Assembly (NCBI GenBank): GCA_944322935.1
Contig: CALUQO010000001.1
Location: 43,934-107,933, forward strand
Direction: 5' to 3'
Origin: Candidatus Gastranaerophilales bacterium
GTDB lineage: Bacteria; Cyanobacteriota; Vampirovibrionia; Gastranaerophilales; Gastranaerophilaceae
Length of the DNA stretch: 64,000 nt
In this document: positions 1 to 64,000 of the stretch, piece after piece
How the letters are laid out: every line of letters starts with the position of its first letter
Numbering within the stretch: position 1 is the first letter of the stretch
The notes under the pieces: model-generated
What the model was told of the DNA's origin: nothing
Seen by the model: the letters and a program-made list of their open reading frames with translations, nothing else
The model's database searches: none
Translations under genes and position numbers: made by a program

Positions 1-170
1 GCTATTGTCAAAATATTCGGTACAAGGTCGTGACGTTTTTTTAGTTGAACGTCAATTCCGGACAGGGCTTCTCTTACAGAGTTTTTGTTTCTGATAACAC
101 TTGCGTACAGCCCGTATAAAAACACTGCCGGCACGCCTATAACAACTAAAATAACTATCAGTTCTATCAT
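1..170 (-). CDS. lemA: LemA family protein, N-terminal part (gene runs off the window start)
   Basis: Not in the ORF track because it is partial. Minus-strand ATG at 170-168 is preceded by GGAG. Translation MIELIVILVVIGVPAVFLYGLYASVIRNKNSVREALSGIDVQLKKRHDLVPNILTIA shows one TM helix plus the IDVQLK(R/K)RxDL(I/V)PN motif typical of LemA. Confidence 0.7.
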   Translation of the reverse strand, partial: MIELIVILVVIGVPAVFLYGLYASVIRNKNSVREALSGIDVQLKKRHDLVPNILTI

Positions 171-307
171 ATAAATCTCCTTTTGTTAAACTGCAATCAT
201 AATATCATATTTTTTTCTATGCATTATCATCTATTTAAATTAATACCCATTTTGTGTGGCAAAATAACATAAATAGAGAAAAATTTAACAAATATTTACA
301 ATAAAAC

Positions 308-766
308 TTACAGTTGTATTGAGTTTAATTTATTCATTATGTATGCAAAAAGGCCAAAAATCAGAACAATTTCCGTTATAATTCCTGCCATTGCCCATTT
401 TCTCTGGACGTAGTGCATTTCGTCAATATCTTTCCATTCATTATTGTCCCAAGCCCAATCGTTGCCTTTTATGCCGCAAATTATTGACAACACTGATGTC
501 AATATAAAACCGATACCCGGCACCAGCGCCAGTATAATCCATACAACAGATACAGCTGTCGCATTGTGATAAAAGCCCCATACAGGCGTAAGCAGGCATG
601 CGCCCCAGTTAAAACCTGCCGTAGTTTTGGGGAATGCCTGCCCCTTTACTTTGTATCTGTTTTCCTGCTTTAGTTTTTCTTTGTCGTAGAAAAACTGCAA
701 ATCCGGTGTTTGTTCCCGCTTTTCATTTGCGTTTGTTATACGGGGTTTGTATCTGTCATCAGACAT
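308..766 (-). CDS. small integral membrane protein (DUF2628-like)
   Basis: 152-aa ORF. The motif FNWGACLLTPVWGFYHNA followed by 2-3 TM helices resembles DUF2628-type small membrane proteins. The family assignment is tentative. Confidence 0.55.
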   Translation of the reverse strand: MSDDRYKPRITNANEKREQTPDLQFFYDKEKLKQENRYKVKGQAFPKTTAGFNWGACLLTPVWGFYHNATAVSVVWIILALVPGIGFILTSVLSIICGIKGNDWAWDNNEWKDIDEMHYVQRKWAMAGIITEIVLIFGLFAYIMNKLNSIQL

Positions 767-885
767 CGGTTAAACCTTTATTTCAGTTTCAATTTTAATA
801 GTATAACACTATTTTTGCTGAATAGTCTATTTCGTGTAATTAAAATATCTGTAGCATACACATACGGCGAAGCCAGGTTCAAACC

Positions 886-1941
886 TTATATTCTCAAATT
901 GGTTTCTGCATCAAAAAATAAAAAGTCGTTTGTGTTAAAGTGTAGTGTAATATCTTTGTCAAACGGTTTTTGGGTGTCCACTTTTGCGGCACATTTTTCG
1001 TTGTTTATATTAAAGTATACAATTTTTTCACTACCCAGCATTTCCGATATATAAACCGGTACTTTAAATTCATAATTGGCGTTTATAACGTCCATTTTTT
1101 CAGGCCTTATTCCGACAATTACCTTCTCTTTGCCTTGTAGAATTTCTTTTTGTTTGTCGGAAAGTGAAATTTCATACTCATTAAATTTAATATTGCCGTT
1201 GTTAACCTGAACTTTAATAAAATTCATTGACGGTGAGCCTAAAAAACCGCCTACAAAAGTATTTGCAGGATTGTAGTATATTTCTTCAGGCTTATCAGCC
1301 TGTTGAATAATTCCTTTATCCAGAACAACAATTCTGTCCCCCATAGTAAGCGCTTCTGTCTGGTCATGTGTTACATAAATAAATGTTGTTTGCAGCTTTT
1401 CATGCAGCTTTTTAATTTCGGAGCGCATTTGCACCCTTAACTTGGCATCAAGGTTTGATAAAGGCTCATCCATTAAAAAAACTTTCGGATTTCTTACAAT
1501 TGCACGACCTAAAGCCACCCTCTGGCGCTGTCCGCCTGAAAGTTGTTTGGGTTTACGGTCTAAATATTCCGTAAGATTAAGAATTTCAGCAGCTTCTTTA
1601 ACTTTTTTATCTATCTCATCTTTTTTTAAGTTTCTCATTTTTAGAGGAAATGCAATATTATCATACACACTCATATGCGGATAAAGTGCATAGCTTTGGA
1701 ATACAAACGCAATATCACGGTCTTTGGGGTGTACGTTATTTACGCATTTGCCGTCAATAAATATTTCTCCGTCCGTAATATCTTCCAAGCCGGCAATCAT
1801 TCTCAAAATTGTAGACTTTCCGCAGCCTGACGACCCGACAAGTACAAGAAACTCTTTGTCCTTAATATCAAGAGATATATTGTCAATTATTGTTTTTTTA
1901 TCGTACTTTTTGACTACATTTTTGAGGGTTACATCAGCCAT
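886..1941 (-). CDS. ABC transporter ATP-binding protein, sugar-importer type (MsmX/UgpC/MalK-like)
   Basis: Walker [11 protein letters not shown]-loop, signature [14 protein letters not shown], Walker [13 protein letters not shown]-loop THD, and a C-terminal MalK-type regulatory extension. No permease gene is adjacent. Confidence 0.92.
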
Positions 1942-1956
1942 AAAAAACTCCGTATG

Positions 1957-3105
1957 CTATAAATTTATTTTTTCTGCCGGTATTATAAAAGTAAATACAC
2001 ACCCTTGTGACGGCTCGGCTTCAACAAAAATTCTGCCCTTTAAAATTCTTACAAGCATATATACAATGCCCATTTCAAGACTTTTGGCCACATTTTTTTT
2101 AGCAATATATTTATCTATATTGGCATAAGGGTCAAAAATATTTTTTAACTCAGCCTCGGAAATCCCCTTACTGGAGTCTGTTATTTGAATCATAATATAG
2201 CTTTGAGCAGGCAGGCTCTTTGATACGGTTATGCCTGCAGCCTCAAGACAATCGTCATCAGGGTGAGAAACAGCAAGCTGTATTGCGCCTGATTCCGTTC
2301 TTTCCAACGCATTATCCAAAAGCGTCTCCAGAACTTTTTTCAGAGCATTTTCGTCAGAATAAAGAGTTCGTTTGGTCAGGCTGTTGAGATTAAAGTTTAA
2401 AATAATTTTTTTCTTATCGGCATTTTCTTTGTATTTGTTGAACATATTTGTCATCATTGTGACAAAATCAAAGTTTTTGAATTCGTAATCATACATGCCG
2501 GATTCTAATTTTGAATACTCAAGAATACCGGTGATAAGTTCAAGCAGCTGGACAGAATTTTTGTTAATTATCTTTAAATACTTTTGCTGTTTTTCATTTA
2601 CGTCACCTCCGAGCCCTTCGAGTATAGCTTCGGAAAAACCGTTGATTGAGTGCAGCGGCGAGGTTATTTCATTCGATACCTTTGTCAAAAAAGTGCTTCT
2701 GTTTTTATTGAGTTTTGTAATGTATTCATGTTCAAACATGAGTTTGTTGAGCATTTTTTTGTTATTTGTTACATCTCTTACGGAAATAATTATTTTGTCT
2801 TCTCCGTCATCGTATTGCGAGGCTCTTATTTCCACAAAAATTTCCGTATCTTTTTGCAATTTTAATTTTACTATTGCGGAATCGTTCGATTTTGTAAGGT
2901 TATTGACAAGGTTAAAACCGCCGTCAAATATGTCGATTAGCTCAAGATTAAACAGCTCGTCACTGGATATGTCCAATATATTAAGCAGGTTTTCATTTGC
3001 ATACAAAAGTTCGCCTGACGCTGAAACAACAAGTATTGCATCAGGATAATAACTTAAAATATTTTTTTCTTTTTTGGGTTTAAAAAACCAAGATAAAATG
3101 TTCAT
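1957..3105 (-). CDS. PAS-domain histidine-kinase-like protein with degenerate catalytic motifs
   Basis: It has an N-terminal PAS-like region, a DHp-like segment FLTKVSNEITSPLHSINGF and an HATPase-like C-terminus (N-box LLDNALERT). The canonical H-box His position is Asn, and the G1/G2 boxes read DSSKG / SLEMGI. Confidence 0.8.
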   Translation of the reverse strand: MNILSWFFKPKKEKNILSYYPDAILVVSASGELLYANENLLNILDISSDELFNLELIDIFDGGFNLVNNLTKSNDSAIVKLKLQKDTEIFVEIRASQYDDGEDKIIISVRDVTNNKKMLNKLMFEHEYITKLNKNRSTFLTKVSNEITSPLHSINGFSEAILEGLGGDVNEKQQKYLKIINKNSVQLLELITGILEYSKLESGMYDYEFKNFDFVTMMTNMFNKYKENADKKKIILNFNLNSLTKRTLYSDENALKKVLETLLDNALERTESGAIQLAVSHPDDDCLEAAGITVSKSLPAQSYIMIQITDSSKGISEAELKNIFDPYANIDKYIAKKNVAKSLEMGIVYMLVRILKGRIFVEAEPSQGCVFTFIIPAEKINL

Positions 3106-3287
3106 AAGTATAAAAAATCCCCTTAGTTCATAATCCTTTGACCATATTTAAATCTTTACCGGAATAATCTATATACTAACATAATATGAGCTGTGAACCA
3201 AAGTAAATTTTTTATGCAAAATATCAACTAAAATTTGTATTAATAAGCAATTGTTGAAAATGCTATAATTATCCTTATAAGGAATTT

Positions 3288-5372
3288 ATGGACATGAGTA
3301 ACAATTTTGACTACAAAGAATTTGCAAAAAGCCTGGAAACTCAATGTGTTGAGCTTATTCCCGCTGAATTTTGCACACAGGATAAAGACTACATAATTCA
3401 AAAAGTGTATGATTTTTCTTTGATGGCAGGTGAAGCCTTGTGCAATGACGACGTTTTGAACATTGACGCTCAATCAAAAGTGCTTATTGCACAAATGATT
3501 GCTGAATGGGCTTTTCATAAATCATGCGACCTCATCAGGGCAAATATTCCGGCACGATATCGTGATGAAATTTTGCAAAAAATCGCATTTGCGGTTTTTG
3601 AAGTCGCAAAACAAGGTTTTACCCAAAAAGTTCCTCAGAGGGACATTCTTAACTTAGCTGAATATCACGTTAATAAAACCTACAAAGAATGTATAGAAGA
3701 CCTGACTAAAAGACACATTATCAGCCAAACTGATGCGCAAAACGCCCTGTCTTTATCAAACATTGATGAAATGGCGGCAAAAGAATCGGCTTCCCGAAAG
3801 CGCAAAAGCTTTATAACAGTTTGTTCGGATCTCTTTTTCGGCATAAAAGTTAAAATAAAAAATACGGCAGAAAAACTTAAGGAATCTGCTGCTGCTTATT
3901 TTTCAAATATATTTACCTGGATAATAATATCCTTTGCCATAGCGTTAGGTCTGCTGTTTTATTTCAAACCCGCTCAAAATATATTGGATGAAATTACAAA
4001 ATTCGGTCTTAGCAGCGCAATAGCAATTGCTGCTTTTTTAATAATATTCAACACCTTTGTTGATTCAGAAAGAAAATTTTATAAAAAAATAAATATAATT
4101 GCAGGCGGAATTTGTGCAATAGTAGCTTTTGCATTGTTGAGTGTATCCATTTACGGAATTTTTGCGGGCTGCAATTTTTACGTTCCCTGTTGGCTAACAA
4201 TAACAATAAGCGTGTTCTTGGGAATTTATTCCTTCAAAATTCTAATTGCTGTTGATATTCAAACACAGCTGGAACAGCTGGAGCAAATACGTCAAAAAAT
4301 GCAATATATGTCAGCCCCTAATGTCATGTATGAAAGCCTCGGTGTTGATGTTATGGAAATTCAAATAGGCGCAGGGCTTTTGCCTGTTGCAGACCCTGAT
4401 GCCGGCGGACAGTTACCTGCCAAAAATGCAGCGCTAAGACAACGCCTCACTGATGAACTCGGGTATATTCTGCCATCAATAAGGATTCGTGATTTTGCAC
4501 AGCTGGACGCCAATGAATACTCGATTATTATAAGAGGCAGCGAAGCAGCTTCCGGCTTTGTGTATCCGGACAGATATATGGTGCTTGCACGGGAATGGGA
4601 AACAAAATGTAATACAATTCCGGAAGATGCAATAATTTCAGCCGCTCCGGAAGATAAATCCCCCTGTTACTGGCTGAGGGAACAAGATTTAAAAAACGTA
4701 AAAAACATCACCGCAACAAAACCCGCAGATGTAATAATAAACCATTTGAAAAAAATAGCAATAGAAAACGTTGACAGTATATTAACAACTGCCGATGTAC
4801 TTAAATACCTTGAACTTGCTATTTATGACGAACAAATTACACTGGTGCAAAGCTTGCGCGACAGGCTGCCGGTGGAAGATATAAGAAAAATATTCGTAAA
4901 CCTTATCAGAGAAGAAGTGTCAATAAAAGACGTTATGTTTATTGTTGACAGACTGAACGATTTTGCCAGATTCTCAAAATCTCCGGATGTTCTCTCCGAA
5001 CAATTAAGAGGTGTTATGGCACGCAAAATTTGTCTAAAAAACTGCGACAGGGACAAAGTGCTTTACTCTGTAACGATTTGCGAAAAGTATGAAAAAATAC
5101 TCTTAAAAAGCATTGAAGAAAGACAACAGTATATCACTTTCAACCTTAGTACCGATTTTAAATTTGAACTTATAGAAAATACGGGAAACGCAATGCTAAA
5201 AGCACACCAAATTGTCGGAAAACAACCGGTGATTCTCTGTCCGTCAAAAATCAGACTACCGCTATTCAGACTCTTAAAAGACTATATTCCTGCGGCAGTT
5301 GTTATCTCTTATGAGGAAATTGTTTCCGATATAAAAACTGAAACAGTAGGAGAAATTAAGGAAAATATATAA
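3288..5372 (+). CDS. membrane protein with FlhA/SctV-type C-terminal cytoplasmic domain and a non-FHIPEP N-terminus
   Basis: aa ~350-694 match the FlhA cytoplasmic domain by eye along its length: LGVDVMEIQIGAGLLPVADPDAGGQL, LGYILPSIRIRD, YSIIIRGSEAASG, VSIKDVMFIVDRL, PVILCPSKIRLPLFRLL. aa 1-205 are soluble with no recognizable family, and aa ~206-321 contain about 4 TM helices. The conserved FHIPEP TM core motifs are not visible. Confidence 0.8.
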   Translation: MDMSNNFDYKEFAKSLETQCVELIPAEFCTQDKDYIIQKVYDFSLMAGEALCNDDVLNIDAQSKVLIAQMIAEWAFHKSCDLIRANIPARYRDEILQKIAFAVFEVAKQGFTQKVPQRDILNLAEYHVNKTYKECIEDLTKRHIISQTDAQNALSLSNIDEMAAKESASRKRKSFITVCSDLFFGIKVKIKNTAEKLKESAAAYFSNIFTWIIISFAIALGLLFYFKPAQNILDEITKFGLSSAIAIAAFLIIFNTFVDSERKFYKKINIIAGGICAIVAFALLSVSIYGIFAGCNFYVPCWLTITISVFLGIYSFKILIAVDIQTQLEQLEQIRQKMQYMSAPNVMYESLGVDVMEIQIGAGLLPVADPDAGGQLPAKNAALRQRLTDELGYILPSIRIRDFAQLDANEYSIIIRGSEAASGFVYPDRYMVLAREWETKCNTIPEDAIISAAPEDKSPCYWLREQDLKNVKNITATKPADVIINHLKKIAIENVDSILTTADVLKYLELAIYDEQITLVQSLRDRLPVEDIRKIFVNLIREEVSIKDVMFIVDRLNDFARFSKSPDVLSEQLRGVMARKICLKNCDRDKVLYSVTICEKYEKILLKSIEERQQYITFNLSTDFKFELIENTGNAMLKAHQIVGKQPVILCPSKIRLPLFRLLKDYIPAAVVISYEEIVSDIKTETVGEIKENI

Positions 5373-5467
5373 ATATAAATGGCAAAAAAATTTTTCTTTA
5401 TTTCTTATATAATTGTAATTGCAAATGCAAAGGCAAATGTAAGCCGAAATGTATAATAAAGCCTGCC

Positions 5468-6196
5468 ATGAAAATTAATAATACAATACAGCGCAGAACT
5501 TATTACACTCGAAGTAATTGTAATAAATCATCTTCAAACAAAAATTTCAAAGGACGTATGTTAACCGGCCCAAAATTGTCACGGCTTGGTTCTGTGTCTT
5601 TTTTAACTTCTTTAGCCGGACAGGGGGTTGCTTTCTGCACAGGCAGCTTCACTGTTGCATTGGGTTCTGCCTGTTTAAGCGGCATCGGTATTTTAGCGGA
5701 AACGCTTGGTATGTTTGTCAAAAACGGAGAGCTGCTCAAACTGAAAAAACATATTGATTGGGTAAAATCAAAAAATATTGAAGAGGCTGCAAATTTTGCT
5801 CAACAGAATTTTAAAATAAGAAATTTTAAAGTGAATGACCTTGATACCGCAAACTGGATAAACGAAGGTTTGACAAAAATAAGTAATAAATTTCAAGGAA
5901 AAACATATATGCCCAGAGAAATTAAACTGGAACCTCTGGATTGGTGCGAATATAATCCTGATAACGGCGGGGTGGGTGCTTTATATGACCGTGCGGCAGA
6001 TGGCATAACATTTAACCAAAATGCATATAAGGGGATTGACAAAAGGTTAAAAAACTATTTGCAGACTACATCTCTGTTTGAAGATGATTTTATATCTGTT
6101 CCGGGGACGGAAAATATTGATAATATTTACGATGTGCTGGAAAAGTATAAAACAAATCCTTCTTTACTTACAAATCCTGAAAAATTATCACTGTGA
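5468..6196 (+). CDS. hypothetical membrane-associated protein; 5' portion of a gene interrupted by an in-frame TGA
   Basis: 242-aa ORF. It has an N-terminal polar leader MKINNTIQ...NFKG, then a hydrophobic Gly/Ala-rich segment. It ends at TGA 6194-6196, in the same frame as the next ORF with no other stop between them. Confidence 0.6.
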   Translation: MKINNTIQRRTYYTRSNCNKSSSNKNFKGRMLTGPKLSRLGSVSFLTSLAGQGVAFCTGSFTVALGSACLSGIGILAETLGMFVKNGELLKLKKHIDWVKSKNIEEAANFAQQNFKIRNFKVNDLDTANWINEGLTKISNKFQGKTYMPREIKLEPLDWCEYNPDNGGVGALYDRAADGITFNQNAYKGIDKRLKNYLQTTSLFEDDFISVPGTENIDNIYDVLEKYKTNPSLLTNPEKLSL

Positions 6197-6253
6197 TCAT
6201 CTCTGACAAGAAGATTCGACATATACTACCAGATTGAAACACAGCCTGAAAAA

Positions 6254-6589
6254 GTGTTGGATTATTTAAAACAATGCCTTTCGGAAAATAAACCGGACAG
6301 CCATATGTACGGTAATATTAATTACAACAAATTCGATTACCTGTTTCATGAAATGGGGCATATGATAGATTTTAAAACACAAACCCCGTATTTCGAAATT
6401 AAAAATAAAATCAAAAATTCCAAAGTTTTTGAAAAACAGATAGATTCTATGGTAATCCCTCAAAATGCGGCAAAAAATAAAAGTGAATTTATTGCGGAAA
6501 TTACGTCGGGTCAATTAAACGGTGATACTTATCCGGATGTAATAATGAAACTGTTTAACAAAGTTTGTAATATCAAAATTCCGCAATAA
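6254..6589 (+). CDS. HExxH zinc-metallopeptidase-like fragment; 3' portion of the interrupted gene
   Basis: Contains LFHEMGHMIDF (HExxH). It is in the same frame as 5468..6196, and the only in-frame start is a GTG with no convincing RBS. Confidence 0.5.
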   Translation: MLDYLKQCLSENKPDSHMYGNINYNKFDYLFHEMGHMIDFKTQTPYFEIKNKIKNSKVFEKQIDSMVIPQNAAKNKSEFIAEITSGQLNGDTYPDVIMKLFNKVCNIKIPQ

Positions 6590-6705
6590 AAACACTAAGT
6601 TACATTTCTTAATATTTTTTTTGTGTTTTAGCAATTATTCAGAATATATATTTTTTATATATTTAAGAGAGTATATAAAAATTAAAGAGGAGTGTACAAA
6701 AGTTT

Positions 6706-7482
6706 ATGGGTGACCTTTTTGGCGATTACAAAATTACTTTGCCTGATTTTTCACTTGTAGCACCGAGAGATGCGACTTATGTTCGTACGGATTTTATAAC
6801 ACAGGCTCAGGCGGAAATTTTAGCGGACTCAATTAACAGGCGCAAACAAGAGGTTGAGCAAAGCAAAAAAGAAGAAGCGGCAATCCGTCAAAAATATGAA
6901 ACAGTTTCTAATATGATAAAGAATGATAAGGCTGCTCCAAAGAACCTGGATGTGGACAAAATGACGGATATGATTATGAATGCAGCTAATGAAACAGGGG
7001 TTGACCCTATAATTATAGCAAGCATTGCAAAGCAGGAAACTCATTACAACCAGAATGTTCCTACAGGCAACGGCAGCGGAATTATGCAGTTGACTTCAAT
7101 ATCCATAAAAGATATGTATCAGCGTCCTAATGTATATGATCCGCAAATGAAGCAGCTGATGAAAAAATATGGCAGTCTGGAAAAGATTTTTGCAGCAAAG
7201 AAAAAAGACCCTTCTTTGAACCTTGGAAACTTCGGAGAAATGCTCTATAAATACGGCGACTGGGAAAAACTCAGAAATGCGATGAGAAAAGATTCGCAGT
7301 TGAATATAACGCTTGGCGCATATCTTTTTAAGGCTAAATTGAATGCAGCAGACGGAGATGTTCATAAGGCTCTTGTAAATTATAACGGAAGCTCGCGTAA
7401 GCTTGCTTATGCAAAATCTGTTATGGGCTTTATTGATGAAGTCAACGCCCAACAGAAAAAGAGCATAAATTCTGTTGCATAA
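6706..7482 (+). CDS. lytic transglycosylase (SLT domain) without a recognizable signal peptide
   Basis: SLT motifs IIASIAKQETHYNQ (catalytic Glu), GSGIMQLT and a downstream Y..YNGS. RBS AGAGGAG lies upstream of the ATG. The N-terminus MGDLFGDYKITLPDF has no hydrophobic h-region. Confidence 0.85.
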   Translation: MGDLFGDYKITLPDFSLVAPRDATYVRTDFITQAQAEILADSINRRKQEVEQSKKEEAAIRQKYETVSNMIKNDKAAPKNLDVDKMTDMIMNAANETGVDPIIIASIAKQETHYNQNVPTGNGSGIMQLTSISIKDMYQRPNVYDPQMKQLMKKYGSLEKIFAAKKKDPSLNLGNFGEMLYKYGDWEKLRNAMRKDSQLNITLGAYLFKAKLNAADGDVHKALVNYNGSSRKLAYAKSVMGFIDEVNAQQKKSINSVA

Positions 7483-7949
7483 TTTGTCGTAATTCAATAC
7501 GGCTTATGCTTGCTCTTGATATTACGGCAAAAGCAATGGGTTCTGCTTCAACATAAATTGCTGGCTATGCTTTGTTTCAGGCATAGAATAAGCTTCTGTT
7601 CCGGAAACGTTAGTGTTTCGGAATTGTTAGTTGCGTGCTGAGAATCTTTTTTATGCATAGATTGTGGAAGCTTTATGAGAGGCAGCGTCTGCAAACACTT
7701 CTCATTGTTGCAATTCAAGTTATACTTCTTATGTTATTTTGAGTAATCTCTAAGCATCAGGGCAGTTGACGTCGGTTCACTGTTTAATATAACAATATTT
7801 TTTAAGTGTAACGGGTGAAGAATTTTTAATATATAGAATTTATTCTCAAATTGCAAAAGATATTTTGCACAGGCAAGTTTAATAATCCGTCGGGCAATTT
7901 AATTTGCATAATTTCTTATTAAAATACCATTGCTACAGATTAAGGAGAT

Positions 7950-8267
7950 ATGAATATGCCGCAATTTAACAACTCATGCAATGTGCAGCGTTGTGATAAA
8001 AAATTGACAAAAGAAGAACTTATTCGCGGAATCCGTTTTAACATTGCTGCAGAATACGAGGCAATACAGCTTTATGAACAGATTAAGGAATCTACGGACA
8101 ACGAACTTGTACACAAGGTTTTAACTGATATTGCAAATGAGGAAAAAGAACATGCCGGCGAACTTTTTAAACTGCTCATCACTCTTGACCCTCAGGAAGC
8201 AAAATACTATGCCGAAGGTGCTCATGAGGTGGAAGATATGATGAAAGACAAAAAAGAACCGAAATAA
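7950..8267 (+). CDS. ferritin-like / rubrerythrin-family small protein (EncFtn-like fold)
   Basis: AAEYEAIQLYEQI ... IANEEKEHAGELFKLL gives an ExxH-type di-iron motif pair. A strong AAGGAG RBS is present. Confidence 0.75.
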   Translation: MNMPQFNNSCNVQRCDKKLTKEELIRGIRFNIAAEYEAIQLYEQIKESTDNELVHKVLTDIANEEKEHAGELFKLLITLDPQEAKYYAEGAHEVEDMMKDKKEPK

Positions 8268-8279
8268 AAGGAGATTTTT

Positions 8280-8558
8280 ATGAGTCAGGTAGAAAAAACA
8301 AAAGAAAATTTGGAAATGTGCAATTGTTTAAAATGTCCTTCATACACAACTTCGTGCAAAATTAAAGAAGTGCCGCATAACCTTGTGGATATGTTAAAGG
8401 GCATAGAAAACGTTGACGGGCTTGAAAATCTGTTTTGTGCTTATACAAAAAGCAGATGCATAGACGAAGATAAAGGCTGCCTTTGCAATGTTTGCAGAGT
8501 CCATGACAAATACGATCTTGAAGAAGGTCATTACTGCATAACGGAAGGCGGTTATTAA
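8280..8558 (+). CDS. Cys-rich small protein (DUF2769-like)
   Basis: 92 aa with CNCLKCPSY...C...C...C.C..C...C spacing. The AAGGAG RBS lies 12 nt after the upstream stop. The family call is tentative. Confidence 0.65.
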   Translation: MSQVEKTKENLEMCNCLKCPSYTTSCKIKEVPHNLVDMLKGIENVDGLENLFCAYTKSRCIDEDKGCLCNVCRVHDKYDLEEGHYCITEGGY

Positions 8559-8676
8559 AAGTATTGTAAAGTCTTATCAGTCCCCCGATGCTCTACGCTA
8601 TATGGGGGATTGATATTGCGGTTGCCGGTAAAGGACTTTATAATAAATATGTATTTACATAATTTATGAGGTCTTA

Positions 8677-9117
8677 ATGGATATATTTAATGCTTGGCAG
8701 CTCTGGTGTATAGCGGGGGTTGTGTTTTTTATTATAGAAATGTTTACGCCGGTGATGTTCTTTTTTAATCTTGCACTTGCGTGTTTTATAGCTGCAATAT
8801 GTGCTGCTTGCGGGATTTTGCCAATTGTTCAGGTAATAATTTTTGCGGTATTCTCCGTAATATTTTTAATCTGGCTCAGACCCGTGCTTGTAAAATATAA
8901 AAACAAACCCGAAAACGAAACCGTAGATATGTATGTCGGCAAAGCTGCAAAAGTTTTAAAAACAGTTACAAAAGACGGCGGACGTATTTATATTTTTGAT
9001 GAAGAATGGCCGGCTGTATCTCTTAACGAAAATGACGTGTTCAATGAAGGTGAATTCGTTATTATTGAAAAAACAGAAAACATGCTTATGTATGTTAAAG
9101 GAAAGAATGCCGGTTAA
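8677..9117 (+). CDS. NfeD family membrane protein
   Basis: Two to three N-terminal TM helices plus a C-terminal OB-like segment (VGKAAKVLKTV...GRIYIFDEEWPAVS...FVIIEK). It sits immediately upstream of SPFH genes, which is the classic NfeD-SPFH pairing. Confidence 0.85.
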   Translation: MDIFNAWQLWCIAGVVFFIIEMFTPVMFFFNLALACFIAAICAACGILPIVQVIIFAVFSVIFLIWLRPVLVKYKNKPENETVDMYVGKAAKVLKTVTKDGGRIYIFDEEWPAVSLNENDVFNEGEFVIIEKTENMLMYVKGKNAG

Positions 9118-9638
9118 TGTGTATAGTTTTTGTCGAAAAAAATGAAGAAATAATTGTGGAAAAATTCGGAAAATTCCACAGGAAACTAACCGAAGGTGTT
9201 CATTTTTTGCTGCCTTTTGTGGAAAAAGTCAGAGGACTGCAGGATCCTGCAAATCCTAAAAAATTTATTAATAACGGCAAAATTAAAACACCCGAAGAGA
9301 TTTTTTATTTTCCGAAAGACGACAGGATTTTCTTTGCAAAAGATAAGTCCCAATTGCAGATGAGGGCTGAAATTACATATAGGATTGAAGATTCATATAA
9401 AGCCGTATATGAGGTGGATTATTTGTTTGATGCAATTAATCAGCTTTGTGCCGGTATTATACAAAGCAGGCTTTTAGATGCACCGGACGGGGTTGAGCAG
9501 ATAGAATATCTTCACAAACTTACCCAAAATGTGATAGAAACTGCAAATGAATATTCTCAAAAATGGGGGGTAAAAATTTTAAAATTTGAACTCAAACAAA
9601 TTACTGACACTAACGGAGTAAGACAAAATTTTGGATAA
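9117..9638 (+). CDS. short SPFH/band-7 domain protein lacking a TM anchor
   Basis: IVEKFGKFHRKLTEGVHFLLPFVEKV matches the SPFH N-terminal core. The start overlaps the nfeD stop (TAATG). Confidence 0.7.
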   Translation: MCIVFVEKNEEIIVEKFGKFHRKLTEGVHFLLPFVEKVRGLQDPANPKKFINNGKIKTPEEIFYFPKDDRIFFAKDKSQLQMRAEITYRIEDSYKAVYEVDYLFDAINQLCAGIIQSRLLDAPDGVEQIEYLHKLTQNVIETANEYSQKWGVKILKFELKQITDTNGVRQNFG

Positions 9639-9672
9639 GTAATAAGTATAAGTAAAAAGAAAAGGAGAGAAA

Positions 9673-10686
9673 ATGGGAATTTTACTAATTGTATTACTGG
9701 TATTGATAGTATGCTATTTCCTTGCGGGTATCAAAATTATTCAACAGGAAGAAGCAATGATTATTGAAAGACTCGGGGCTTTTGAAAAAGTTCTTTATGC
9801 GGGATTTCATTTGATTATACCGTTTTTTGAATATCCCCGTAAGATTCAATGGAAAGATACACAAAAAACTCCGGACGGAAGAACATACTCTTTCTATTCG
9901 GAAAAAACTGTTATTGACCTTCGTGAATCCGTAATGGACATCCCAAGACAAAACGTAATCACAAAAGATAACGTGTCAATTTCAATTAACGCTTTGATTT
10001 ACTTCCAGATTATGGATGCAAAAAGCGTTGTTTACCGCATTCAAAACCTGCCCGAAGCAATCGAAAAACTTACTCTCACAACAATGAGAAACGTAATCGG
10101 TGATATGGTGCTTGATGAGACACTTTCTTCCCGTGATACAATCAACGCCAAATTGAGAGAAACGCTTGATGAAGCCTCCAATAAATGGGGCGTAAAAGTT
10201 AACAGAATCGAGCTGCAGGAAATTACTCCGCCTGCTGATGTTCAAGCTTCAATGGAAAAACAGGTTAAAGCAGAAAGAGAAAAACGTGCTGCTATCTATG
10301 AAGCAGAAGGTTTGAAACAGGCTGCAATCTTAAAAGCAGAAGGTGAAAAAACCGCTGCAATCAACAAAGCGGAAGGTCAAAAACAATCAGCAATTCTTGA
10401 AGCCGAAGGTGAAAAAGAAGCTGCAAGACTTATTGCGGAAGGTCAGGCTGCAGCAAGAGTAAAACAGGCAGAAGCTGAAGCTACCGCAATCGGCAAAACA
10501 ATCGAAGCTATACAAGACCACGGTCAGCCGGATAAATACCTTATTGCAGTAAGATATCTGGATACTTTAAAAGAAATGGTGGAAGGCGAAAACAACAAAG
10601 TTGTTTATATGCCTTATGAAGCAACAGGTATATTAAGCTCTGTTGACGGTATTAAACAAATGCTTGACGGTGCTAAAGTTCAATAA
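9673..10686 (+). CDS. SPFH/stomatin-like protein (QmcA/HflK-C superfamily)
   Basis: N-terminal TM, SPFH core (IIERLGAFEKVLYAGFHLIIPFF, ITKDNV, NRIELQEI) and a C-terminal AEG-rich coiled-coil repeat. A GGAGAG RBS is present. Confidence 0.9.
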   Translation: MGILLIVLLVLIVCYFLAGIKIIQQEEAMIIERLGAFEKVLYAGFHLIIPFFEYPRKIQWKDTQKTPDGRTYSFYSEKTVIDLRESVMDIPRQNVITKDNVSISINALIYFQIMDAKSVVYRIQNLPEAIEKLTLTTMRNVIGDMVLDETLSSRDTINAKLRETLDEASNKWGVKVNRIELQEITPPADVQASMEKQVKAEREKRAAIYEAEGLKQAAILKAEGEKTAAINKAEGQKQSAILEAEGEKEAARLIAEGQAAARVKQAEAEATAIGKTIEAIQDHGQPDKYLIAVRYLDTLKEMVEGENNKVVYMPYEATGILSSVDGIKQMLDGAKVQ

Positions 10687-10708
10687 ATAAAATAAAAAAA
10701 CAACTGAA

Positions 10709-10746
10709 AAGCCTGCTTAAAAATTAATTTTAAGCAGGCTTTTTGT
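10709..10746 (+). terminator. rho-independent terminator after the SPFH operon
   Basis: GCCTGCTTAAAA / TTTTAAGCAGGC perfect stem followed by a T-run. Confidence 0.85.
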
Positions 10747-10825
10747 TAACAAAATTTACAAAAAGTCAATTTTTTTGTTGTAAATGTTTTTATAAAAATA
10801 TATAGGGATAACGGGGAGATTATTA

Positions 10826-11644
10826 ATGTTTAATTCTGTATCTTATTCAAAGGAAGCACAAAACTATTATGAATCAACGTATGCTTCTACACCAATTAAC
10901 AGCGATAATAAAGTTGCACGCTCTATAAAAAAAGGCGACAATTTATGGAATATTGCGAAGGAGCATCTTAAAAAAGAAGATGCATCAAACGCCGAAATTT
11001 TGGATATGATGTATAAAATAGCCAAACTTAACAACAAAAGCTCTATTGAAGCTGCTAACAATCTTGATGTTAATGAAATAATTTATCTGCCAGGGAAAAA
11101 TAAGCCGTCAAGCTCTAATAACCCTGTCGAAAATGCGTTTGATGTTTCGCAAAAAATTAATGATATCATTGTTCCTAAGGGCGATGCAACATATAACCAG
11201 AAAGCGCTATATCGTTTGCAGAATATAAAAAATATTCCGCAGGATTTGTATAAAGAACATGCGCAGGCTGGGGTCGGCTATTGGGACAAAACTCTGAGCG
11301 ACAAAAATAACAAATTTGTAATATCAAAATCAACTTCGTATTCTCCAGTTATTTATACAGGATTGTCTGTTATAAAGAAAGAAAATAACAATCCGTACGG
11401 CAAAACCGAAGGGCAAATGTATATAGAAGTTGATAAACAAGGACAGGTAAAAGATATTTGCTTTGAAGTACCGGGAGTAAATATTTCAGATACGAGTTTT
11501 GATTATCAACTTGACAGGGACGGTAACTTATACAAGCATACAGGATTTTTTGACAGGTATGAAAAAATAGGTCAGCTTCCGGCAGAGCAGTATCAAAACT
11601 TAATTAATCAAGCGCAGGAATATTTTGACAATAATGTCAAATAA
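10826..11644 (+). CDS. LysM-domain protein, no signal peptide
   Basis: IKKGDNLWNIAKEHL...IYLPG is LysM-like. The rest is unassigned. A GGGGAG RBS is present. Confidence 0.65.
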   Translation: MFNSVSYSKEAQNYYESTYASTPINSDNKVARSIKKGDNLWNIAKEHLKKEDASNAEILDMMYKIAKLNNKSSIEAANNLDVNEIIYLPGKNKPSSSNNPVENAFDVSQKINDIIVPKGDATYNQKALYRLQNIKNIPQDLYKEHAQAGVGYWDKTLSDKNNKFVISKSTSYSPVIYTGLSVIKKENNNPYGKTEGQMYIEVDKQGQVKDICFEVPGVNISDTSFDYQLDRDGNLYKHTGFFDRYEKIGQLPAEQYQNLINQAQEYFDNNVK

Positions 11645-11703
11645 TTCGTTGCGTAAACAAAGTAAGCTGATTATCTTACTAAAACAGATAAATACTTCAA
11701 AAT

Positions 11704-12354
11704 CTATTTGTATGCCAAAATAATTGTTGTAAGCTCATCAATGCTGTCAACAATTATTTTGGCATCATGTTCTTTAAGAAAAATTTTATCTTTGTACCCC
11801 CAGCTTACGCTTATACAAGGGATACCTGCATTTTTTGCCGTTTGTACATCAACCTCAGAATCACCGACATACAAACAGCTGTTTGTACAATCAAGTTTTT
11901 GTACAATATTTAACACACCGTCCGGGCAGGGTTTTTTTCTTATACCGGTGCACTCCCCGTTAGCAATTTTTATTAAATCTCCAAAATAACGGATACACAA
12001 TTCTTTTACAGCAGAATCAAATTTGTTGGACACAACAGCACAGGTTATACCGTTTTGGTTTAACGTTTTAAGCATTTCAACAATTCCATCATATGGGCGT
12101 GTTTTTTCATACATTGTTTTTGAATAATGTTCTTTAAATATTTTCAGACAAGCCTCAAAATTAGCGTTAGCCTCTCCTTCCGGTATTGCCCGTTCAATGA
12201 GTTTGCGCACACCGTCTCCGACAAAATTTCTTATGTCATTAATATCATATTGTTTGTATCCGAAATATGATAAAGCGTAATTTGTGCTTTCCGTAAGATT
12301 TTCCAGTGTGTAAAGAAGGGTGCCGTCTAAATCAAAGATTACAGCTTTTATCAT
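11704..12354 (-). CDS. HAD-superfamily phosphatase (phosphoglycolate phosphatase-like)
   Basis: MIKAVIFDLDGTL (motif I), VVSNK (motif II), VGDSEVDVQTAKNAG (motif III/IV). Start moved to the ATG at 12354, which forms an ATGA overlap with the upstream stop. The track ORF extends 29 codons further upstream without support. Confidence 0.85.
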   Translation of the reverse strand: MIKAVIFDLDGTLLYTLENLTESTNYALSYFGYKQYDINDIRNFVGDGVRKLIERAIPEGEANANFEACLKIFKEHYSKTMYEKTRPYDGIVEMLKTLNQNGITCAVVSNKFDSAVKELCIRYFGDLIKIANGECTGIRKKPCPDGVLNIVQKLDCTNSCLYVGDSEVDVQTAKNAGIPCISVSWGYKDKIFLKEHDAKIIVDSIDELTTIILAYK

Positions 12355-13211
12355 TCCTGCCCCTTTTCTTTGAGTTTTCTGTATGCCTGAGAGTTTATCT
12401 CGCCTCCGACAAGCATCATCAAAGATGAATAATACAGCCATACCATAAGCATTACAAATGCACCGATTGAACCGTAAACCCTGTTATATGTATGCAGGTT
12501 GTTAATGTAAACTGAAAAACACCATGAGCCGAACAACCAGCAAAAGCAGAAAAACAAAGTCCCAGGCAGTGCTGCCTTGCTTTTTAGTTTATCAGATCCT
12601 TCCCATGCGGGCAGAAGAAAATAGTTTAAATATGCGGTTAAATATAATGCCATAAAAGCAAAAAACCACCGGCCAATCATAAACACCGCAATAAAAAGTG
12701 TAGACAGGTTAACAAAATTAAGTACAAACTGCAAAATCACTTTGCCGAATATAACCATGTTTATGATAATAAACAGAAAAAATATGTTAACAAATACCAT
12801 CAATACGGATATTGTCCTTGTTACGACAAGATTTCTGTGTTCCTCTATTCCAAGAGCTCGATTCATACCCTTGATTATACAAAATATAGCGTTTGATGAT
12901 AAAAACACTGTTATTATAAAACCGAAAACAGCAACTATCCCCCCGTGCTGAAAAATAAGGACTTCATTTAATACTTCTTTTATCAGGTTAACCGAATCTG
13001 TCGGGGCAACGGAATCTAAAAAATGGATAATCGGCATAAATTGCGAGCGTTTGCCAAGCAGCGTAAAAAAGGACATCATAAACAGCATAAACGGAAATAT
13101 TCCGATAGCAAACCAAAAACCCATTTCTGCCGCCATACCCATAAAATCATCAATGATAATACGGTTTATCAGATTTTTTAAATAGTTAAATGTCTTTTGT
13201 AAGAAGTCCAT
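12351..13211 (-). CDS. YihY/BrkB family membrane protein
   Basis: About 6 TM helices, conserved ...YNRVYGSIGAFVMLMVWLYYSSLMMLVGGEINS C-terminal signature. Confidence 0.8.
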   Translation of the reverse strand: MDFLQKTFNYLKNLINRIIIDDFMGMAAEMGFWFAIGIFPFMLFMMSFFTLLGKRSQFMPIIHFLDSVAPTDSVNLIKEVLNEVLIFQHGGIVAVFGFIITVFLSSNAIFCIIKGMNRALGIEEHRNLVVTRTISVLMVFVNIFFLFIIINMVIFGKVILQFVLNFVNLSTLFIAVFMIGRWFFAFMALYLTAYLNYFLLPAWEGSDKLKSKAALPGTLFFCFCWLFGSWCFSVYINNLHTYNRVYGSIGAFVMLMVWLYYSSLMMLVGGEINSQAYRKLKEKGQE

Positions 13212-13216
13212 TTACG

Positions 13217-14188
13217 TTATCCCAAAACTTTTCTGATTTCTTCAACAAGTTTGTTTTTCGCTATATTTAGAGGTTTGCGTATTGTGCATCCAGCAGCAAA
13301 AGTGTGACCGCCGCCGCCAAATACCTGAGCAACAACGCTTACATCTGCAGTTTTACTTCTCAGGCTTACCTTAGACGTATTTTCATCCACCTCTTTAATA
13401 ACATAAGATACTTCTGTTGTATTTATACGGCGTAATTCCTCTACTAAGCCTTCCGTGTAATCGTTTGTTGCATGGAATTTTTCCATATCTTTGTTTGTAA
13501 TACAAATTCCTGCAATTTTGTTATTGTCGCTAAATTCCGCGTTAATCATGCAATTTGCGTGAAGCAGTACCATATTTCTCGGCTTTGATTCATAGCAATA
13601 TCGTGAAATTGTAGCGGGTTCTGCGCCAAGCTGTATTAACTCAGCTGCTTTTTGAAGTGTCTGTGCTGTAGTATTTTCGTACCTGAATCCGCCGGTATCC
13701 GTTAATATTGCAGCGAATAATGCCCACGCTGTATTTTTATCCGTTTTCAACGCAAGTGCTTTAAAAATATCAAACAGAACTTCGCCGCAGCTGCAAGCGT
13801 CTCCGCGTACAAAGTTTATTGTGCCGAAATTTGTATTTGTTTTGTGGTGGTCAATATTCATCCGTATATTTGTTTTTTCAAATAACGGAAGAGAATCTCC
13901 CATCCTGTCTTTTGCCGCAATATCGACAGATATAGCCAAATCATACTGTATTGTGCTCACCTCTGCGGACTTTTTGGCGCGTTCAATAAAAGGGATAAAT
14001 TTATAAATCTCAGGAATAATGCCGTTGTATACCATATCAACATCATCTTGAGAAAACCCGAAATTGTTTAAAATAATCCCATATAATGCACTCATCGAAC
14101 CCAGTGTATCTCCGTCGGGATTTACATGGGAAATAATCAATATCTTTTTGGCATTTTGTATGGTTGTTTTAAATAATTCATAATCCAT
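13217..14188 (-). CDS. nrnA: DHH/DHHA1 phosphoesterase (NrnA-like oligoribonuclease / pAp phosphatase)
   Basis: HVNPDGDTLGS, DHHKTN and GGGH motifs. Start placed at the ATG (MDYELF...) rather than the upstream TTG used by the track. Confidence 0.85.
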   Translation of the reverse strand: MDYELFKTTIQNAKKILIISHVNPDGDTLGSMSALYGIILNNFGFSQDDVDMVYNGIIPEIYKFIPFIERAKKSAEVSTIQYDLAISVDIAAKDRMGDSLPLFEKTNIRMNIDHHKTNTNFGTINFVRGDACSCGEVLFDIFKALALKTDKNTAWALFAAILTDTGGFRYENTTAQTLQKAAELIQLGAEPATISRYCYESKPRNMVLLHANCMINAEFSDNNKIAGICITNKDMEKFHATNDYTEGLVEELRRINTTEVSYVIKEVDENTSKVSLRSKTADVSVVAQVFGGGGHTFAAGCTIRKPLNIAKNKLVEEIRKVLG

Positions 14189-14466
14189 AGAAGTATTATA
14201 ATATAAAATTTGCAAGTTGTCTGATAAATTTGACCGTTGTTGTTACAACAGTCTGAAGGAGCCCTTCTTTTTTTTGTATACAAATCACGCAGAACCTGTT
14301 TTTCTTAATAGCATAATAAGAAAACGACCTATAGCAGAGTGAAAATTCGCCTAATTCCTTGTAAGCATTACGTAAAAAGTTCGCACTTTATCTCGAACTA
14401 TTGCGGACAAGATTAAGAAAAGCTTAAATTTTTACGTATAAGTTTCGGACTTGATATAATAAAGGT

Positions 14467-15474
14467 ATGGAAAAAATAGAAGTTAATTTTAAAAAAATTG
14501 TAGAAAAACTTGATTCTCCTGTTCTTGCTGTTGATGATGACAACAAAATAGTCTATGCAAACACCGGATTTTGCTCTTTGTTCAATACAAACTGCGAATT
14601 GATAACGGGCAAAAATCTGTATGACTTTTTGCCTGAGGACAAAGATACTGTTGTGATTAAAAATTATACGTATAAGATAACAAAATACGATGATGAGTAT
14701 TATTCTTACTATTATTTGAGTGTTGCGGACAGTCAAATGGAAAAGATATACTCGGATTTTATTTCAACGGTAAGCCATGAATTAAGAACACCGCTTACGA
14801 GTATAAGAGGCTTTGCCGATACAATGCTAATGTCTTATGACAAGCTTGATAAAGCACAGATACAAAAGTTTTTGACGATAATAAAGGAGCAGTCTAACAG
14901 GCTTATAAAACTGGTGGAAAATCTTTTATCCGTTTCAAAAATTCAGGTTCAACACAGCAATCTTGTGTTCAAATCAGTTAACGCAAAATCAGTGATAGAA
15001 CAGGTTGCGTATATATTAAAAAATCAGTATCCGACGCATCCGTTTGAAATTCAGTGCGCTTCTTATGTGCCGAATATCCTCGTTGATGAAAGCAAATTCC
15101 AGCAGATAATGATTAACCTGATGGATAATGCTGCAAAGTATTCTTATGAAAAAGGTGCGGTAATCGTAGAAATTGCTGATTCGCAAAAAGAAAATTTCGT
15201 CAGCATAAAGGTAAAAGATCACGGAGTAGGTATTGAGCCTGAAAATATGGGGCGCATTTTTGAAAAATTTACAAGGATAGAAAACCATCTGACTAGAAAA
15301 ACGCAGGGCAGCGGTCTGGGGCTTTATATAGTAAAAGATTTGATTGAAAAAATGGGTGGACAAATATTTGTTGAAAGTTCAACAGAACTGCCAAAAAGCG
15401 GCTCTGTATTTGAAATTCTGCTGCCTGTTGCGTCATACACAAACCAGAGTAAGAAAAGATTGGAGGACAGATAA
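14467..15474 (+). CDS. cytoplasmic PAS sensor histidine kinase
   Basis: Canonical H-box SHELRTPLTSIRGF, N-box MDNAAKYS, G1 DHGVGI, G2 GSGLGL. No TM helices. Confidence 0.9.
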   Translation: MEKIEVNFKKIVEKLDSPVLAVDDDNKIVYANTGFCSLFNTNCELITGKNLYDFLPEDKDTVVIKNYTYKITKYDDEYYSYYYLSVADSQMEKIYSDFISTVSHELRTPLTSIRGFADTMLMSYDKLDKAQIQKFLTIIKEQSNRLIKLVENLLSVSKIQVQHSNLVFKSVNAKSVIEQVAYILKNQYPTHPFEIQCASYVPNILVDESKFQQIMINLMDNAAKYSYEKGAVIVEIADSQKENFVSIKVKDHGVGIEPENMGRIFEKFTRIENHLTRKTQGSGLGLYIVKDLIEKMGGQIFVESSTELPKSGSVFEILLPVASYTNQSKKRLEDR

Positions 15475-16796
15475 TGTTATCCAAACTCGTTTTGATTATT
15501 GATAAAAGAAAAGAATTACCGGCAAAATACAAAAAACTCGTTGAAAATAACGGTGTAAGTGCTGTTTTAACTGAAAATTTTGAAGAAGGACTTGAAATTT
15601 TAACAAGCTATGAACCGGATATGATACTTGTGTCAGACAGTCTGGAAACTCCGCTTGCAGACAATGTAAAAAAACTAAGAATGTTAGGTTATCCTGCAAG
15701 ACCTTGTATTATAGCAGTTTCTAAATCGGATGACCTGAAAGATAAACTCTCTGTTTTAGATGCAGGTGCCGACGATTTTTTTAGTGAACCTATTGAATCC
15801 GAAGAATTTAAAGCAAGAATAAACGCCCATTTAAGACGACATTTTGAAAGCATGCTGGATGATGTTACACGTCTGCCTGATACCAAATTTTCTTTAAAAA
15901 CGTTAAAAAGAACCATTATCGAAAATGAAAAATGGGCAGGCATGCTTGTTCGAATAAATGAGTTTGAAGCTTACAAAGAAATATACGGAGAACTTGCGGC
16001 AGATAAAATGCTGCAGACTTATACGGCTATAATCAGTTCTGCGCTTGACGAACAAGATTTCTTCGGAGAACTTTCTCAGGGTGAGTTTTTAATTTTAACT
16101 AACCCGCTTAAAGCGGAACATATTGCATCTTTTCTTGTGTATGCATTTGAAGCTATAGTAAAAAAGTTTTACAGCGAAGAAGATGCAAAATGCGGGTATA
16201 TAACTCTTTACGGTGATGATAACGCAGGAAAACGCGTGAATCTTGTTTCCACAAGTATTGGTATTATCTCAAGCGAATATCAGACATACATTAGTGTAAA
16301 TTCCGCATTAAATGCTCTTTATGCTACCTGCAAACTTGCTCAGTATTCAACATCCGGAACCGACTCTTCATACCTTGTTGAAAGAACAAAACTTAGTGCA
16401 GATAATGCCGTTCTGCACAAGGAATATAACAATAAAGTACTCGTTGTAGAACCTGATGAAGCATTGAACTACCTTTTAAAAACCACTGCTCAAATGCAAG
16501 GATACGAAGTAGCATCGGCGCAGGATTATACTATTGCACAAAATCTTATTAAAACTTTTGATCCCGCTCTTATTGTGCTTGATGCGGGTGATGCTGATAC
16601 GCTTAAAGGGCTTGAGCTTTGCAAAAAACTTAAAAAGGATAAAAAGTTTAAAGACAAAAAAATAATACTCTCAACAATAATTCATGATAAGAAAATGGCG
16701 CTTAATGCCGGAGCAGATTTGTATTTGCCAAAGCCATACGAGCTTTTGGGAATATTCAACTGGATTGAGCAGATGATAAAAGAGTTTAACTATTGA
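15474..16796 (+). CDS. response regulator, REC - degenerate GGDEF-like - REC architecture
   Basis: The start overlaps the kinase stop (TAATG). REC1 lacks the conserved Lys (FFSEP) and has DK instead of DD. The central domain reads ELSQGEFLIL where RxGGDEF is expected. REC2 has LIVLDAG, ILST and LPKPY. Confidence 0.75.
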   Translation: MLSKLVLIIDKRKELPAKYKKLVENNGVSAVLTENFEEGLEILTSYEPDMILVSDSLETPLADNVKKLRMLGYPARPCIIAVSKSDDLKDKLSVLDAGADDFFSEPIESEEFKARINAHLRRHFESMLDDVTRLPDTKFSLKTLKRTIIENEKWAGMLVRINEFEAYKEIYGELAADKMLQTYTAIISSALDEQDFFGELSQGEFLILTNPLKAEHIASFLVYAFEAIVKKFYSEEDAKCGYITLYGDDNAGKRVNLVSTSIGIISSEYQTYISVNSALNALYATCKLAQYSTSGTDSSYLVERTKLSADNAVLHKEYNNKVLVVEPDEALNYLLKTTAQMQGYEVASAQDYTIAQNLIKTFDPALIVLDAGDADTLKGLELCKKLKKDKKFKDKKIILSTIIHDKKMALNAGADLYLPKPYELLGIFNWIEQMIKEFNY

Positions 16797-17527
16797 TGAG
16801 CTGCCGTAATTGCTTTTTTAAACTCTTCCACATCCTCTTTGGTATCAATGCCGATTGGTTTTATATTCACTATTGAAGTAATTATCCTCATGCCGGATTG
16901 CAAAGCACGCAGCTGCTCTAAGCTTTCGGCTTTTTCCAGCATTGTTTGATTTAGAGAAGTCATTTTAAACAAAGCCTCTCTTTTATAACCGTAAAGTCCT
17001 ATGTGACCGTAGAAAACAGCTTCGCCAATATTTCTTTCGTAAGGAATTTTTGAACGTGAAAAATAAAGAGCAAAGTTGTTGTTGTCAATAACACATTTCA
17101 CAAGATTCGGATTTTCAACTTCATCTTTATCTGTTATAACTCTTAAAAGTGTTGCGATATCAGCATCTTTACCGGATTTTAGCGCGGTTATAACCCCATC
17201 TATGGCTTCGGGGGTAATCATAGGTTCATCGCCCTGAAGATTAACAATGTATTCAAAGTCTTCATGGCGTGAGGCTACTTCTGCAATTCTGTCGGAACCG
17301 CATTTGTGGTCTGCTCTTGTCATTTCTGCGTTGCCGCCAAAGGATTTTACAGAATTGTAAATTTTTTCATGGTCTGTTGCAACAATCACAGTGTCTGCCT
17401 GTTTTACGGCTGATGCCTTCTCGTAAACCCATTGGATAATAGGCTTTCCGTCAACTTCGATTAACGGTTTTGCGTGGAGTCTTGTTGATGCATATCTTGA
17501 AGGTATGATGATTGCTGTTTTTGTCAT
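16790..17527 (-). CDS. kdsB: 3-deoxy-manno-octulosonate cytidylyltransferase (CMP-KDO synthetase)
   Basis: IIPSRYASTRLHAKPL, NLQGDEP and HIGLYGY motifs. Length is 245 aa. Confidence 0.93.
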   Translation of the reverse strand: MTKTAIIIPSRYASTRLHAKPLIEVDGKPIIQWVYEKASAVKQADTVIVATDHEKIYNSVKSFGGNAEMTRADHKCGSDRIAEVASRHEDFEYIVNLQGDEPMITPEAIDGVITALKSGKDADIATLLRVITDKDEVENPNLVKCVIDNNNFALYFSRSKIPYERNIGEAVFYGHIGLYGYKREALFKMTSLNQTMLEKAESLEQLRALQSGMRIITSIVNIKPIGIDTKEDVEEFKKAITAAHQ

Positions 17528-17599
17528 TATTTTTACTCTTTCGTATTTTCTTTTTAATTCTGATATAATTATATTACAAAACAGAGGGAGCGGTTAACG

Positions 17600-18682
17600 T
17601 TGGCAATTTTTTCGGATAACGATAATATTCAAAAAACATTAAAAATTGAACGTGATAAAAAAAACGAAAACCTTGAGTCTAAAGAAATAGGCTATGATAG
17701 GGCTTTTGAAAATAACATACGTCCGCAGACTCTTGAAGAGTACATAGGACAAACCGCACTGAAAAGTACTTTAAAAATTTCGATTGAGGCTGCTCAAAAA
17801 AGAAATAAACAAATAGACCACATGCTGTTTTACGGCCCCCCGGGACTTGGTAAAACAACGCTTGCTTCTGTTATAGCTAACGAGTTAAAAACCAAAATTA
17901 AAATCACTTCTGCCCCTGCTCTGGAGCGTCCGAGAGATATTATCGGTATACTGATGTCTTTAAAAAACGGCGAAATTCTTTTTATAGATGAAATTCACCG
18001 CTTAAACAAGGTTACGGAAGAAATCTTGTATCCGGCTATGGAAGATTTTTTTCTTGATATGACAACAGGCAAGGCGCAAACCGTAAAAACTCTGAGAGTT
18101 CCTCTGCCGAAATTTACGCTTATCGGTGCCACAACAAAAGCCGGAGCATTGTCGGGTCCTCTTCGTGACAGGTTCGGGATAATACACAGGCTGCAGTTTT
18201 ATACAATTGATGAGCTTGCGCAGGTAATATCAAGAACAGCAAAAATTTTAGAAATTGATATAGATGAAGAAGGTGCAAAAACTATCGCAAGCCGCTCAAG
18301 AGGCACTCCGAGAATTGCAAACAGGCTGGTGAAAAGGGTTGCGGATTATGCTCTTGTAAAAGCTGACGCCAAAATTACAAAACCCGTTGCGATAGAAGCG
18401 CTTAACAATCTGCACATTGATGAAAGCGGTCTGGATTCAACCGACAGAGAGATGATGAAGCTTATTATCGAAAAATACGACGGCGGCCCCGTCGGGCTGG
18501 AAACTATTGCCGCTGCACTTGGTGAGGATTCAAGAACAATCGAAGATGTTTATGAACCGTACCTTTTGCAGGAAGGTTTTATACAAAGAACCCCCAGAGG
18601 CAGAAGAGTTTCTCCGGAAGGTTACAGAATGCTTGGATACAAATTACCCTCAAACCCTTCGGGACAACAGAGTTTGTTTTGA
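17600..18682 (+). CDS. ruvB: Holliday junction branch-migration helicase RuvB
   Basis: [11 protein letters not shown], Walker [10 protein letters not shown], Walker [14 protein letters not shown], sensor [10 protein letters not shown] and a C-terminal winged helix. TTG start 9 nt after GGGAG. Confidence 0.95.
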
Positions 18683-18808
18683 ATTTTTTTGGTTTGACGT
18701 ATATTTTTTGAAATTATCTTTGTAACAAAATTTAAACAAATATAAAAATTTGTTTCCATTCTTTACTACAAAAGTGGTAATATTTAATAAAAAAAGGGAA
18801 AAAGATTT

Positions 18809-19357
18809 ATGAAAGTTACTGCTGTCTCTGCGAATGGACAAAATCGCATTAATTGTGCTGGAAAAAATCAGAAGAATAATCCGGCTTTTGAGGGTGTTTA
18901 TGTTAAAGGTCTAAAACAACAGGATATTTTGAACCTGTATGAAGACGGGCCAGGCATTTGGAGAATGATAAAAAACGTTACTCCTTATTTAAAAGAAAAA
19001 TTTCCGATGTTTCATACGGTTATTCAGGTAGGCAGAAATTATTTCCGTGATATTAATGTTTCATTTATCAGAAACAAAGCAATGGATCATGAGCTGAAAA
19101 ATTATATTGTTAACAAAAACAGCTCAACGTTCCAATTACCGGATTATATTGTAGATTCTTTCAGGTACGGAAGTGATGATTTTGCCGGATTTTTGGACGG
19201 AAAAAATTACACACCTATGCTAAAAATGCAATACGGAAAACTTGGTGAAGCGGATGCAACAAACCGTTTTATGAGATTTATACGCACAAACAATCAGGAC
19301 TCGGTCATAAGATATATGTATGAAAACGAGGGTTCAACAATAACAAATAACATATAG
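18809..19357 (+). CDS. hypothetical protein carrying the N-terminal M-K-V...PAFEG leader
   Basis: 182-aa ORF. Leader is MKVTAVSANGQNRINCAGKNQKNNPAFEG. No TM helix or Sec signal. Distantly similar layout to the next ORF (GP....I.PYL). Confidence 0.6.
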   Translation: MKVTAVSANGQNRINCAGKNQKNNPAFEGVYVKGLKQQDILNLYEDGPGIWRMIKNVTPYLKEKFPMFHTVIQVGRNYFRDINVSFIRNKAMDHELKNYIVNKNSSTFQLPDYIVDSFRYGSDDFAGFLDGKNYTPMLKMQYGKLGEADATNRFMRFIRTNNQDSVIRYMYENEGSTITNNI

Positions 19358-19387
19358 ATAACAGTAAATGGTCTGAGGTAAAAAATA

Positions 19388-20089
19388 ATGAAAATAAATT
19401 CAATAAATAACAGTCTGACAGTTCATAACTCCCGCAAAAATAACAACAAACATAAACCTGCTTTTGGGGCTAAGGTACAGTACTTTGATGTTGTAAAAGA
19501 TGTTGTTTCCAATGAATTAATAGACATAACCAAGGGCCCGCTAAAAACATTAACGGATAGAATCATACCTTATTTGCAAAGGCTGGATGATGACAATTTG
19601 ATAATAACAATCAGCGGTACCCAAAAAAAACCAGGGTTTCTGGATCTTTTTAAAAGCAAACCCGATCAGGGGCTTAAATTTGATTTAAATTATTTTGACG
19701 CAAAAAGATTCTATAATAAATTTATGTCCGATGCAGAACTGCCAAAATTTTTGGATCCTGAATATTTAAAAGGTTTCAAAAGAAAAGACGAAGTGCTTAT
19801 GAATACACTTACGGAAACCATCGGTGTCGGGAAAATATACAGGCCCGACAAAGGCGAAACTCCGGAACAATTTATTGGTGAGGTTATACCCAAAATACAA
19901 GAACATCTGAGAATTATGCCCAAACTCATAACAGAGGGCAGAGCTGATATAAAATACGATACAAAATTTCAACACTTTGTACAAAACGGTCAGATTGACC
20001 CGACTCAAAGAAGACCCTGGAATCTTTACAGGGGGATTGAATTTGATTATCCCAAAATAGAGTTTACGGACATGAAACAAGTTGTGTGA
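19388..20089 (+). CDS. hypothetical protein carrying the N-terminal M-K-I...PAFGA leader
   Basis: 233-aa ORF. Leader is MKINSINNSLTVHNSRKNNNKHKPAFGA. A GAGG RBS is present. Confidence 0.6.
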   Translation: MKINSINNSLTVHNSRKNNNKHKPAFGAKVQYFDVVKDVVSNELIDITKGPLKTLTDRIIPYLQRLDDDNLIITISGTQKKPGFLDLFKSKPDQGLKFDLNYFDAKRFYNKFMSDAELPKFLDPEYLKGFKRKDEVLMNTLTETIGVGKIYRPDKGETPEQFIGEVIPKIQEHLRIMPKLITEGRADIKYDTKFQHFVQNGQIDPTQRRPWNLYRGIEFDYPKIEFTDMKQVV

Positions 20090-20100
20090 TTTTAAATTTG

Positions 20101-20146
20101 CAAAACTGTCGTTAAGAAATAAAAAGTCTGACGGCAGTTTTGTTTG
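20101..20146. terminator. hairpin between convergent genes (probable bidirectional terminator)
   Basis: AAACTGTCGT ... ACGGCAGTTT forms a 10-bp stem (one G-U pair), flanked by A-run/T-run. Confidence 0.6.
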
Positions 20147-20151
20147 ATAAT

Positions 20152-20466
20152 TTATTTTACGAGTGCTTTGGCTATTTTATAAAAATCTTTCATTCTTTCG
20201 GGATTATTTTCTAGAATGTTTTCAATTTCCGCCTTTAAATCTTCTGTTGTGTTATGATGCTCAAACTGAAAAACATCACTAAAATCTGCATCAAGTACAA
20301 TTAAAATTTTTTCAAGAGTAGATATTAACGGATAATTTCTGCCTGTGACAATATTACTTAGAGTGGTCGGCTCTACACCAATGATTTCGGCAAGTTTTTC
20401 CTGACTGATATTTTTTTGCTTTATTAATTCTTTTATACGTTTACCAAGCAGCTTTTTTTTATCCAT
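20152..20466 (-). CDS. XRE-family helix-turn-helix transcriptional regulator
   Basis: LGKRIKELIKQKNISQEKLAEIIGVEPTTLSNIVTGRNYP is a typical HTH_3 domain. Confidence 0.85.
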   Translation of the reverse strand: MDKKKLLGKRIKELIKQKNISQEKLAEIIGVEPTTLSNIVTGRNYPLISTLEKILIVLDADFSDVFQFEHHNTTEDLKAEIENILENNPERMKDFYKIAKALVK

Positions 20467-20710
20467 ATTTTCAACTTTCAGTTTGCTACCTTTTTAATCG
20501 TACAAAATAAAACAAAACGCCGACATAAAATTATACTGACTTTGCAGCCGAGAAATCAGTATAAATATAAAAACATACCAAAATCTCCCGCGTATGCAAA
20601 ATTTATTCAAACTTCACATGTTGCTAAACCCTACGCACAAAAACTTTTAAGTCTCTCTGTTTTGTTGCACACAAAAATCACAATCGCAGCGTCAGAAGCG
20701 GGTTTGATTT

Positions 20711-22138
20711 TTACATATAATACGCAACTAGCTGGCACAAACGAATTATTTTATCCGCAAAAAGAGAAATCAGCACTGAGGCCACTGCACAAGCATACAG
20801 AATATACTTTGAGGATATCAGTCTTGTATCCGTCACAATTTCTGTTTCTATACGTCTGAACATCGCTCTGATTATACGCCAGTATGCGTATATCATAATT
20901 ACTGACGAAACAAGTGCCGCCAGCAAAAACGGAAGGAACACAAATCCGGAACGAGCTACTGCAGAAAAAACATACAACTTAGCAACAAAACCACACGTAG
21001 GAGCTACCCCTGCAAGTGCGATAAGTATTATTGTAAACGCTATTACATAATACGGTCTGTGATACAATATCCCCTTCAAGTCGTCCAGTTTTTCAAGCTT
21101 TGCAGAGTTATACAGCAATATGATTGCCGCCCAGGCTCCTATATTTACGAACATATAACAAAACAAATAAAACAATACACTCGACAAACTGTAAACAGAA
21201 AACACGCATAATCCCAAAAGCATTATACCGGATTGAACACTCATTGAATAGGCCATGAGACGTTTGAGGTTTTCCTGCCTTATTGCGGACAAAGAGCCAA
21301 AAAGTATTGTTAACACAGCAATAAACGCCAGTACTATTTTCATTGTAAAAGTATAAGTCAAAAAAGTCATAAGTATTCTGGACAAAGCCCCAAAACATGC
21401 CAGCACCGGAATACAAGACATATATGCGCCGATAGGATAATTCGCCCCCTCAAACGTATCGGGCAGCCAGCTTGAAAAAGGCACAAGCCCCAGTTTAAAC
21501 AGCATGGTACAAATCATCAGTATCAATGCAAAGGTGAGCAGTATTTGAGAAGGGTTCTGGCTGAAACACAGGCTGACCTTTGCATAATCCAGCTGTGCGC
21601 ACATTCCGTATATAATCGACAGTCCCATCAAAAAGAAAGACGAAACCACTGCCCCCTGCACAAGGTATCCGAAGGTAAGCTGTTTTGCGTTAGGGCTTTT
21701 GTTCAAAGCCAAAAGCAGATAACAGCTCAGTCCCAGTGCCTCGAGCGCAACAAAAAGAGACACAAAATTAACCGAGCTGACAGCACACATTGCAAAAAGC
21801 AGACCCGACAAAAATACACAGAAATACTCGGACGCCCTATCACGCTTTTCCCGTATCATATTGCGTGAAAGCAGAACCAGAAAGAAACCGCTGCTTAAAA
21901 TGAGTATTTTAAAAAACACTGTATAAATGTTTGTTAAAAACATATTGTCAAACGCAAACACCTCGGGATCTATCTGTAAATATATTGTGGAGCCTATGGC
22001 CAGCACAATTCCAAGAAGCGTTGTCCATTTTGATATACGATAAACCGACATCCCTGCAAATAAGGAGAACACAAGATTTATAACGACGAATATCAGTATA
22101 ATAAATTCGGGCAAATATGCGGCTACAAGTTCTGACAT
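20711..22138 (-). CDS. nuoN: NuoN/NdhB-like antiporter-type subunit (divergent)
   Basis: About 14 TM helices. FVALEALGLSCYLLLAL and LFKLGLVPFSSWLPD motifs. Start set at ATG 22138 (RBS GAGAGG) rather than the upstream GTG. Confidence 0.8.
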   Translation of the reverse strand: MSELVAAYLPEFIILIFVVINLVFSLFAGMSVYRISKWTTLLGIVLAIGSTIYLQIDPEVFAFDNMFLTNIYTVFFKILILSSGFFLVLLSRNMIREKRDRASEYFCVFLSGLLFAMCAVSSVNFVSLFVALEALGLSCYLLLALNKSPNAKQLTFGYLVQGAVVSSFFLMGLSIIYGMCAQLDYAKVSLCFSQNPSQILLTFALILMICTMLFKLGLVPFSSWLPDTFEGANYPIGAYMSCIPVLACFGALSRILMTFLTYTFTMKIVLAFIAVLTILFGSLSAIRQENLKRLMAYSMSVQSGIMLLGLCVFSVYSLSSVLFYLFCYMFVNIGAWAAIILLYNSAKLEKLDDLKGILYHRPYYVIAFTIILIALAGVAPTCGFVAKLYVFSAVARSGFVFLPFLLAALVSSVIMIYAYWRIIRAMFRRIETEIVTDTRLISSKYILYACAVASVLISLFADKIIRLCQLVAYYM

Positions 22139-22163
22139 TATTCCTCTCACACCTATAGAATTT

Positions 22164-23687
22164 TCACACCTGAAGTATATCCAAAATTATACTGGAAACA
22201 GACTGATAAATTTGAATTATACTCATCGGATTTATACCAAAATACACAATCACAAGACACAAGGCGCTAAGTACGCTTGTTTCCTGAGGAGAAAGATCCT
22301 TAACCCCTTTCCATTGTTCCAAAAGCACAGAACAAAATACTTTATAGAAGAAATATAGAATATACCCAGCAGACACCATCATTGCCACAAGCCCTATTGC
22401 TGCACTGATTTTGACAAGCAGCTGCTGATCAAGGTTGGATAACATTGCGCCTGCAAGCACCATTAATTTTGGTGTAAACATCATCAAGAACGGTATTCCT
22501 ATCGCGGCAAAGCAGATTATAAGCGCCAGATACATACACTTTGGCATAACCTGTCCCAAACCGCCAAGAGCTGTTATATAAGTGGTTTTGGTTCTAAACT
22601 CTACGCTTGAAATCACCACAAAAAGCGCAGCGTACACAACAGCACACGCTATTGTCATGAACACAGCACCGTTAAATCCTGTTTGGTTTAATGCTGCAAG
22701 ACCCAGCATAACAAAGCCTGTCGCTGCAACATTAGAATACGATACCATTTTTTTTACACCTGCCTGAATAACGGATAAAGCCCCGCAATAAATGATATTA
22801 AGCAGTCCCCATACCATTAAAACAGGTGCAAAGAGTTTGAATATTTCTGGAAATACCTGCATATTAAAGCGAATCAGCCCGTAAACACCCGTTGCACTTA
22901 ACATAGCGGCAAGCAATATATTTACAGGTGCTGCAGACTTGCTCTGTATATCAGGATACCAATTGTGAAAAGGTACAAGAGGTATCCTCACAACAAAGCC
23001 TATGAGAAAGTTTACAAACACCATTACCTGAAACCACATCGGATAAATCTTTTCATCCATGTTAAGTGATTCGATGTTTGCTGTCAGCACATTACTTACT
23101 GCAAAATTGTAATAATACAAAATCAACATACCAAAAAACAGGAACATATTGGCAACAAAAGAAGAGAGCGTAAATTTTATCGCAGCTCCTCTTGCCTCTG
23201 AGTTCCCCCACTGAGAAACAAGAAAATAAACAGGTACAAGCAAAAGTTCCCAGAAAACAAAGAACAAAAACATATCCTTAGCGCAGAATATGCCAAGAAC
23301 AGCGGATTCCAGCAAAAACACCATTGAATAATAGAGTTTATGTTTTGTTCTTATGTGCATTTTACTCATAAACAGTGCAATTAATACAATAAACGTTGTT
23401 AGTACAGACAACAGCAAGGTCATCCCGTCAACAGCAAACTTTGCGCTGATACCAAGTGTCTTAAGCCAGCTCATACCAAAAAACGTAAGCTCTTTTTCAA
23501 AAGACATTCCGTACATACTTGCATCAAAAAACAGCAAAAACAAAAGGGAATATACAAAATGCAGACCGGCAAACCACTTTGCAAAACGTCTTATTCTAAC
23601 CTGATGGTTAGGAAACACAGGCAGCATTATCAATATTGCCGCTATAACAGGAAGAAATATTAACCATATTAAAGATAAAAAATTCAT
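22164..23687 (-). CDS. nuoM: NuoM/NdhD-like antiporter-type subunit (divergent)
   Basis: FFVFWELLLVPVYFLVSQWG and IPLVPFHNWYPD motifs. AAGGGG RBS. Confidence 0.85.
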   Translation of the reverse strand: MNFLSLIWLIFLPVIAAILIMLPVFPNHQVRIRRFAKWFAGLHFVYSLLFLLFFDASMYGMSFEKELTFFGMSWLKTLGISAKFAVDGMTLLLSVLTTFIVLIALFMSKMHIRTKHKLYYSMVFLLESAVLGIFCAKDMFLFFVFWELLLVPVYFLVSQWGNSEARGAAIKFTLSSFVANMFLFFGMLILYYYNFAVSNVLTANIESLNMDEKIYPMWFQVMVFVNFLIGFVVRIPLVPFHNWYPDIQSKSAAPVNILLAAMLSATGVYGLIRFNMQVFPEIFKLFAPVLMVWGLLNIIYCGALSVIQAGVKKMVSYSNVAATGFVMLGLAALNQTGFNGAVFMTIACAVVYAALFVVISSVEFRTKTTYITALGGLGQVMPKCMYLALIICFAAIGIPFLMMFTPKLMVLAGAMLSNLDQQLLVKISAAIGLVAMMVSAGYILYFFYKVFCSVLLEQWKGVKDLSPQETSVLSALCLVIVYFGINPMSIIQIYQSVSSIILDILQV

Positions 23688-23703
23688 CTATAAAACCCCT
23701 TAA

Positions 23704-24861
23704 TTAGCCCTTTATAAGTAAAACATAAAATATCAAAACAAATGTAAGTATTGCTACAAGCCCAAGCAGCGAGTATATTAAATACGACTGAAAATTGCCG
23801 CCCTGGAAGCGTCCGCTTACATAAGACAGCGCCCTAAAAAGCAATGCAACCAAATTTATAAATGTTTCAACAACATATTTTTCTATCCAACCCGCAACAC
23901 GACAAAGCGGAATAAAAAACCTGTTGGCTATACCAAAAGACACAAATATAAAAATAAGAACAGGAATAGTCCACCAGAAATTCTTGGATAGCTCAAAAAA
24001 GAACGGGTTTAGCCTGATAAACAAAAACACACCTACAAGCGCAAAAAGGCTGTTTTGATACAGAATTATTTTTGAAGTGTCAGTTTTATTACTGGATTCA
24101 AACGTTATATAAATAAATGCCTGCATAAATTTCATTATCACTACAAACATAAGCAGCGAGCAGAAAAATACAAAAACAGGTTCGGCCATAAGCGAATGGA
24201 TACTTCCCGCAATATTGCCAATATTCGAATAAGCAAGAGCAGATAATCCGGAAAGCTCATTATACACAACGGAAAAATACATTGTGACAAGAACATCCAA
24301 AAGTAATATTAAATCACCGACTCTGTTAAAGATGTAAGATTTTATTGCAGCTTTAGACTCTGCTCTGTTTTCAAAATCAAAATTTATCAAAAGGTAGCTT
24401 GCAACCCCAGCAACTTCGCAGAACAAATATGTCTGGAACAGATTAGAGCTGATAAATATACCATTCAAACCAAGGGCAAAAAAGTTTATATACAAAAGCA
24501 AACGTGAAAAATCATTATGCTCCCTAAGCTTGAAAAACGCAAAATTCTGTATAAAAAATGCCGCCACGTTAGTAAGTAAAACAAAGCTTACAGCTGTTTT
24601 ATCTATGTATGTTCCCATATAAAGACTGATATTTTCAAGCGATATCCATTGAAAATTTTGGGTTAATGACAGATTTTTCATTACAGAAAAATCAAACACC
24701 GCAGCAGAAAATATCATACATATAAATGCAGATATTATACTTATTGAAAAAATTGTTGCCTTATCAATTCTGTTAGAAATAAGACGATTAAACCCTATTA
24801 TCAAACATATAATAAGAGGCAGAAAAACAACAAGATTTATGTTATCCGTAAAAAACTCCAT
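23704..24861 (-). CDS. nuoL: NuoL-like subunit, short (385 aa) and divergent
   Basis: The N-terminal half matches NuoL (CEVAGVASYLLINF....AAIKSYIFNRVGD). The extreme C-terminus matches the NuoL tail (RFQGGNFQSYLIYSLLG). About 230 aa of the usual central region are absent. Confidence 0.7.
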   Translation of the reverse strand: MEFFTDNINLVVFLPLIICLIIGFNRLISNRIDKATIFSISIISAFICMIFSAAVFDFSVMKNLSLTQNFQWISLENISLYMGTYIDKTAVSFVLLTNVAAFFIQNFAFFKLREHNDFSRLLLYINFFALGLNGIFISSNLFQTYLFCEVAGVASYLLINFDFENRAESKAAIKSYIFNRVGDLILLLDVLVTMYFSVVYNELSGLSALAYSNIGNIAGSIHSLMAEPVFVFFCSLLMFVVIMKFMQAFIYITFESSNKTDTSKIILYQNSLFALVGVFLFIRLNPFFFELSKNFWWTIPVLIFIFVSFGIANRFFIPLCRVAGWIEKYVVETFINLVALLFRALSYVSGRFQGGNFQSYLIYSLLGLVAILTFVLIFYVLLIKG

Positions 24862-25187
24862 TAATTCTCCTTATCTTTAATTTTTTCAGCATCAAGATAC
24901 TCGTTTGCCTGATAAATTTTATACAAAATTACAAGCGCAATGATTGTTTGTATTACAGCGAGAATAAGCACAAAAACGCTTATCATATTGGCATTTTCCA
25001 TACTTCTGTCGCAATAATAGCCGAATGCGGCAAAATTTATCACTGAGGAAACCGACATTATAAAAAGCGACATTACCGTCCTTAACATGTTACGGGAAAT
25101 CAAAACTCCCAACAATCCTGTCAAAAACAATATCAAAGACAAAATTAAAAAATGAGCAAGACCTATATTAAGCAATGAATTTATCAT
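24861..25187 (-). CDS. nuoK: NuoK/NdhE-like subunit (divergent)
   Basis: 108 aa with 3 TM helices. HFLILSLILFLTGLLGVLISRNML matches the NuoK N-terminus. Both ends are translationally coupled (TAATG and ATGA overlaps). Confidence 0.8.
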   Translation of the reverse strand: MINSLLNIGLAHFLILSLILFLTGLLGVLISRNMLRTVMSLFIMSVSSVINFAAFGYYCDRSMENANMISVFVLILAVIQTIIALVILYKIYQANEYLDAEKIKDKEN

Positions 25188-25717
25188 AACTTATTTTCCT
25201 CCTGCTCTTTAGGCTGCTCCACAGAAAGCGAATTATCCAAAAAGACTCTCAAAACGACTGCCGACACCAGCACAAACACCCCGACCAGACTCAATGGATA
25301 AAGGTAATGCCTGAAATTCACCGTGTCAAAAGATTTTTCTACTACCGCATTGAAAAAAGAATAAAGCGAGCTGTCAAATTCCTGAAAGAAATACAATACA
25401 AACAATCCGCCGAATAACAGGACAAACACACTGCTTACAAGTATTTTGGAAAAAGGTGCAAGCCCCAATCTTAAATTTATTCGTCCTATTTTTTTTATCA
25501 AAAGGAAAATATACACAGACAAAAACAATCCGCAAAGTATAAACTGAAACACCGAAAGATAAACAGAGTTTAAGTATAAATATATAAGGCTAGAAAAACA
25601 CACAAACAAAAATAAAGATATCGCAGACAGATACATCATTGGTGCAAATATTATCCCAAATGCAGAGCAGATGATTCCAAAAAACAGAAAATAAAAATAT
25701 ATCAAATTTGTAACCAC
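25184..25717 (-). CDS. nuoJ: NuoJ/NdhG-like subunit (divergent)
   Basis: 177 aa with about 5 TM helices, in the position and order expected for nuoJ upstream of nuoK. GTG start 6 nt after AGGAG. Sequence similarity to NuoJ is weak, so the call relies partly on gene order. Confidence 0.6.
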   Translation of the reverse strand: MVTNLIYFYFLFFGIICSAFGIIFAPMMYLSAISLFLFVCFSSLIYLYLNSVYLSVFQFILCGLFLSVYIFLLIKKIGRINLRLGLAPFSKILVSSVFVLLFGGLFVLYFFQEFDSSLYSFFNAVVEKSFDTVNFRHYLYPLSLVGVFVLVSAVVLRVFLDNSLSVEQPKEQEENKL

Positions 25718-25810
25718 TCTGCACTCCTGTAATGTGTGTCTTTTTTATTTATACCACATATTGATGATGTTATAATTAGAATGTTGTGAATTATTAAGTT
25801 CAATTTTTAT

Positions 25811-26506
25811 ATGAAAAAAAATATTTTTATTATAACAATGCTTTTATGTTTTCTGTTGTGTTATTATACGCCGAAAACAAACGCAGAAACAGCGGAGCCC
25901 TTAAAAAATGAACCCCTTGCAAATTCTTACTGCGCAAAAGGCGACAAAATCCTTGATTACTATGAAAAACTTTCAGACAAAACAGACTCGAATAAATATC
26001 TGATTGCTGCTAAGTATTATTATTATCAGGCGGCAAGGGTTGATATTTCAAATCAGAATTCCTTTGTCGGAATGGCAAGAATTTCTCTTTATCAGGGAAA
26101 AACCAAAGATGCAAAAAATGCGCTTATGATTGCGCTAAATGTTAACGAAAAGAATCCCAAAGTAAGCTTTTATCTTGGCGAGGCATTTTTTATGGAGCAA
26201 GAGTACTTTCAGGCTATAGATTTTTATACCTGGGCGTATTCGAACGGATACCAAAAAGATTTCAAAACAAATTACAAACTCGGGGTATGTTACGAAAAAT
26301 TAAATGATATAGAAAAAGCAAAATATCATTATCAAAAAGCAATAAATGCAAGACCCAATGACGCGGAAGTAAAACAACGTCTGCAGAGTTTAATGACAAC
26401 AGAGGCAGAATACCAAAATACAAATACTAAAGATATTCTGTATCCGCCTAAGGATTATGCAATAGACAAAAGTGATATGGAAAAACTTAATATGCCGAAT
26501 TTGTAA
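25811..26506 (+). CDS. secreted TPR-repeat protein
   Basis: Signal peptide MKKNIFIITMLLCFLLCYYTPKTNA, followed by several TPR-like repeats (AKYYYYQAARVD, FYLGEAFFMEQEYFQAIDFY, YKLGVCYEKLNDIEKAKYHYQKAI). Confidence 0.8.
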   Translation: MKKNIFIITMLLCFLLCYYTPKTNAETAEPLKNEPLANSYCAKGDKILDYYEKLSDKTDSNKYLIAAKYYYYQAARVDISNQNSFVGMARISLYQGKTKDAKNALMIALNVNEKNPKVSFYLGEAFFMEQEYFQAIDFYTWAYSNGYQKDFKTNYKLGVCYEKLNDIEKAKYHYQKAINARPNDAEVKQRLQSLMTTEAEYQNTNTKDILYPPKDYAIDKSDMEKLNMPNL

Positions 26507-26630
26507 TATCTTTCTTATAGTCAACAGCCACCACAGAATAATTATCACGCAACAAAGTGCAACACCTTATACAGGGCAAAACTGCGGGATGTCCTTTTTG
26601 CATACAAAAATGATGGTTCACTCTGACAAA

Positions 26631-27539
26631 CTATTTTGTCTTTGATATTTTTTCTTCTCTTTTTTCAAGAGTCTCTTCAAACTGAGCCATTGCCTCCATT
26701 CCCACCAGCTGTTCAAGAGCGGAGCGTTTTGATAAAAAATCAGAACGCAGCTTGCTTTGTTTGTTTAATGCCTCTCTGTAAAAAACATCCAGCATTATTA
26801 TCTGAGAATCCGAAAGCCCTTTTGTGTCGCTAAAATCCTTTCTCCTTTTTGCAACAAGCAAATCAGAACGCTGTAAGGCTTGACGCGAGGTCATGTAATC
26901 AAAATAATAAAATATAATTTTTCGCTGAAGTTCTTCAATCTTTCTGATTAACACAACCATATCTGCATCGTTAACTTTAGAAAATTTGTAGTTTAAATCC
27001 TTGTCATCCACAGACAAAGATCCCAGCACACTGCTGCCCATGATAGACGAAATTGCGGCAATCGGATTGCCTATACCTATACCGGCAAGACTACCCACTG
27101 TGGATATCGGCTGAATGATTTTTTTTACAATGCTTTCGTCAGGCTTGTCTTCATCGGGATTAGAAAGTTTGTAGACAATAAATTTAACAGTCTGGCTGTT
27201 TTGTGCTGCTCCTATCCACAAAAGTTGGATATCCGCCAGCATATCGGCTGATTCCAGCTCGGCATCGTCGCTGATTTCTTTTGCAATTTTTTTAAGACTC
27301 AAATCAGCATAAGTGATATTTTTTATTGCCTCTGCTTCTTTATCAAGTTTTGCGTCCTTTGCCTTTATTTCTTTATTTGCTTCAGAAACCTTGTATTTGT
27401 TTTCAGGTGCGGAACCTACACCCAGACGATAAGCAGGAGGCAGGGGCTCGGTTATTTCTTCAACGGAAATTGCGTAACAGGTCTGCAGTGTAAAAGCCGC
27501 AGCAAGCAAAACGGGAAAAAGTTTATTTTTTATCATCAT
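26631..27539 (-). CDS. secreted coiled-coil protein, paralog of the upstream gene
   Basis: Start placed at MMIKNKLFPVLLAAAFTLQTCYA (signal peptide) just after AAGGGGG. The second ATG at 27536 is equally possible. The C-terminal helical repeats weakly resemble outer-membrane-efflux (TolC-type) repeats. Confidence 0.65.
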   Translation of the reverse strand: MMIKNKLFPVLLAAAFTLQTCYAISVEEITEPLPPAYRLGVGSAPENKYKVSEANKEIKAKDAKLDKEAEAIKNITYADLSLKKIAKEISDDAELESADMLADIQLLWIGAAQNSQTVKFIVYKLSNPDEDKPDESIVKKIIQPISTVGSLAGIGIGNPIAAISSIMGSSVLGSLSVDDKDLNYKFSKVNDADMVVLIRKIEELQRKIIFYYFDYMTSRQALQRSDLLVAKRRKDFSDTKGLSDSQIIMLDVFYREALNKQSKLRSDFLSKRSALEQLVGMEAMAQFEETLEKREEKISKTK

Positions 27540-28407
27540 TTCCCCCTTTGCCTTTTTGATTATTACTTTTTGCATTGTCGCTTGAGCCAAAGAGCTCATT
27601 TTTAAAAGCATATTGATACAAATTCAAATTTTGTACTGTCTTTTTTCCGGCAAGCCGTTCCAAATCCATCTGGTATCTGCGGACTTCTCTTATTTGTTCA
27701 AATTCCTGAAACAATAAATCATCATATTGTGCACCCGAAACAAGCATTTCCATTTTATCCGCAGGGTTGCCGCTTTGCGCTTTTTTCAGGGCTGTTGAGT
27801 AGTTTTTGTTATACAAAACCAGACGCTGCCTTGTATCTTTTACCTGACTCAGTGCCATTTTATAGTTGTAATACGAATTTATTATCTGATCCTGCAAAGA
27901 TTCAATCATTCCCGCAAGTTCAATAAGTTCCGTATCAGTAAGCGGAACTTCTTTAGGGTTATTTACTTTGGCAAGATAGTTATTAGCAAGCCTTCCCGTT
28001 GCATAAGAGGCTGACTGCACCATATAATTGGCACCAAAAAGTGCAGGAACAAAAGAAGCTCCGTTAATCAGTGCCGCCGCTGATTTTGCCAGCAGTGAAG
28101 AGTGATATCTCTGTTGTTCCGGCGGTATTGATAATTTTTTCATTGCGAATTTTATAAGACTGTTGTTTTCAACCGTAGCTTCCCAGAGCATTTCAATATC
28201 TTCAATGTCTTTTTTTTGCTGCATGTCAGCAATACTCTTAAGAGCTTCTTCTTTGTCCACGGTCAGCTCTTTTGTCTCTTTTTTGACCTTAGGTGTGTAT
28301 TCAACCTTGTGTTTGTCTACGTTATCCAGTCCTATTTCATCGGCAAAAGAACAAGGAATGCACACCAGACTCGCCAGAACTATTAAACTCGCAATCAATT
28401 TTTTCAT
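27523..28407 (-). CDS. secreted coiled-coil protein, paralog of the downstream gene
   Basis: Signal peptide MKKLIASLIVLASLVCIPCSFA. It shares the layout (KF..KKLS.P, a Gly/Ala-rich patch, a C-terminal helical repeat) with 26631..27539. Confidence 0.7.
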   Translation of the reverse strand: MKKLIASLIVLASLVCIPCSFADEIGLDNVDKHKVEYTPKVKKETKELTVDKEEALKSIADMQQKKDIEDIEMLWEATVENNSLIKFAMKKLSIPPEQQRYHSSLLAKSAAALINGASFVPALFGANYMVQSASYATGRLANNYLAKVNNPKEVPLTDTELIELAGMIESLQDQIINSYYNYKMALSQVKDTRQRLVLYNKNYSTALKKAQSGNPADKMEMLVSGAQYDDLLFQEFEQIREVRRYQMDLERLAGKKTVQNLNLYQYAFKNELFGSSDNAKSNNQKGKGGNDDKK

Positions 28408-28493
28408 ATAATATATTTTATAGCATATAAATTATACGGAAGAAATTTAGTGCAAAGTATTGTAAAATAATTATGCATCTTTGGAGAAAATTT

Positions 28494-29285
28494 ATGGAAA
28501 ATATACTAAAAGAAATAGCAAACCAGTATTCAAAGCTTGATTGCGTTTATGCTGTTGTACAGTCAGGCTCAAGAACCTCCGGACAGGGCGATGAAATGTC
28601 CGATTACGATATTTATGTTTATTCCGATATGGAAATACCGCTAGATTTTAGAACAGAGCTGGCAAAGGTATACTCCAATAATTACGAAATCAACAATCAG
28701 TATTTTGAAACCGGTGATGAATGGATATTGAAAGACGGAAACGGTTTTGATTTCATGTTCCGTTCAAAGAGCTGGATTCAAGACTGTATAGAAAATGTTT
28801 ACGTGAAACATTATGCATCAAATGGCTATACTACCTGCTTTTTACACAACGTTGCAACATCAAAAATTCTATATGATAAAAACAACTGGTTCAAAAATCT
28901 TCAGGTTAAAATAAGCTGCGGGTATCCAAAAGAATTGCGTGACAATATTATTAAAAGGAATATGATGCTTTTAAAGGATAAAAAAAGCGCATCATATCTT
29001 GAACAGATTAAACTGGCCGTAAAAAGAAACGACCCTGTCAGCATAAATCACAGGATAACAGTTTTTCTGGCTTCGTACTTTGATGTGCTGTTTGCTGCAA
29101 ACGAGATATTTCACCCCGGAGAAAAAAGACTCATCAAATACGCAAAACAGCATTGCAAATCTTTGCCGCAAGATTTTGAAAAAGATTTAACAGAACTTTT
29201 TAAAGCGGAGAACGACGGGAAAATATTAATTTTGGAAAACATGATTGAAAGACTAAGAAAAATATTACCCGACTTAAACTCTTAA
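28494..29285 (+). CDS. nucleotidyltransferase-domain protein (Pol-beta superfamily, DUF4037-like)
   Basis: GSRTSGQGDEMSDYDIYVY matches the GS-x-G...D.D minimal NTase motif. Start set at ATG 28494, 7 nt after GGAG. Confidence 0.75.
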   Translation: MENILKEIANQYSKLDCVYAVVQSGSRTSGQGDEMSDYDIYVYSDMEIPLDFRTELAKVYSNNYEINNQYFETGDEWILKDGNGFDFMFRSKSWIQDCIENVYVKHYASNGYTTCFLHNVATSKILYDKNNWFKNLQVKISCGYPKELRDNIIKRNMMLLKDKKSASYLEQIKLAVKRNDPVSINHRITVFLASYFDVLFAANEIFHPGEKRLIKYAKQHCKSLPQDFEKDLTELFKAENDGKILILENMIERLRKILPDLNS

Positions 29286-29351
29286 CGTCTGATATAATCT
29301 TTTTTAAGCCTTAATATAATGTTTAAGCGTAGCGATTAAGGAGATAAAAAA

Positions 29352-29894
29352 ATGGATGAAAACGCGCAAAACAATCAAAATCAACCTGAAAACAAATGCG
29401 GCTGCAAAACAGAACACTGGATAAAATTTGCTCTTGTTATTTTTGTGTTATTTATTGCCTGTTACTTAGCTGTGTATTATGTACTTGACCAGATGCGCCA
29501 TGCTTTTTATGCGCCGCCTATGCCAATGCACAATATAGACAGAATAATTAACGAACAGGAAAAAATGTTTGATTCTATGGGAGCAATGCCTATGCATAAC
29601 AGCGCATTAATGCATATGAAAACACCCGTAGAAACGTTTAAAGACGATTCACAAAATGCATACAAAATGATTATTGACCTGAAACCCTTTAATAACAGCC
29701 CAAACAATGTAAGCATTGATGTGCAAAAAAACAAGGTAAGCATAAACGGGCTGGGTGAAAAATCCGGAAAACATTCAGACAGGGTATACTCATTTTCGCA
29801 GAGCTTTGTTCTGCCGGAAGATATTGATACGGAAAATGTGGTCAAGAAACAGTCAGGGCATAAATATATAATAACTATGCCGATAGATGATTAA
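29352..29894 (+). CDS. membrane-anchored Hsp20/alpha-crystallin-like protein with Met/His-rich motifs
   Basis: TM helix WIKFALVIFVLFIACYLAVYYVL. Repeated PMPMHN / AMPMHNSALMHM motifs. The C-terminal ACD-like segment is YKMIIDLKPF...VSIDVQKNKVSING...FSQSFVLPEDID...KYIITMP. AAGGAG RBS. Confidence 0.65.
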   Translation: MDENAQNNQNQPENKCGCKTEHWIKFALVIFVLFIACYLAVYYVLDQMRHAFYAPPMPMHNIDRIINEQEKMFDSMGAMPMHNSALMHMKTPVETFKDDSQNAYKMIIDLKPFNNSPNNVSIDVQKNKVSINGLGEKSGKHSDRVYSFSQSFVLPEDIDTENVVKKQSGHKYIITMPIDD

Positions 29895-30128
29895 AATAAG
29901 TATTCTGCCTGGACGGGTACATCACTTTACCCAAACCAAATATAACACGGTGCAAAACCTTTTACCACGTTTATCGTGGCGTGTAAGCATGTATGTTGCG
30001 AATTTTACGATTATTCCGCTTATTCTTAGTGAGATTTTGTTTATGATTCCGCCCGAATAGTATCTTTACTATTTGTCATGTTTTTAAGAAAATAAGATTG
30101 TACGGATGATACAAAAAAGAGGTGTATT

Positions 30129-31334
30129 ATGAAAAAATCTATTCACGATTTAGGCGACATCAAAGGTAAAAGAGCTCTCGTACGTGTTGATGTAAACGTT
30201 CCTATGGACGAAAACAAAAACATCACTGATGACACAAGAATCAGAGCAATATTGCCGACATTACAATTTTTAAAAGATAAAGGTGCAAAAATTATCCTTA
30301 TGGCTCACCTTGGCAGACCGAAAGGAGAATGGAAACCTGCAGAATTTTCTCTGGAACCTGTTGCAAAATATATGTCTAAACTTTTGGGTGAAGACGTATT
30401 GTTTGTTAAATCTCCGGTAGGTGAAGGCGCAGACAAGGAACTCGAGGCATTAAAAGACGGTCAGGTTGCACTATTGGAAAACATACGTTTCTACAAAGCA
30501 GAAGAAGCAAAAGATGACGATATGACTTTTGCAAACGAACTGGCTAAACTTGGTGACTTCTATGTTAACGATGCATTCGGCGCTGCTCACAGGAACCACA
30601 CTTCAACGGCAAAACTTGCTAAAGTGTTAAAACCTGCTGTTTCAGGCTTGTTAATGGAAAAAGAAATCAGATGCCTGTCACAGGCTCTTGATAATCCTGT
30701 AAGACCTTTTACTGCTGTTGTAGGCGGTGCAAAAGTTTCTTCTAAAATCGGTGTTTTGGAAAACTTAATCGATAAAGTGGACAACCTGATAATAGGCGGC
30801 GGTATGGCTTATACTTTTGTAAAAGCTAACGGCGGCAAAATTGGTAACTCTATTTGCGAAGATGACCAGATGAATGTTGCTAAAGCTATTGAAAAGAAAG
30901 CTGCTGACAAGGGTGTTAAAATCGTTATGGCTACTGATGTTCTTGCTACGGATGATTTTTCCGGTAACGGCACCAACAAAATCACACCTATTGACCAAAT
31001 CCCTGACGGTTTTGAAGGTGTTGATGCAGGCCCCGAATCCGTTAAAAAATTCTCGGAAGTTATTGAAAATTCAAAAACAATCTTGATGAATGGCCCTGTA
31101 GGTGCTTTTGAAACAGCAGCTTTCTCTAACGGTACAAAAGCTGTATTGGAAGCGATCGTTGCCGCAACCAAAAACGGTGCTGTTTCAGTTATTGGCGGCG
31201 GTGATTCTGTTTCTGCTGCTAAACAGTTCTGCAAAGCAGAAGATTTTACTCACGTTTCAACAGGCGGAGGTGCTTCTCTTGAATTTATCGAAGGTAAAGT
31301 GCTCCCCGGTGTTGATGCATTGGATAACAAGTAA
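30129..31334 (+). CDS. pgk: phosphoglycerate kinase
   Basis: Full-length match to Pgk hallmarks: RVDVNVPMD, DTRIRA, HLGRPKG, NDAFGAAHR, GGAKVSSKI, GGGMAYTF, GGGDS. Confidence 0.97.
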   Translation: MKKSIHDLGDIKGKRALVRVDVNVPMDENKNITDDTRIRAILPTLQFLKDKGAKIILMAHLGRPKGEWKPAEFSLEPVAKYMSKLLGEDVLFVKSPVGEGADKELEALKDGQVALLENIRFYKAEEAKDDDMTFANELAKLGDFYVNDAFGAAHRNHTSTAKLAKVLKPAVSGLLMEKEIRCLSQALDNPVRPFTAVVGGAKVSSKIGVLENLIDKVDNLIIGGGMAYTFVKANGGKIGNSICEDDQMNVAKAIEKKAADKGVKIVMATDVLATDDFSGNGTNKITPIDQIPDGFEGVDAGPESVKKFSEVIENSKTILMNGPVGAFETAAFSNGTKAVLEAIVAATKNGAVSVIGGGDSVSAAKQFCKAEDFTHVSTGGGASLEFIEGKVLPGVDALDNK

Positions 31335-31353
31335 TTAAAATATTTGTTAATAC

Positions 31354-31392
31354 AAAAACCCCTTAGTTGATTAAAAACTAAGGGGTTTTTTA
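31354..31392 (+). terminator. rho-independent terminator after pgk
   Basis: CCCCTTAGTT / AACTAAGGGG perfect 10-bp stem followed by TTTTTT. Confidence 0.9.
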
Positions 31393-31507
31393 TTGTAGAG
31401 TTATTCTCAAACAAGAATACACAAAACCGGTTAATTATACACAAGCTTATTACACTGCAATATCTAAAAAAACAACAGGTGTCAGTATATAGCTTTGCAT
31501 ATTTATT

Positions 31508-32185
31508 TTATTCTTTAACTACCCTCGCCTGAAAACCTGCGGCTGAAATTTCTTTTGCCACGGCTTCTGCTTTGTGGGCGTTTGCATAAGAACCTGCCTG
31601 AAGCACATAACTTCCGTTAACCTCTTTTACGAAAGGACTTACGGATATATTCGTGTTCATAAGTCTGTTTTGTGCCTGTATTGCCTGCTCTATTGTTGGA
31701 TAAGACCCGACAAATACTTTGGACATTTTGAATTCATCAGTCTGTGAGCGAGAGCTTTGCACCGGTACGGGCGGGGCCGGAGAGGTAGTTTGTTGGGGAG
31801 CAACATACTCAATAGGGGCAAGTGCACCCGGTTCCGTTGTTTCGTCAGAAGTCTGTGTTTCTGCTTCTCTGACTTTTTCTTCCTCTTGATTTTGGTCTTG
31901 ATTATCCGTTGTTTTATATTCTATTTCTTCGGATTGTCCGTCGTCTCTTTTGGAAACACCCGGCATGTTGTCTTCCATTTGAATCCATCTTAAACGATCA
32001 TCTATAGGCTGCTTAACCTCGCTGTCCGTGTCATCCTGCTGCATTGTGTTCTCTTCACCGCCGCCGATTTCCACGTCAACATCGGGAGACATGCTTTTTA
32101 TAAAATAAGTTATTACAATAAGTGAAACCAGAAAAGTTACAACAAATAGTGCTATGGTTTGCTTAATTTTACTTGAGTTTGCCAT
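31508..32185 (-). CDS. SPOR-domain membrane protein
   Basis: N-terminal TM helix, an acidic low-complexity linker, and a C-terminal SPOR-like domain (VFVGSYPTIEQAIQAQNRL...YVLQAGSYANAHKAEAVAKEISAAGFQARVV). Confidence 0.8.
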   Translation of the reverse strand: MANSSKIKQTIALFVVTFLVSLIVITYFIKSMSPDVDVEIGGGEENTMQQDDTDSEVKQPIDDRLRWIQMEDNMPGVSKRDDGQSEEIEYKTTDNQDQNQEEEKVREAETQTSDETTEPGALAPIEYVAPQQTTSPAPPVPVQSSRSQTDEFKMSKVFVGSYPTIEQAIQAQNRLMNTNISVSPFVKEVNGSYVLQAGSYANAHKAEAVAKEISAAGFQARVVKE

Positions 32186-32190
32186 AAATT

Positions 32191-32766
32191 TTATACTCCC
32201 CTGACTTTACATACTGCGTCTGAAATTTCTGAGTTTTCTTCAATATATCGTTTCATGACATTTTTGGCAAATTCTTCAACTTCCGTAATACCCAAATCGG
32301 TTGTTAAGCCGCAGGCATCTACGGGCGCACCCGACGGGTCGATGTTTAACCCCGTATGAATAAGGCCGGAGGTTGTTGATTTTGTGGCAATTGAAACAGA
32401 CAGCTTTTTGTTAACACCGCCTATTTTTACGAAAATATCGTCGCCGCTGCGTGTTATTTCAAATTTATTGCCGAGAATTTTTCGCAGTTCTTCAATAATA
32501 ATACATATTAAAAATCGTTGTCTTAAAACACATTCAGGCAGAGTGATGCCGAATTGTTCAATGATAAAGCTTACCATTTTTTTGCTGTATATCGGAGAAT
32601 TTGATATAACATCTTCGATATCTACCATTTCCGTGATTTTTACATCCATCTCACCTGTAAACGCAACAATTGCATCCCCTAATATATGGAAATTTTTATA
32701 AATCCAATGAGGTGATAACTGGCTGCCTATGTATTTTATTTCTTTATCAATAAATAGTGATTTCAT
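32191..32766 (-). CDS. conserved hypothetical protein, possibly DUF366 family
   Basis: 191-aa ORF tightly packed between queC and the SPOR gene. The N-terminus (SPHWIYKNFHILGDAIVAFTGEMDV) resembles my recollection of DUF366. The family call is uncertain. Confidence 0.5.
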   Translation of the reverse strand: MKSLFIDKEIKYIGSQLSPHWIYKNFHILGDAIVAFTGEMDVKITEMVDIEDVISNSPIYSKKMVSFIIEQFGITLPECVLRQRFLICIIIEELRKILGNKFEITRSGDDIFVKIGGVNKKLSVSIATKSTTSGLIHTGLNIDPSGAPVDACGLTTDLGITEVEEFAKNVMKRYIEENSEISDAVCKVRGV

Positions 32767-32779
32767 GTTTTAACCTGTA

Positions 32780-33478
32780 TTAACTAAAAAGTTCTTTTAT
32801 TATTGTATCACAGCCATTGTTTTCCAATGCTCTTTTTAAACGGCTGCAGGATTCACACTTGCCGCAATGTCCTTTTACGGAATTATAGCAGCTGTTTATA
32901 AATTTTAACGGAACTTCAAGCTCCAAAGCTTTTTTTATAATTTCGTTCTTATTATAGTTAATCAATGGCGCAATTACTTTTATATCTTTATTTGTTGACG
33001 TTTTTAGAACCTCATTCATATCTTCAATAAATTTTTTTGAGTTATCGGAAAAAGTAGCTGCTTCTTCTTTGTTGGCTCCGATAACAATATAATCATACCC
33101 GTGAGAATCGGCAAATGATGCTGCAATGTTTATGAACAGTCCGTTTCTGTTTGGCACCCATACGTTTTTCATGCTTTCTGTTGTAATTTTTTCATTATCC
33201 AGAGATGTTTCAGCTACATCAGGTACAATATCCGCCGATACAAGCGCGGTATTTGTTATATCCTTAAGCCAATCAAGTTTTATGCATTTGTGAGGTATTT
33301 TATAAAATGCCGCAAGATTTTTAGAGGAAGTGTACTCTTTTTCAAATGCCTTTTGTCCGTAGTCGAAAGTCAAAGCAAGTTCAAAATAAATTTCTCTTGT
33401 TTGTGCAACAGCAATTGATACAGCTGAATCCAAACCTCCCGAAAGTAATATTACGGCTTTGTTTTTGCTGTTAGTCAT
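32780..33478 (-). CDS. queC: 7-cyano-7-deazaguanine synthase
   Basis: PP-loop AVILLSGGLDSAV, VPNRN and the C-terminal zinc cluster CGKCESCSRLKRA. Confidence 0.93.
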   Translation of the reverse strand: MTNSKNKAVILLSGGLDSAVSIAVAQTREIYFELALTFDYGQKAFEKEYTSSKNLAAFYKIPHKCIKLDWLKDITNTALVSADIVPDVAETSLDNEKITTESMKNVWVPNRNGLFINIAASFADSHGYDYIVIGANKEEAATFSDNSKKFIEDMNEVLKTSTNKDIKVIAPLINYNKNEIIKKALELEVPLKFINSCYNSVKGHCGKCESCSRLKRALENNGCDTIIKELFS

Positions 33479-34415
33479 CTTGTTCTTCTCTCAGTATAGT
33501 TTCTGCTTCTTCTTTGCATATATCACAATATTGTGCGCTGTTTATAATTCTGTTCAATTCCTCTTCGCCCAGAATATTGTAAAGCGCAATTACTGCATTT
33601 CGCTTAACCTCATCATCTCTGTCAGTGAGCATGCCTCTGATTAGGTCAACAGCTTCTTGGGTATCATAGTCCATAAGTGCTTCAATTGTATTTATGCGCA
33701 CCTGCGGGTTTTCGTCATTTAGAGATTTTTTCAGAACTTTAAAAGCTCTGTCATCGCTGGGACTCAAGCGGCAAAGAGCCTCTACTGCCTTTTCTTTAAG
33801 GTAGGTAAATTTATCCATAATTCCTGTTTTTGTTTCAAGAATTTTTACAAGTGAGTCAACAGCCCTCATATCACCGATAAGTCCGAGAGCAGTAGCTGCG
33901 GATTCCCTAACATATACGGATTTTTCCGATTCATCAGAAGCTACACTCATAAGCGATGTAACAGCGTATCTGTCGCCGAGACGGCCGAGCGCATCCGCAC
34001 AGCTAAGCCTCACTTTGTAGTTTTCGTCTTTGTCATTTAAACAATACATAAGCGCGTGCACAGAAGAATGGTCTTTGAGATTGGAAATCGCCTTTGCGCA
34101 GAGCACACGCACATTTGTATAGTAGTCTTTGTTGTAATCAGCGTGCGGGGTATGCTCTTTCATCAGCAAAAGCTCTGTCAATGGCGCAAGCGAAGAAGAA
34201 TCCCTGTATTTGTCCAGTTGTCTTATTAACCAGCAAAGAACATCGCAACGATATTCTATTTTTAAAAAGTAATTGAATATTGCTATTAATTCGATTTCTG
34301 AAAATTTTTTTTTAAGATTTTCGAGGCAATTTATCGTCTGAGCGTCTTCAGTATCCTGTGCTATCAAACACTCAGAAGCAACTATGTTAAAATCAATGCT
34401 TTTATTCTCAGACAT
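33471..34415 (-). CDS. HEAT-repeat (PBS-lyase type) protein
   Basis: Repeated VR..AA.ALG.IGD..AV..L units. It overlaps the queC start by 8 nt. Confidence 0.8.
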   Translation of the reverse strand: MSENKSIDFNIVASECLIAQDTEDAQTINCLENLKKKFSEIELIAIFNYFLKIEYRCDVLCWLIRQLDKYRDSSSLAPLTELLLMKEHTPHADYNKDYYTNVRVLCAKAISNLKDHSSVHALMYCLNDKDENYKVRLSCADALGRLGDRYAVTSLMSVASDESEKSVYVRESAATALGLIGDMRAVDSLVKILETKTGIMDKFTYLKEKAVEALCRLSPSDDRAFKVLKKSLNDENPQVRINTIEALMDYDTQEAVDLIRGMLTDRDDEVKRNAVIALYNILGEEELNRIINSAQYCDICKEEAETILREEQDD

Positions 34416-34527
34416 ATCCCCGTTGTTAAACCTTTTTGTTACTGATATTTATATACAAAAAACAAAAAGATATCAACTGTTTCTGGCATGGAAAATAACA
34501 TAACAGGTCTGCAAACTTTTGCGTTAA

Positions 34528-35142
34528 TTATTTTTCAATAACAAATATAGCTTCTTCACACAAAAGGTTTGTCAAAATTCTGTTGAAAGGGTTCTTGCTG
34601 ATTTTACCCCGTTTTATATAAATAGACTTTGAAATTCTTATGTCATGTTCTTTGCAAAAGTCAAAAAAGTCTTCGATTGTTAAAAGGTGTATGTTTGGAG
34701 TGTCATACCAGTTAAACGGGAGCATTTTGGATTTTGGCATACGTCCTTTGAAAAAAAGATAAAACCGCACACGCCAGTAACCAAAATTAGGAAAACTTAC
34801 CACATTTTTTTTGCCGGCACGCAGCATTTCTTCAATTACAAAGTCGGGTTTTTCGGTTGACTGTAAGGTTTGATTCAAAATTACATAGTCAAATTCTTTA
34901 TCCGTAAATTCTTTAAGCCCCTCGTCAATATCGCCCTGTATAACGGAAAGGCCTTTTTGTATACTTTCTATAACATTATTCTGGTTTATATCAATGCCAA
35001 TGCCGCTGCAATGCCTTTTTGTCGTAAGCATTTTCAAAAGCTCACCGTTTCCGCAGCCCAAATCCAGTACTTTAGAGTGTTCTTCAATCATGCCGGCTAT
35101 TACGGCATAGTTTAAGTGCAAGGATTCTGACGGGTTAAACAT
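34528..35142 (-). CDS. metW: methionine biosynthesis protein MetW (SAM-methyltransferase fold)
   Basis: [12 protein letters not shown] motif, ~200 aa, immediately downstream of metX. Start at ATG 35142, 6 nt after AAGGAG, overlapping the metX stop by 8 nt. Confidence 0.88.
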
Positions 35143-36295
35143 TTTCTTCTCCTTTCGCAAGGAAACTTTTTATAATTTTTGTCTGCGTTTCAAATTCGAG
35201 CAAAAATGCATCATGCCCGCAGGGAGACTCTATTTCACAAAAAGATACGTCTTTGCCTGCCTGTATAAGTGCATGTACGATTTCTTTCGACTGTTCGGTC
35301 GGAAACAGCCAGTCCGAGGTAAACGACATCACAAGAAAGCGAGCATTAGTCTTTTTAAAAGCAGCTTCTAAAGAGCCGTGTTTTTGTGCCATATCAAAGT
35401 AATCTACTGCCTTTGTTATATACAGATAACTGTTTGCGTCAAATCTGTCCACAAAAGTACGGCCCTGATGCTCAAGATAGCTTTCTACCTGAAAATCAAT
35501 ATTGAAGTCAAAATTTGGCCTGTTACTGTACTGAAAACGTCTGCCGAATTTTTTATGCATCGATTCTTCACAAAGATAGGTAATATGTCCAATCATACGT
35601 GCAATAGCCAGCCCTTTTTCCGGCTGTTTTTCTTTGTCATAATAGTCTCCGTTGTTAAAATACGGGTCAGACAATATAGCGTTGCGCCCCACTGCATTAA
35701 AAGCTATTCCCTGAGCACTAAGCCTGCTTGTGGAGGCAATTATTATTACATCTTTTACCATGTCAGCATTTGCTATAGACCATTCAAGAGCCTGCATTCC
35801 GCCCATTGAACCGCCGGCAACAATGAGTTTTTTTACCCCCAGGAATTCAACAAGTTTTTTTTGCACTTTAACAGCGTCTTCAATTGTTATTACGGGAAAA
35901 CTTAAACCGTACGGTCTACCTGTTTCAGGGTTTATGGAGCAAGGCCCTGTCGTACCGGAACAGCCGCCGAGCATGTTTGAAGAGATAACAAAATATTTGT
36001 CAGTGTCAAAAGCTTTTCCGGGACCAACCATATCCTCCCACCAGCCCGGTTTTTTATCTTTTTCATCATGGTAGCCTGCTGCGTGAGCATCACCCGTAAG
36101 TGCGTGTAAAAGCAAAATGGCATTATCCGCTTTTTCATTCAGAGTTCCGTATGTTTCGTAAGCAACATGTATTGGACCGAATTCTACGTTTGATTCCAGA
36201 AGAATTTTATCTGAGATATTAAAAAATTTAGTTTGTGTTAAGCCTACGGATTTTACTTCCTTTTGCAATGTTTTTGCTCCATCAATATTAAACAA
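35135..36295 (-). CDS. metX: homoserine O-acetyltransferase
   Basis: Alpha/beta-hydrolase fold with [21 protein letters not shown] (nucleophile elbow), SFTSDWLFP and GHDAFL, all typical of MetX. Confidence 0.95.
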
Positions 36296-36359
36296 TCATA
36301 GCATATTTAATATCTTTTGGAATATGCGGATTATGCGGAAAGCAAATTTGTTTTTGTAT

Positions 36360-38330
36360 TTAACGTAATTCTTTTAGTTTTTCTTCATAGGTTGTTTTAT
36401 TATAATTTATCCTTGAGGCAATTATAGGATGCCGGTATTCTGTTTTGTTAATTGAACGCGCATCCACAATCGGAGACGGTGGCATAATAAACCATTTGTA
36501 TAAAGCAGTGGACATCCTTCTGAAAAATTTGTTTAACCATTCAAGTTTTTTGTCTATGCTAAGTTCCTCACCATGTTCTTTAAGGTGTTTTTCGTATAAA
36601 AATTCTGCCCGCATCATGTCTGTTATTGTTTGCTGCAAGTTTTCCACGCGCCATATTACCTCGTCTAAAAATTCATATGGCATAAGCGCCTCTTCCGCAA
36701 GCAATGGTTTGCCTGTTTTAGGGTTTATTGCAAGTTCGGCTCCCGGACGTTTTGCAATAATGGTCTCAGGTATGGCATTTTTTTGTTCTCTGTTTTTGTT
36801 GAGCCATTTTGCAAGTGCAAAAAGTTTTGTTTTGGAAACATCTGCCAAAGGAGCAAATCCGCCAGACATATCCCCGTTTATGGTCGCATAACCCATATAA
36901 AGCTCTGATTTATCCGACGTTGCTATCGGCAAACAGGATTGAAACTCATTAGCAATCCCCCACAGTATCAGGGCTCTTGAGCGCGCCTGTATATTGTCAT
37001 TGGTAAAACACTCACTGTAGCGGCAGTTCCATTTACTTTCCACAGCGCTAAAAGTTTCATCAAACTTTGCACGCGTTGAGTCATACATATCTTTTATCGA
37101 AACTTCCGCAAAGTTTATACCGAGGTTTTGCGCAAGTTCGCGCGCATCGCTTTTGCTTTCAGCGCTTGTTATTTTAGACGGCATACTTATACCGAAAACG
37201 TTTTCAGCTCCTATTGCATCTGCCAGTAATACGGCGCTGACTGTAGAATCCAACCCGCCCGACAGTCCCAGCACCGCTCTTTTGAAACCTGTCTTTTTAA
37301 AATAGTCACGAATTGTTTGTACTATAGTAAGATATGTACGCTCTAAGTCCGGTTCATGATCCAGCGTAAAAGCTTTTTGGGAATTGAGCGTTTTTTCAAG
37401 CCCGTCCGGCAGAGGGTATATTTTCCCTCCTTCTGACGGTGATACGATAAAAAACTGCTCCTGATATGATTTTGCCATAGCGCACAGCCTGCCGTTTTGG
37501 TCATAAACTCTTGAAGCACCTTCAAAAGATAACCCCTCGTTTGAGCCGACCTGATTTACATATATAATAGGGGTTGCGTGTTTTTTTGCAGCAAAAGCAA
37601 GCATATTGTGCTTTAATTGTTCTTTTTTGGCTCTTGTAATTGAAGAAGAACAGTTAACAATATAGTCGGGGTGCTGTTCTTTGATAACAGTTTCCACAGG
37701 GTCAACGCCGTATAAATTTTTGTCAAAAAAGTCAAAATCATTCCAACCGTCTTCACAAACTATTATGCCCGCTTTGTTTTGCCCTATTGTTGTAATCCTT
37801 TGCTCGCTATTAACAGGTGCCGGTTCAAAATGTCTGTAGTCATTAAATTCCGCATAATTTGGCAGCAGAGTTTTTCTTATAATACGTTCTATTTTTCCTT
37901 CTGACAAAACAGCAATTGAATTAAAATATTTTTTGCCCCCTTTTGTTTTGTTAAATTCCGCAAAACCCATTATAACTTTTGTTTTACCGGTTGTTTTTGC
38001 GGCGAGCGCTTTTAACCATTCAATGTTTTCTTCTACTATAATCGGAAACCTGTCAATAAAATCTCCGATAGGGTATCCTATTAAATACATTTCAGGAAAC
38101 ACAACGGCATCGAGATTCAGTCTTTGTGCCCATTTTATCCACTTAAATGCTTTTATTGCATTGCTTTTTACATCACCCGAGGTCGGATTTATCTGAGCCA
38201 ATGCTATTGCATCTTTTGGAATATATTTTTGTATTTGTATGGCAAGACTCTGTTTTTCGTTTTCTGTTAAATTATCTTCAAGCAAGTCTTTATCAAGTGT
38301 ATCGGTTAGTGCATAAATGTTTTCATCCAT
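36360..38330 (-). CDS. nadE: glutamine-dependent NAD+ synthetase (CN-hydrolase + NAD synthase domains)
   Basis: N-terminal nitrilase-type domain (FPEMYLIGYP, IVCED) and a C-terminal PP-loop domain (LGLSGGLDSTV, ATSDKSELYMGYATINGD). 656 aa. Confidence 0.95.
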   Translation of the reverse strand: MDENIYALTDTLDKDLLEDNLTENEKQSLAIQIQKYIPKDAIALAQINPTSGDVKSNAIKAFKWIKWAQRLNLDAVVFPEMYLIGYPIGDFIDRFPIIVEENIEWLKALAAKTTGKTKVIMGFAEFNKTKGGKKYFNSIAVLSEGKIERIIRKTLLPNYAEFNDYRHFEPAPVNSEQRITTIGQNKAGIIVCEDGWNDFDFFDKNLYGVDPVETVIKEQHPDYIVNCSSSITRAKKEQLKHNMLAFAAKKHATPIIYVNQVGSNEGLSFEGASRVYDQNGRLCAMAKSYQEQFFIVSPSEGGKIYPLPDGLEKTLNSQKAFTLDHEPDLERTYLTIVQTIRDYFKKTGFKRAVLGLSGGLDSTVSAVLLADAIGAENVFGISMPSKITSAESKSDARELAQNLGINFAEVSIKDMYDSTRAKFDETFSAVESKWNCRYSECFTNDNIQARSRALILWGIANEFQSCLPIATSDKSELYMGYATINGDMSGGFAPLADVSKTKLFALAKWLNKNREQKNAIPETIIAKRPGAELAINPKTGKPLLAEEALMPYEFLDEVIWRVENLQQTITDMMRAEFLYEKHLKEHGEELSIDKKLEWLNKFFRRMSTALYKWFIMPPSPIVDARSINKTEYRHPIIASRINYNKTTYEEKLKELR

Positions 38331-38491
38331 AATAAAACTTTCTTAAATGTTAAATACTCCCTCGTCTATCTAATTTTAACAAAAAAATAACCGATAGTTC
38401 CGTTTTGACATGTTACGTACTTTTTATACACCCACCCCAAAAAACTGAATCAGCAGCACTTTTTTAAGATAAAAGCATTATTATTTGTAAC

Positions 38492-38518
38492 ATCATAGCC
38501 GACTTTTGTAAGGACTCC
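38492..38518. repeat. left terminal inverted repeat
   Basis: See the island feature (38492..39277). It is followed by the hairpin CGTAAAGGTAGAC-TAAA-GTCTACCCTACG. Confidence 0.7.
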
Positions 38519-38840
38519 ACAAGCATGATTAAGCGTAAAGGTAGACTAAAGTCTACCCTACGATACTGTATTCCATCAGGGCTTTGCCCCAGTTCACTAT
38601 TAAAAGAACAAGCGTATTTGCAATATCATAATGAAGTCGTGAAGCCATTTTGCACGTTTCGCCACAGCTCAACGGCAAAAGAAGGCAACCCCCTACGGCT
38701 CACAAAGTGAGCCGTTATTGTGTATTGCCGCACGCGGAAATGGAAATAAATAACAACCTTTACCGCGCAAGCGGTCTGCGGCTCTGCCGCTGGAACTGAT
38801 TACAGACTCTTGGTATTTACGCACAAAATTTTCGTTAAGC

Positions 38841-38935
38841 AAGGACTCCGTTCAAAAGTTGACTAAATGTCAAGTTTTGAATGGAGGTATGCAAAGTCAG
38901 AAGCGAAGCTTCTGTGAGCAGTAAAATAATTAAAT
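38841..38935 (+). repeat. internal two-hairpin module, copy A
   Basis: AAGGACTCCGTTCAAAAGTTGAC-TAAAT-GTCAAGTTTTGAATGGAGG...GTCAGAAGC-GAA-GCTTCTG..GCAGTAAAATAATTAAA. Confidence 0.65.
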
Positions 38936-39048
38936 TTTGAAGATAAATACTTTAGAGTCTGTTTTGATTGCGTATTTTTCTTTCTTTGCTTGAGTCGTAG
39001 GCAAGCCGAAGGCGAGCCTTACGAATCAGGATGCCCTTGGGTATGGTT

Positions 39049-39150
39049 CGTTTTTAATTTTTATACTGCACGCAGATACTTCGTATCTGACTTAGCCTGC
39101 CTCTATTCAAAATGATACTTAATCATTTTGAACAGAGTTCTTGCAAAAAA
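39049..39150 (-). repeat. internal two-hairpin module, copy B (inverted)
   Basis: The reverse complement reads AAGAACTCTGTTCAAAATGAT-TAAGT-ATCATTTTGAATAGAGG...GTCAGATAC-GAA-GTATCTG..GCAGTATAAAAATTAAA. It is colinear with copy A, and the stem differences between the copies are compensatory. Confidence 0.65.
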
Positions 39151-39250
39151 GAAAGAAAATGAACATAAGAAAATAAAACGTATTTTACGCAACAAACAAA
39201 AGCAGATTCATCCATTGTTCATCGTAAAGGTAGACTATAATCGTGCTCGC

Positions 39251-39277
39251 GGAGTCCTGACAAAGGTCGGCAATGAT
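39251..39277. repeat. right terminal inverted repeat
   Basis: Its reverse complement matches 38492..38518 at 24/27 positions. Confidence 0.7.
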
Positions 39278-39282
39278 ATTTT

Positions 39283-39423
39283 TTAAAGATTACATTTTTG
39301 AGCCATTTTATCCGCTTTATCAATTTTGTAAAGAATAATATCGATTTGTTCTTTTAGCCCTTCGAGCAGCGCTCTTAATTCAAATTTAAAACTGTAAGCA
39401 CCGGGCCAGAAATATTTGTCCAT
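39283..39423 (-). CDS. small hypothetical protein (46 aa)
   Basis: ATG at 39423 lies 9 nt after AAGGAG. Translation is MDKYFWPGAYSFKFELRALLEGLKEQIDIILYKIDKADKMAQKCNL. The longer track ORF (to 39474) has no RBS. Confidence 0.4.
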   Translation of the reverse strand: MDKYFWPGAYSFKFELRALLEGLKEQIDIILYKIDKADKMAQKCNL

Positions 39424-39619
39424 AAAATTATACTCCTTCTTTTTTTGTTCATTTTTCTTATCGGCAATTTGCATTCAAAACTTTAATAATTAGTTATTTA
39501 TGTTAAGAAAGATTAATAAAAATTCTATTTAATATTAATATCCTTTGAGCTAAAATATTTGTGTAAATTTTGGGGTATTGCTTTAACAGCCCTGCCAAAC
39601 AAAAGAAAAGGAATGTATT

Positions 39620-40441
39620 ATGTGGGATTATACAGATAAAGTAATGGATCACTATAAAAACCCGAGAAATGTCGGAGAAATAGAAAACCCTTCAGCCATT
39701 GGCGAAGCAGGCTCACTTGTCTGCGGCGATGCGCTGAAATTATATTTAAAAGTAGATGACAAAGGTGTTATTACAGACGCAAAGTTCCAGACCTTCGGCT
39801 GCGGTTCTGCCGTTGCATCGTCAAGCGTTTTAACAGAAATGATTAAGGGTATGACGATTGATGAGGCTTCTAAAATAACAAACCAGCAGATAGCCGATGC
39901 ACTGGGCGGTCTGCCGCCTCAAAAGATGCACTGTTCGGTTATGGGGCATGAGGCGCTTGAATCCGCTATTGCAAACTACAAGGGTGAGGATGCGGCAATG
40001 CACTGTGATGAAAAAATCATCTGCAAATGCTATCACGTAACGGAAAATGTTATACGTGAAGCAATCGAACAGAACAACCTCACAGACCTTGAAGATGTAA
40101 TGAATTACACAAAAGCCGGCGGTGCCTGCGGGCAATGCCATGTGGCCGTGCAAAAAATCATTGACGAATTTAAAAACAAAAAAGAAAAAGTCGACATAAA
40201 AAATATGTCCGTCACACAGCTTGTTTTAAAAATCAACAACGTTATAGAAAAATATATCTCAAACGAACTGAGAAAAGACGGCGGAGATATTGAACTTATT
40301 GACGTAAAAGATAACAAGGTCTATGTTTCTCTCAAAGGAATGTGCAAATCCTGCAAGTTTTCTTCAAACACCTTAAAAAACTTTGTGGAAGCTTCGCTAA
40401 AAGAACACATTTCACCTGATATTGAAGTTGTGGAGGTTTAA
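39620..40441 (+). CDS. nifU: NifU-type Fe-S cluster scaffold (IscU-like N domain, BFD-like [2Fe-2S] middle, NifU C domain)
   Basis: YKNPRNVG, GDALKLYL, FQTFGCGSAVASSS, HCSVMG; the central CKCYHV...CGQC; C-terminal DGGDIELIDV and CKSC. Confidence 0.93.
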   Translation: MWDYTDKVMDHYKNPRNVGEIENPSAIGEAGSLVCGDALKLYLKVDDKGVITDAKFQTFGCGSAVASSSVLTEMIKGMTIDEASKITNQQIADALGGLPPQKMHCSVMGHEALESAIANYKGEDAAMHCDEKIICKCYHVTENVIREAIEQNNLTDLEDVMNYTKAGGACGQCHVAVQKIIDEFKNKKEKVDIKNMSVTQLVLKINNVIEKYISNELRKDGGDIELIDVKDNKVYVSLKGMCKSCKFSSNTLKNFVEASLKEHISPDIEVVEV

Positions 40442-40443
40442 TC

Positions 40444-41655
40444 ATGCCTGAAAATAATACACACAAAGTTGTCTATCTTGACAACAACGCAACCACCATG
40501 GTTGACCCTAAAGTATTCGAAGCAATGAAACCGTATTTTTGTGAATTATACGGAAACCCTTCGAGCATGCACACTTTCGGCGGTCAGGTTCACAAGGCTG
40601 TCGATAAAGCGCGCGAACAGGTAAAAGACTTTCTCGGAGCAGCAGACGCAAAAGAAATTATCTTTACGGCCTCCGGTTCAGAAGGCGATAACATGGCCAT
40701 AAGAGGTGTTTTAGAAGCAAACAAGAGTAAAAAACACATCATAACAACAAAAATCGAACATCCGGCCGTATTAAACGTATACAAATATCTTGAAAAACAG
40801 GGATATGAAGTTACCTACCTTGATGTGGACTCTCAGGGCAATCTGGATTTGAACCAGCTGAGCAATTCGATAACCGATGATACAGCGCTTGTCAGCATTA
40901 TGTATGCAAACAACGAAACAGGCGTAATTCTGCCCGTTGAAAGAGCGGCCAAAATAGTTAAACAAAAGAATCCTAAAATAAAATTCCATGTTGATGCTGT
41001 ACAGGCTGCAGGAAAAATCCCGCTGGATGTAAAAAACAGCGACATAGATTTGCTGACCATAGCAGGGCATAAAATACACGCCCCTAAAGGTATAGGCGCA
41101 TTGTACGTTAAAACGGGGACTTTGCTTCCGGCGTTCATCATAGGCGGACATCAAGAACGCGGAAAACGTGCCGGCACGGAGAATGTTCCATATATTGTGG
41201 GGCTCGGTCTTGCCTGTGAAATAGCGAAAAACTCGCTCAATTATGAAATGACAGAGGTAAAACGTCTGAGAGATAAGCTTGAGCAGGGTATTTTAAAACG
41301 TATATACAATGCAAAAGTCAACGGCTCAACCTCTAACAGGGTGCCTAATACGACAAATATAGGATTCCAGTACATCGAAGGCGAGCTGATACTTTTACAT
41401 TTGAGCGATTTAGGCATCTGTGCAAGCTCCGGAAGCGCCTGCACCTCGGGCAGCCTTGAGCCGAGCCATGTTCTAAAATCAATGGGCGTACCGTTCGAAT
41501 CACTTCACGGAAGTATACGTTTCAGCCTGAGCAGGTTCACGACAGAAGAAGAAATAGACTATGTTCTTGATGTTCTGCCGGATGTAATCAAAAAGCTCAA
41601 TCATATTTCACCATACCAGAGAGAGTTAAAAGAGCTGGAACAAAGCCACAAATAG
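40444..41655 (+). CDS. nifS: cysteine desulfurase NifS
   Basis: YLDNNATT, PLP-lysine IAGHKIHAPKGIG, RAGTENV and the active-site loop SSGSACTSG. Confidence 0.95.
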   Translation: MPENNTHKVVYLDNNATTMVDPKVFEAMKPYFCELYGNPSSMHTFGGQVHKAVDKAREQVKDFLGAADAKEIIFTASGSEGDNMAIRGVLEANKSKKHIITTKIEHPAVLNVYKYLEKQGYEVTYLDVDSQGNLDLNQLSNSITDDTALVSIMYANNETGVILPVERAAKIVKQKNPKIKFHVDAVQAAGKIPLDVKNSDIDLLTIAGHKIHAPKGIGALYVKTGTLLPAFIIGGHQERGKRAGTENVPYIVGLGLACEIAKNSLNYEMTEVKRLRDKLEQGILKRIYNAKVNGSTSNRVPNTTNIGFQYIEGELILLHLSDLGICASSGSACTSGSLEPSHVLKSMGVPFESLHGSIRFSLSRFTTEEEIDYVLDVLPDVIKKLNHISPYQRELKELEQSHK

Positions 41656-41863
41656 CAGTTTTTTCGGAGTTATAAAAAAGCTCCGGCAGCAGATGATTCT
41701 TAGAGCTGCATCAGCAGCGGCCGCGGGGCAGACATTGGTCTGCGCCTTTGAATGTTACTAATGTCCGGCATATCTTTGCAACAACAATGAATATACTGAT
41801 TTAATCAATATTAAAAAAGAGGGTTTAGCCCCTCTTTGTTTAATATATTTTAGTAAATGCCGG

Positions 41864-42022
41864 TTATACCAAACCTAACATTTTTTTGTACCAGCTGAAA
41901 GTTTCAAGTTCAAGTCCGTTAAATGTTGTTTTCAAGCATTGTCTTTTCAGATAGCATTCGAATTCATCATTAAATTTGGATTTAACCTTTTTTTCTTCCT
42001 TTGATGCAGTTTTTGTGGACAT
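41864..42022 (-). CDS. small hypothetical protein (52 aa), below the ORF-track size cutoff
   Basis: ATG at 42022 lies 8 nt after AAGGAGG. Translation is MSTKTASKEEKKVKSKFNDEFECYLKRQCLKTTFNGLELETFSWYKKMLGLV. It is followed by a hairpin/T-run at about 41814-41842. Confidence 0.5.
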   Translation of the reverse strand: MSTKTASKEEKKVKSKFNDEFECYLKRQCLKTTFNGLELETFSWYKKMLGLV

Positions 42023-42235
42023 AATTGGCCTCCTTTTTGGATTTTGGGATTAAATAAACACAATATATATAAATCAAACCTAGACCTATGAATTTTATTA
42101 TAGCATACTTTTGCAATGTTTGTCATTAAATTTACTATAAATGTAAAAGTTGTAAAGGTAAATTTTTGCTAAAAATCAAGCTGTTTTTAAGTTTTGTATC
42201 GTTACACATCTTAACATTTAGTGTACTAATAACAA

Positions 42236-42940
42236 TTATTGCAAAACCGCTCTTGCAATTTTTCCCGGCGGATGCAGTCTGTCGCCGGAAGGCAAGTCTC
42301 CGTATTTTTCTTTCATACGAGCTATAAGGCGTTTTTTGTCGGGGTCGGGGTCAAAAAACAGTTTTTCGTATATGCTGACTCCGTCCGCAACAATAGGTGC
42401 AGTTGAGTTGGAAAAAACTTTTCCGTACTTCTTTATAAAAGCACGATGTGCAACTGCATTCATCCCCAAAAAGTTTAACTCCTCCTGGACAGAACTTTGA
42501 CCGTCCTTATCTTTAGCGTGTCCTGCCTCGTGCAAAATAGCCTCGCCTATCGCCAGCATAACAGCGAAATCTTTTGTATTTTGGTATTTTTTATTTATCA
42601 TTATTGCGTTGCGGTCAAAACTATACTGTGCGTGCACCCCTTTTTCATATGGTTTTGCAAAATGCAGACGGATGTTTTCTTTTTCTATAAAATCAACACA
42701 CTCTCTGCCCGATTTAAAAGGAAGTTTGATTCCGATTGATTCCATATATTTTATATCTTCAGGGGCAAACGTCAGTTCATTTATTTCGGACAACGCTGTT
42801 GTTAACACATTATCACGCACCCAGGGCAAGTCTTTTTGAAAATCTATTTCCTTGGGTTTTAATGCATTTTGCTGCGGTTTCCAATTGTATTTTGTTACAA
42901 AAGAGGATATATTTGCATATACAGGCGAAATGGGAACCAT
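42236..42940 (-). CDS. HExxH zinc-metallopeptidase-like protein
   Basis: AILHEAGHAKD motif. No Sec signal. The N-terminus is polar (MVPISPVYANISSF...IDFQK). Confidence 0.65.
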   Translation of the reverse strand: MVPISPVYANISSFVTKYNWKPQQNALKPKEIDFQKDLPWVRDNVLTTALSEINELTFAPEDIKYMESIGIKLPFKSGRECVDFIEKENIRLHFAKPYEKGVHAQYSFDRNAIMINKKYQNTKDFAVMLAIGEAILHEAGHAKDKDGQSSVQEELNFLGMNAVAHRAFIKKYGKVFSNSTAPIVADGVSIYEKLFFDPDPDKKRLIARMKEKYGDLPSGDRLHPPGKIARAVLQ

Positions 42941-42966
42941 AAAACCTACTCTTTATTTTTAAAAAT

Positions 42967-44184
42967 TTAGTTTTTATCATCAAAAGAAATCGTGTAATCA
43001 GGACTTACAGCCAGCCATCTGAAAGATTCCTGCTCATCATTTTCAGGCAGGTCAACAACAAATGTGCCGCCGTATCTTCCTCTTGAAAAATTGACAATAC
43101 CCTGTTTTGCAAGATTTTGCAAGGCTTTCCGTATTGTGTTTGAAGAAACATCAAACTGCTTTGCTAAATCATCCATGGAAGGAAGTTTGTCCCCTATATC
43201 ATAATTGGAAGAAATGAATTTTTTTATTTCATTTTCAATTTTTTGATAACTATAAAACGCTGCTTCCGCTGCTGAAGCGAATATTGATGTTTCGTTAAGA
43301 GGCTGCATGATATTTTGCGTGGAGTCATTGCCGGGAATTTTTATTATTGTTGTACCGTAACGTCCGCGCCGTGCCAGCAGATAGCCCTCATCAATAAGCG
43401 TTTTCATTGCATCGTGAACTGTTTTTATGCTTACTTTTAGAATCTCGGATAATTCTTGATGCGCCGGCAGTCTGTCGCCAATTTTATAATTTGTTCGTAT
43501 GTAGTCTTTTATTTCCTGCTCAACCTTGTATACAAGGGTATCTGCTGTTATTTCCTCCGCTTCATTGTGCAGAACCGACTCTTCTTCTTCGGAAAATTCT
43601 GGATATTTTTTTAATATCCAGTTAGAATCGTTTGAACGGAATGCTTTAGCAGCTATAACGCCCTGTGCCGCAAGAAAATCCAGTGCAAGTCTTATTGTAT
43701 TTGTTGAATTTCCTATTTCTGCAGCTAGAAAACGGGCAGAGGGAAGAGAATCGCCTAAAGCAAGATTGTTGTCAACGATATACTTTTTTATTTGGGTGAT
43801 TACTTTTTCTCTTTTTGAAGAGGCCTTTCGTATAATAGGATTAGAGGCACTTTCGCCCCTGATAATAGTACCGATGCGTTGTTTAGATTCCAGCAGTCCT
43901 GCATCTTCCACGCATCTTACCGCATTTTGTACAGTACCGACACTTACCCCCAAATAATATGCAAGATCCTGTTTTTTAGGCAGCAGTGAGTTAGGCCGGA
44001 TTCCGCCTTTTTGTATACCAGATACAATCCAATCGGTCAACCATTTTTTTATTATGGAATCTTTTGATTCAAATGTATTTTTAAAATCAGGAATCTCTTT
44101 TGGAAGCTGGTTAATTTCTATGCGATGGAGTTCTGATTTTTCTAATTTTTCAAATGTAATTTCTGATGCAGATTTGCCTGCCAT
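42967..44184 (-). CDS. protein composed of four tandem GntR-type winged-HTH domains
   Basis: Four copies of the GntR pattern (..G..LPS...LA...GVS..T...A...L...G.......G.G.FV) at aa ~43-108, 127-191, 217-282 and 311-377. No effector-binding domain. Confidence 0.8.
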   Translation of the reverse strand: MAGKSASEITFEKLEKSELHRIEINQLPKEIPDFKNTFESKDSIIKKWLTDWIVSGIQKGGIRPNSLLPKKQDLAYYLGVSVGTVQNAVRCVEDAGLLESKQRIGTIIRGESASNPIIRKASSKREKVITQIKKYIVDNNLALGDSLPSARFLAAEIGNSTNTIRLALDFLAAQGVIAAKAFRSNDSNWILKKYPEFSEEEESVLHNEAEEITADTLVYKVEQEIKDYIRTNYKIGDRLPAHQELSEILKVSIKTVHDAMKTLIDEGYLLARRGRYGTTIIKIPGNDSTQNIMQPLNETSIFASAAEAAFYSYQKIENEIKKFISSNYDIGDKLPSMDDLAKQFDVSSNTIRKALQNLAKQGIVNFSRGRYGGTFVVDLPENDEQESFRWLAVSPDYTISFDDKN

Positions 44185-44400
44185 TTTGAGGAACCTCCAA
44201 GTTTATACACCTTAGTAATGCTGTACTCACACAATTATAATTGCTTATTATACCATATAACTAAAAAAACAACAGATATTTTTTTGTTAATTTTTTATGA
44301 ATTGTAAAGTAATTCTTAACAAAAATAAAAAATTAAGCAATTTTCGGTTAAAAAAATTTTTTTTATAATTGGGAATATTATTTTTGAGGAGAAAAACTAT

Positions 44401-44985
44401 ATGTCAGCTATTAACGGTGACACCATCACCATCCAAAACGGCCAGACACTGAGCCAAATTGCGGAAGAATACGGAGTTTCCGTGGCAGCAATTCAAGCGG
44501 CCAACAACTTAAAAGGGACAAATATCATTGCTGGAACAGAACTTATAATACCCTTTCCCGAGCCGGAATTCAGCAATGATTACACAAACAACAAACTGGA
44601 TAAATATAAATTTTCTAAAAAAGAAATAAAAGAAAATTCAGAATATTCGGAAGAAAAAATTGCACTGGCAAATTCAACAAACAAAAAACTAAAAGATCAG
44701 GTTGCCAGACTGACAGTTAATAAAAAATCGGGTTATGTTCAAATTAATTTAAAGCAGGATATTACTGCAGATGAGCTAAAAGAACTATACAACATTCCCG
44801 ACGGAATTTTAAAACATTACAATGATTTGGAATTCGAATGGAAAGATACGGGTGACGAAGCAGGGCACCAGTACAAAGATTGGGGCAATCCAACTTTTTA
44901 CAGAGGAGAATCCGTAATTGTTCCGCCGAGCAGTTTTGAATATCTCGGCTTTTTCCGAGAAACATGGGAAGCATTAACACGCTGA
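44401..44985 (+). CDS. LysM-domain protein, no signal peptide
   Basis: ITIQNGQTLSQIAEEYGVSVAAIQAANNLKGTNIIAGTELIIP is a canonical LysM domain at the extreme N-terminus. GAGGAG RBS. Confidence 0.75.
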   Translation: MSAINGDTITIQNGQTLSQIAEEYGVSVAAIQAANNLKGTNIIAGTELIIPFPEPEFSNDYTNNKLDKYKFSKKEIKENSEYSEEKIALANSTNKKLKDQVARLTVNKKSGYVQINLKQDITADELKELYNIPDGILKHYNDLEFEWKDTGDEAGHQYKDWGNPTFYRGESVIVPPSSFEYLGFFRETWEALTR

Positions 44986-45146
44986 GAATGCATATTTTCA
45001 GATAACTAAAACCTAACAAGGGCGTAGCAGAATTGGCTGCATAGGGAGACAATCCCTATCGCCCCTGAGGTTTTAAGGCAAAAAGCAGAAAAATGCCGGA
45101 GCATAACTCCGACATTTTATCTGCTGGTCTTAAAATAATGCTGGTG

Positions 45147-45488
45147 TTAATCCCCAGGCGGCTGATACCACTGGAGAACATCCGGATAAATGCAATTATC
45201 GTTCAGTTTTCTGCCCGAGAAGAATATTGCATTAAGCTCGGATTTTTGTTTGCCTTCAAGGTTTTCAAAATACTGATCCTGTCGGATGAGCACTGCAATT
45301 TCTCTTTCGGCGTTAAGATTGTCGTTAGAAAGCTGGGATTCCAAAAATTCTATACGTTCTTTAATCTCACGTCTGGCTGACCTGATTGCGTCCATCACTT
45401 CGTCAGCATTGTTCAATGTCTGTTTTACTTGATTTTCTACTAGTTTCAACATAAAATAACCTAAATTGTCTGGATACGGTACACTCAT
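45147..45488 (-). CDS. hypothetical protein
   Basis: 113-aa ORF with a helical/coiled-coil character and a G-rich RBS. No recognizable family. Confidence 0.5.
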   Translation of the reverse strand: MSVPYPDNLGYFMLKLVENQVKQTLNNADEVMDAIRSARREIKERIEFLESQLSNDNLNAEREIAVLIRQDQYFENLEGKQKSELNAIFFSGRKLNDNCIYPDVLQWYQPPGD

Positions 45489-45891
45489 ATAAACTATCCT
45501 ACCCCTTTTTTCTATACTGCATGAATCACACTTATATAAAGTATTTTTTTATATTGAAATTTCAAAAAGAATGTTATTTTGTTACAAAACTTAAAAAAAA
45601 TGAGGTGAAATTTATATCATTGGGAGAATTTTGTGCAGGTATTGTTCTTCAAAAAGCAGAAATATATATCTTTTTGGGGATAAGAAAATTTTATTTTTAA
45701 TTGTAAAGTTTTCGTCATATATTTTACTGTCAAAACTGTTTAAAGTTCCTGTTGATTCTTAAATATGCTTGTGGTTTGATTAAATTAACGAGAGCCCTGC
45801 GGAATAATCCTCTCGCAAAGGGTCTTATGGCTGAAAGACCGCCAAAGGGCAAAAGTAATAAGAACTTTAAAAACAGGAGAATAGGCCAAAA

Positions 45892-46278
45892 ATGGTTAAA
45901 ATAAGATTAAAAAGACTGGGATATAAAAAGAACCCTATTTTTAGAATTGTTGTTATAAACGATTTACAAAAAAGAGAAGGCAGACCCATCTGCGAATTAG
46001 GACATTACAATCCTAAGACAAAAGAAATGAAATTGGACAAAGCTACTGCTTTGGAATGGATTTCTAAAGGTGCTCAACCGTCTGAAACAGTTCAATACCT
46101 TATCAACAATTGCAATGAAGACGGTACATTGAACTATACACAAAAAACAGAAAAGAAACTTTCCAAAAAAGCATTAGCTAAATTGGAAGCTGAAAAAGAA
46201 GCAAAAGCTCAGGCTGAAGCAGCTGCTGCAGAAGCTGCAGCACAGGAAGCCGAAGCCCCTGCAGAAGCTGAAGCTTAA
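45892..46278 (+). CDS. rpsP: 30S ribosomal protein S16 with Ala/Glu-rich C-terminal extension
   Basis: MVKIRLKRLGYKKNPIFRIVV...GHYNP...WISKGAQPS is canonical S16. The tail KLEAEKEAKAQAEAAAAEAAAQEAEAPAEAEA is low complexity. Confidence 0.95.
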   Translation: MVKIRLKRLGYKKNPIFRIVVINDLQKREGRPICELGHYNPKTKEMKLDKATALEWISKGAQPSETVQYLINNCNEDGTLNYTQKTEKKLSKKALAKLEAEKEAKAQAEAAAAEAAAQEAEAPAEAEA

Positions 46279-46312
46279 AAATAAATTTAACAGGGGAAAA
46301 GAACACTTATTA

Positions 46313-46345
46313 AGCCGCTTTGAAAACAAGGCGGTTTTTCTTTTG
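46313..46345 (+). terminator. rho-independent terminator after rpsP
   Basis: CCGCTTT / AAGGCGG stem (one G-U pair) followed by TTTTTCTTTTGTTTT. Confidence 0.75.
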
Positions 46346-46534
46346 TTTTGGTATACAACGATTAATGTTATACATTCCCAATATTTGAGTTAGACTCTGG
46401 TCATACTTGATATGTACATTCAAAAACGTAATCGACTAGTAAGATATATTAATTATGTTTTTAAGGGGAACACTTCAATAACGCTATGTTAGTTGCGACA
46501 AAATCTTCTCCCTGGGCTGCTTACAAAATAGTAA

Positions 46535-46570
46535 TAAAAAAAACGGCTCAGTTTTAGACAAAGCCGTTGT
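46535..46570 (-). terminator. rho-independent terminator after the AAA+ gene
   Basis: On the minus strand, an ACGGCT...AGCCGT stem is followed by a run of 8 T. Confidence 0.7.
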
Positions 46571-46593
46571 TTTGATGTGGATTAGTGTAGGAG

Positions 46594-48234
46594 TTAGCCC
46601 ATAGCCGCTACCTGCGGCTCTTCATTAAGCTTTTGCTGTTTTATTTCCGTATATTTTGACGCCGAAGTATCAGTATCTTTTGCAGTAAAGCCGATAGGAC
46701 GTCTTTTGGTTTTACCCGATGCTTTAAGATTTTGAGCAAGGTGTTTTTCCAGACCTTTTTCAAAATCCTGCGATGTTAAAACAAGATTTTTAATATCGTT
46801 TGTATCGAAGGTGCCCTGCTCAATTTTGTCAAAAACCCCCAATCTGTCGTATGCGATATCATACGCATTATCTATTACCTGATTTGTATCTGAACCTGTT
46901 AACTTGTTTTCATACAGCTTTTTGGCAAAATTATTTATATTGAATTTTTTCTCAACATTAACTTTTTTCAGCTGTTTGGAAAAAATATCTTTTATTCCTT
47001 CAAAATCCGGTACGGGTATTTCAATTTGTTTACCAAGCCTGCCTGCTCTCAGCACAGCATCGTCAAGGAGCTCCGGTCTGTTTGTTGTTGAGATTACAAA
47101 CACCTGATCGTTATTTTTTTCCAGATCACTGATTAATGCCAATATCTGATTAAGTTCATCAGCAGCGTATGGTTGCAGTGCGCTTCTTGTTTTGAAAACA
47201 GCATCACACTCATCGATAAGCAGAATGCTTGGCTGATTGTCAACAGCTTCTTTGAACAAGTTCCTCCAGTTGGCCTCGGTTTGTCCGACAAGCCCTCCTC
47301 TTAAAGAACCGGCGTTAATTTCATAATAATTGGCTCCCGCATCGTTTGCCAGAGCTTTGGCAACAAAAGTTTTACCTGTTCCCGGCGGGCCGTATAGAAT
47401 AATACCGTGGTTAACCTTTCTGTTTAAGAATGCCTCCGGCTTTTTTATCGGGTAAAGTATATTCTTTTTTAATTCTTTTACCACGCTATCCATACCTCCT
47501 ACATCAGCAAGTCCGAATTTGGCAGCCTGAACATCATCAAGAAAAATATTTTTAAAAGTTCTTTTATTTACGTTAACAATAGAGGGCTGAACAAATTCAG
47601 TAAAGTTGTACGGCTCGCTGAATTCGGCACGCATAAAGCTCAAATTTTCTTTAGATCTTTCTTTTACACTGAAGTGGAATTTGTTATTCAAATTAACAGT
47701 GGCTTCTGGCGTAATCCATACACCTGCTTTTTTACCAACAGCATAATTTTTCCCCTCAAGATTTGTTACAAGGATGGGAGCATTCCCCAGATTAATAAGC
47801 TCCGGCGCAACATCGCTGCGTGAGATAGCTATAGCCTCTGGGATTTTTTCTTCCGGCAGAAAAAATACTCTTTTTATAACCCTGTTAAATGCATCAATCG
47901 ATTCATTTAAAAATTTATTTGCCGTCTTTTTATTCTTAGCCGCAACTATTAAATCATTTGTATCTATGATTTCAACAAGCGAAGCAAGTCTTTCTTCAAA
48001 AGGAATACTCTTTATCACGGACGGAAGAACCTTACCGACCTGCTGCACGCCTTTGAATGAAATTTCATCACTTTTGGGTTTTACAAGCAGTCTGTTGTAG
48101 TGAATATCTGCAAGTTGAACGTTAGGAGCATTTTCCTGCTGCTTTTCCAGAGTTACGTCTTGGTTTTTGTTTGTATTATAAATTTTTTTGTATGTTTCGG
48201 GTGTAATGTAAGGCTTGATTGCTGAAATTTGCAT
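46594..48234 (-). CDS. soluble classical-clade AAA+ ATPase with a novel N-terminal region and polar leader
   Basis: Walker A GPPGTGKTF, Walker B LLIDECDAVF, sensor-1 TTNRP and arginine-finger region DDAVLRAGRL. One AAA module, no protease domain, no TM helix. The leader MQISAIKPY...ISFKG is at the N-terminus. Confidence 0.85.
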   Translation of the reverse strand: MQISAIKPYITPETYKKIYNTNKNQDVTLEKQQENAPNVQLADIHYNRLLVKPKSDEISFKGVQQVGKVLPSVIKSIPFEERLASLVEIIDTNDLIVAAKNKKTANKFLNESIDAFNRVIKRVFFLPEEKIPEAIAISRSDVAPELINLGNAPILVTNLEGKNYAVGKKAGVWITPEATVNLNNKFHFSVKERSKENLSFMRAEFSEPYNFTEFVQPSIVNVNKRTFKNIFLDDVQAAKFGLADVGGMDSVVKELKKNILYPIKKPEAFLNRKVNHGIILYGPPGTGKTFVAKALANDAGANYYEINAGSLRGGLVGQTEANWRNLFKEAVDNQPSILLIDECDAVFKTRSALQPYAADELNQILALISDLEKNNDQVFVISTTNRPELLDDAVLRAGRLGKQIEIPVPDFEGIKDIFSKQLKKVNVEKKFNINNFAKKLYENKLTGSDTNQVIDNAYDIAYDRLGVFDKIEQGTFDTNDIKNLVLTSQDFEKGLEKHLAQNLKASGKTKRRPIGFTAKDTDTSASKYTEIKQQKLNEEPQVAAMG

Positions 48235-48281
48235 AGATAATAGTTCTCCCTTTAAATAATTATTTATGTATTAATAACCTC

Positions 48282-48317
48282 AAAAAAAACCGCTTATCAA
48301 GATTTTGATTAGCGGTT
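48282..48317 (-). terminator. rho-independent terminator after plsC
   Basis: On the minus strand, an AACCGCT...AGCGGTT stem is followed by TTTTTTTT. Confidence 0.7.
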
Positions 48318-48633
48318 GTATTTAATAATAAGTGTGATTTGTACAACAATTTAAATCAAAACCGCATACGCAAACATTCGTTTGGAAAAACGCACACAAT
48401 GTACAATTTCGGATTTTAGCGTATGCCAGAACATATAGACTCCTTTGAATCAATTTATTACTTTGGTAGTAGTTGTTTGTTATTTTATAGACTACACTTT
48501 GTTTTAAATTTCGTCAATACCTTTACGGCTAAAGAAAAAATAAAGGTATACAATAAACAGTTGTATACCTTTATATAAATTGTGTTTTTGACACTTTTTG
48601 TTTTTTTATTTTTGCTTTACATTAGTTAACAAA

Positions 48634-49326
48634 CTATGCTTCCGCGAATTCTTGCTGATCTTGAACCTCATTGTTTTCTGTTTCTGTCTCAACATATTGA
48701 TAGTGACACATGGATGCAACCTGTTGGCCCCATTGTTTTATAATTTCGTCCTGAGAAAGCTCGCAGGAAATAGGTTTGCCTATCTGCACAATAATTTTAC
48801 CTTTAAACGGTATCCAGTTATATTGTTCACAGCCTATTATAGAAATCGGCAATATATCCCATTTAGCAGCTTTCGCAACTACCGCAAAACCTTTGTTGAT
48901 TTTTTCAATGGTATGGTTTCTTCTGATTCCGCCCTGCGGAAATATTCCCAAAAGCCAGTTTGTTTTAGTGAGTTCTTTAACTGTTTTTATTGTTGAAACT
49001 TCCAGTTTTTGCCTGTTTACGGCAAACGCTCCGAGCCAATCTATGTTAAGAGTAAAAAAGCCGAAGTTTTCAAACAGTTCTTTTTTTGCCATATAAGCAA
49101 TAGGTTTTCTTACAGCTATCGACACAAGAAACGGATCAAGGTAGGATATATGGTTTGCTGCACATATAAATTTTCCGCTTTTCGGAATATTTTCTCTGCC
49201 ACGGATTTCAAACCTGTAAAAAAACCAAAATATCGGTATGGCTATAAATATACACCATAAGGCCTGAAACAACATTCTGAAAGTATTATATTCGTAAGCA
49301 TATCTTCTTGCATAATTCCTAGACAT
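48634..49326 (-). CDS. plsC: 1-acyl-sn-glycerol-3-phosphate acyltransferase
   Basis: HX4D motif ANHISYLDP, FPQGGIRR, and an N-terminal TM helix. Confidence 0.85.
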   Translation of the reverse strand: MSRNYARRYAYEYNTFRMLFQALWCIFIAIPIFWFFYRFEIRGRENIPKSGKFICAANHISYLDPFLVSIAVRKPIAYMAKKELFENFGFFTLNIDWLGAFAVNRQKLEVSTIKTVKELTKTNWLLGIFPQGGIRRNHTIEKINKGFAVVAKAAKWDILPISIIGCEQYNWIPFKGKIIVQIGKPISCELSQDEIIKQWGQQVASMCHYQYVETETENNEVQDQQEFAEA

Positions 49327-49350
49327 TAAAGCTCCTTCAATTACTTCAAA

Positions 49351-49989
49351 CTATTCTAAGACGTACTCTTTTCCTGTCATACTTGAAATTGCGTCGCACC
49401 ATTGCCGCATCATATCATCTATATTGTCACTGTATGGTATTACTTTACCTATTTTTACAGTTAATTTTGGGCTGAATGGCCATTTAGGTTTTTGATCAGT
49501 TCCAATAATCGCTACCGGTAAAATACCCGTTTTGGTTGCTTTGGCAAAAGAAGCAAAGCCTTTTGTTATCTTTTCCACTTTTTGGCTGGAATCCCTTGTT
49601 CCCTGCGGGAATAACCCCAGCATCCATTTTGTGTTTTTTATATTCAAAGCTGTTTTAATTGTAGAAACTTCTACCTTGTCACGTCTTACGGCAAACGCAC
49701 CACAAAAATCCATAAGAGTTCTTGAGAAAAATTTTTCAAACAATTCTTCCTTGGCCATAAAAGCTATAGGCAAATTAAGTGCAAGCGGCAGTAAAAAAGG
49801 ATCACGGCCGGAGATGTGATTTGCCGCCACAATAAATTTATCATTTCTCGGAATATTTTCTCTTCCTTCTACAGAATAATCATACATTAATCTTATAAAA
49901 CTGCCAAAGCACAGATGGCAGGTAATCCATTGAAAAATTGTACGAAATTTATTGTAGGTTTTTGCATCTCTCTTAGAAAATGTGCTCAT
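49351..49989 (-). CDS. plsC: 1-acyl-sn-glycerol-3-phosphate acyltransferase, tandem paralog
   Basis: ANHISGRDP and FPQGTRD. It is colinear with the neighbouring paralog. Confidence 0.85.
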   Translation of the reverse strand: MSTFSKRDAKTYNKFRTIFQWITCHLCFGSFIRLMYDYSVEGRENIPRNDKFIVAANHISGRDPFLLPLALNLPIAFMAKEELFEKFFSRTLMDFCGAFAVRRDKVEVSTIKTALNIKNTKWMLGLFPQGTRDSSQKVEKITKGFASFAKATKTGILPVAIIGTDQKPKWPFSPKLTVKIGKVIPYSDNIDDMMRQWCDAISSMTGKEYVLE

Positions 49990-50307
49990 TTAAATGCCTT
50001 AAACTTTCCTTTTTATACAGAATTATCCCTAATCTGATATAAAAATATTTTAACAGAAAATATTTTAAAAAACCAATTAGCCTGCCGGGTAAATTTAATA
50101 AGTATACATACAAGCTATTGTGATTGAAACATTTTTCAGGTTGTATTTGTTGAGTAAACAGGGGATATTTTTTTATTTATGATGTGCGTTTTTGACGTTG
50201 ACCGTGTGATGCTTAAAAGACATCCCGACATTAAAATGCAGTCATTGCTGTATATGTTACGCAATTCGATGACAAAAATAATTTTTTCTTAACATAAATA
50301 ATAAAAT

Positions 50308-50372
50308 CCTGCCTTTGTAAGAACTCCGTGTAAAAGGTGCCAGATGCAGGGCCGGCAGACTTTAGTCGACCA
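50308..50372. repeat. possible solo copy of the island terminal repeat
   Basis: CCTTTGTAAGAACTCCGTG ... GGCAGACTTTAGTCGACC resembles the left terminus of the 38.5-kb island (CTTTTGTAAGGACTCCACA ... GGTAGACTAAAGTCTACC). Confidence 0.3.
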
Positions 50373-50401
50373 TTAACACTATTTCGTGTTATTCTATAAA
50401 T

Positions 50402-50914
50402 ATGATTGAACTTTTGATTTTATACAGCTTAAAAAATCGTGAACGCACAGTTTATTCCCTGCGTTCAGATATTATAGAAAAATTCGGCTACTTTACAAAA
50501 CCGAGCATAGGAACGATTTACCCCGCGCTCAAACGTCTGCTCAAAGCCAATATAGTGACTATGAGAAACGACTACTCGCAGGGAGGAAAAAAATCGACCT
50601 ATTACGGACTCGCAATGCATTGGACAAAAAAATTCCATGACCTGTTTTTTACCCCGCTGAGTGAAAACCCTACACAGTTTTTTACAGAGGTGCAATCCCG
50701 CATTGCTGTCCTGTCATTGCTGGATGAAGAGCTTAAACAAACTTTTATTGATGATATTTCTATTAAAATGGAATCCTTTCTGCTGGATTTGCAAAACGCG
50801 CTTGAGGACGAGTATATTACCTATGACCAATACCAGCTTGCGCTTTTGAAAAAAAACATACAGGACGTAGAAAACTTTAAAACACTTATCAGCACTCTAG
50901 GGGGGAAAAGCTGA
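50402..50914 (+). CDS. PadR-family transcriptional regulator
   Basis: LLILYSLKNRERTVYSLRSDIIEKFGYFTKPSIGTIYPALKRLLKANIV matches the PadR winged-helix. Confidence 0.8.
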   Translation: MIELLILYSLKNRERTVYSLRSDIIEKFGYFTKPSIGTIYPALKRLLKANIVTMRNDYSQGGKKSTYYGLAMHWTKKFHDLFFTPLSENPTQFFTEVQSRIAVLSLLDEELKQTFIDDISIKMESFLLDLQNALEDEYITYDQYQLALLKKNIQDVENFKTLISTLGGKS

Positions 50915-52200
50915 TGGCTGCTGTTATATCAGAAGTTCTTAATGACTCCATCGCGCAGGAGCTGGGTTTTCAAAAAGGAGATAAAATCCTTTCTATTAAC
51001 GGTGAAAAACCGCAGGATATGATTGACTACCGCTATATGATGTGCAGAGAAGATACTGAAATAGAACTCGAACGCACAAACGGTGATATAGAAATTTTTG
51101 AAATAGAAAAAGATTTTGATGATGACCTCGGGGTTGTGTTTGAATCAGCAGTATTCGACAGAATAAAACCCTGCACAAACCATTGTATTTTCTGCTTTGT
51201 TGACCAGCAGCCAAAAGGGCTTAGAGAATCTTTATACATAAAAGACGATGATTACAGGCTCTCTTATTTACAGGGAACCTATGTCACACTGACAAACCTT
51301 ACCCCAAAAGACAGAGAACGCATTGAAAACCTTCATCTTGGGCCTTTGTACGTGTCAGTCCATACAACAAATCCGACGCTCAGAGTAAAAATGCTTTCTA
51401 ATCCCAAAGCAGCCAATATTATTGAAGATTTAAAATGGCTGAAAGAATCGAGTATTCCTATCCATGCCCAGATTGTACTGTGCCCCGGATACAATGACGG
51501 AGCAGAACTGGAGCGGACATTTAACGATTTTGAAAAATTCAAATCGATTATTGAATCAGTTGCGATAGTACCTGTCGGAATTACCAGATTCCACAAAAAC
51601 AATCTGCAAACCCTGACAAAAGAAAACGCGCTGCACGTGATTAAGCAGGTAGAAAACTTCAACACAAAAGTAAAAAAACATCTTGCTATGGCGAGTGATG
51701 AATTTTTCTTAAAAGCGGATTACCCTATCCCTGACAAAAAGTATTACGGAAGCTTTTCCCAGCTGGAAGACGGAGTCGGAGCGTTAAGGCTGTTGATGGA
51801 TGATTTTGAAAAAAGGAAGAAAAAACTTCCCTCAAAGTTAAAAACGCCACTCGAGCTGACCTTTGCAGTGGCTCAAAGTTCTGTAAAAATTTTCAAAGAC
51901 ATAATAAAAACCTTAAACAGTGTAGAAAACTGTCATTGTGAAATTGCAGAGCTTAAAAACGGATTTTTTGGGGATAACGTAACTGTTGCAGGCCTTATTA
52001 CGGGACAGGATTTAATAAATCAGTTAAAAGAAAAAAATATCAAAACACTTGTACTCCCTTCTATAATGCTCAGGCCTTTCAGTAATGATTTTCTGGACAA
52101 CATTACAGTTGAGCAGGTTCAACAGGAGCTATCGTGCAAGGTTATTGTGATAAAAGATATTTATTCGACAAATGAAATATTCGCTCTGTTAAATCCTTGA
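50914..52200 (+). CDS. PDZ-domain radical-SAM-like protein (DUF512 / TIGR03279 cyanobacterial-type family)
   Basis: N-terminal PDZ-like segment (GFQKGDKILSINGEKP), the CX3CX2C motif CTNHCIFC, and a DUF512-like C-terminus. The start overlaps the padR stop (TGATG). Confidence 0.8.
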   Translation: MAAVISEVLNDSIAQELGFQKGDKILSINGEKPQDMIDYRYMMCREDTEIELERTNGDIEIFEIEKDFDDDLGVVFESAVFDRIKPCTNHCIFCFVDQQPKGLRESLYIKDDDYRLSYLQGTYVTLTNLTPKDRERIENLHLGPLYVSVHTTNPTLRVKMLSNPKAANIIEDLKWLKESSIPIHAQIVLCPGYNDGAELERTFNDFEKFKSIIESVAIVPVGITRFHKNNLQTLTKENALHVIKQVENFNTKVKKHLAMASDEFFLKADYPIPDKKYYGSFSQLEDGVGALRLLMDDFEKRKKKLPSKLKTPLELTFAVAQSSVKIFKDIIKTLNSVENCHCEIAELKNGFFGDNVTVAGLITGQDLINQLKEKNIKTLVLPSIMLRPFSNDFLDNITVEQVQQELSCKVIVIKDIYSTNEIFALLNP

Positions 52201-52285
52201 GCCAGCTCTCTTGCCGGATAAGACTTTATCGAAACATTTTTTTGTGGTAAATTACATGTTTTAGCGCATACTGCCTGCGTACACT

Positions 52286-53137
52286 GTGTCATCATTAATC
52301 TTATTTCCCGTTGTTTTACAATATTTAAAAAAATCAAAAATTTTGGCAAAAAATTTTGTTCACATGTTTTGTACAATTATGATTAGACTACGTATTGATA
52401 AAGCAGCAACATTCTTACCGATTTCCCTATCAAAGGGTACGTTGGGCCAGCGTTTGCAAAAAGCAAAAGAACTGAATTTGCAATTTTATGACAATTTGCA
52501 GGATGAATTTGTAAAAAGGGAAATAAAGCCGTCCGCATTCAAACGCGTGTTGCAGGAAACTTCCGGTGCAAAGATAGGGCTTGATATTTTGGAGGCAGAC
52601 ACAGCCAAAGGCAGCCAATCAACCATGAATGCCCGTATAATGTCAAATGCAAAAATCAAAGGGTTTGCATTTTACCTTCCGATTAATTTTTTCACCGGAA
52701 AAATTCCTAAAAATGCACAATTTTCTTTTCTTCCGGAAACTCAAAAGTTTTTTAATTTAATACTAAACCCCAAGTTTTTAACCAGAGAGGTAGCGCTCAA
52801 CAATAAGAATCCATATCAGTTGAAAGAGGCCCACGAGTTTTATTCCAAAAATATGGAAGGCTTAAGCGTTTTAAAAAAAGAGGATTTACATAAATTTTTG
52901 CAGAACAAAAAAAATGAAGAAAAAATCAATATTTTGCAATATTTAAGATACTCTCTTTTTAATGAAAAAACTGTCAAGCAGGCAGCGCATGATATAGATA
53001 AACATATAGAAAAAGCAGAACACTTAAAATTTGCCAACAAAAATTATGATTTGGCACCCTGCAGTTACGACGAAAAACTTGCAATGCTGAATGAAACTCT
53101 TACAAAAACCCTAAAAGAAGCAAGAATAAAAAAATAA
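52286..53137 (+). CDS. hypothetical protein (start uncertain)
   Basis: Long ORF with no recognizable family. Internal ATGs at 52364 and 52379 are alternative starts, and none has a good RBS. Confidence 0.5.
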   Translation: MSSLILFPVVLQYLKKSKILAKNFVHMFCTIMIRLRIDKAATFLPISLSKGTLGQRLQKAKELNLQFYDNLQDEFVKREIKPSAFKRVLQETSGAKIGLDILEADTAKGSQSTMNARIMSNAKIKGFAFYLPINFFTGKIPKNAQFSFLPETQKFFNLILNPKFLTREVALNNKNPYQLKEAHEFYSKNMEGLSVLKKEDLHKFLQNKKNEEKINILQYLRYSLFNEKTVKQAAHDIDKHIEKAEHLKFANKNYDLAPCSYDEKLAMLNETLTKTLKEARIKK

Positions 53138-53243
53138 GCACCTTTTACCGGAAACTCAGCAGCTTGGTGATATGAAAACATGTCCGTTTTTGTGTTTTTT
53201 ACCATGTAGTTGCGGACATAAACAGAGTTGTTTTTAAAAAACT

Positions 53244-54362
53244 TTACCCCAAATTTACAAGCGACATGTATTTTCCGCCGTTGGTTTGTTTCACATATCC
53301 TTTTAATTCAAGATTCATTAATATAACAGTTAGCACTCCGTAATCTATACCGGTGCGCGAGACAATAGAATCCACTGTCATTTCGTCAACAGCAATAAAC
53401 TCAAGCACTGTTTTTTCCTGTTCTGTCAACTCAAGTTTTTCAAAAGCACATTCTTTTTTGTCAGCTTGTACTGTTTCTATCTGCCACTCAAGTGCGTCTA
53501 AAATATCCTGCGCTCTTGTCACAACAGCAGCCCCATTTTTTATAAGCTTGTATATACCCTCGGTGTTCGGGTTTGTTAGCAGACCTGGCATGCACATTAA
53601 TTCTCTGTTTTGTTCAAGACACAAATTTGCGCTGATTAATGCACCGCTTTTGATGGCAGCTTCTGCAACAAGTGTTCCTCTTGATAAGCCTGTAACTATT
53701 CTGTTTCTGTGCGGAAAACGCCACGGCAAAGGGTCAAACGTCGGCCAGTATTCACTAAAAATAACACCCCGTTCATTTTCTATTTTATCGTAAAGGTATT
53801 TATTTTGTTTCGGGTATACAAAGTCAAAACCGCTTGCTATTACTCCAATTGTTGCCAGATTGTTTTTGATTGCCGCCTGATGCGCGCAGGTATCTATACC
53901 TATTGCAAGCCCTGACACAATGCATATATCAGTATTAAAAAATTCATCTATGATTTTTGTTAATACGGTTTTCGCCGCCTCACTGGCCTTGCGCGAGCCA
54001 ACTACCGCAAGAGTCCTGTTAAAATTGCACCTTGATAAATCACCCTTATAAAAAAGTGTCATTGGCGGATTGTGTATTTGTTTAAGCAAATACGGGTATT
54101 GAGCATCCGTATAGTTGATAAACTTTAAATTTTTATTTTTTATGTATTCCAAACACTCATCCGGGTTTGTCGATTTTCTTGCTTCAAGAAAATCATTTAT
54201 CTGACTTTTAGTCAAATTTTCTACCTTATAAAGCTCATCTGCACCGGCACACCAGGCAGATTTTATTGAGCCGAAGTGCTCAAATAGTGTTTTTATAAAA
54301 ACGCTGCCGATTTTTTCTATAGAAGCAAAAGCCAGCCAGTATTTAGAATCTTCTTGTGTCAT
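53244..54362 (-). CDS. dprA: DNA processing protein DprA (Smf)
   Basis: Rossmann-like core VVGSRKAS, SGLAIGIDTCAHQAA, GVIASG and VVEA..KSGALISA, plus a C-terminal winged-helix (DprA_WH). Confidence 0.92.
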   Translation of the reverse strand: MTQEDSKYWLAFASIEKIGSVFIKTLFEHFGSIKSAWCAGADELYKVENLTKSQINDFLEARKSTNPDECLEYIKNKNLKFINYTDAQYPYLLKQIHNPPMTLFYKGDLSRCNFNRTLAVVGSRKASEAAKTVLTKIIDEFFNTDICIVSGLAIGIDTCAHQAAIKNNLATIGVIASGFDFVYPKQNKYLYDKIENERGVIFSEYWPTFDPLPWRFPHRNRIVTGLSRGTLVAEAAIKSGALISANLCLEQNRELMCMPGLLTNPNTEGIYKLIKNGAAVVTRAQDILDALEWQIETVQADKKECAFEKLELTEQEKTVLEFIAVDEMTVDSIVSRTGIDYGVLTVILMNLELKGYVKQTNGGKYMSLVNLG

Positions 54363-55981
54363 TATAAATTTTCTCTAAAAGAATTCAGGTCTATAATTTT
54401 GTTTACCTCCTGCGGAACATAATACGGGCAAGAGTTCCACAAGATTGTATCCATCGGCACATCGGTTTCTTTTTGTACAACCAGTCTGTTGCAGTATCCT
54501 TTGACCATATTTGTTGAACCATCCATTTTTAAATTAAAATAACCGCAGGACTGGCAAATTTTTATTCTGAAACCATGCTCGTTCAACTTATTCGATACTT
54601 CCTGTATTGCGTCGAGCATACGTATCTGTGATGATGAAGAGTATTTTTTCTTTTTAAATCGAAAAACAGCCTTAACAAGCCCGCTTTCCGATATTAAATC
54701 GAGTTTGCATTTTAAATTGTTTTTGCCGTCTGTAACCATAACATCAACTGTTGAAATTTCACGCTCTTCTTCAGGTTTTTTATGTGTAATTTTATTAACA
54801 AGAAGGCTTACAAGCGGTATGTGCATAAATATTTTCAGCAGCGAATAAATCGGGTAAACAAGAATATAACCGATATTTTGTTTTCCGATTTTTGAGGTAA
54901 ACAACGATACCAGAAATGCGGCGGTAAGTATAAAAGCAAAACCGAAAATCAGGTTAAAGTTAATTAATCCCGCAAGCAAAGCGGAAAGGCTGAATACTTT
55001 TGACTCTATATTAATAGTGTAAGATGATGTAAAGCTCAAAAGTCCGAAATATATAATCATAAGCAGCCAGAAATTCGGAGCAAGAATATTTATCAAAAAT
55101 TCTCCGAGTTTTGGTGTCGATTTTATTATCAAAGGCAGACAGTTCCATACCAATGAAAATTTAAATGATACGGCCTGTTTTCTGCATTTGTAATTGTCTA
55201 TTGATGTATAAGTTTTTATAAGCGGGCAGAATTTTGGTATAAAACCATTGCGCACCAGCAGTGTTGTATATTTCAGCTCGCTGTTGATATCTTTAAAGTC
55301 AACGCATTGAATTTTTTCAAGTACATTTTTTTTGATAACAAATATATCGGAATCAACTATGCTTGCCAGCCCCATTAAAGACCTTGAGCAGTTGAAAATT
55401 CTGTCAACATAAGAACGGTATGTTGTTCTTATTCCGTTAAGCAGGCATTTGCGCCGCACAATATAATCGGTGGAGCCGATTACAATATTTTCTCCGTGCA
55501 GGTTGGAATTTACGGAAGAAATAAAGTTTTCGTCAATATATCTGTCTGCACTCAAGAATAAAAAGGCATCAATATTTTGATAGGATAACAATCCTTCCAA
55601 AAGCCAGGATACGGATTCATCTTTTCCGACTGGGGCAATATCTCCGACACGCCATATTTTTGCACCGCCTATAAATTCAAGAATGTTAGATGAATTATCG
55701 GTGCAATGATCCAGAATAATGTGGATTTGGTAATTTTCCTTAGGATAATTCTGTTTATTCAATGCCTCTAAAAGTGGAACAATCGTAGATTCATTATTTC
55801 TTGCATAAATAACAACAACAATATTGTGAGGTTGTGCTGCCGCATTGTATTTCTGTTTCAACAAAAATCTTTTTGATTTTGTACTGTAAAAAACACAAAC
55901 AGCATAATATACTGAATAAACGGCAACATACAAAAATAATGCAGCAAGTAAAAATATTAATATAGTCATATATTTCCTCAT
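54362..55981 (-). CDS. membrane glycosyltransferase family 2 with a Cys-rich C-terminal domain
   Basis: N-terminal TM helix, GT-A core (VVVIYARNNESTIVPLLEAL..Q.YP, ILDHCTD), several TM helices, and a C-terminal CQSCGYF...GYC...WNSCPYY. Confidence 0.8.
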   Translation of the reverse strand: MRKYMTILIFLLAALFLYVAVYSVYYAVCVFYSTKSKRFLLKQKYNAAAQPHNIVVVIYARNNESTIVPLLEALNKQNYPKENYQIHIILDHCTDNSSNILEFIGGAKIWRVGDIAPVGKDESVSWLLEGLLSYQNIDAFLFLSADRYIDENFISSVNSNLHGENIVIGSTDYIVRRKCLLNGIRTTYRSYVDRIFNCSRSLMGLASIVDSDIFVIKKNVLEKIQCVDFKDINSELKYTTLLVRNGFIPKFCPLIKTYTSIDNYKCRKQAVSFKFSLVWNCLPLIIKSTPKLGEFLINILAPNFWLLMIIYFGLLSFTSSYTINIESKVFSLSALLAGLINFNLIFGFAFILTAAFLVSLFTSKIGKQNIGYILVYPIYSLLKIFMHIPLVSLLVNKITHKKPEEEREISTVDVMVTDGKNNLKCKLDLISESGLVKAVFRFKKKKYSSSSQIRMLDAIQEVSNKLNEHGFRIKICQSCGYFNLKMDGSTNMVKGYCNRLVVQKETDVPMDTILWNSCPYYVPQEVNKIIDLNSFRENL

Positions 55982-56218
55982 TATCAGAGCTTTTATGGGG
56001 TGATTGTCGACAATTGGGGCAGCTCTGCTGTACCTGCTTATTTTATAAAAAAAATGTTTAAAAATCCAGTCCCGACCCCAAAACTCCTACATGAGTATGA
56101 AATTAAAACAGCTATGCAACAATTCTAAAGCGTTTCTTAATAAATTGTAAACATCTTTGTCATGATTTTATATTTTATATATAATTTAGATAATCAATTA
56201 AAAGAAAAGGTTACTAAA

Positions 56219-56932
56219 ATGGCAGAAAATAAACTTCCATCAGGTGTTGGTAAAAAAATAGTTCAGGCACTTAAAAAACAAGCGGAAATTGAAATACAAC
56301 CCGTACCGGACAAGAAAGAAAATATTGTTTCACTCGAGGATGAAGCAACTATTCAGCCGGAAATATATGACAATGTTGCAAGTGATAATGTCAGCCTGGA
56401 CGATGAATTTTCTGATTTTTCAATGAATGATAATTCAGAGATAAATACCCTGCCTGACATGGAACTGTCTTTGGATTCCTCATCAAATGACAGTTTTGAT
56501 GATACTTTCCCGACTACACCTAAGATTAATTTTGAAGAAACGGATACGCATATGTTTGAAGAAAAAGAAGCCTTTCCACCTACCCAAAAGCTGAACATGA
56601 CTCAGCCGCAAAACAATTATTCAATGCCGGCTAATGTTGCTGTACTTAAAAGACTTATAATGCAGCTTCCGCAAGGAGTTTCCAAACAGACCGGTGCGCA
56701 AATTATACGTCAGACAATGGAAGCACTGGGAATTTCAATGAACAGTGTATTAAAAGAAGCTCAACAGGGGCAAGACAGCATAACAGCAAGTGCAAAAGCT
56801 TGTATGTCCACAATTGCTGAATACAGAAATCATATCAAAAATCTTGAAAAACAGGTACAGGATTACAAAAAGCAGGCTGTTGCTCTCAACGATCTTATCA
56901 GCTTGTTTGTTATGACTGACAAACACAACTAA
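56219..56932 (+). CDS. hypothetical acidic protein
   Basis: Start chosen at MAENKLPSG. The central region is Asp/Glu/Ser-rich and disordered, and the C-terminal ~90 aa are helical. The track ORF starts at 56162. Confidence 0.55.
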   Translation: MAENKLPSGVGKKIVQALKKQAEIEIQPVPDKKENIVSLEDEATIQPEIYDNVASDNVSLDDEFSDFSMNDNSEINTLPDMELSLDSSSNDSFDDTFPTTPKINFEETDTHMFEEKEAFPPTQKLNMTQPQNNYSMPANVAVLKRLIMQLPQGVSKQTGAQIIRQTMEALGISMNSVLKEAQQGQDSITASAKACMSTIAEYRNHIKNLEKQVQDYKKQAVALNDLISLFVMTDKHN

Positions 56933-56954
56933 AAATTGAAACTATGACAATAAA

Positions 56955-56986
56955 AAAGGTTAAAGCTTTCGGCTTTGGCCTTTTTT
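56955..56986 (+). terminator. rho-independent terminator
   Basis: AAAGGTTAAAGC-TTTCG-GCTTTGGCCTTT forms a 12-bp stem (two G-U pairs) running into TTTTTT. Confidence 0.75.
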
Positions 56987-57183
56987 ATTGTAAACTTTTT
57001 GTTCGCAATGCGGCGTGGTATGCTGAATGTCTATTTTATAATGGAAACAGGCATGTTTTTTTATATGGACGTATTGTTAAAAACGTGCCAAGGATTTGTA
57101 TATGTGACAATATGTTAAAGCCAAGCTAAAATCCCAAAAATAAACTATATGAAAATTATTTTATTCGGGCTAAAATAAAATTA

Positions 57184-58191
57184 ATGGATAGAATTTCGAT
57201 AATAGTACCTGTATATAATGTAGAAAATTATTTAGATGTTTGTTTGAACACAATACTTATGCAAACATTTAAAAATCTTGAAGTCATTTGTGTAAACGAC
57301 GGCTCAACGGATTCCAGCGGAATTATTCTTGAGAAATACGCAAAATTTGATGACCGCATAAAAGTGATACATCAGGAAAATCAGGGCCTTTCCGGTGCAA
57401 GAAATACCGGCATTGAAGCAGCCACGGGCAAATATATCATGTTTGTGGATTCCGATGATTATATCTCTCCTTTAATGGTGGAGAATTTACACAAAAATAT
57501 TGTAGAAAATGAAAGCGATTTTGTTTTTTGCAATCTGTGTTTGATAAAATCAGACTCAAATATCCCTGAAATCTGGGATTTTTTGAACAAAGAAAAGTTT
57601 TTTAAATATGTCACAAAAAATTATTTTTGTGAAGAAGACATGCCCCCTGAATTGTATTTTGACATGCATGTAAGTGCTTATGCAAAGTTGTACAGATACG
57701 ATTTTGTGAAGGATTTTCGTTTTCCGCGCGGATTGATTTTTGAGGATGTGCCGTATTTCGCACAGTGTTATCTGGCGGCTAAAAGGATATCATATGATTT
57801 TAATCCTTATTATTTTTACAGGGTGTTAAGAGAAGGTTCTATCATTTACAGTGCGGATCGCAGATTTACTGATATTTTTGAAATACAGCAGATAAGAAAC
57901 GGGGTTTTCAGAAAATACGGAAAGTATGAAAAGTACAAAACTGCTATTATGTCCGTACAAATCAAAGATTTGATTCAGAAAATATCCGTCACTCAGGGTG
58001 AAACACAAAAACAAATGTTTGAACTGTTAAAAATGCATTACGGGGACAGAGATTATTCCATGTTTAATATGGAACAGTTGAGAAAAGAAAAGACATTCCA
58101 GTTTTTGAGAATGATTGTAAATTTAAATTATGAAGATTTTAAAAAGGTTATGGAAACACTGAAACAAATGGGGAGCAGGGCTAATGCTTAA
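57184..58191 (+). CDS. glycosyltransferase family 2
   Basis: ISIIVPVYNVENYLDVCLNTILMQTF, VNDGSTD, GLSGARNTG and FVDSDD. Confidence 0.9.
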   Translation: MDRISIIVPVYNVENYLDVCLNTILMQTFKNLEVICVNDGSTDSSGIILEKYAKFDDRIKVIHQENQGLSGARNTGIEAATGKYIMFVDSDDYISPLMVENLHKNIVENESDFVFCNLCLIKSDSNIPEIWDFLNKEKFFKYVTKNYFCEEDMPPELYFDMHVSAYAKLYRYDFVKDFRFPRGLIFEDVPYFAQCYLAAKRISYDFNPYYFYRVLREGSIIYSADRRFTDIFEIQQIRNGVFRKYGKYEKYKTAIMSVQIKDLIQKISVTQGETQKQMFELLKMHYGDRDYSMFNMEQLRKEKTFQFLRMIVNLNYEDFKKVMETLKQMGSRANA

Positions 58192-59179
58192 AATTTCCGT
58201 GATTATACCTGTTTACAACTGCGAAAAGTATCTGCAGCAATGTCTGGATTCCGTTATTTTGCAAACCTATGAAAATCTTGAAATAATTTGCGTAAACGAC
58301 GGTTCCAAGGACAAGTCGCTGAAAATCCTGCAAAAGTACGCCAAAAATGACAGCAGAATAAAAATTATTACACAAACTAATCAGGGGCAAAGCGCAGCAA
58401 GAAATGCAGGCTTAAAGCAAGCAACAGGAGATTACATTTCCTTCGTTGATGCGGATGACTGGATATCTCTTTCGCTTTATCAAAAATTTGTCAACAGATT
58501 AAAGAAAATCAACCGCGATGTTGATATTTTTCTTTTTAATGCTTGCAATTACACTGATAAACCAAAATCAATTTATTTATCCAAATTTTTTGAGATAACG
58601 GAATGGAAAAATTTTCAATACACAAACTTTCTGCACAGGTTCGATGATTGCATGAACCCGTTCAGCGGTAACATGTCCGCTGTTAACAAAATATTCAGAA
58701 AGAGCTTTCTCACTGACAATAATATAGAATTTTGTCAGGGATTAATATTTGAGGATCAGCTTTTTTATCTTCAATCGTTTATAAAGGCTAAATCTATTCT
58801 TATAAGTGATGACCCGATGTATATGTATCGCAGGCAGAATTACTCTTCCACAATGAATTCTCTCGGGGACAAGGTTTTTGATATATTTAAAATAATAAAC
58901 AAAATGGAGTCTTTTTTGCTTAAAACAAATAATTACGAAGATTACAAATATGCTTTTTTTCAGCATAAATATATACAGTATTCCTTTTTGTTTTTTGAAA
59001 CCCCCTATTTTAAAAAGGAAAGGTTTTATGACGAGATGAAAGCCCGTCTTTTGATGACAAAAGAAGAAAAATTAAAAAAAGAGGTCTGCAAAAAACTTGT
59101 CGGCTACGATATATACGAGAGTATTCTTGACCTTGATTGGCGGGGTTTTTATAAAAAATATAAGGACATGAGGGTGTAA
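58184..59179 (+). CDS. glycosyltransferase family 2, tandem paralog
   Basis: ISVIIPVYNCEKYLQQCLDSVILQTY, VNDGSKD, GQSAARNAG and FVDADD. It overlaps the upstream gene by 8 nt. Confidence 0.9.
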   Translation: MLKISVIIPVYNCEKYLQQCLDSVILQTYENLEIICVNDGSKDKSLKILQKYAKNDSRIKIITQTNQGQSAARNAGLKQATGDYISFVDADDWISLSLYQKFVNRLKKINRDVDIFLFNACNYTDKPKSIYLSKFFEITEWKNFQYTNFLHRFDDCMNPFSGNMSAVNKIFRKSFLTDNNIEFCQGLIFEDQLFYLQSFIKAKSILISDDPMYMYRRQNYSSTMNSLGDKVFDIFKIINKMESFLLKTNNYEDYKYAFFQHKYIQYSFLFFETPYFKKERFYDEMKARLLMTKEEKLKKEVCKKLVGYDIYESILDLDWRGFYKKYKDMRV

Positions 59180-59305
59180 TTTGTCAGAATACGACCGGTA
59201 AGCGTTTTTAATCTTACTCTCAGACCGTAGGCAATTCAATGCGGAATCGGGGCAGTTGGCTATATGAAATATTCTAAAAAAACAAATTCCTGTTAAAATA
59301 AACTT

Positions 59306-60235
59306 ATGAAAGAGCTAGAGTATCTGAATATTATAAATAAAACTCTCGGCGACGCTTCTTTTCTGGGTGATGACTGTGCATACTTAAAAGAATTTGACCT
59401 TTGCATAACGCAAGATTCACTCATAGAAGGAGTGCACTTTTTGCTTGAAACAACAGACGCATACACGTTGGCCCAAAAAGCTGTAAATGTTAACCTTTCC
59501 GACCTTGCTGCGGCGGGTGCAAAGCCTCTTTATATAACAATTTCTTTGTCCTTTCCTCAAAGTATTGATAATTCTTTTATTGAAAATTTTTATAAAGGTA
59601 TCGAAACGGCTGTTTCAAAATACGGGGTTAAAGTAGCGGGCGGCGACCTCACCGGTGCTGATAAATTTTTTATTTCAATTTGTGCAATTGGTAAAAAATA
59701 CAACAATGTTAATGTCTCAAGACGAAATGCAAAAGCAGGTGATATAATTGTGCTTACAGGCCCGCACGGCAGCAGCGCGGGCGGTTTAAAACTGCTTTTA
59801 CAAGGAAAAAAAGAGCCTAAAACTCTTATAAACAAACATCTTTTGCCTTCTGCAAGGGTAGAAGAAAGCGAGCTGATTATGCAATGCGCCTTTGAATGCA
59901 AATTAAAAAATATTGCAATGACGGATTCCTCGGACGGTCTTGGCGATGCTTTGTACAAGTTATCAACTGGCTGCGGATATCTTTTTGACATAGACTTTGA
60001 ATCAATCCCTGCGGATGAGGAGCTTAAACAAACATTTCCGGACGAATGGAAAGAGCTGCTTATGTGGGGCGGTGAAGATTTTGAACTCGTTTTTTGTATT
60101 GATAAATTCGCATTTGAAAAATTGGACAAAACAAAATTCTTTAAAATCGGCACTGTGTCAAACAAACCCATTACAAAAGAAATAGCGCAAAAGATTGAGC
60201 AAAAATTTGAAAATAAAATTTTTAAGCACTTTTAA
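59306..60235 (+). CDS. thiL: thiamine-monophosphate kinase
   Basis: AIR-synthase-related fold with LGDDCAYL, NLSDLAAAGAKP, AGGDLTG and TDSSDGLGDAL. Confidence 0.85.
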   Translation: MKELEYLNIINKTLGDASFLGDDCAYLKEFDLCITQDSLIEGVHFLLETTDAYTLAQKAVNVNLSDLAAAGAKPLYITISLSFPQSIDNSFIENFYKGIETAVSKYGVKVAGGDLTGADKFFISICAIGKKYNNVNVSRRNAKAGDIIVLTGPHGSSAGGLKLLLQGKKEPKTLINKHLLPSARVEESELIMQCAFECKLKNIAMTDSSDGLGDALYKLSTGCGYLFDIDFESIPADEELKQTFPDEWKELLMWGGEDFELVFCIDKFAFEKLDKTKFFKIGTVSNKPITKEIAQKIEQKFENKIFKHF

Positions 60236-60247
60236 AGGATAAGAATA

Positions 60248-60907
60248 ATGAAATTTTCGGTAGTTATTACAGCAGGCGGTAGTTCCGCAAGATACGGAAA
60301 AAACAAACTCCTTGAAAAGATTAACAATAAAGAGGTTATACTTCACTCAATAGAAGCATTTTTGCCGTTTTATCCGGCTGAAATTGTTGTTTCCTCTTCA
60401 AAGGATTTTGAACCGGTATTAATACAACTTTTAAAAGAAAACAACATGCCGGACGTAAAAGTCGTTTTGGGCGGTTCAACAAGACAGGCATCTGTTTTTA
60501 ATGCATTAAAGGCCTGTGATAATGCGGACATTGTTGCAATACATGATGCGGCAAGGCCGCTTATTAAAAAAGAAGATATTGAAAAATGTCTTACAAAAGC
60601 TCTGGAAACCAAAGCAGCAATAGTAGGTGTCAGAGCTGTAGATACAATAAAAAAAACCGATGAAAATAATAAAATAACCCAAACGCCTGACAGAAAAACG
60701 CTCTGGTATGTGCAAACCCCGCAGATTTTTGATTACAATCTTATACTGCAGGCACATAAACAATTTGAAGGGCAAGGCTTTTCTGATGATGCAGGACTTG
60801 TTGAGGCACTTGGAAAACCTGTTTATATTAGTGAAGGCAGCTATTCAAATATAAAAATCACAACAAAAAAAGATATTTACCTTGCGCAAATGCTGTATGA
60901 AGCTTGA
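60248..60907 (+). CDS. ispD: 2-C-methyl-D-erythritol 4-phosphate cytidylyltransferase
   Basis: VVITAGGSSARYG..NKL, GGSTRQASV, IHDAARP, VQTPQIF, and about 220 aa. Confidence 0.9.
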   Translation: MKFSVVITAGGSSARYGKNKLLEKINNKEVILHSIEAFLPFYPAEIVVSSSKDFEPVLIQLLKENNMPDVKVVLGGSTRQASVFNALKACDNADIVAIHDAARPLIKKEDIEKCLTKALETKAAIVGVRAVDTIKKTDENNKITQTPDRKTLWYVQTPQIFDYNLILQAHKQFEGQGFSDDAGLVEALGKPVYISEGSYSNIKITTKKDIYLAQMLYEA

Positions 60908-61005
60908 GTACGTAAAAAATATATATGTGCCATATGCGTAACAAATATATTGAAATACTGTCAGTCAGCTTTAATTAATCGGTAGTCAATTACATCGCTG
61001 CGTGG

Positions 61006-63315
61006 TTATGCAAGCGAGCCTCTTGTGTAATCAGGCATGCTTGCCTGTTTCATATCCTCTTTAAATATTTTCATTGCTTGCTTAATATTATGGCTGAGTT
61101 TTTCAAATTCTTTTTGTTTGTTGTTTTGTTTAACCCAGTTGTCAAACATTTTTTCGAATTTTTCGCCCGTAATTATATCTGCATTTGCCAGAGGGCCGGT
61201 TGTGATTTTATCAATATATTCTTTTATAAAAGGTTCCGTAAACTCGGTAATCATATTTGCAATTTCCATACCTGTATTGGAATAACGGATGATGTCGTTT
61301 TTGATATCCGGTTTGAACAATTCAAAAGTAACACCGTTTGTATCACAGCCGATGTACTTTGTTTTAGAACCAAGACCCCATTCGGTTGTTGCCTGTAAAA
61401 TCAAGTCGGTGCAATTTTTGAGGTCGCTGGACACACCGTCAGTGTGACAGTCAAACAGACATTCCTCCACACTGTAACCGCCGTAGTTTACGGCAAGCCT
61501 GCTCAGCAGAGATTCTACGGTAATTCTGTTGTTGTCTGTTGGTTTCATCATTGTCAAACCTGCCGCATCACCCCTTGATTCGTTAACAATAAAGTCAAGC
61601 GCCTGCATTGGCTGTTTTGATTTTTGTGCTTCGTCTTTGAATACATTATTTAATACAATCTGGTTTATTGCATGGCCTGCTTCGTGTGCACGCGTTTTTT
61701 GCAGTTCATAGTCGGATTTTTCGCTGTCGTTTTTTATGCCTACAATAGCTTCCAGCTTGGCTTCCTGTATATCTTTAGCGGTTATGTAGGGCAATTGTCT
61801 GTCTTTGTATAGAGTTTTTCTGTAAGAACGTTTTATAACGTCAGCAAGTTCTGCGCCGGACATACCTGCGGAAGATTTTGCCAGTTCATCAAGCAGCTTA
61901 TTTTTTTCCGTGTCATTTTTAAACGGCTTATCTTTTGCATTAATTGCCAAAATTTCACGTCTTGCTTTTTCGCTGAACCTCGGGTCGTCAATTTTGAACT
62001 CCATATCGATACGCCCCTTGCGAAAAGCATTGTCAAACAGGTCACGTCTGTTTGTTGCAAATATGGTTATAACTTTTATATCGTTTTCTTCTTTAGACTG
62101 CACCCCATCCAATTCCCCGAGCAGTGCGTTTAAGGTTGCATCGCCTTCTCTGTTGGAAGACGCACCTCTTTTGCCTGCAATGGCATCTGCCTCGTCTATA
62201 AAGACTATTGCTGTTTTTGTTTCGCTTGCGCGTGCAAGCTTGCGGGCTTGTGCATAAAGCTCACGCACATTTTTGGCACCGGCTCCTACATAAATTTCGT
62301 TAAAGCTGCTGCCGTTAGTACTAATCAAAGGCACGCCGGCTTCTCCTGCAATTGCGGTAGCAAGAAGAGTTTTTCCGGTTCCCGGAGGGCCGAATAAGAT
62401 AATACCGCCAGGTTTGTCAGCATTTTTTACTTTAGGATTATTCAATATGTTCAGCAGTTCTTCCTGAATCTGTTTTTTTACATTGAACATACCGCCGACG
62501 TCGGAAAATCTGGTCTTTACGTGAGAATAAACTTTGAAATTTGATTTTGTTTTTTCTTTTGTTTCCTCGTCGGAGAGACGGGCTTTATCATTTTTTTTGT
62601 TTGTATTTTTAAGTGCATTCTGATATTTACCTGCAATTATCGGATTATCAAGCTCAAATTGAGCTCTTTCCGCTTCAAACTCCTGAGCAACCTGAGGATA
62701 GCCGGATTCTCTAAGCTCTTCAACAATATCAGTGTTAATCCCAAAGGTGTTTTTAGGCTGCATGTAATAAAATTCAGCCTGCTGTTCAGGTTTTAGTGTT
62801 TTGACGAGTGAAAAAATCTTGTGTGTTGTTAACAGAGTTTTGTCGTAATTAACAGACATAATCAGCGGCCCGTTCATTCTGTTTTTATCAGGAACGAGAA
62901 ACTTGAATTTTGTTGTATCATCCGTGTCTTCCGCTATATCAAGCAAGCTATTTGCTATATGTAATTTCCCTTCAACAAGAGCCATACTGAAAGGGGATTC
63001 CGGTGTTCCGTTGCGCGAGAGTAAAAAATGAGAAATAACAGTGTCGTTTTGATTATTTAAATCGTTGAAAAATGATTTTGCATCAAAGCCGTAATTTTTG
63101 ACCAGATTTTGTTTGTTTACATCAATATCGCTGTCTATAAGTTTTAGAAAATCTCTATAAAATTCCTCGGCTATATATCTGTCATTTATTCTTTTTCCGG
63201 TAAACGACGGGGACAAATATTCTTTATTCTCCCGTGCATATGGCCGTGAAATATATTGGCTTTTAGGCATTCCTCTGTTATTGGAATAGCTGCGGCTAAT
63301 GTATGTAACTTTCAT
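61006..63315 (-). CDS. FtsH-like AAA+ / M41 metalloprotease without transmembrane helices, with a novel N-terminal region and polar leader
   Basis: FSDVGG, Walker A GPPGTGKTL, Walker B VFIDEADAI, SRH ATNRRDLFDNAFRKGRID, and zinc site HEAGHAI with downstream YGGYSVEE. The first ~280 aa have no hydrophobic helix. The leader is MKVTYISRSY...SPSFTG. Confidence 0.85.
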   Translation of the reverse strand: MKVTYISRSYSNNRGMPKSQYISRPYARENKEYLSPSFTGKRINDRYIAEEFYRDFLKLIDSDIDVNKQNLVKNYGFDAKSFFNDLNNQNDTVISHFLLSRNGTPESPFSMALVEGKLHIANSLLDIAEDTDDTTKFKFLVPDKNRMNGPLIMSVNYDKTLLTTHKIFSLVKTLKPEQQAEFYYMQPKNTFGINTDIVEELRESGYPQVAQEFEAERAQFELDNPIIAGKYQNALKNTNKKNDKARLSDEETKEKTKSNFKVYSHVKTRFSDVGGMFNVKKQIQEELLNILNNPKVKNADKPGGIILFGPPGTGKTLLATAIAGEAGVPLISTNGSSFNEIYVGAGAKNVRELYAQARKLARASETKTAIVFIDEADAIAGKRGASSNREGDATLNALLGELDGVQSKEENDIKVITIFATNRRDLFDNAFRKGRIDMEFKIDDPRFSEKARREILAINAKDKPFKNDTEKNKLLDELAKSSAGMSGAELADVIKRSYRKTLYKDRQLPYITAKDIQEAKLEAIVGIKNDSEKSDYELQKTRAHEAGHAINQIVLNNVFKDEAQKSKQPMQALDFIVNESRGDAAGLTMMKPTDNNRITVESLLSRLAVNYGGYSVEECLFDCHTDGVSSDLKNCTDLILQATTEWGLGSKTKYIGCDTNGVTFELFKPDIKNDIIRYSNTGMEIANMITEFTEPFIKEYIDKITTGPLANADIITGEKFEKMFDNWVKQNNKQKEFEKLSHNIKQAMKIFKEDMKQASMPDYTRGSLA

Positions 63316-63421
63316 TATAAATAATCCTTAACACAATACTCTCTCAATAACCATTAAACAATCAAGCATGGGTTTTTTTGCTAATTTGTTAAGGAATATT
63401 AAGATAAATGTTACAATTGTA

Positions 63422-63652
63422 TTATAAATTTTGTGTCTCAGCAATGTTATCAGTGCCTATTTTTTGTAACAATTCTATGTATGCATTGTAACAGGGGCCG
63501 TGAGCAGGCATATACTCTTGCAATGTTTGCGCTTGAGGCTGTTTTGCGTGCAGAAAGATGCACAATGCTTTACCACAAAAATCTTCGGAGCCGGTTAAAC
63601 TATTTTCTTTTAACATGTAAATCTTACCGAACGAGGGTAAAAATGTCGTCAT
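63422..63652 (-). CDS. hypothetical small protein (weak call)
   Basis: 76-aa ORF downstream of the MFS gene on the same strand. An overlapping 89-aa plus-strand ORF is equally unconvincing. No family recognized. Confidence 0.3.
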   Translation of the reverse strand: MTTFLPSFGKIYMLKENSLTGSEDFCGKALCIFLHAKQPQAQTLQEYMPAHGPCYNAYIELLQKIGTDNIAETQNL

Positions 63653-63793
63653 TCAAGTATTTGCAAAAATTTTTGCTGTTAAAATTCAAGGCTGCCGGTT
63701 AAGATGGGCGGCAATAAAAAGCTGTTTTGCAGACCTTATTCTGGTGTTGTTTGTAATCTTTGGGTACAATACTGTTGAATATCCGCGCAGCCG

Positions 63794-64000
63794 TTATTTT
63801 TTAACGGAATCACGTTTAGGCACCTTAAGCAGGAACCCGAACGGAATCAAAATAAACGCAATCAGCGCAAACATCTCAAACACATCCACGTATGACATAA
63901 GCCTTGCCTGAGAAAGCATTTGTCTGTACAATAGCCCGCCTGCCTTGTGCGTTGCGTAATTTGATGCAAATTGCATAAAGTTTCCCGCCATGGAATGCAG
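63794..64000 (-). CDS. MFS transporter (EmrB/QacA-like), C-terminal end; gene runs off the window end
   Basis: The frame is open to the window end. The final TM helix and tail (YVDVFEMFALIAFILIPFGFLLKVPKR) look like the C-terminus of 14-TM drug-efflux MFS proteins. Confidence 0.6.
   Translation of the reverse strand: MHSMAGNFMQFASNYATHKAGGLLYRQMLSQARLMSYVDVFEMFALIAFILIPFGFLLKVPKRDSVKK

Follow-up and report, generated by a model that had tools for sequence, protein, structure and literature searches.

An FlhA paralogue specific to Gastranaerophilales keeps the linker and complete cytoplasmic domain of FlhA without the FHIPEP export-gate core

An open reading frame of a Candidatus Gastranaerophilales bacterium (ORF 3288..5372) encodes the FlhA linker and the complete subdomains D1 to D4 on a protein without the FHIPEP export-gate core. 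It is a Gastranaerophilales-specific FlhA paralogue from which TM1-7 and the FHIPEP loop are absent, and where the export-gate membrane domain would be, a helical-bundle domain of ~165 aa and a four-helix anchor stand in its place. The window, that is, the whole stretch of DNA analysed here, is 64 kb long, and the features of the ORF are collected in Table 1. At the centre of every type III export apparatus stands FlhA/SctV. It has an N-terminal membrane domain of eight transmembrane (TM) helices, with the FHIPEP cytoplasmic loop between TM4 and TM5, followed by the linker and D1-D4, and its cytoplasmic part (FlhA_C or SctV_C) is a nonameric docking ring selecting chaperone-substrate complexes in type III export.

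Table 1. Features of ORF 3288..5372 and its upstream region (window coordinates; subdomain limits follow the alignment to E. coli FlhA).
Feature	Coordinates	Strand	Residues (aa)	Remarks
Best sigma-70-like promoter match	3240..3269	+		TTAATA-18-TATAAT with extended TG; ends 19 nt upstream of the ATG; weak evidence
Whole ORF	3288..5372	+	694 aa	Stop codon included
N-domain	3300..3791	+	~5-168	Predicted cytoplasmic, all-helical bundle (AF2 model, profile searches)
Basic spacer	3792..3908	+	~169-207	9 K+R; predicted cytoplasmic side, ahead of TM1
Membrane anchor	3909..4253	+	208-226, 241-258, 270-294, 299-322	4 predicted TM helices (simple hydropathy)
FlhA linker (FlhA_L equivalent)	4254..4349	+	~323-354	DIQTQLEQLEQIRQKMQYMSAPNVMYESLGV; 59% identity to the clade's canonical consensus
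D1, first part	4350..4568	+	~355-427 (approximate)	Aligned to E. coli 362-434; GxxLL counterpart of the GYXLI motif; ring-contact residues R384, Q385, R386, Y393, I394
D2	4569..4721	+	~428-478 (approximate)	D456/F459 equivalents are A, D
D1, second part	4722..4781	+	~479-498 (approximate)	T490 equivalent is N485
D3	4782..5021	+	~499-578 (approximate)	Strongly conserved motif RKIFVNLIREEVSIKD; ring contacts D503, K506, Y507, L510
D4	5022..5357	+	~579-690 (approximate)	Colinear with FlhA to the C-terminus

The first-pass annotation of this DNA had described the C-terminal half as colinear with the FlhA cytoplasmic domain down to the C-terminus, and profile searches bear this out. Pfam PF00771 (FHIPEP) matches aa 290-682 with profile positions 266-656 of 657 (E=2.5e-60; 205 bits, against a gathering score of 29.1 bits), and the NCBIfam FlhA profile TIGR01398 aligns its positions 279-678 with aa 284-690. 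Among structures, B. subtilis FlhA_C (PDB 3MIX) is matched at E=2e-38, with residues 332-690 of the query corresponding to chain residues 25-380 of 382, and Vibrio FlhA (7AMY) at E=7e-30. The scores lie far below the NCBIfam equivalog cutoffs (202 vs 772 bits for TIGR01398, 110 vs 692 bits for TIGR01399). When aligned to E. coli FlhA, the linker and all four subdomains are colinear to the C-terminus, and the four peptide strings that had been quoted are all present in the translation. Relatives share 95% (P0001), 77% (P0002, L010), 49% (L011) and 42% (L012) full-length identity with the ORF, and no record of the exact protein is on file. An alternative ATG at 3294 would give a 692-aa form, as in these relatives. 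The candidate promoter agrees at 10 of 12 positions, in a region with 14 such sites where 18.6 are expected after shuffling, i.e., there is no excess.

The same annotation had seen no FHIPEP membrane core, and had named a Pfam scan of the two halves as a check. Scanned by itself, aa 1-340 gives no FHIPEP match, and the C-terminal half is highly significant. The TM block (aa 190-325) has no significant match to 94 canonical FlhAs by phmmer (E>1), and neither phmmer, hhalign nor Pfam detected homology of the anchor to TM1-7 or the FHIPEP loop. By hhalign only the last helix aligns (~298-324 with canonical 301-327, E=0.14), plausibly the counterpart of FlhA TM8. Hydropathy gives four helices after the soluble N-terminal domain, as the annotation had estimated, and the count of K+R in successive loops (9/2/4/0) follows a positive-inside pattern that supports a predicted N-in/C-in topology. 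Among the 51 full members of the family described below, the number of TM segments varies from 0 to 4, and since 9 of the 51 have none, a membrane anchor is no defining feature of the family.

The N-domain is an undescribed domain family by profile comparison, common to the paralogues and to a protein of the flagellar cluster, which we call X. It carries the motifs FDYKxFA, AEWxFHKSxDLxR, QKIAFxxFE and SNIDxMA, and 14 columns of its alignment (A2) are invariant, W74, K78 and R84 among them. An AF2 model has seven helices at a pLDDT of 90.4. Foldseek found no PDB neighbour of this model at E≤1e-3 (best E=0.07, TM 0.33), and Pfam, PHROG and PADLOC gave no match to the domain. An FliS/FlgN/FliT-type chaperone fold or a FliG_N fold was considered and rejected, the best PDB matches being designed helical bundles, and neither Pfam nor Foldseek gave a FliG signal in the N-domain itself. 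A word-index search returned two proteins only, and an exhaustive profile search was needed to recover the family, which comprises 377 clusters among 1.84 billion representatives; the ORF itself matches the profile at E=5e-76, a value to which the window sequence contributes as part of the profile. The first-pass description of a soluble domain that could not be placed holds in that there is no Pfam or PDB relative, but the domain is not foreign to flagella.

Indeed, the N-domain is the N-terminus of X, a protein of ~345 aa encoded between fliF and fliH beside the canonical flhA. In all 70 informative loci the N-domain profile finds a same-strand ORF of ~320-375 aa upstream of canonical flhA (seven further flhA loci without a match are cut by contig ends and were left out of the 70). 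The annotated gene order is fliE-152aa-fliF-X-fliH-flhA, and queries with E. coli FliE, FliF and FliH confirm the neighbours of X, of which P0129, P0131, P0135 and L095 8197-9228 are examples. The N-domain of the ORF is ~41% identical to those of X, with profile E-values of 1e-61 to 1e-73. Because this domain is shared with X beside flhA, the ORF joins two modules of the flagellar cluster, and it is better read as a product of rearranged cluster modules than as FlhA_C set on an unrelated scaffold. X differs from the ORF in its C-terminal part, a helical domain with weak FliG/MgtE_N-clan signals, and in having neither TM helices nor FlhA_C. It occupies the fliG position in the cluster, but it is not a recognisable FliG: a sequence profile found no match in the PDB, hhalign with E. 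coli FliG gave a probability of 1%, the model of X (pLDDT 87.7) had no Foldseek match at E≤1e-3, and phmmer and jackhmmer with E. coli FliG were negative. Gene position and sub-threshold clan matches are what connect the two. Among 27 X proteins the recurrent Pfam matches, all sub-threshold, are MgtE_N (12), FliG_M (6), FliG_N (5) and FliG_C (2), and they lie C-terminal of the N-domain where coordinates are given.

The conservation of FlhA_C is uneven, and it follows the division between ring contacts and cargo dock. E. coli W354, N355 and D356 align with M347, Y348 and E349 of the ORF, and this linker motif, MYE, is common to the ORF and the clade's canonical FlhA. Residues known to stabilise the FlhA_C nonamer are E351, W354 and D356 in the linker, R388, R391, K392, K393, F400 and L401 in D1, and E508, Q511, L512 and R515 in D3 (PMC5916509). 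Nine of the ten D1 and D3 positions in that list carry the residue found in canonical FlhA of the clade; agreement was counted relative to the clade because R391 alone is identical to E. coli. Of the 51 paralogues, 50 keep R391, 49 keep Y400 and 48 keep K511. The fold-core residues D361, G368, L371, R391 and H491 (H486 of the ORF) are kept as well. Judging from these positions, the ring-forming residues are retained and the protein is a putative nonamer.

The docking site tells a different story. D456, F459 and T490 belong to a conserved hydrophobic dimple at the D1-D2 interface, which docks FlgN, FliS and FliT in complex with their substrates (PMC8166844). Canonical Gastranaerophilales FlhAs have D/Y/T at these positions in 40 of 40 sequences, whereas the ORF has A/D/N and matches them at 0 of 3; of the 51 paralogues, 23 keep D, 20 keep Y and 16 keep T. 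D2 is also the least conserved subdomain. Given the altered triad and the variability of D2, it is doubtful that the protein acts as a canonical chaperone/substrate dock, and so, for this protein, is the suggestion of a repurposed substrate-docking platform made in the first-pass annotation.

That annotation had also reported no other flagellar or injectisome gene in the 64 kb. Pfam searches agree, both for the window and for the ~10 kb on either side of it that same-species contigs cover, and queries with E. coli FliE, FliF, FliG, FliH, FliI, FliJ and FlhB found no match in the window. The window and its flanks hold housekeeping and signalling genes, with a few short ORFs without Pfam match; flhB, fliPQR, fliH/I/J and sct genes are absent from them, and there is no candidate membrane channel gene near the ORF. 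A PAS histidine kinase is encoded next to the ORF. The frame just downstream is interrupted by an in-frame stop codon and, in other strains, shortened by a deletion of 479 bp. The subfamily of the window has no conserved operon partners: orthologues at 42-77% identity adjoin enolase in three species, and enolase is the sole constant neighbour (L010-L012). At none of the loci examined does the paralogue gene adjoin flagellar genes. A defence-system origin was rejected, PADLOC being negative. A phage origin was rejected as well: the PHROG match (phrog_12657, E=4e-33) covers the FlhA_C part only, and the three weak matches that a phage genome collection yielded share 23-27% identity and come from fecal contigs lacking annotation and a fragment of 3.3 kb, for which the simplest account is bacterial flhA filed under a phage label.

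The architecture recurs well beyond this window. Of 265 collected sequences, 61 combine one or more N-domains with FlhA_C and have no FHIPEP core, and 51 of these have a complete FlhA_C. This family is Gastranaerophilales-specific, fast-evolving and undescribed; we found no paper describing such an architecture, as the annotation had supposed. Identity among the paralogues is 43%, compared with 96% among canonical FlhAs. The FlhA_C of the ORF is 52% identical to that of canonical Gastranaerophilales FlhA but 22.5% identical to that of E. coli, so that the duplication took place within the lineage. Some members are fused to a matrixin, to TPR or to a FliI-like ATPase without the Walker A lysine; in the latter, ENGCGAS or QSGCGLS is found where the active motif is GSGVGKS, and by this motif the fused domains are no active motors. 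FlhA_C genes occur in tandem, up to three, split and fused N-domain/FlhA_C forms lie side by side at locus L090, and some other subfamilies sit in large clusters of unannotated genes, among which L004 and L006 have at least five gene families in common. In a neighbour-joining tree, N-domains from X and from the paralogues are interspersed, and in the FlhA_C tree a tight canonical clade sits among paralogues that are paraphyletic to it. A single origin of the fusion was not retained, as both trees are too weak to count fusion events.

In comparison with known systems, the protein is nearest to Gastranaerophilales FlhA and resembles FlhA in general (Salmonella/E. coli; 3MIX; 7AMY) in its colinear linker and D1-D4. 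It differs in the missing TM1-7 and FHIPEP loop, in the additional N-terminal helical domain, in the three dimple residues and in the lack of flagellar gene neighbours. With TM1-7 and the FHIPEP loop missing, there is no ion/proton pathway and no FliPQR-FlhB contact surface. SctV (YscV/InvA/MxiA/EscV) belongs to the same C-terminal fold family (CdsV/LcrD E=2e-16, InvA 2.8e-8, MxiA 1.1e-7) but is far more distant from the ORF than FlhA; the SctV core is likewise missing, and there are no injectisome genes. Chlamydial FlhA is a full-length FHIPEP protein, whereas the ORF combines the absence of that core with a new domain. There is nevertheless a likeness: in the non-flagellated Chlamydia pneumoniae, with its orphan FlhA, FliI and FliF paralogues (PMC2830194), as in the case of the ORF, an FlhA-family protein of obscure role is retained outside a complete flagellar set.

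How might such a protein work? We tentatively favour, at somewhat below an even chance, a membrane-tethered, non-transporting FlhA_C ring that serves as an accessory or regulatory platform and not as a canonical chaperone dock. The protein would be unable to translocate by itself, since every membrane element of the export engine is missing and there are no fliPQR or flhB partner genes. An FlhA_C-type ring is predicted to assemble through linker-D1/D3 contacts just below the inner membrane, from the paralogue alone or mixed with canonical FlhA_C subunits, with N-domain and ring both facing the cytoplasm. The putative partners would be FliJ/FliH-FliI-type proteins and whatever the N-domain of X binds, reached through the linker, D1, D3, D4 and the N-domain; FliS/FlgN/FliT-type chaperone-cargo complexes would not be among them. 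It could be a platform with accessory, holding or regulatory tasks, and it may act within the gate ring as a subunit that modulates or poisons it. As for its origin, an X-fliH-flhA(-fliI) segment may have been duplicated and then collapsed into one reading frame, an origin that the members with a catalytically dead FliI-like domain fit. Several observations count against this accessory platform. Fast evolution (43% vs 96% identity) is unusual for a subunit that fits a conserved machine, flagellar neighbours are absent at every paralogue locus examined, and the unannotated clusters of L004 and L006 point to a separate system. In addition, Soo et al. 2014 (PMC4040986) report an incomplete set of flagellar genes in 6 of 9 Gastranaerophilales genomes, and if the host of this gene has no export apparatus, regulation at the gate is ruled out.

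In the strongest alternative, a sharpened form of the first-pass reading and possible though not probable, the rings were exapted into a flagellum-independent system, recruited to another membrane or cytoplasmic machine, and the variable D1-D2 cleft selects new lineage-specific cargo or clients. In its favour, the gene lies inside a flagellar cluster at none of the loci examined, and the conserved clusters of other subfamilies, the tandem genes and the fusions to matrixin, TPR and dead ATPase are consistent with it. Diversification is concentrated in the docking dimple and D2, the family evolves fast, pN/pS exceeds that of the flanking genes, and many Gastranaerophilales retain only a subset of flagellar genes (PMC4040986). 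On the other hand, the window copy and its orthologues stand alone, with enolase synteny as their only constant association, no channel gene lies nearby, the canonical flagellar cluster encodes a protein with the same N-domain, and the ring contacts follow the canonical FlhA state, which would also permit co-assembly with the canonical gate.

A decaying flhA remnant, left after the loss of flagella as a non-functional fusion turning into a pseudogene, is very unlikely. Within the order, flagella are documented to have been lost (PMC4040986), the pN/pS of the ORF against a same-species contig is 0.43 compared with 0.00-0.14 in neighbouring genes, which indicates relaxed constraint, the chaperone site is lost, and the downstream frame is disrupted. 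But pN/pS stays below 1, the ORF is intact on more than 20 contigs with a length of 692-708 aa in many strains and species, and relatives of 36-95% identity show good conservation of the N-domain (with invariant W74, K78, R84 and others), linker, D1 and D3; at least 51 divergent members keep the fusion architecture.

An ordinary full-length FlhA whose N-terminal half has diverged too far for profiles is highly improbable: although 694 aa is close to the canonical ~700 aa and MAFFT sets the four TMs roughly opposite TM5-8, aa 5-168 form a soluble helical bundle without TM helices (pLDDT 90), the N-domain also occurs alone, in tandem and in non-FlhA proteins, and same-clade canonical FlhAs are detected over the whole profile (2-656, E~1e-218). 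A divergent FHIPEP core is refuted by Pfam on the split halves, the AF2 model, phmmer and hhalign, the last two seeing no TM1-7 similarity. An assembly or binning chimera of an X-like gene and an flhA fragment, suggested by the metagenomic source and by the neighbouring positions of both modules in the canonical cluster, is the least credible of all and is excluded, given that at least nine independent contigs, the longest of 185 kb, carry the same ORF between conserved flanks although samples and assemblers differ, and that three GTDB MAGs (CALVAN01, CALUSA01, CALVCQ01) have orthologues. The gene is also carried by GCA_002309425.1 and by the bin of ERZ16268073 scaffold_59. The 80 retained of >525 relatives in GTDB genomes, a set saturated by canonical FlhAs, contain no canonical flhA from the three GTDB MAGs, and a sample of this size is uninformative on that point.

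A bolder proposal, which we consider rather unlikely but worth stating, is that the N-domain+FlhA_C(+dead FliI) proteins arose by operon collapse of X-fliH-flhA-fliI and are now flagellum-independent cytoplasmic ring scaffolds in gut Melainabacteria. If so, they would form a new module derived from type III export, stripped of its transport and motor functions and exapted, e.g., for holding or processing clients with fused or neighbouring metalloproteases. Such scaffolds would have persisted after the loss of motility, and would explain the "subset of flagellar genes" in non-motile Gastranaerophilales.

To our knowledge, the FlhA cytoplasmic ring has so far been studied only while attached to its own ion-driven membrane engine. 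Here ring and engine are separated in nature, with the ring determinants kept and the cargo-docking cleft varied, and the family offers a test of an FlhA_C ring acting alone, and of FlhA_C subunits in a regulatory or poisoning function. Within the flagellar cluster of a gut lineage that is widespread, the analysis brings to light a domain not yet characterised and a protein at the FliG position that standard profiles miss. For gut Melainabacteria, a PF00771 match is no evidence for an export gate, and some of the "partial flagellar gene sets" reported for non-motile members may be due to the paralogues.

The open reading frame (ORF) studied here encodes a protein of 694 aa, or 692 aa from the second ATG (3294), which is the start in close relatives. 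Its C-terminal half is, at the sequence level, unambiguously FlhA-like. The Pfam FHIPEP profile matched it with E=2.5e-60, limited to protein residues 290-682 (profile 266-656 of 657), and the NCBIfam FlhA model TIGR01398 matched residues 284-690 with 202 bits, where the equivalog cutoff is 772 bits. The best solved structure was FlhA_C, the cytoplasmic part of FlhA, of B. subtilis (3MIX; E=2e-38, query 332-690, chain 25-380 of 382), followed by Vibrio, Helicobacter and Salmonella FlhA, with SctV proteins more distant. These matches bear out the first-pass annotation, which had described a FlhA cytoplasmic domain colinear to the C-terminus. Since two canonical FlhAs of the clade (P0039, P0052) matched the FHIPEP profile over 2-656 with E~1e-218, the partial match stems from the window protein and not from the profile.

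Residues 1-340, scanned alone against Pfam, gave no FHIPEP match. Residues ~5-160 are predicted as a confident all-helical bundle of seven helices (mean pLDDT 90.4, model built from 13 family members), hereafter the N-domain, for which a structural search of the PDB returned no neighbor (top match a designed bundle, E=0.07, TM 0.33) and searches of Pfam, PADLOC and PHROG no match. A basic spacer follows, and then four predicted hydrophobic helices, in line with the roughly four transmembrane (TM) helices noted at first; their loop charges (K+R 9, 2, 4, 0) are compatible with an N-in/C-in topology, which would put the N-domain and FlhA_C both on the cytoplasmic side. Compared with canonical FlhA membrane domains by phmmer (database of 94 sequences), the TM block (aa 190-325) scored E>1, and in a profile-profile comparison its last helix alone aligned (window ~298-324 to canonical 301-327, E=0.14). 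FlhA homology therefore starts at about TM8 and the linker, seen in the alignment as DIQxQLxQLExVRQ...MYERLGVD. The split Pfam scan, the helical bundle and both comparisons of the TM block led us to reject a normal but divergent FHIPEP domain, and the claim that the export-gate core is absent holds.

The source of the N-domain lies in the flagellar cluster. An exhaustive search of its profile against 1.84 billion cluster representatives found it in 377 clusters (315 at E<=1e-10); ~310-370-aa proteins with the domain at the N-terminus account for many of these. The profile was also run on six-frame ORFs of all collected loci, and such a protein, here termed X, is encoded directly upstream of canonical flhA on the same strand in 70 of 77 canonical flhA loci; in all of the other seven the contig stops short of the X position. 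One annotated cluster reads fliE, a 152-aa gene, fliF, X (343 aa, no Pfam match), fliH and flhA. E. coli queries matched FliE in 39 of these loci, FliF in 43 and FliH in 70, and the FliG query gave zero matches; X sits at the fliG position of E. coli and is FliG-like in size. A profile search of X against the PDB found no match, hhalign against E. coli FliG gave a probability of 1%, and the predicted model of X (pLDDT 87.7, two domains with a disordered linker between them) had no Foldseek match. The Pfam families recurring among 27 X proteins were all sub-threshold (MgtE_N in 12, FliG_M in 6, FliG_N in 5, FliG_C in 2), and these FliG/MgtE_N-clan matches map C-terminal of the N-domain wherever coordinates were given. 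X is probably a FliG-like protein that has diverged very far and has a new domain at its N-terminus, and FliG would probably be recorded as absent when these genomes are annotated automatically.

The window protein thus joins the N-terminus of X to the FlhA linker and FlhA_C; in the canonical cluster, fliH alone lies between the two source genes. The soluble domain that could not be placed at first still has no Pfam or PDB match, and X now supplies its origin. An X-fliH-flhA(-fliI) segment may have been duplicated and then collapsed into a single frame. Some paralogues carry a FliI-like domain C-terminal to FlhA_C, and the order of modules in the fusions, together with the fliH-flhA-fliI gene order reported for ACD20 (PMC3787301), fits such an origin.

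Full-length relatives of the window protein were recovered at 95, 77, 49-43 and ~36-40% identity. The architecture recurs as a family: 61 of 265 collected sequences have one or more N-domains and FlhA_C without the core, 91 are canonical (core plus FlhA_C) and 113 have N-domains only. One variant of 780 aa has its N-domain duplicated in tandem, one of 928 aa combines two N-domains with a matrixin domain, one of 1037 aa has a FliI-like ATPase fused at the C-terminus, and other forms have fewer TM helices. Of the 51 members in which FlhA_C is complete, 9 have no TM segment between the domains, 2 have one, 25 have two, 6 have three and 9 have four, and P0136 is a wholly soluble N-domain + FlhA_C protein; the constant family core is therefore N-domain, FlhA linker and FlhA_C, with the anchor optional. 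P0211 (1139 aa), which has a matrixin-like N-terminus, is a soluble version of the FliI-fused P0026 form. The overlapping gene pair of locus L090 represents a split form of the paralogue, and its 572-aa protein, judged by eye, seemingly lacks subdomain D2. Relatives listed from a scan of GTDB species representatives come from Gastranaerophilales/Melainabacteria MAGs of animal and human guts, and among the matches listed full-length orthologues occur in at least three MAGs (L010 77%, L011 49%, L012 42%). Canonical Gastranaerophilales FlhA_C shares 52% identity with the window FlhA_C, and that of E. coli 22.5%; the gene was duplicated inside the lineage and not imported. Within groups of sampled sequences, FlhA_C identity was 96% for canonical proteins and 43% for paralogues.

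Residues were compared between canonical clade FlhA (n=40) and paralogues (n=51), with Salmonella/E. coli numbering transferred via alignment with E. coli FlhA. Among the FlhA_C ring contacts R388, R391, K392, K393, F400, L401, E508, Q511, L512 and R515 (PMC5916509), the window protein keeps 9 of 10 in the canonical clade state, L512 to Y being the sole change; paralogues keep R391 in 50/51, Y400 in 49/51 and K511 in 48/51. The linker residues W354-N355-D356 (PMC5916509, PMC8166844) are M-Y-E in the window protein and canonical clade FlhA, and mostly so in paralogues. The chaperone dimple D456/F459/T490 (PMC8166844) is D/Y/T in 40/40 canonical clade FlhAs and A/D/N in the window protein, with D in 23/51, Y in 20/51 and T in 16/51 paralogues. 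Identity to the canonical consensus was lowest in D2 (0.42 for all paralogues, 0.38 for the window), compared with D1 (0.57, 0.61), D3 (0.50, 0.56), D4 (0.46, 0.50) and the linker (0.46, 0.59). The ring-building surfaces appear retained and the late-cargo docking site freed from constraint. In the FliI-like domains of P0026 and P0211 the Walker A lysine is gone (GSGVGKS to ENGCGAS and QSGCGLS), so these would be unable to hydrolyse ATP the usual way.

Between two same-species strains (window 3294-5372 and L001 10001-12079), the paralogue has a pS of 0.052, close to the adjacent kinase and ABC genes, and a pN of 0.023, compared with <=0.004 in nearly all flanking genes. Its pN/pS of 0.43 exceeds the 0.00-0.14 of the flanking genes (Band7a excepted, at 0.61), and the 35-residue linker holds 7 of the 32 amino-acid changes. 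From these small numbers, the paralogue appears to be under purifying selection, yet clearly less constrained than surrounding genes.

As first reported for the 64 kb, no flagellar gene was found in the window, nor ~10 kb past either end on same-species contigs. The gene neighbors a PAS histidine kinase, an ABC ATPase, an interrupted frame with a HEMGH motif, an SLT transglycosylase and SPFH/NfeD genes, then housekeeping genes; its L010-L012 orthologues adjoin enolase and likewise stand alone. A promoter-like site ends 19 nt 5' of the start codon, but the region shows no excess of sites of this kind. Two-component genes lie beside paralogues in 3/9 loci, this PAS kinase included, and in L090 a hybrid histidine kinase and response regulator follow the split pair. 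On same-species contigs, a LemA gene immediately precedes the first window position, and LemA and TPM genes also occur near the L006 paralogue.

Coordinates of the features discussed (window positions unless a locus is named)
Feature	Location	Strand	Remarks
PAS histidine kinase	1957-3105		transcribed divergently from paralogue
Paralogue ORF	3288-5372	+	
Interrupted frame	5468-6589	+	242-aa and 111-aa ORFs forming one 373-codon frame, in-frame TGA 6194-6196
NfeD-like gene, then two SPFH/Band 7 genes	8677-10686	+	
546-aa protein, AAA domain and weak nSTAND3 (STAND NTPase) signal	46594-48234	-	precomputed Pfam, same-species contig L094
X genes (examples)	L095 8197-9228; L013-L088 at ~7200-8400, e.g. 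L014 7219-8298		first ~170 aa = N-domain
P0026 gene	L004 10001-13114 (locus 1-23114), also L005		1037 aa: N-domain, TMs, FlhA_C, FliI-like ATPase
Three FlhA_C-related genes	L006/L007 5652-12343	one strand	within 6.7 kb, TPR gene between first and second
L090 gene pair	L090 2148-4579		572-aa N-domain + TM + FlhA_C gene, then overlapping 237-aa N-domain + TM gene

The HEMGH (zincin-like) motif lies in the second part of the interrupted frame, neither part of which matched Pfam. On the same-species contigs L001, L098 and L099 genes of 102 and 94 aa are called in this region instead, and relative to L001 the coordinate offset shows that 479 bp are deleted in the first part; the frame is probably a decaying gene. 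FlhA_C paralogues are recurrently associated with metalloproteases (fused matrixin, neighboring M48 peptidases), which may or may not be related to this frame. The P0026 gene belongs to a cluster of ~24 co-directional genes, 20 without a Pfam match and one a second, truncated FlhA_C gene (340 aa). The P0012 gene of L006 is preceded by two further FlhA_C genes and surrounded by TPR, M48 peptidase, VWA, LemA and TPM genes; the three L006/L007 products are a 412-aa protein (divergent N-terminal region, TMs, FlhA_C start only), a 444-aa protein (TMs and FlhA_C, without N-domain) and a 780-aa protein (two N-domains, TMs, FlhA_C). The two clusters have at least five unannotated gene families in common. 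In PHROGs, the functionally unannotated family phrog_12657 (profile length 579) matches FlhA_C aa 333-686 at positions 220-574 (E=4e-33). A phage genome collection gave only three weak FlhA_C matches (23-27% identity, unannotated records), probably bacterial flhA under phage labels.

We regard the architectural and evolutionary side of our reading, a FlhA paralogue without the export engine, built from two flagellar-cluster modules and an unrelated anchor, as near-certain. Its sequences indicate a conserved family in which ring-contact residues are retained and the chaperone dimple is gone. The window protein might form a FlhA_C-type ring under the membrane, alone or with canonical subunits, would be unable to translocate, and could give the general cytoplasmic partners of the export apparatus an accessory or regulatory platform. 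Architecture and platform taken together make a reading that we favor tentatively, at somewhat short of an even call, and its mechanistic part (predicted ring, no translocation, platform) is held more loosely, as perhaps possible. The main rival, in which the family was exapted for a system that is independent of the flagellum and has new clients, is conceivable, if rather doubtful; it draws on the non-flagellar gene contexts, the tandem FlhA_C copies, the protease, TPR and dead-ATPase fusions, the fast evolution of the family and the complete flagellar sets reported in only 3/9 Gastranaerophilales genomes (PMC4040986). Three further readings, namely a pseudogene, an ordinary though divergent FlhA and a chimera created by assembly, are either excluded or improbable.

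Full-text literature searches gave no account of a protein that carries the cytoplasmic domain of FlhA or SctV without the FHIPEP core, which agrees with the initial impression of an undescribed architecture, nor of the N-domain or X. No names for paralogue proteins were found in public sources; canonical relatives are labeled 'FHIPEP family type III secretion protein'. The family is limited to one order. What is new is a domain architecture and a lineage-specific radiation inside the known FlhA/SctV family, together with a domain not recognised before. Specialists in type III secretion would find this surprising, and it offers a natural separation of the ring from the engine.

Follow-up and report, generated by a model that had tools for sequence, protein, structure and literature searches.

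The DNA analysed here, a window of 64,000 nucleotides from the genome of a Candidatus Gastranaerophilales bacterium (Melainabacteria), an uncultured gut relative of cyanobacteria, contains five genes whose products begin with a common type of leader: 5468, 18809 and 19388 on the forward strand, and 46594–48234 and 61006–63315 on the reverse strand (Table 1). All five open reading frames translate as described in an earlier note on this window, and the phenomenon is larger than first thought. A two-block model of the leader (see below) found two further carriers in the same genome's unseen flanks, i.e. a DnaQ/RNase_T-type exonuclease and a 219 aa protein with no recognisable domain, bringing the carriers to 7 of the 80 proteins (~9%, about 1 in 11) in the window plus flanks. 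Assignment of the 219 aa protein to GNAT from a motif seen by eye was unconfirmed by Pfam and PDB sequence searches. A leader-like LysM-type protein at 10826 had no orthologues in related loci.

Table 1. Leaders, their passengers and other features of the window. Score ranks refer to the two-block score among 1065 candidate starts.
Feature	Position	Strand	Remarks
FlhA C-terminal domain paralogue, beside the 5468 gene	3288..5372	+	FHIPEP profile positions 266–656 only
5468 leader MKINNTIQRRTYYTRSNCNKSSSNKNFKG, 29 aa, F27	5468..5554	+	score rank 7/1065
5468 passenger: Gly/Ala/Ser-rich moderately hydrophobic stretch, then HEMGH domain	5468..6589	+	in-frame TGA
Family B leader MKVTAVSANGQNRINCAGKNQKNNPAFEG, 29 aa, F27	18809..18895	+	score rank 22/1065
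Family B gene, 182 aa, immediately 5' of family A	18809..19357	+	no Pfam match
Family A leader MKINSINNSLTVHNSRKNNNKHKPAFGA, 28 aa, F26	19388..19471	+	score rank 5/1065
Family A gene, 233 aa, passenger fold unassigned	19388..20089	+	no Pfam match
HEAGH protein N-terminus MVPISPVY...IDFQK (protein 42236–42940)	42833..42940	-	not a leader-family member
AAA ATPase long leader MQISAIKPY...LADIHYNRLLVKPKSDEISFKG, 62 aa, F60	48049..48234	-	score rank 3/1065
AAA ATPase passenger, 546 aa	46594..48234	-	PF00004 at residues 278–407; CDC48/PAN/FtsH-type AAA
FtsH-like protease leader MKVTYISRSYSNNRGMPKSQYISRPYARENKEYLSPSFTG, 40 aa, F38	63196..63315	-	score rank 1/1065
FtsH-like passenger, AAA + Peptidase_M41, 769 aa, without transmembrane segments	61006..63315	-	

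Each leader comprises two conserved blocks separated by a variable spacer. The first block, at the extreme N-terminus, reads M-[KQ]-[IV]-x-x-[IV] in the five window genes (wider consensus M-[KRQN]-[IV]-x-x-[IV]) and is fixed at residues 2–7 across all families. The second, [P/I/V]-[S/A]-F-x-G (wider consensus [hydrophobic or P]-[S/A]-F-x-[G/A]), lies at the junction with the folded passenger, with conserved positions at −2, −1, 0 and +2 relative to the Phe, which falls at residues 24–65 in 79 of 80 leaders. The spacer is basic, acid-poor and rich in Asn, Ser and Pro, and the composition ratios of the leader are 1.9 for Ser, 1.6 for Pro, 1.23 for Lys, 1.1 for Thr (neutral), 0.67 for Leu, 0.45 for Glu and 0.24 for Asp; long leaders carry additional internal SFK-type motifs. 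Conservation in orthologues, on which the earlier note had made its proposal depend, was found in four families: the first 6–9 residues are kept, the spacer drifts and the Phe is invariant. In the two AlphaFold2 models (19388 of family A and the FtsH-like 61006) the leader has a pLDDT <50 and is not predicted to pack on its own body, and the F-x-G block lies 1–6 residues ahead of the first structured element. This intrinsically disordered N-terminal module is specific to its lineage and is carried by non-homologous mature domains. The starts of the five genes are well supported, with in-frame stops 2–12 codons upstream in four of five, the next possible in-frame start deep inside the conserved body, and Shine–Dalgarno-like GGAG/AAGGA sites upstream of 18809, 19388, 46594 and 61006 (absent at 5468).

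Family A (11 homologues; eight genome loci, seven of them from Candidatus Gastranaerophilales and one from an 'uncultured bacterium') conserves MKINxINN and NPAF in its leader, with F26 invariant. Its AlphaFold2 model, with pLDDT <50 at residues 1–24 and a fold that begins with a strand at residues 29–32, had no match below E=0.09 in the PDB (Foldseek). Nine orthologues of family B share an invariant M, VTA, SA, NR, K19, P25, F27 and G29 in the leader, and the alignment of families A and B is restricted to the first ~60 amino acids (E=0.0015). The 5468 leader is kept among strain variants (242, 212, 102 and 72 aa), and the hydrophobic stretch of its passenger peaks at a Kyte–Doolittle value of 1.45 (19 residues). 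The earlier note had taken 5468 for an HExxH protein; the HEMGH motif exists, but in a downstream ORF (6254–6589) beyond an in-frame TGA at 6194–6196, on either side of which the reading frame is identical, and the gene is probably decaying. The AAA ATPase at 46594–48234 contains neither a protease domain nor a transmembrane segment, and its long leader resembles other long leaders such as that of P0152 (...NTYNQLLVKKGNLPSSTAISFGS). A sixth, weaker member suggested previously, the HEAGH protein at 42236–42940, ranked only 291 of 1065 and was discarded; its N-terminus follows a pattern of its own, conserved ends flanking a hypervariable middle, which is an analogous build.

Over the first 180 positions of the FtsH-like protein 61006, nothing but M1 and F38 is invariant in 28 such proteins with identities down to 45%. 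Its AlphaFold2 model shows pLDDT <50 for residues 1–40 and then a helical soluble domain. Across Melainabacteria, ~50 subfamilies (cluster representatives) of FtsH-like AAA proteases that lack transmembrane segments start with the leader, often with a longer 'NLKANFxSFxG' box. Walker and HExxH motifs are intact in these carriers, which are conserved class-wide, including in a groundwater genome. When compared with canonical FtsH (TIGR01241), 61006 scored 267 bits against a cut-off of 600. The AAA and M41 HEAGH modules are common to canonical FtsH and to 61006 and its relatives, but the latter have the leader and a variable soluble N-domain instead of the periplasmic domain and transmembrane helices; no hydrophobic segment was found in the first 250 residues of 61006, and the two N-terminal transmembrane helices of FtsH are missing from it. 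The proteins 46594 and 61006 have their AAA domain in common (35% identity, E=3e-23); as members of a single superfamily that bears the leader, they do not count as independent passengers. The idea that the passengers are unrelated fails for this pair and stands for families A and B, which align with the FtsH-like family by the leader alone.

The start block M[KQ][IV]..[IV] is present in 4 of 62 window proteins, all four of which also contain [AS]F.[GA] at residues 16–70, against a background of 0.038 per window, an enrichment that bears out the earlier note. A two-block score matrix trained solely on FtsH-like leaders (~79) was applied to the 1065 candidate starts in six frames (ranks in Table 1) and to 270 proteins from the window and related loci, where the top 16 were all leader proteins, with zero false positives. 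Six leader proteins scored at least 12.5 and the best non-leader protein 8.5, the exception being 18809 at 7.9; family B orthologues with NPSFKG ranked 3–14 of 270. An earlier version of the two-block score, made from fewer leaders and with other block widths, separated poorly. In profile–profile comparisons with the FtsH-like family (family A, E=8.7e-4; family B, E=0.073) the leaders alone align, in register (M1 to M1, F to F). A single profile HMM from family A found family B weakly (E=0.075), and one from 46 FtsH-like leaders missed even 61006; such linear profiles fail because the spacer is variable.

Scans of whole proteins and isolated leaders against Pfam and NCBIfam revealed no family matching the leader, in agreement with the earlier failure to map it to a described signal, and a literature search for an already described Melainabacteria signal or FtsH expansion returned nothing relevant. 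The stated lack of Sec, Tat and lipoprotein signals was upheld. A Sec signal has a hydrophobic core, ~10–15 residues long, behind a basic N-region, and the maximum Kyte–Doolittle value (10 residues) of the five leaders was −0.65 to 0.73 (longest apolar run, 2–4 residues) versus 3.1–3.2 in two signal peptides of the window. The Tat motif RR-x-[FLIV] and the lipobox [LVI][ASTVI][GAS]C are absent from all five, and the one Cys of the 18809 leader is not conserved in orthologues.

Several other known N-terminal extensions resemble the leader in part. Double-glycine leaders, frequent in the cyanobacterial lineage, head bacteriocins and cyanobacterial peptides whose export runs through ABC transporters bearing a C39 peptidase domain; like the present leader, these leaders are N-terminal, non-hydrophobic and end in small residues (G, A or S) before the mature part. 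They have GG, GA or GS at −2/−1 and hydrophobic residues at −4, −7 and −12, whereas the leader, with its Gly placed at −1, varies at −2 and has F at −3 and [I/V/L] at −5. It thus differs in its invariant Phe, in the variable residue before the Gly, in its hydrophobic register and in its passengers, 180–1200 aa enzymes as opposed to small peptides. Chloroplast and mitochondrial transit peptides are acid-poor, basic, hydroxyl-rich and unstructured, with semi-conserved Phe-Gly type motifs ('FGLK' in chloroplasts), and are borne by ATP-dependent proteases such as FtsH because their destination contains ATP. They serve eukaryotic organelle import, and we know of no internal compartment in Melainabacteria; the likeness is one of design only. 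The protease Prp cleaves an N-terminal extension from ribosomal protein L27 (Firmicutes) and from phage 80alpha capsid proteins; this extension is likewise short, conserved, present on unrelated proteins and ends at a conserved Phe beside a small residue, but it comprises 9–14 residues with an LQxFA motif and no spacer.

Injectisome type III effector signals are enriched in Ser, Thr and Pro and depleted in Leu, Asp, Glu, Ala and basic residues (Arnold, 2009; PMC2669295). Leader Ser, Pro, Leu, Asp, Glu and Ala agree with this bias, Thr is neutral and the Lys enrichment is opposite. Both signals occupy the extreme N-terminus, are disordered, Ser/Pro-rich and Leu/Asp/Glu-poor, and sit on unrelated enzymes; effector signals have no sequence consensus, in contrast to the two conserved blocks, invariant Phe and enriched Lys of the leader. 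No injectisome genes were seen.

The closest comparison is with early flagellar substrates, in which a Phe-containing docking motif binds the gate component FlhB_C (Evans, 2013; Bryant, 2022; PMC8983047) and a small non-polar N-terminal tip, at least ~19–30 residues upstream, then engages the gate (PMC8983047). Shared features are disorder at the N-terminus, small non-polar residues among the first ~7 positions, a Phe-centred second motif, a minimum spacer (~19–30 residues there, Phe at position 24 or beyond here) and no need for cleavage. Among the first ~10 residues, where early flagellar substrates have small non-polar residues, positions 3 and 6 are I or V in all families, and the Phe of 79 of 80 leaders lies far enough downstream for the minimum spacing (PMC8983047). 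The gate recognition motif FxxxPhi, however, is not the leader's [I/V/P]-[S/A]-F-x-G: K, R, D or N prevail at position +4 in 79 FtsH-like leaders, and FxxxPhi fits solely 19388 (FGAKV), 18809 (FEGVY) and 5468 (FKGRM). Block 1 is also a true consensus beyond mere hydrophobicity, and the passengers, putatively exported, are enzymes and not axial flagellar proteins. A scan of ten leaders (E<=10) gave no match to flagellar Pfam families (Flg_bb_rod, flagellin N-terminus). Leader starts of the form MI[KN]SIYS... resemble the flagellar rod/hook start MLRSLYSG...

According to the literature, ~25% of Gastranaerophilales genomes contain full flagellar gene sets, and flhB, fliI and flgG are widely retained. 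A related genome with families A and B also encodes FlgK (L008), and the end-block matrix selects an [IV]SF motif right after the rod box in this FlgK and in a rod protein. In the related locus L027, true flagellar proteins (FliE, rod and FliK-like) ranked 56–82 of 270 by the two-block score. The same locus encodes a UshA/CD73-type 5'-nucleotidase, its gene lying co-oriented beside fliJ, a rod gene and one resembling fliK. The enzyme begins with MINSISNTSVPKVNNKATKTS in place of the Sec signal peptide of its solved relatives, all periplasmic or ecto-enzymes; it has a leader-like start without the F-x-G block. The window contains no export-gate genes, just the 3288 FlhA_C paralogue, which lacks the gate membrane domain and constitutes a distinct family of its own. 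The link to this protein suggested by the earlier note finds no support in a conserved neighbourhood: around its relatives in L028, L029 and L030 there are no leader genes. Some of these relatives are fused to a metalloprotease, which is not homologous to 5468/6254.

By analogy, we favour tentatively, with a probability of roughly 0.4, the reading of the leader as a targeting signal read in trans and built like that of early flagellar type III substrates. It would serve as an address tag recognized by one common receptor and direct its passengers to the flagellum-type III export gate or a derivative, which Gastranaerophilales retain even where the flagellum was lost; once there, the passengers would be exported or handed on to another cell. 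For targeting speak the recovery of families A, B and 5468 and the prediction of two new carriers by an FtsH-trained model, the disorder, Phe geometry and Ser/Pro-rich, acid-poor composition that follows type III signal biases (PMC2669295), the selection on both anchors with a free spacer, and the flagellar genes of the lineage with the L027 nucleotidase as a passenger hint. Against it stand the hydrophobic +4 residue missing from the FtsH-like consensus, the ranks of only 56–82 of the true L027 flagellar proteins, the lack of a flagellar Pfam match and of a gate gene in the window, the enrichment of Lys where effector signals are depleted in basic residues, and the nucleotidase's lack of F-x-G. 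Most carriers are moreover ATP-dependent (AAA, AAA + M41) and would hence be useless outside the cell unless delivered into another one. That the leader is the cargo mark of a contact-dependent delivery system, flagellum-derived or wholly new, which would inject degradative enzymes into other cells, is rather unlikely; its cargo would make up ~9% of sampled genes (ATP-dependent proteases, zinc proteases, exonuclease, nucleotidase), for which ATP would be available in target cells.

The same ATP-dependent or cytoplasm-type enzymes suit a leader that stays inside as a docking tag or degron and ties its carriers to one shared partner in the cytoplasm or on the membrane face, the main alternative, possible though doubtful. 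It could substitute for the lost membrane anchor of FtsH or be a two-part AAA+ unfoldase tag (adaptor site plus N-terminal engagement site), with families A and B as adaptors, regulators or substrates of FtsH-like proteases. The leader indeed replaces the two lost N-terminal helices of these proteases, its internal SFK-type motifs are of a kind common in short linear docking motifs, and its class-wide conservation is housekeeping-like. For a docking motif, however, the fixed first block would be superfluous; an acid-poor, basic, Ser/Asn/Pro-rich spacer of minimum length is typical of transport signals, a leader-like start occurs on a nucleotidase whose relatives are exported, and no partner was found. 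Cleavage of the leader as a propeptide, through a specialised protease that cuts at the invariant Phe or beside it, with hydrolases or assembly subunits inactive until placed, much as Prp acts on L27 or as pro-regions act in zymogens, is quite unlikely: it would fit the position of F-x-G just ahead of the structured body, the protease-site-like conservation at −2, −1, 0 and +2 and the several hydrolases among the passengers (M41, HExxH, exonuclease), but a cleavage site alone leaves conserved residues 2–7 and the minimum spacer unexplained, the leader is not packed on its passenger (AlphaFold2), Pfam recognises no catalytic domain in families A and B, and no co-occurring candidate protease was present in the loci examined.

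That there is no common function, and that Met-Lys-Ile starts, an Asn/Lys-rich AT-rich genome and a post hoc motif together create the pattern, is largely refuted and in our view highly improbable. Each block holds little information, a whole-leader profile HMM fails on other members and the early two-block score separated weakly; yet start and end blocks coincide in four of four window proteins, an independent model gives a clean score gap (18809 excepted) and predicted members, and the Phe is invariant in each family amid a drifting spacer. Extremely improbable is whole-protein common descent, with A, B and 5468 as fragments or remote relatives of an FtsH-like N-terminal domain. Although 46594 and 61006 are paralogues and A and B align weakly over ~60 residues, the profiles of A and B match that of the FtsH-like family no further than the leader, and of the two new carriers one has a DnaQ-type exonuclease domain and the other none that is recognisable.

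Melainabacteria are uncultured, non-photosynthetic sisters of the cyanobacteria, common in non-industrialized human guts, and to our knowledge almost nothing is known of their cell biology. Being defined by sequence, the tag lets co-targeted proteins be picked out as a class directly by computation. As a cytoplasmic docking tag, it would reveal the organization of a large soluble FtsH-like protease family. As an export signal, it would explain why most Gastranaerophilales, though devoid of a flagellum, retain part of its export machinery, and would list the substrates of that machinery. Were it the mark of delivery into other cells, gut Gastranaerophilales would be predators or parasites like their relative Vampirovibrio, with an effector repertoire predictable from sequence.

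Translation of the window (34–40% G+C) bore out the five ORFs that the earlier note had described as sharing an N-terminal leader, i.e. an M-[KQ]-[IV]-x-x-[IV] start block, a polar spacer and a short F-x-G end block (5468; 18809, family B; 19388, family A; the AAA ATPase 46594; and the FtsH-like protease 61006). Their start sites are sound: in-frame stops lie 2–12 codons upstream in four of the five, the next possible start falls deep within the conserved body, and a Shine-Dalgarno-like GGAG or AAGGA precedes four. The start pattern M[KQ][IV]..[IV] occurs in 4 of 62 window proteins, and all four also carry [AS]F.[GA] at residues 16–70, against a background of 0.038. The window's genes occur on contigs assembled from gut metagenomes. 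Relatives of the 19388 protein came from eight genomes (seven Candidatus Gastranaerophilales and one 'uncultured bacterium'), Gastranaerophilales being the gut order of the non-photosynthetic Melainabacteria.

The motif is kept in orthologues. In alignments of family A (11 homologues), family B (nine orthologues from the fetched loci) and 61006 (13 orthologues) alike, a conserved stretch of 6–9 residues at the start is followed by a variable middle and an invariant Phe. When 28 FtsH-like proteins with identities as low as 45% are compared, nothing in the first 180 positions is invariant except M1 and F38. Judged from these alignments, the conservation pattern shows two anchors under selection. 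AlphaFold2 models gave pLDDT < 50 for residues 1–24 of family A and 1–40 of 61006, with the fold beginning directly after F-x-G and no packing of the leader onto the body in either. Relative to the proteome, leaders are rich in Asn (×2.3), Ser (×1.9) and Pro (×1.6), poor in Asp (×0.24), Glu (×0.45) and Leu (×0.67), and carry a net charge of +1 to +8. The Phe falls at residue 24–65 in 79 of 80 leaders, within an end block [A/N/S]-[N/S]-x-[I/V/L]-[S/A/T]-F-x-[G/A/S], and FtsH-like leaders have a non-hydrophobic residue at +4. Sec, Tat and lipoprotein signals are absent, as had been claimed: the five window leaders contain no hydrophobic core, twin-arginine motif or lipobox, whereas two real signal peptides of the window score > 3 on the hydrophobicity scale used for leaders. 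A double-glycine leader was ruled out by the end-block pattern. Nor did the leader match any family in Pfam or NCBIfam, those of flagellar rod and flagellin N-termini among them, and no paper describing it turned up in the literature searched.

Two small score matrices (residues 2–10, plus seven residues around the Phe) were built from approximately 79 FtsH-like leaders only, leaving out family A, family B and 5468 sequences. Of 270 proteins drawn from the window and from 12 related loci, the 16 with the highest scores were all leader proteins, including 5468 and orthologues of families A and B, the first false positive being a Sec signal peptide at rank 17. When the 1065 candidate starts in all six frames of the window were scored, ranks 1, 3, 5, 7 and 22 went to 61006, 46594, 19388, 5468 and 18809 respectively; ORF 42236–42940, once proposed as a weaker member, ranked only 291 and is not one. 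In the flanks (~10 kb past either end of the window, same genome) the model picked out two further carriers, a prediction that is correct, bringing carriers to 7 of 80 proteins. Six of the seven score ≥ 12.5 and the best non-carrier 8.5, 18809 (7.9) being the sole carrier under this gap. In profile–profile comparison, leaders alone align between family A or B and the FtsH-like family, with M1 matched to M1 and F matched to F. The leader is thus common to unrelated proteins as proposed, except that 46594 and 61006 are paralogues.

Features of the window, its flanks and related loci from other genomes
Feature	Location	Strand	Properties
FlhA cytoplasmic-domain (FlhA_C) paralogue	3288–5372	+	related genes at L027:8197–9228, L028 and L030
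SLT lytic transglycosylase domain protein	6706–7482	+	no signal peptide, no leader
LysM protein	44401–44985	+	no signal peptide, no leader
Leader-like start only	10826–11644	+	MFNSVSYSK (top ~7% on start block), polar 35-residue stretch, LysM-like motif KKGDNLWNIAKEHL
HEAGH protein	42236–42940	-	MTPISPVYA and IDFQKD[LM]PW conserved
GntR-type repeat protein	42967–44184	-	405 aa, four winged-helix repeats
New carrier	flank		580 aa, DnaQ/RNase_T exonuclease domain; leader MKISAVTFYTNNK...NRFVPTFKGDFF
New carrier	flank		219 aa, no recognised family; leader MNISSLPIKSIYRYKPFDKLHSTPSFKSGNI
UshA/CD73-type 5'-nucleotidase	L027:18159–19676	-	no signal peptide; leader-like start MINSISNTSVPKVNNKATKTS in its place
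Gene run	L030:1–23114		≥ 24 same-strand genes

The leader is far more widespread than the window alone indicates. With 61006 as query, phmmer searched 1.84 billion representatives and recovered ~50 clusters of AAA + Peptidase_M41 proteins without transmembrane segments (600–1200 aa), nearly all starting with the leader. Many show an extended version (M-I-x-K-I-S, followed by polar residues and Y-S-L-x-N-L-K-A-N-[FY]-x-x-[SA]-F-x-G), often with extra SFK-type motifs earlier. Since the long leaders of P0085, P0106, P0115, P0121, P0132, P0140, P0152 and P0164 carry an SF[KS]-type motif at residues ~12–25 besides the one at the end, the F motif may act as a short docking element that can be repeated. 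Metagenome relatives of 61006, presumably from Gastranaerophilales, bear leaders such as MQINSINLYSVRSG...AIKFGN and MRINNISSYNLY...LSFGSDM, nearly equal to that of family A (MKINSINNSL...KPAFGAKV). The named source of one leader-bearing FtsH-like protein is a Candidatus Melainabacteria genome from groundwater, which makes the leader class-wide.

The view of 5468 as an HExxH protein holds in part: a single in-frame TGA (6194–6196) splits what reads as a single gene between ORFs 5468–6196 and 6254–6589, which together encode the leader, a hydrophobic stretch and, beyond the TGA, a HEMGH domain. It is probably decaying rather than recoded, because strain variants measure 242, 212, 102 and 72 aa. 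The FlhA_C protein at 3288, named earlier among the proteins to check for co-occurrence with the leader, is not supported as its partner, other loci of its family lacking leader genes. This paralogue family has its own conserved N-domain. The 3288 protein differs from FlhA at the N-terminus, where a soluble domain precedes a hydrophobic stretch (residues ~205–330) that, on inspection by eye, resembles a few membrane segments. A homologue of the N-domain, 343 aa long, is encoded in a flagellated relative between fliF and fliH, where fliG is usual. Other members are Peptidase_M10 or FliI-like ATPase fusions, or tandem copies. The L030 gene run (28.6% G+C genome), almost all without a Pfam match and many with signal peptides, surrounds an FlhA_C–FliI fusion and a second FHIPEP fragment and may represent a system, so far undescribed, that derives from components of type III secretion.

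SLT lytic transglycosylase and LysM domains normally act outside the cytoplasm. The HEAGH protein has an N-terminal pattern of its own, the ~22 residues between its conserved blocks being hypervariable even inside a 90%-identity cluster. The 10826–11644 protein lacks an F-x-G block, and the related loci contain no orthologue of it. The GntR-type protein has an unusual architecture for its family.

Tentatively, at a probability of 0.4, the leader would be a type III-style targeting signal for its passengers. Early flagellar type III substrates first dock on FlhB_C through a gate recognition motif; the gate is then engaged by a non-polar signal at the N-terminus, which lies upstream by at least 19–30 residues (PMC8983047). 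The leader resembles these in strict residue 2–7 placement, disorder, a minimum-length spacer and a second Phe motif, and its composition partly follows the biases of type III signals, Lys going against them (PMC2669295). Several facts of the lineage fit. Complete flagellar gene sets occur in only ~1/4 of Gastranaerophilales genomes; one genome that has both family A and family B also codes for FlgK, and in this FlgK, as in a same-order rod protein, the end-block matrix picks an [IV]SF motif just past the rod box. All relatives of the L027 5'-nucleotidase with solved structures are exported, and it has a leader-like start in place of a signal peptide; its gene sits immediately beside fliJ, a fliK-like gene and a rod gene, all on one strand, in the genome of a flagellated member of Gastranaerophilales.

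Several points speak against export: the main carriers require ATP and are conserved in housekeeping fashion, most leaders do not fit FxxxPhi, true flagellar substrates score poorly overall, and no export gate is visible within the window. Weighing this evidence for and against export, we therefore rank next, as doubtful, a cytoplasmic docking tag or degron, and as improbable a cleaved propeptide. Chance and common descent together are very improbable. Families A and B, compared by sequence, may be remote paralogues, over the leader region only. The leader is real, conserved and borne by unrelated proteins across Melainabacteria, with no earlier description found; it would be a kind of non-hydrophobic N-terminal targeting peptide, and the chance of its marking a new delivery pathway is modest.

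Follow-up and report, generated by a model that had tools for sequence, protein, structure and literature searches.

In complex I, NuoB, C, D, and I hold the N2 cluster and the quinone pocket, and the quinone enters through NuoA and NuoH, where the E-channel also begins. The Mrp antiporters, which are redox-independent, contain a NuoL-like subunit with a NuoJ-like C-terminal part (MrpA), a NuoM/N-like subunit (MrpD) and a NuoK-like subunit (MrpC). Steuber and co-workers are said to have found that a C-terminally truncated E. coli NuoL (ca. residues 1–369) mediates Na+/K+ transport. The relationship between Mrp and complex I has been reviewed (PMC5703873; PMC4938563), and deactive mammalian complex I is itself a Na+/H+ antiporter (PMC3464577). 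Among the Gilliamella genomes, 95 out of 95 keep only nuoJKLMN, and these genes have been taken as remnants of genome reduction (PMC11325843).

The locus described here lies in a 64 kb stretch of DNA (the whole of what was analyzed, hereafter the window) from a gut member of the Gastranaerophilales (Melainabacteria), which are cyanobacteria that do not photosynthesize and a fermentative lineage as a preliminary description of the sequence had supposed. It consists of translationally coupled homologues of nuoJ, K, L, M, and N on the minus strand (20711–25717); that they are five coupled genes in this order had been proposed before and is confirmed by the overlaps of the reading frames and by profile matches. 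The features are:

25184..25717, minus strand: nuoJ-like gene, 177 aa
24861..25187, minus strand: nuoK-like gene, 108 aa
23704..24861, minus strand: nuoL-like gene (L'), internally deleted, 385 aa
22164..23687, minus strand: nuoM-like gene, 507 aa
20711..22150, minus strand: nuoN-like gene, 479 aa, or 475 aa from the ATG at 22138
25718..25810, no strand: divergent intergenic region between the nuoJ-like gene and the TPR gene, 93 bp, read from the sequence
25811..26506, plus strand: divergently transcribed TPR protein, 231 aa, with TPR Pfam matches

The J and K frames overlap by 4 nt and K and L by 1 nt, while the spacers are 16 nt (L-M) and 13–25 nt (M-N). The ATG at 22138 is the more likely start of the nuoN-like gene, as it matches the gene calls in L088–L091. 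The cluster has its own 5' intergenic region, as had been noted, with a GGAG ribosome-binding site 8 nt ahead of the GTG start of the nuoJ-like gene, and this region is likely to be the promoter region of the cluster; a single promoter-like site (n = 1) was found there on the minus strand (25817 to 25790), regional promoter-like counts being not above the shuffled expectation. Besides the TPR protein, the neighboring genes encode an HTH regulator and unknown proteins (Pfam scans), and neither a conserved partner gene nor any other functional clue was found in the window or in the neighborhoods of the relatives.

All five genes are orthologous to Nuo subunits and keep the gene order of complex I. 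The M-like protein matched TIGR01972 with 359 bits, above the cutoff, its best PDB match being the cyanobacterial NdhD1 (6hum_D, 2e-68); the N-like protein matched TIGR01770 with 277 bits (PDB 6hum_B, 1.9e-54) and the K-like protein PF00420 (4e-16). L' matched only the first ca. 300 positions of the 615–675-residue NuoL/NdhF profiles. The J-like protein had no match among Pfam and NCBIfam models; it was recognized as a NuoJ homologue over its full length by hhalign (6 J-like against 13 NuoJ sequences, probability 97.6%, E 4e-12) and by BLASTP against the NuoJ of L014 (1.8e-7). The best matches with solved structures are NdhD1, NdhB, and NdhF of T. elongatus. Nuo models outscored Mrp models by far (for M, 359 bits with NDH_I_M against 141 with MrpD). 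An Mrp system has six or seven genes (mrpA-G), MrpB, E, F, and G among them; the cluster has none of these four, and each of its five genes finds its best match in a Nuo model. Mrp (CPA3) can serve as a model for how the cluster would work, but the cluster is not a member of that family.

No homologues of nuoA, B, C, D, H, or I were found in the window, either by BLASTP (the 11 subunits of L004 as queries against all open frames of at least 70 aa) or by Pfam scans, in agreement with the earlier remark that no nuoA-I genes lie on either side. Likewise, NuoB, C, D, and I and NuoA and H are absent within ±10 kb of the six representative loci of the clade that shares this arrangement (the truncated clade), and a genome scan of five species-representative assemblies of the clade returned no second NuoM-type locus. 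A quinone or ferredoxin site is impossible within the five encoded proteins.

The genes are contiguous as nuoABCDHIJKLMN (11 genes) in 23 related Melainabacteria loci, and the six representatives, window included, have J-K-L'-M-N alone; these form one clade with 100% bootstrap that nests among Gastranaerophilales in the NuoM+N tree. The M protein of the window shares ca. 50% identity with its full-operon Gastranaerophilales counterparts. At least 13 full-operon loci have a homologue of the TPR gene immediately upstream of nuoA, all truncated-clade loci have one upstream of nuoJ, and the window TPR gene matches the nuoA-adjacent one of L005 (BLASTP 3e-25). This common neighbor shows that the cluster arose through in-place deletion of nuoA-I. 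The NuoEFG-less, 11-subunit complex I of Melainabacteria and cyanobacteria is its direct evolutionary source, with a common gene order and a common flanking TPR gene; from this enzyme the cluster differs by the absence of nuoA, B, C, D, H, and I from the locus, by a shortened NuoL and by the replacement of E-channel and central-axis residues. An 11-gene operon of this kind in Gastranaerophilales lost its six promoter-proximal genes in one clade, namely the quinone/ferredoxin module (B, C, D, and I) with its docking membrane subunits (A and H), and an internal, topology-preserving deletion removed the second half-channel of nuoL in the same clade. The truncated set is now present in at least five GTDB species representatives and ca. 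100 sequence clusters, with constant gene lengths.

Residue columns were defined by MAFFT alignment to the Nuo subunits of E. coli MG1655, for the 23 full-operon loci and the six truncated-clade representatives. All 23 full-operon loci retain E36 of K, Y59 of J, E144/K234/K265/H348/E407 of M, E133/K217/K247/K395 of N and E144/D178/K229/H254/H338/K342/K399 of L, so that the loss of canonical proton-relay residues put forward in the preliminary description is true and specific to the truncated clade. Its readings by eye agree with the alignment for K E36, which is Phe42 in the window (F/L in 6/6 representatives), for M K234, which is Arg (also in 6/6 representatives and in 96/98 sequences), for M E407, which is Lys (K/R throughout the clade), for the second Lys of N (K247), which is Val (V/P in the clade), and for the TM5 Glu, retained in L, M, and N. 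The two charge changes in M (K234 to Arg and E407 to Lys) fit static salt bridges as well as transport. Other readings need amending. M K265 has indeed been lost, with Ala265 as the aligned residue and not Ser264, one position away (A/N/S/G in the representatives, A/N/S/G/C in the wider clade set). The changes of K E72 to Gln80 and of PFH to PFS in N are real but not diagnostic, as Gln also occurs in five full-operon relatives and the His position is A/S/N/Q in most of them. Losses that had gone unmentioned are those of J Y59, an invariant Tyr that is Cys in the window and C/G across the clade, M H322 (Ala in the window, variable in the clade), M H348 (Cys; C/S/A/L), N H305 (Gln) and L H254 (Gln), as well as the retention of N K217/K395 and L K229/D178.

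The losses specific to the truncated clade are those of K E36, J Y59, M K265/H322/H348, N K247/H305, and L H254; the J-like protein also lacks the invariant TM5 Glu of NuoJ. The cluster retains the TM5 Glu (E144 in M, E133 in N), the TM7 Lys (Arg in M) and the TM12 Lys, and M and N also keep their discontinuous-helix motifs in TM7 and TM12 (P236, H241, W243, P399, and F404 are invariant). The titratable central axis formed by residues of K, M, N, and L is broken, with N K217/K395 and L K229 surviving. Across loci, residue loss tracks the loss of the redox module. We infer that the cluster would be neither a redox-driven nor a canonical proton pump, because the lateral relay (the TM8 Lys, the connecting His, L H254, K E36, and J Y59) has been dismantled.

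The largest structural change, which the preliminary description did not contain, is the internal deletion in NuoL. Alignment by MAFFT with the 632–649-aa NuoL of L004, L005, and L006 and that of E. coli, and also PDB alignments, place an internal loss of ca. 260 residues (from 642 to 385 aa, against 606–681 aa for a full-length NuoL with 16 TM helices and both half-channels) so that TM1 to ca. TM9 are joined to the end of the lateral helix and the C-terminal TM16. The gap covers approximately TM10–15, that is, the second half-channel, and H334, H338, K342, K399, and D400 have gone with it, while E144, D178, and K229 are retained and the TM7 motif PLHVWLxDAMEGPTP is degenerate. The topology is preserved because an odd number of TM helices remains ahead of the lateral helix. 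The AlphaFold2 model (pLDDT 84.4, pTM 0.76) has NdhF/NuoL as its best Foldseek matches, over ca. 300 residues of the N-terminal part (TMq 0.58–0.66), and shows that the fold predicted for L' is that of N-terminal NuoL/NdhF. Homologues of L' form ca. 100 clusters, nearly all of 383–390 aa with a few shorter fragments among those listed, down to 46% identity.

Purifying selection on all five genes is strong. In the comparison of the window with L008, dN/dS was 0.057 for J, 0.066 for K, 0.059 for L', 0.033 for M and 0.024 for N (dS being near saturation, 0.9–1.5), M and N having the lowest values of the locus. Within the species, where differences are unsaturated, there were 62 synonymous vs. 4 nonsynonymous differences, giving a pN/pS of 0.019 against 0.085 in the flanking genes. 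Length is fixed over 46–99% identity in ca. 105 clusters of M and ca. 100 of L'. With the neighboring TPR gene as the yardstick, M and N accumulate changes at a rate no higher than that of intact operons, and K, J, and L' are ca. 1.6-fold relaxed relative to M. The possibility that the low dN/dS was an artefact of recent common ancestry is excluded by the between-species data. The low dN/dS and the low within-species pN/pS therefore indicate a cluster that has been repurposed and is not decaying: between the relic and the repurposed membrane arm offered by the preliminary description the second stands, and the first, understood as neutral decay, does not, with dN/dS of 0.02–0.07 in all five genes (the check for purifying selection that it had proposed) and fixed lengths refuting a neutral pseudogene cluster.

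Strong selection persists though the proton-relay residues are gone, and for this reason what is left of the membrane machine has probably taken on a new function independent of electron transfer. We consider it fairly probable that this is a complex I remnant, deprived of nuoA-I, whose J-K-N-M-L' subunits carry out redox-independent cation/proton exchange or cation conductance. We infer that the complex assembles, is autonomous from the Q module and transports ions. The five proteins would still form a J-K-N-M-L' membrane complex without redox input, with the subunit set that would correspond to the Mrp antiporter core; the buried TM5-Glu/TM7-Lys(Arg) pairs and the TM12 Lys are retained, and K234 to Arg and E407 to Lys have turned two titratable sites of M into fixed charges. 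The activity might be a gradient-driven exchange of Na+ or K+ against H+, or a conductance for cations, by way of the N-side half-channels that remain. Mapped through NuoL/M/N, the TM5 Glu, TM7 Lys/Arg, and TM12 Lys of Mrp are present in the cluster and the TM8 Lys/His are absent. Mrp-type antiporters, too, cannot do without the TM8 Lys and the connecting His, and the loss of both here makes the canonical antiport mechanism likewise unavailable. DabA (PF10070), the partner in DAB/Mps-type carbon pumps, was not found among the called genes within 10 kb in the relatives or in the window. If the reading of an autonomous distal arm is true, the L006 lineage, which has nuoA-H-J-K-L-M-N without B, C, D, and I, would be an intermediate stage.

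The same proteins could form a stable membrane body, a docking platform or organizer that moves no ions and whose charges are salt bridges. The titratable relay residues are gone and their positions vary in the clade (M265 A/N/S/G/C; M348 C/S/A/L), the charges retained are now non-titratable (the fixed Arg at M234) or charge-complementary (the Lys at M407 would presumably face E144/D178 of L', judging from the geometry of established complex I structures), and a whole half-channel is missing from L'. We nevertheless think a scaffold unlikely. M and N, with the lowest dN/dS, are as slow relative to the neighboring gene as in intact complex I, a constraint that goes beyond what a passive scaffold usually needs; their TM7/TM12 discontinuous-helix motifs are kept, and the cluster has no conserved gene linked to it that could encode a partner. 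That genome reduction left these genes behind and that they are drifting to pseudogenes, as proposed for the nuoJKLMN of Gilliamella and as such sets are read in the literature (PMC11325843), would agree with the lost catalytic residues and with the ca. 1.6-fold faster J, K, and L' relative to M than in intact operons, and is still hardly credible for five intact frames of constant length in ca. 100 sequence clusters and at least five species, with preserved translational coupling and ribosome-binding site, besides the dN/dS values and the 62 to 4 ratio given above.

A split enzyme, with nuoA, B, C, D, H, and I elsewhere and the cluster as the distal arm of a working 11-subunit complex I, is very improbable in our opinion. 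The scattered ndh genes of oxygenic cyanobacteria speak for it, as do the 11-subunit complex I reported for gut Melainabacteria (PMC3787301) and the extent of the DNA inspected (64 kb here, ±10 kb in the relatives). However, the 11 genes are contiguous in 23/23 other Melainabacteria loci, the TPR neighbor indicates that six genes were removed in place and not that J-N were moved, the truncated clade alone has lost the residues linking the Q site with the antiporter subunits (K E36, J Y59, and the central Lys/His axis), and L' lacks half of the subunit. It argues weakly in the same direction that the M of this clade is on >500 contigs and that no high-prevalence NuoD of at least 60% identity is among the matches listed (those of at least 58%). 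Moreover, a published table (PMC8235220, Table S1) contains Melainabacteria MAGs, of a completeness of up to 89.7%, in which annotation is limited to nuoL/M(/N); these MAGs may not belong to the truncated clade.

The exchange or conductance by J-K-N-M-L' that we favor has partial counterparts. Deactive mammalian complex I has all its subunits and the canonical residues, whereas the cluster has been disconnected for good at the level of its genes and lacks the relay residues. The truncated E. coli NuoL has an extent like that of the N-terminal part of L' but is an artificial construct expressed alone, and L' differs from it by a C-terminal portion (the last part of the lateral helix with TM16) and by the degeneration of its TM7 motif. 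In Gilliamella and other Orbaceae the identical five subunits are left, also in a bacterium of a host gut, although the comparison is by gene content only; the phylum is another one (Gammaproteobacteria) and the origin independent, so that the five-subunit outcome appears to be convergent.

It is possible, though we would put it somewhat below even chances, that selection pared complex I twice, independently, to J-K-L-M-N, in Gastranaerophilales and in the bee-gut Orbaceae, leaving an autonomous activity without the Lys/His wire. If this is true, selection would be as strong as on the intact enzyme despite the loss of the relay Lys/His and of half of NuoL, and the distal arm would have an undescribed activity, as a new cation transporter or channel or as a membrane-organizing machine.

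The five minus-strand open reading frames of the nuoJKLMN-like cluster were found where the preliminary description had placed them, overlapping or only 13–25 nt apart, behind a 93-bp 5' intergenic region with a GGAG ribosome-binding site:

25184–25717, minus strand, J (nuoJ-like), 177 aa
24861–25187, minus strand, K (nuoK-like), 108 aa
23704–24861, minus strand, L (nuoL-like, internally deleted, hereafter NuoL'), 385 aa
22164–23687, minus strand, M (nuoM-like), 507 aa
20711–22150, minus strand, N (nuoN-like), 479 aa

N more likely starts at the ATG at 22138 (475 aa), as called in four contigs nearly identical to the window (L088–L091). K matches PF00420, M scores above the TIGR01972 (NuoM) cutoff, N reaches 277 bits against TIGR01770 and L covers only the N-terminal ca. 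300 positions of the NuoL/NdhF models. J had no match in Pfam; a profile-profile comparison identifies it as homologous to NuoJ over its full length (probability 97.6%, E 4e-12). The closest solved structures for the proteins of the cluster are the cyanobacterial NDH-1 subunits NdhD1, NdhB, and NdhF. A BLASTP comparison of the 11 subunits of a related complete operon with all open frames in the window found K, L, M, and N alone, and Pfam scans of the ca. 50 other ORFs detected housekeeping genes and no respiratory ones. Promoter and terminator scans of the locus gave counts not above shuffled expectation. Out of five defining features of a functional complex I that we checked in the cluster, a single one (the orthology of J to N together with the gene order) was found and four were not; the cluster does not amount to a functional complex I. 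Membership in Mrp or DAB was rejected on gene content and model scores.

The homologues of M were annotated as Candidatus Gastranaerophilaceae, i.e., gut Melainabacteria/Vampirovibrionia, and the exact M protein of the window is present on contigs of many gut metagenomes. A gap in identity divides a close group (ca. 105 clusters, 68–92% identity, all of ca. 507 aa) from a distant one (at most 52%). The close group had the same five genes with the same sizes (177/108/385/507/475–480 aa), and the group at ca. 50% identity a contiguous 11-gene operon, nuoA-B-C-D-H-I-J-K-L-M-N, with a NuoL of 632–642 aa. Scanning one genome per GTDB species, we found the five-gene form in five species: CALVAT01 (M 95% identical to that of the window), DVOD01 (“Ca. 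Limenecus avicola”), CALUPF01, CALUPP01, and URHD01. The same scan gave 21 further Melainabacteria loci, nearly all with the full 11-gene operon and a few cut by contig ends, and returned no second M-type locus from the five five-gene assemblies. The five-gene loci form a single clade (100% bootstrap) that falls within the full-operon Gastranaerophilales.

The gene divergent from nuoJ in the window is informative about how this form arose:

25811–26506, plus strand, TPR protein gene with signal peptide, found at the equivalent position in the related loci L001–L025, L032, and L050

Its product is homologous to the TPR protein divergent from nuoA in the full-operon locus L005 (E 3e-25), and in 13 full-operon loci, as in all five-gene ones, a homologue sits at that place. 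Since the TPR homologue has been kept at the 5' side of nuo, this boundary is conserved, and the simplest history is one in which nuoA-I were deleted in place and J-N were not relocated. The divergent arrangement at the nuo promoter, repeated in at least 13 full-operon Gastranaerophilales loci and all five-gene ones, may also be more than synteny, with the TPR protein acting, for example, as an assembly factor.

Another lineage (L006:5720–13014, Logan SRR33013276_8606) has a seven-gene cluster, nuoA-H-J-K-L-M-N, from which B, C, D, and I are cleanly missing: the stop of nuoA abuts the start of nuoH where nuoBCD are gone, and the loss of nuoI leaves an H–J gap of 104 bp. It thus encodes the membrane arm in full and nothing of the Q module (NuoB, C, D, and I), and its NuoL is full-length. 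In common with the window clade it has changes (E. coli numbering here and below) in M (K265Q, H322S, E407K), N (K247I, H305Q), L (H254N, K399T, D400A), and J (Y59L), and it retains both NuoK glutamates (E36 and E72). The NuoM tree places it as sister to the five-gene clade (96%) and the NuoN tree does not (1%). Separately, two full-operon MAGs have a gene split into two ORFs, nuoL in L019 (5351–7228) and nuoH in L027 (5306–6535), reflecting either assembly error or incipient operon decay in other lineages.

In the alignment, residues ca. 1–311 of NuoL' match NuoL from TM1 to about TM9 and run straight into the last ca. 72 residues, in which the lateral helix HL ends (the Q-x-G-N-x-Q-x-Y motif there is conserved) and TM16 follows; ca. 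260 residues of NuoL that would lie between these two parts are missing. AlphaFold2 gave a confident model (pLDDT 84.4, pTM 0.76) that has TM1–8 with the usual beta-hairpin, a long helix (285–353) and a final TM (357–384), ca. 300 residues being superposed by Foldseek on NdhF/NuoL (TMq 0.58–0.66). The TM7 broken-helix motif is degenerate. As in full-length NuoL, the TMs ahead of the amphipathic helix are odd in number, so the membrane topology is probably preserved. There are ca. 100 NuoL' clusters (46–99% identity), nearly all of 383–390 aa, a few listed entries being shorter fragments, and among them this architecture was not seen in other lineages.

We aligned six representatives of the truncated (five-gene) clade with L006, 23 full-operon loci and E. 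coli MG1655. All 23 full-operon loci retain K E36, J Y59, M E144, K234, K265, H348, and E407, N E133, K217, K247, and K395, and L E144, D178, K229, H254, H338, K342, and K399.

Residues found in the truncated clade at positions of complex I (E. coli numbering)
K E36: F or L
J Y59: C or G
M K234: R in 6/6 representatives (96/98 sequences)
M K265: A, N, S, G, or C
M H322: A, S, T, or V
M H348: C, A, S, or L
M E407: K, rarely R
N K247: V or P
N H305: Q
L H254: Q

The clade retains M E144, N E133 (in five of six), K217, and K395, and L E144, D178, and K229, and its buried ion-pair residues are either retained or converted to fixed charges. The pattern of loss is selective, the residues gone being those of the relay that joins half-channels and neighbouring subunits, and their variation within the clade indicates relaxed constraint at the lost positions. 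The preliminary description had read the loss of Lys265 in M as a serine; the lysine is indeed gone, but the aligned residue is Ala265 and not Ser264. Two more of its substitutions are present in the window without being specific to the clade, namely Gln at K E72, also found in five full-operon loci, and PFS for PFH in N, whose His is A, S, N, or Q in most full-operon loci. The five loci with Gln at E72 (L004, L005, L014, L024, and L025) each have an otherwise complete canonical 11-gene operon, so this glutamate is not essential in the complex I of this order.

Selection was estimated by the Nei-Gojobori method. Between the window and L008, another five-gene locus, dN/dS was 0.057 for J, 0.066 for K, 0.059 for L', 0.033 for M, and 0.024 for N, with dS near saturation (0.9–1.5), and between L011 and L012 it was 0.05–0.14. 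The unsaturated, within-species comparison with L091 gave 62 synonymous vs. 4 nonsynonymous differences in the five genes, a pN/pS of 0.019 vs. 0.085 in flanking genes. When rates are scaled to that of M, K, J, and L' evolve ca. 1.6-fold faster here than in full-operon clades and N does not differ; when they are scaled to the neighbouring TPR gene, the divergence of M and N does not exceed that in intact operons. By these sequence comparisons the five genes appear clearly functional, and a neutral relic is refuted by both the dN/dS and the within-species pN/pS. A separate feature is that within-species synonymous divergence from L088/L091 is several-fold higher in nuoN (20711–22138; pS 0.06–0.12) than in nuoM (0.003–0.02) or flanking genes (ca. 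0.015), which suggests recombination import confined to nuoN.

One could suppose that the Q module is encoded elsewhere in the genome and that the cluster is part of a split enzyme. Against this, the 11-gene operon is contiguous in every other Melainabacteria locus, nuoA-I appear to have been deleted in place, the residues lost only in this clade are exactly the ones linking the Q site with the antiporter subunits, and NuoL has been mutilated in this clade. Nor was a NuoD of high prevalence found: with that of L004 (a full-operon locus) as query, none of the 120 matches listed was on more than 22 contigs, with the M of the clade on more than 500; NuoD being highly conserved, all these matches had at least 58% identity, so this is weak evidence of absence. 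Table S1 of Grettenberger 2021 (PMC8235220) also lists Melainabacteria MAGs with only nuoL/M(/N) annotated, MAGs without a sequence tie to this clade. Gut Melainabacteria have been described as devoid of quinones and cytochromes, yet with an 11-subunit complex I (Di Rienzi et al., PMC3787301), a combination that makes it hard to assign a redox role even to the intact enzyme of this order.

A trimeric HydABC-type (NuoE/NuoF/NuoG-like) [FeFe] hydrogenase operon (L001–L003:16800–20957) lies 3.8 kb downstream of the five-gene cluster in relatives of 83% identity, with radA-like and sigma-factor genes between. As a conserved soluble partner it was rejected because the intervening genes are unrelated and it is absent from the 64 kb window. 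Several other genes of the window deserve mention:

18809–19357, plus strand, 182 aa, no Pfam match
19388–20089, plus strand, 233 aa, no Pfam match, N-terminus similar to that of the preceding protein
20152–20466, minus strand, small XRE/HTH_3 regulator between nuoN and the two preceding genes
26631–27611, minus strand, secreted-looking product, no Pfam match
27523–28407, minus strand, secreted-looking product, no Pfam match, reading frame overlapping that of the preceding gene, to which it is paralogous (31% identity over ca. 147 aa)
42967–44184, minus strand, 405 aa, four tandem GntR-type winged-helix domains and no effector domain, an unusual architecture

The adjacent first two are convergent with nuoN and have weak homologues (25–28% identity) at the same position downstream of nuoN in L001, L009, and L010, and not in full-operon loci. 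Of the four near-identical contigs, L088, L090, and L091 have the regulator called and L089 does not, and it is absent in L001-type relatives, a patchy presence that looks like a variable insertion.

Throughout the truncated clade, complex I has left a set of five proteins that is under selection, with no redox subunits at the locus and with its proton relay dismantled. The five proteins probably still assemble as J-K-N-M-L', a set that corresponds to the Mrp core, and would then act without redox input. Arginine is unable to shuttle protons, and with the Lys/His of TM8 also missing, canonical pumping or canonical antiport by the complex is unlikely. A purely scaffolding role is rather improbable, and we tentatively favour a residual gradient-driven cation/H+ exchange or conductance, a possibility that falls somewhat short of an even chance, because M and N are as constrained as in the working enzyme, because they keep the discontinuous-helix motifs and the buried Glu/Lys, and because the membrane arm, once disconnected, is capable of Na+/H+ exchange (PMC3464577).

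The nearest described case is that of Gilliamella, in which a nuoJKLMN-only set is conserved in all genomes and was read as a remnant (PMC11325843); the parallel suggests that losses of the other nuo genes repeatedly spare this set of five subunits. Apart from this precedent, the literature searched held nothing on a nuoJKLMN-only set in Melainabacteria and background only on remnants and truncated NuoL, Spero 2015 discussing only operons without NuoEFG. In it we found no description of the Gastranaerophilales five-gene form, its internally deleted NuoL, the clade-specific residue pattern or the selection regime.

The role of each antiporter-like subunit of complex I is still debated, and so is the question of whether the central charged axis serves any purpose beyond redox coupling. 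A natural deletion series, from 11 genes (the intact operon) to seven (membrane arm complete, Q module missing) and five (J-K-L'-M-N, with relay residues replaced and half of NuoL removed), bears on this debate and shows which residues become dispensable once the redox drive is gone. The five-gene form is that of an abundant bacterium of human and animal guts, and its remaining genes are under the same degree of constraint as those of the intact enzyme, which makes it possible to test directly whether the distal arm has a function of its own. Gut Melainabacteria are usually described with an 11-subunit complex I; this picture of their metabolism is refined by a prevalent clade without it at this locus, whose respiratory capacity would be overstated by the automated label “NADH-quinone oxidoreductase subunit M/N.”
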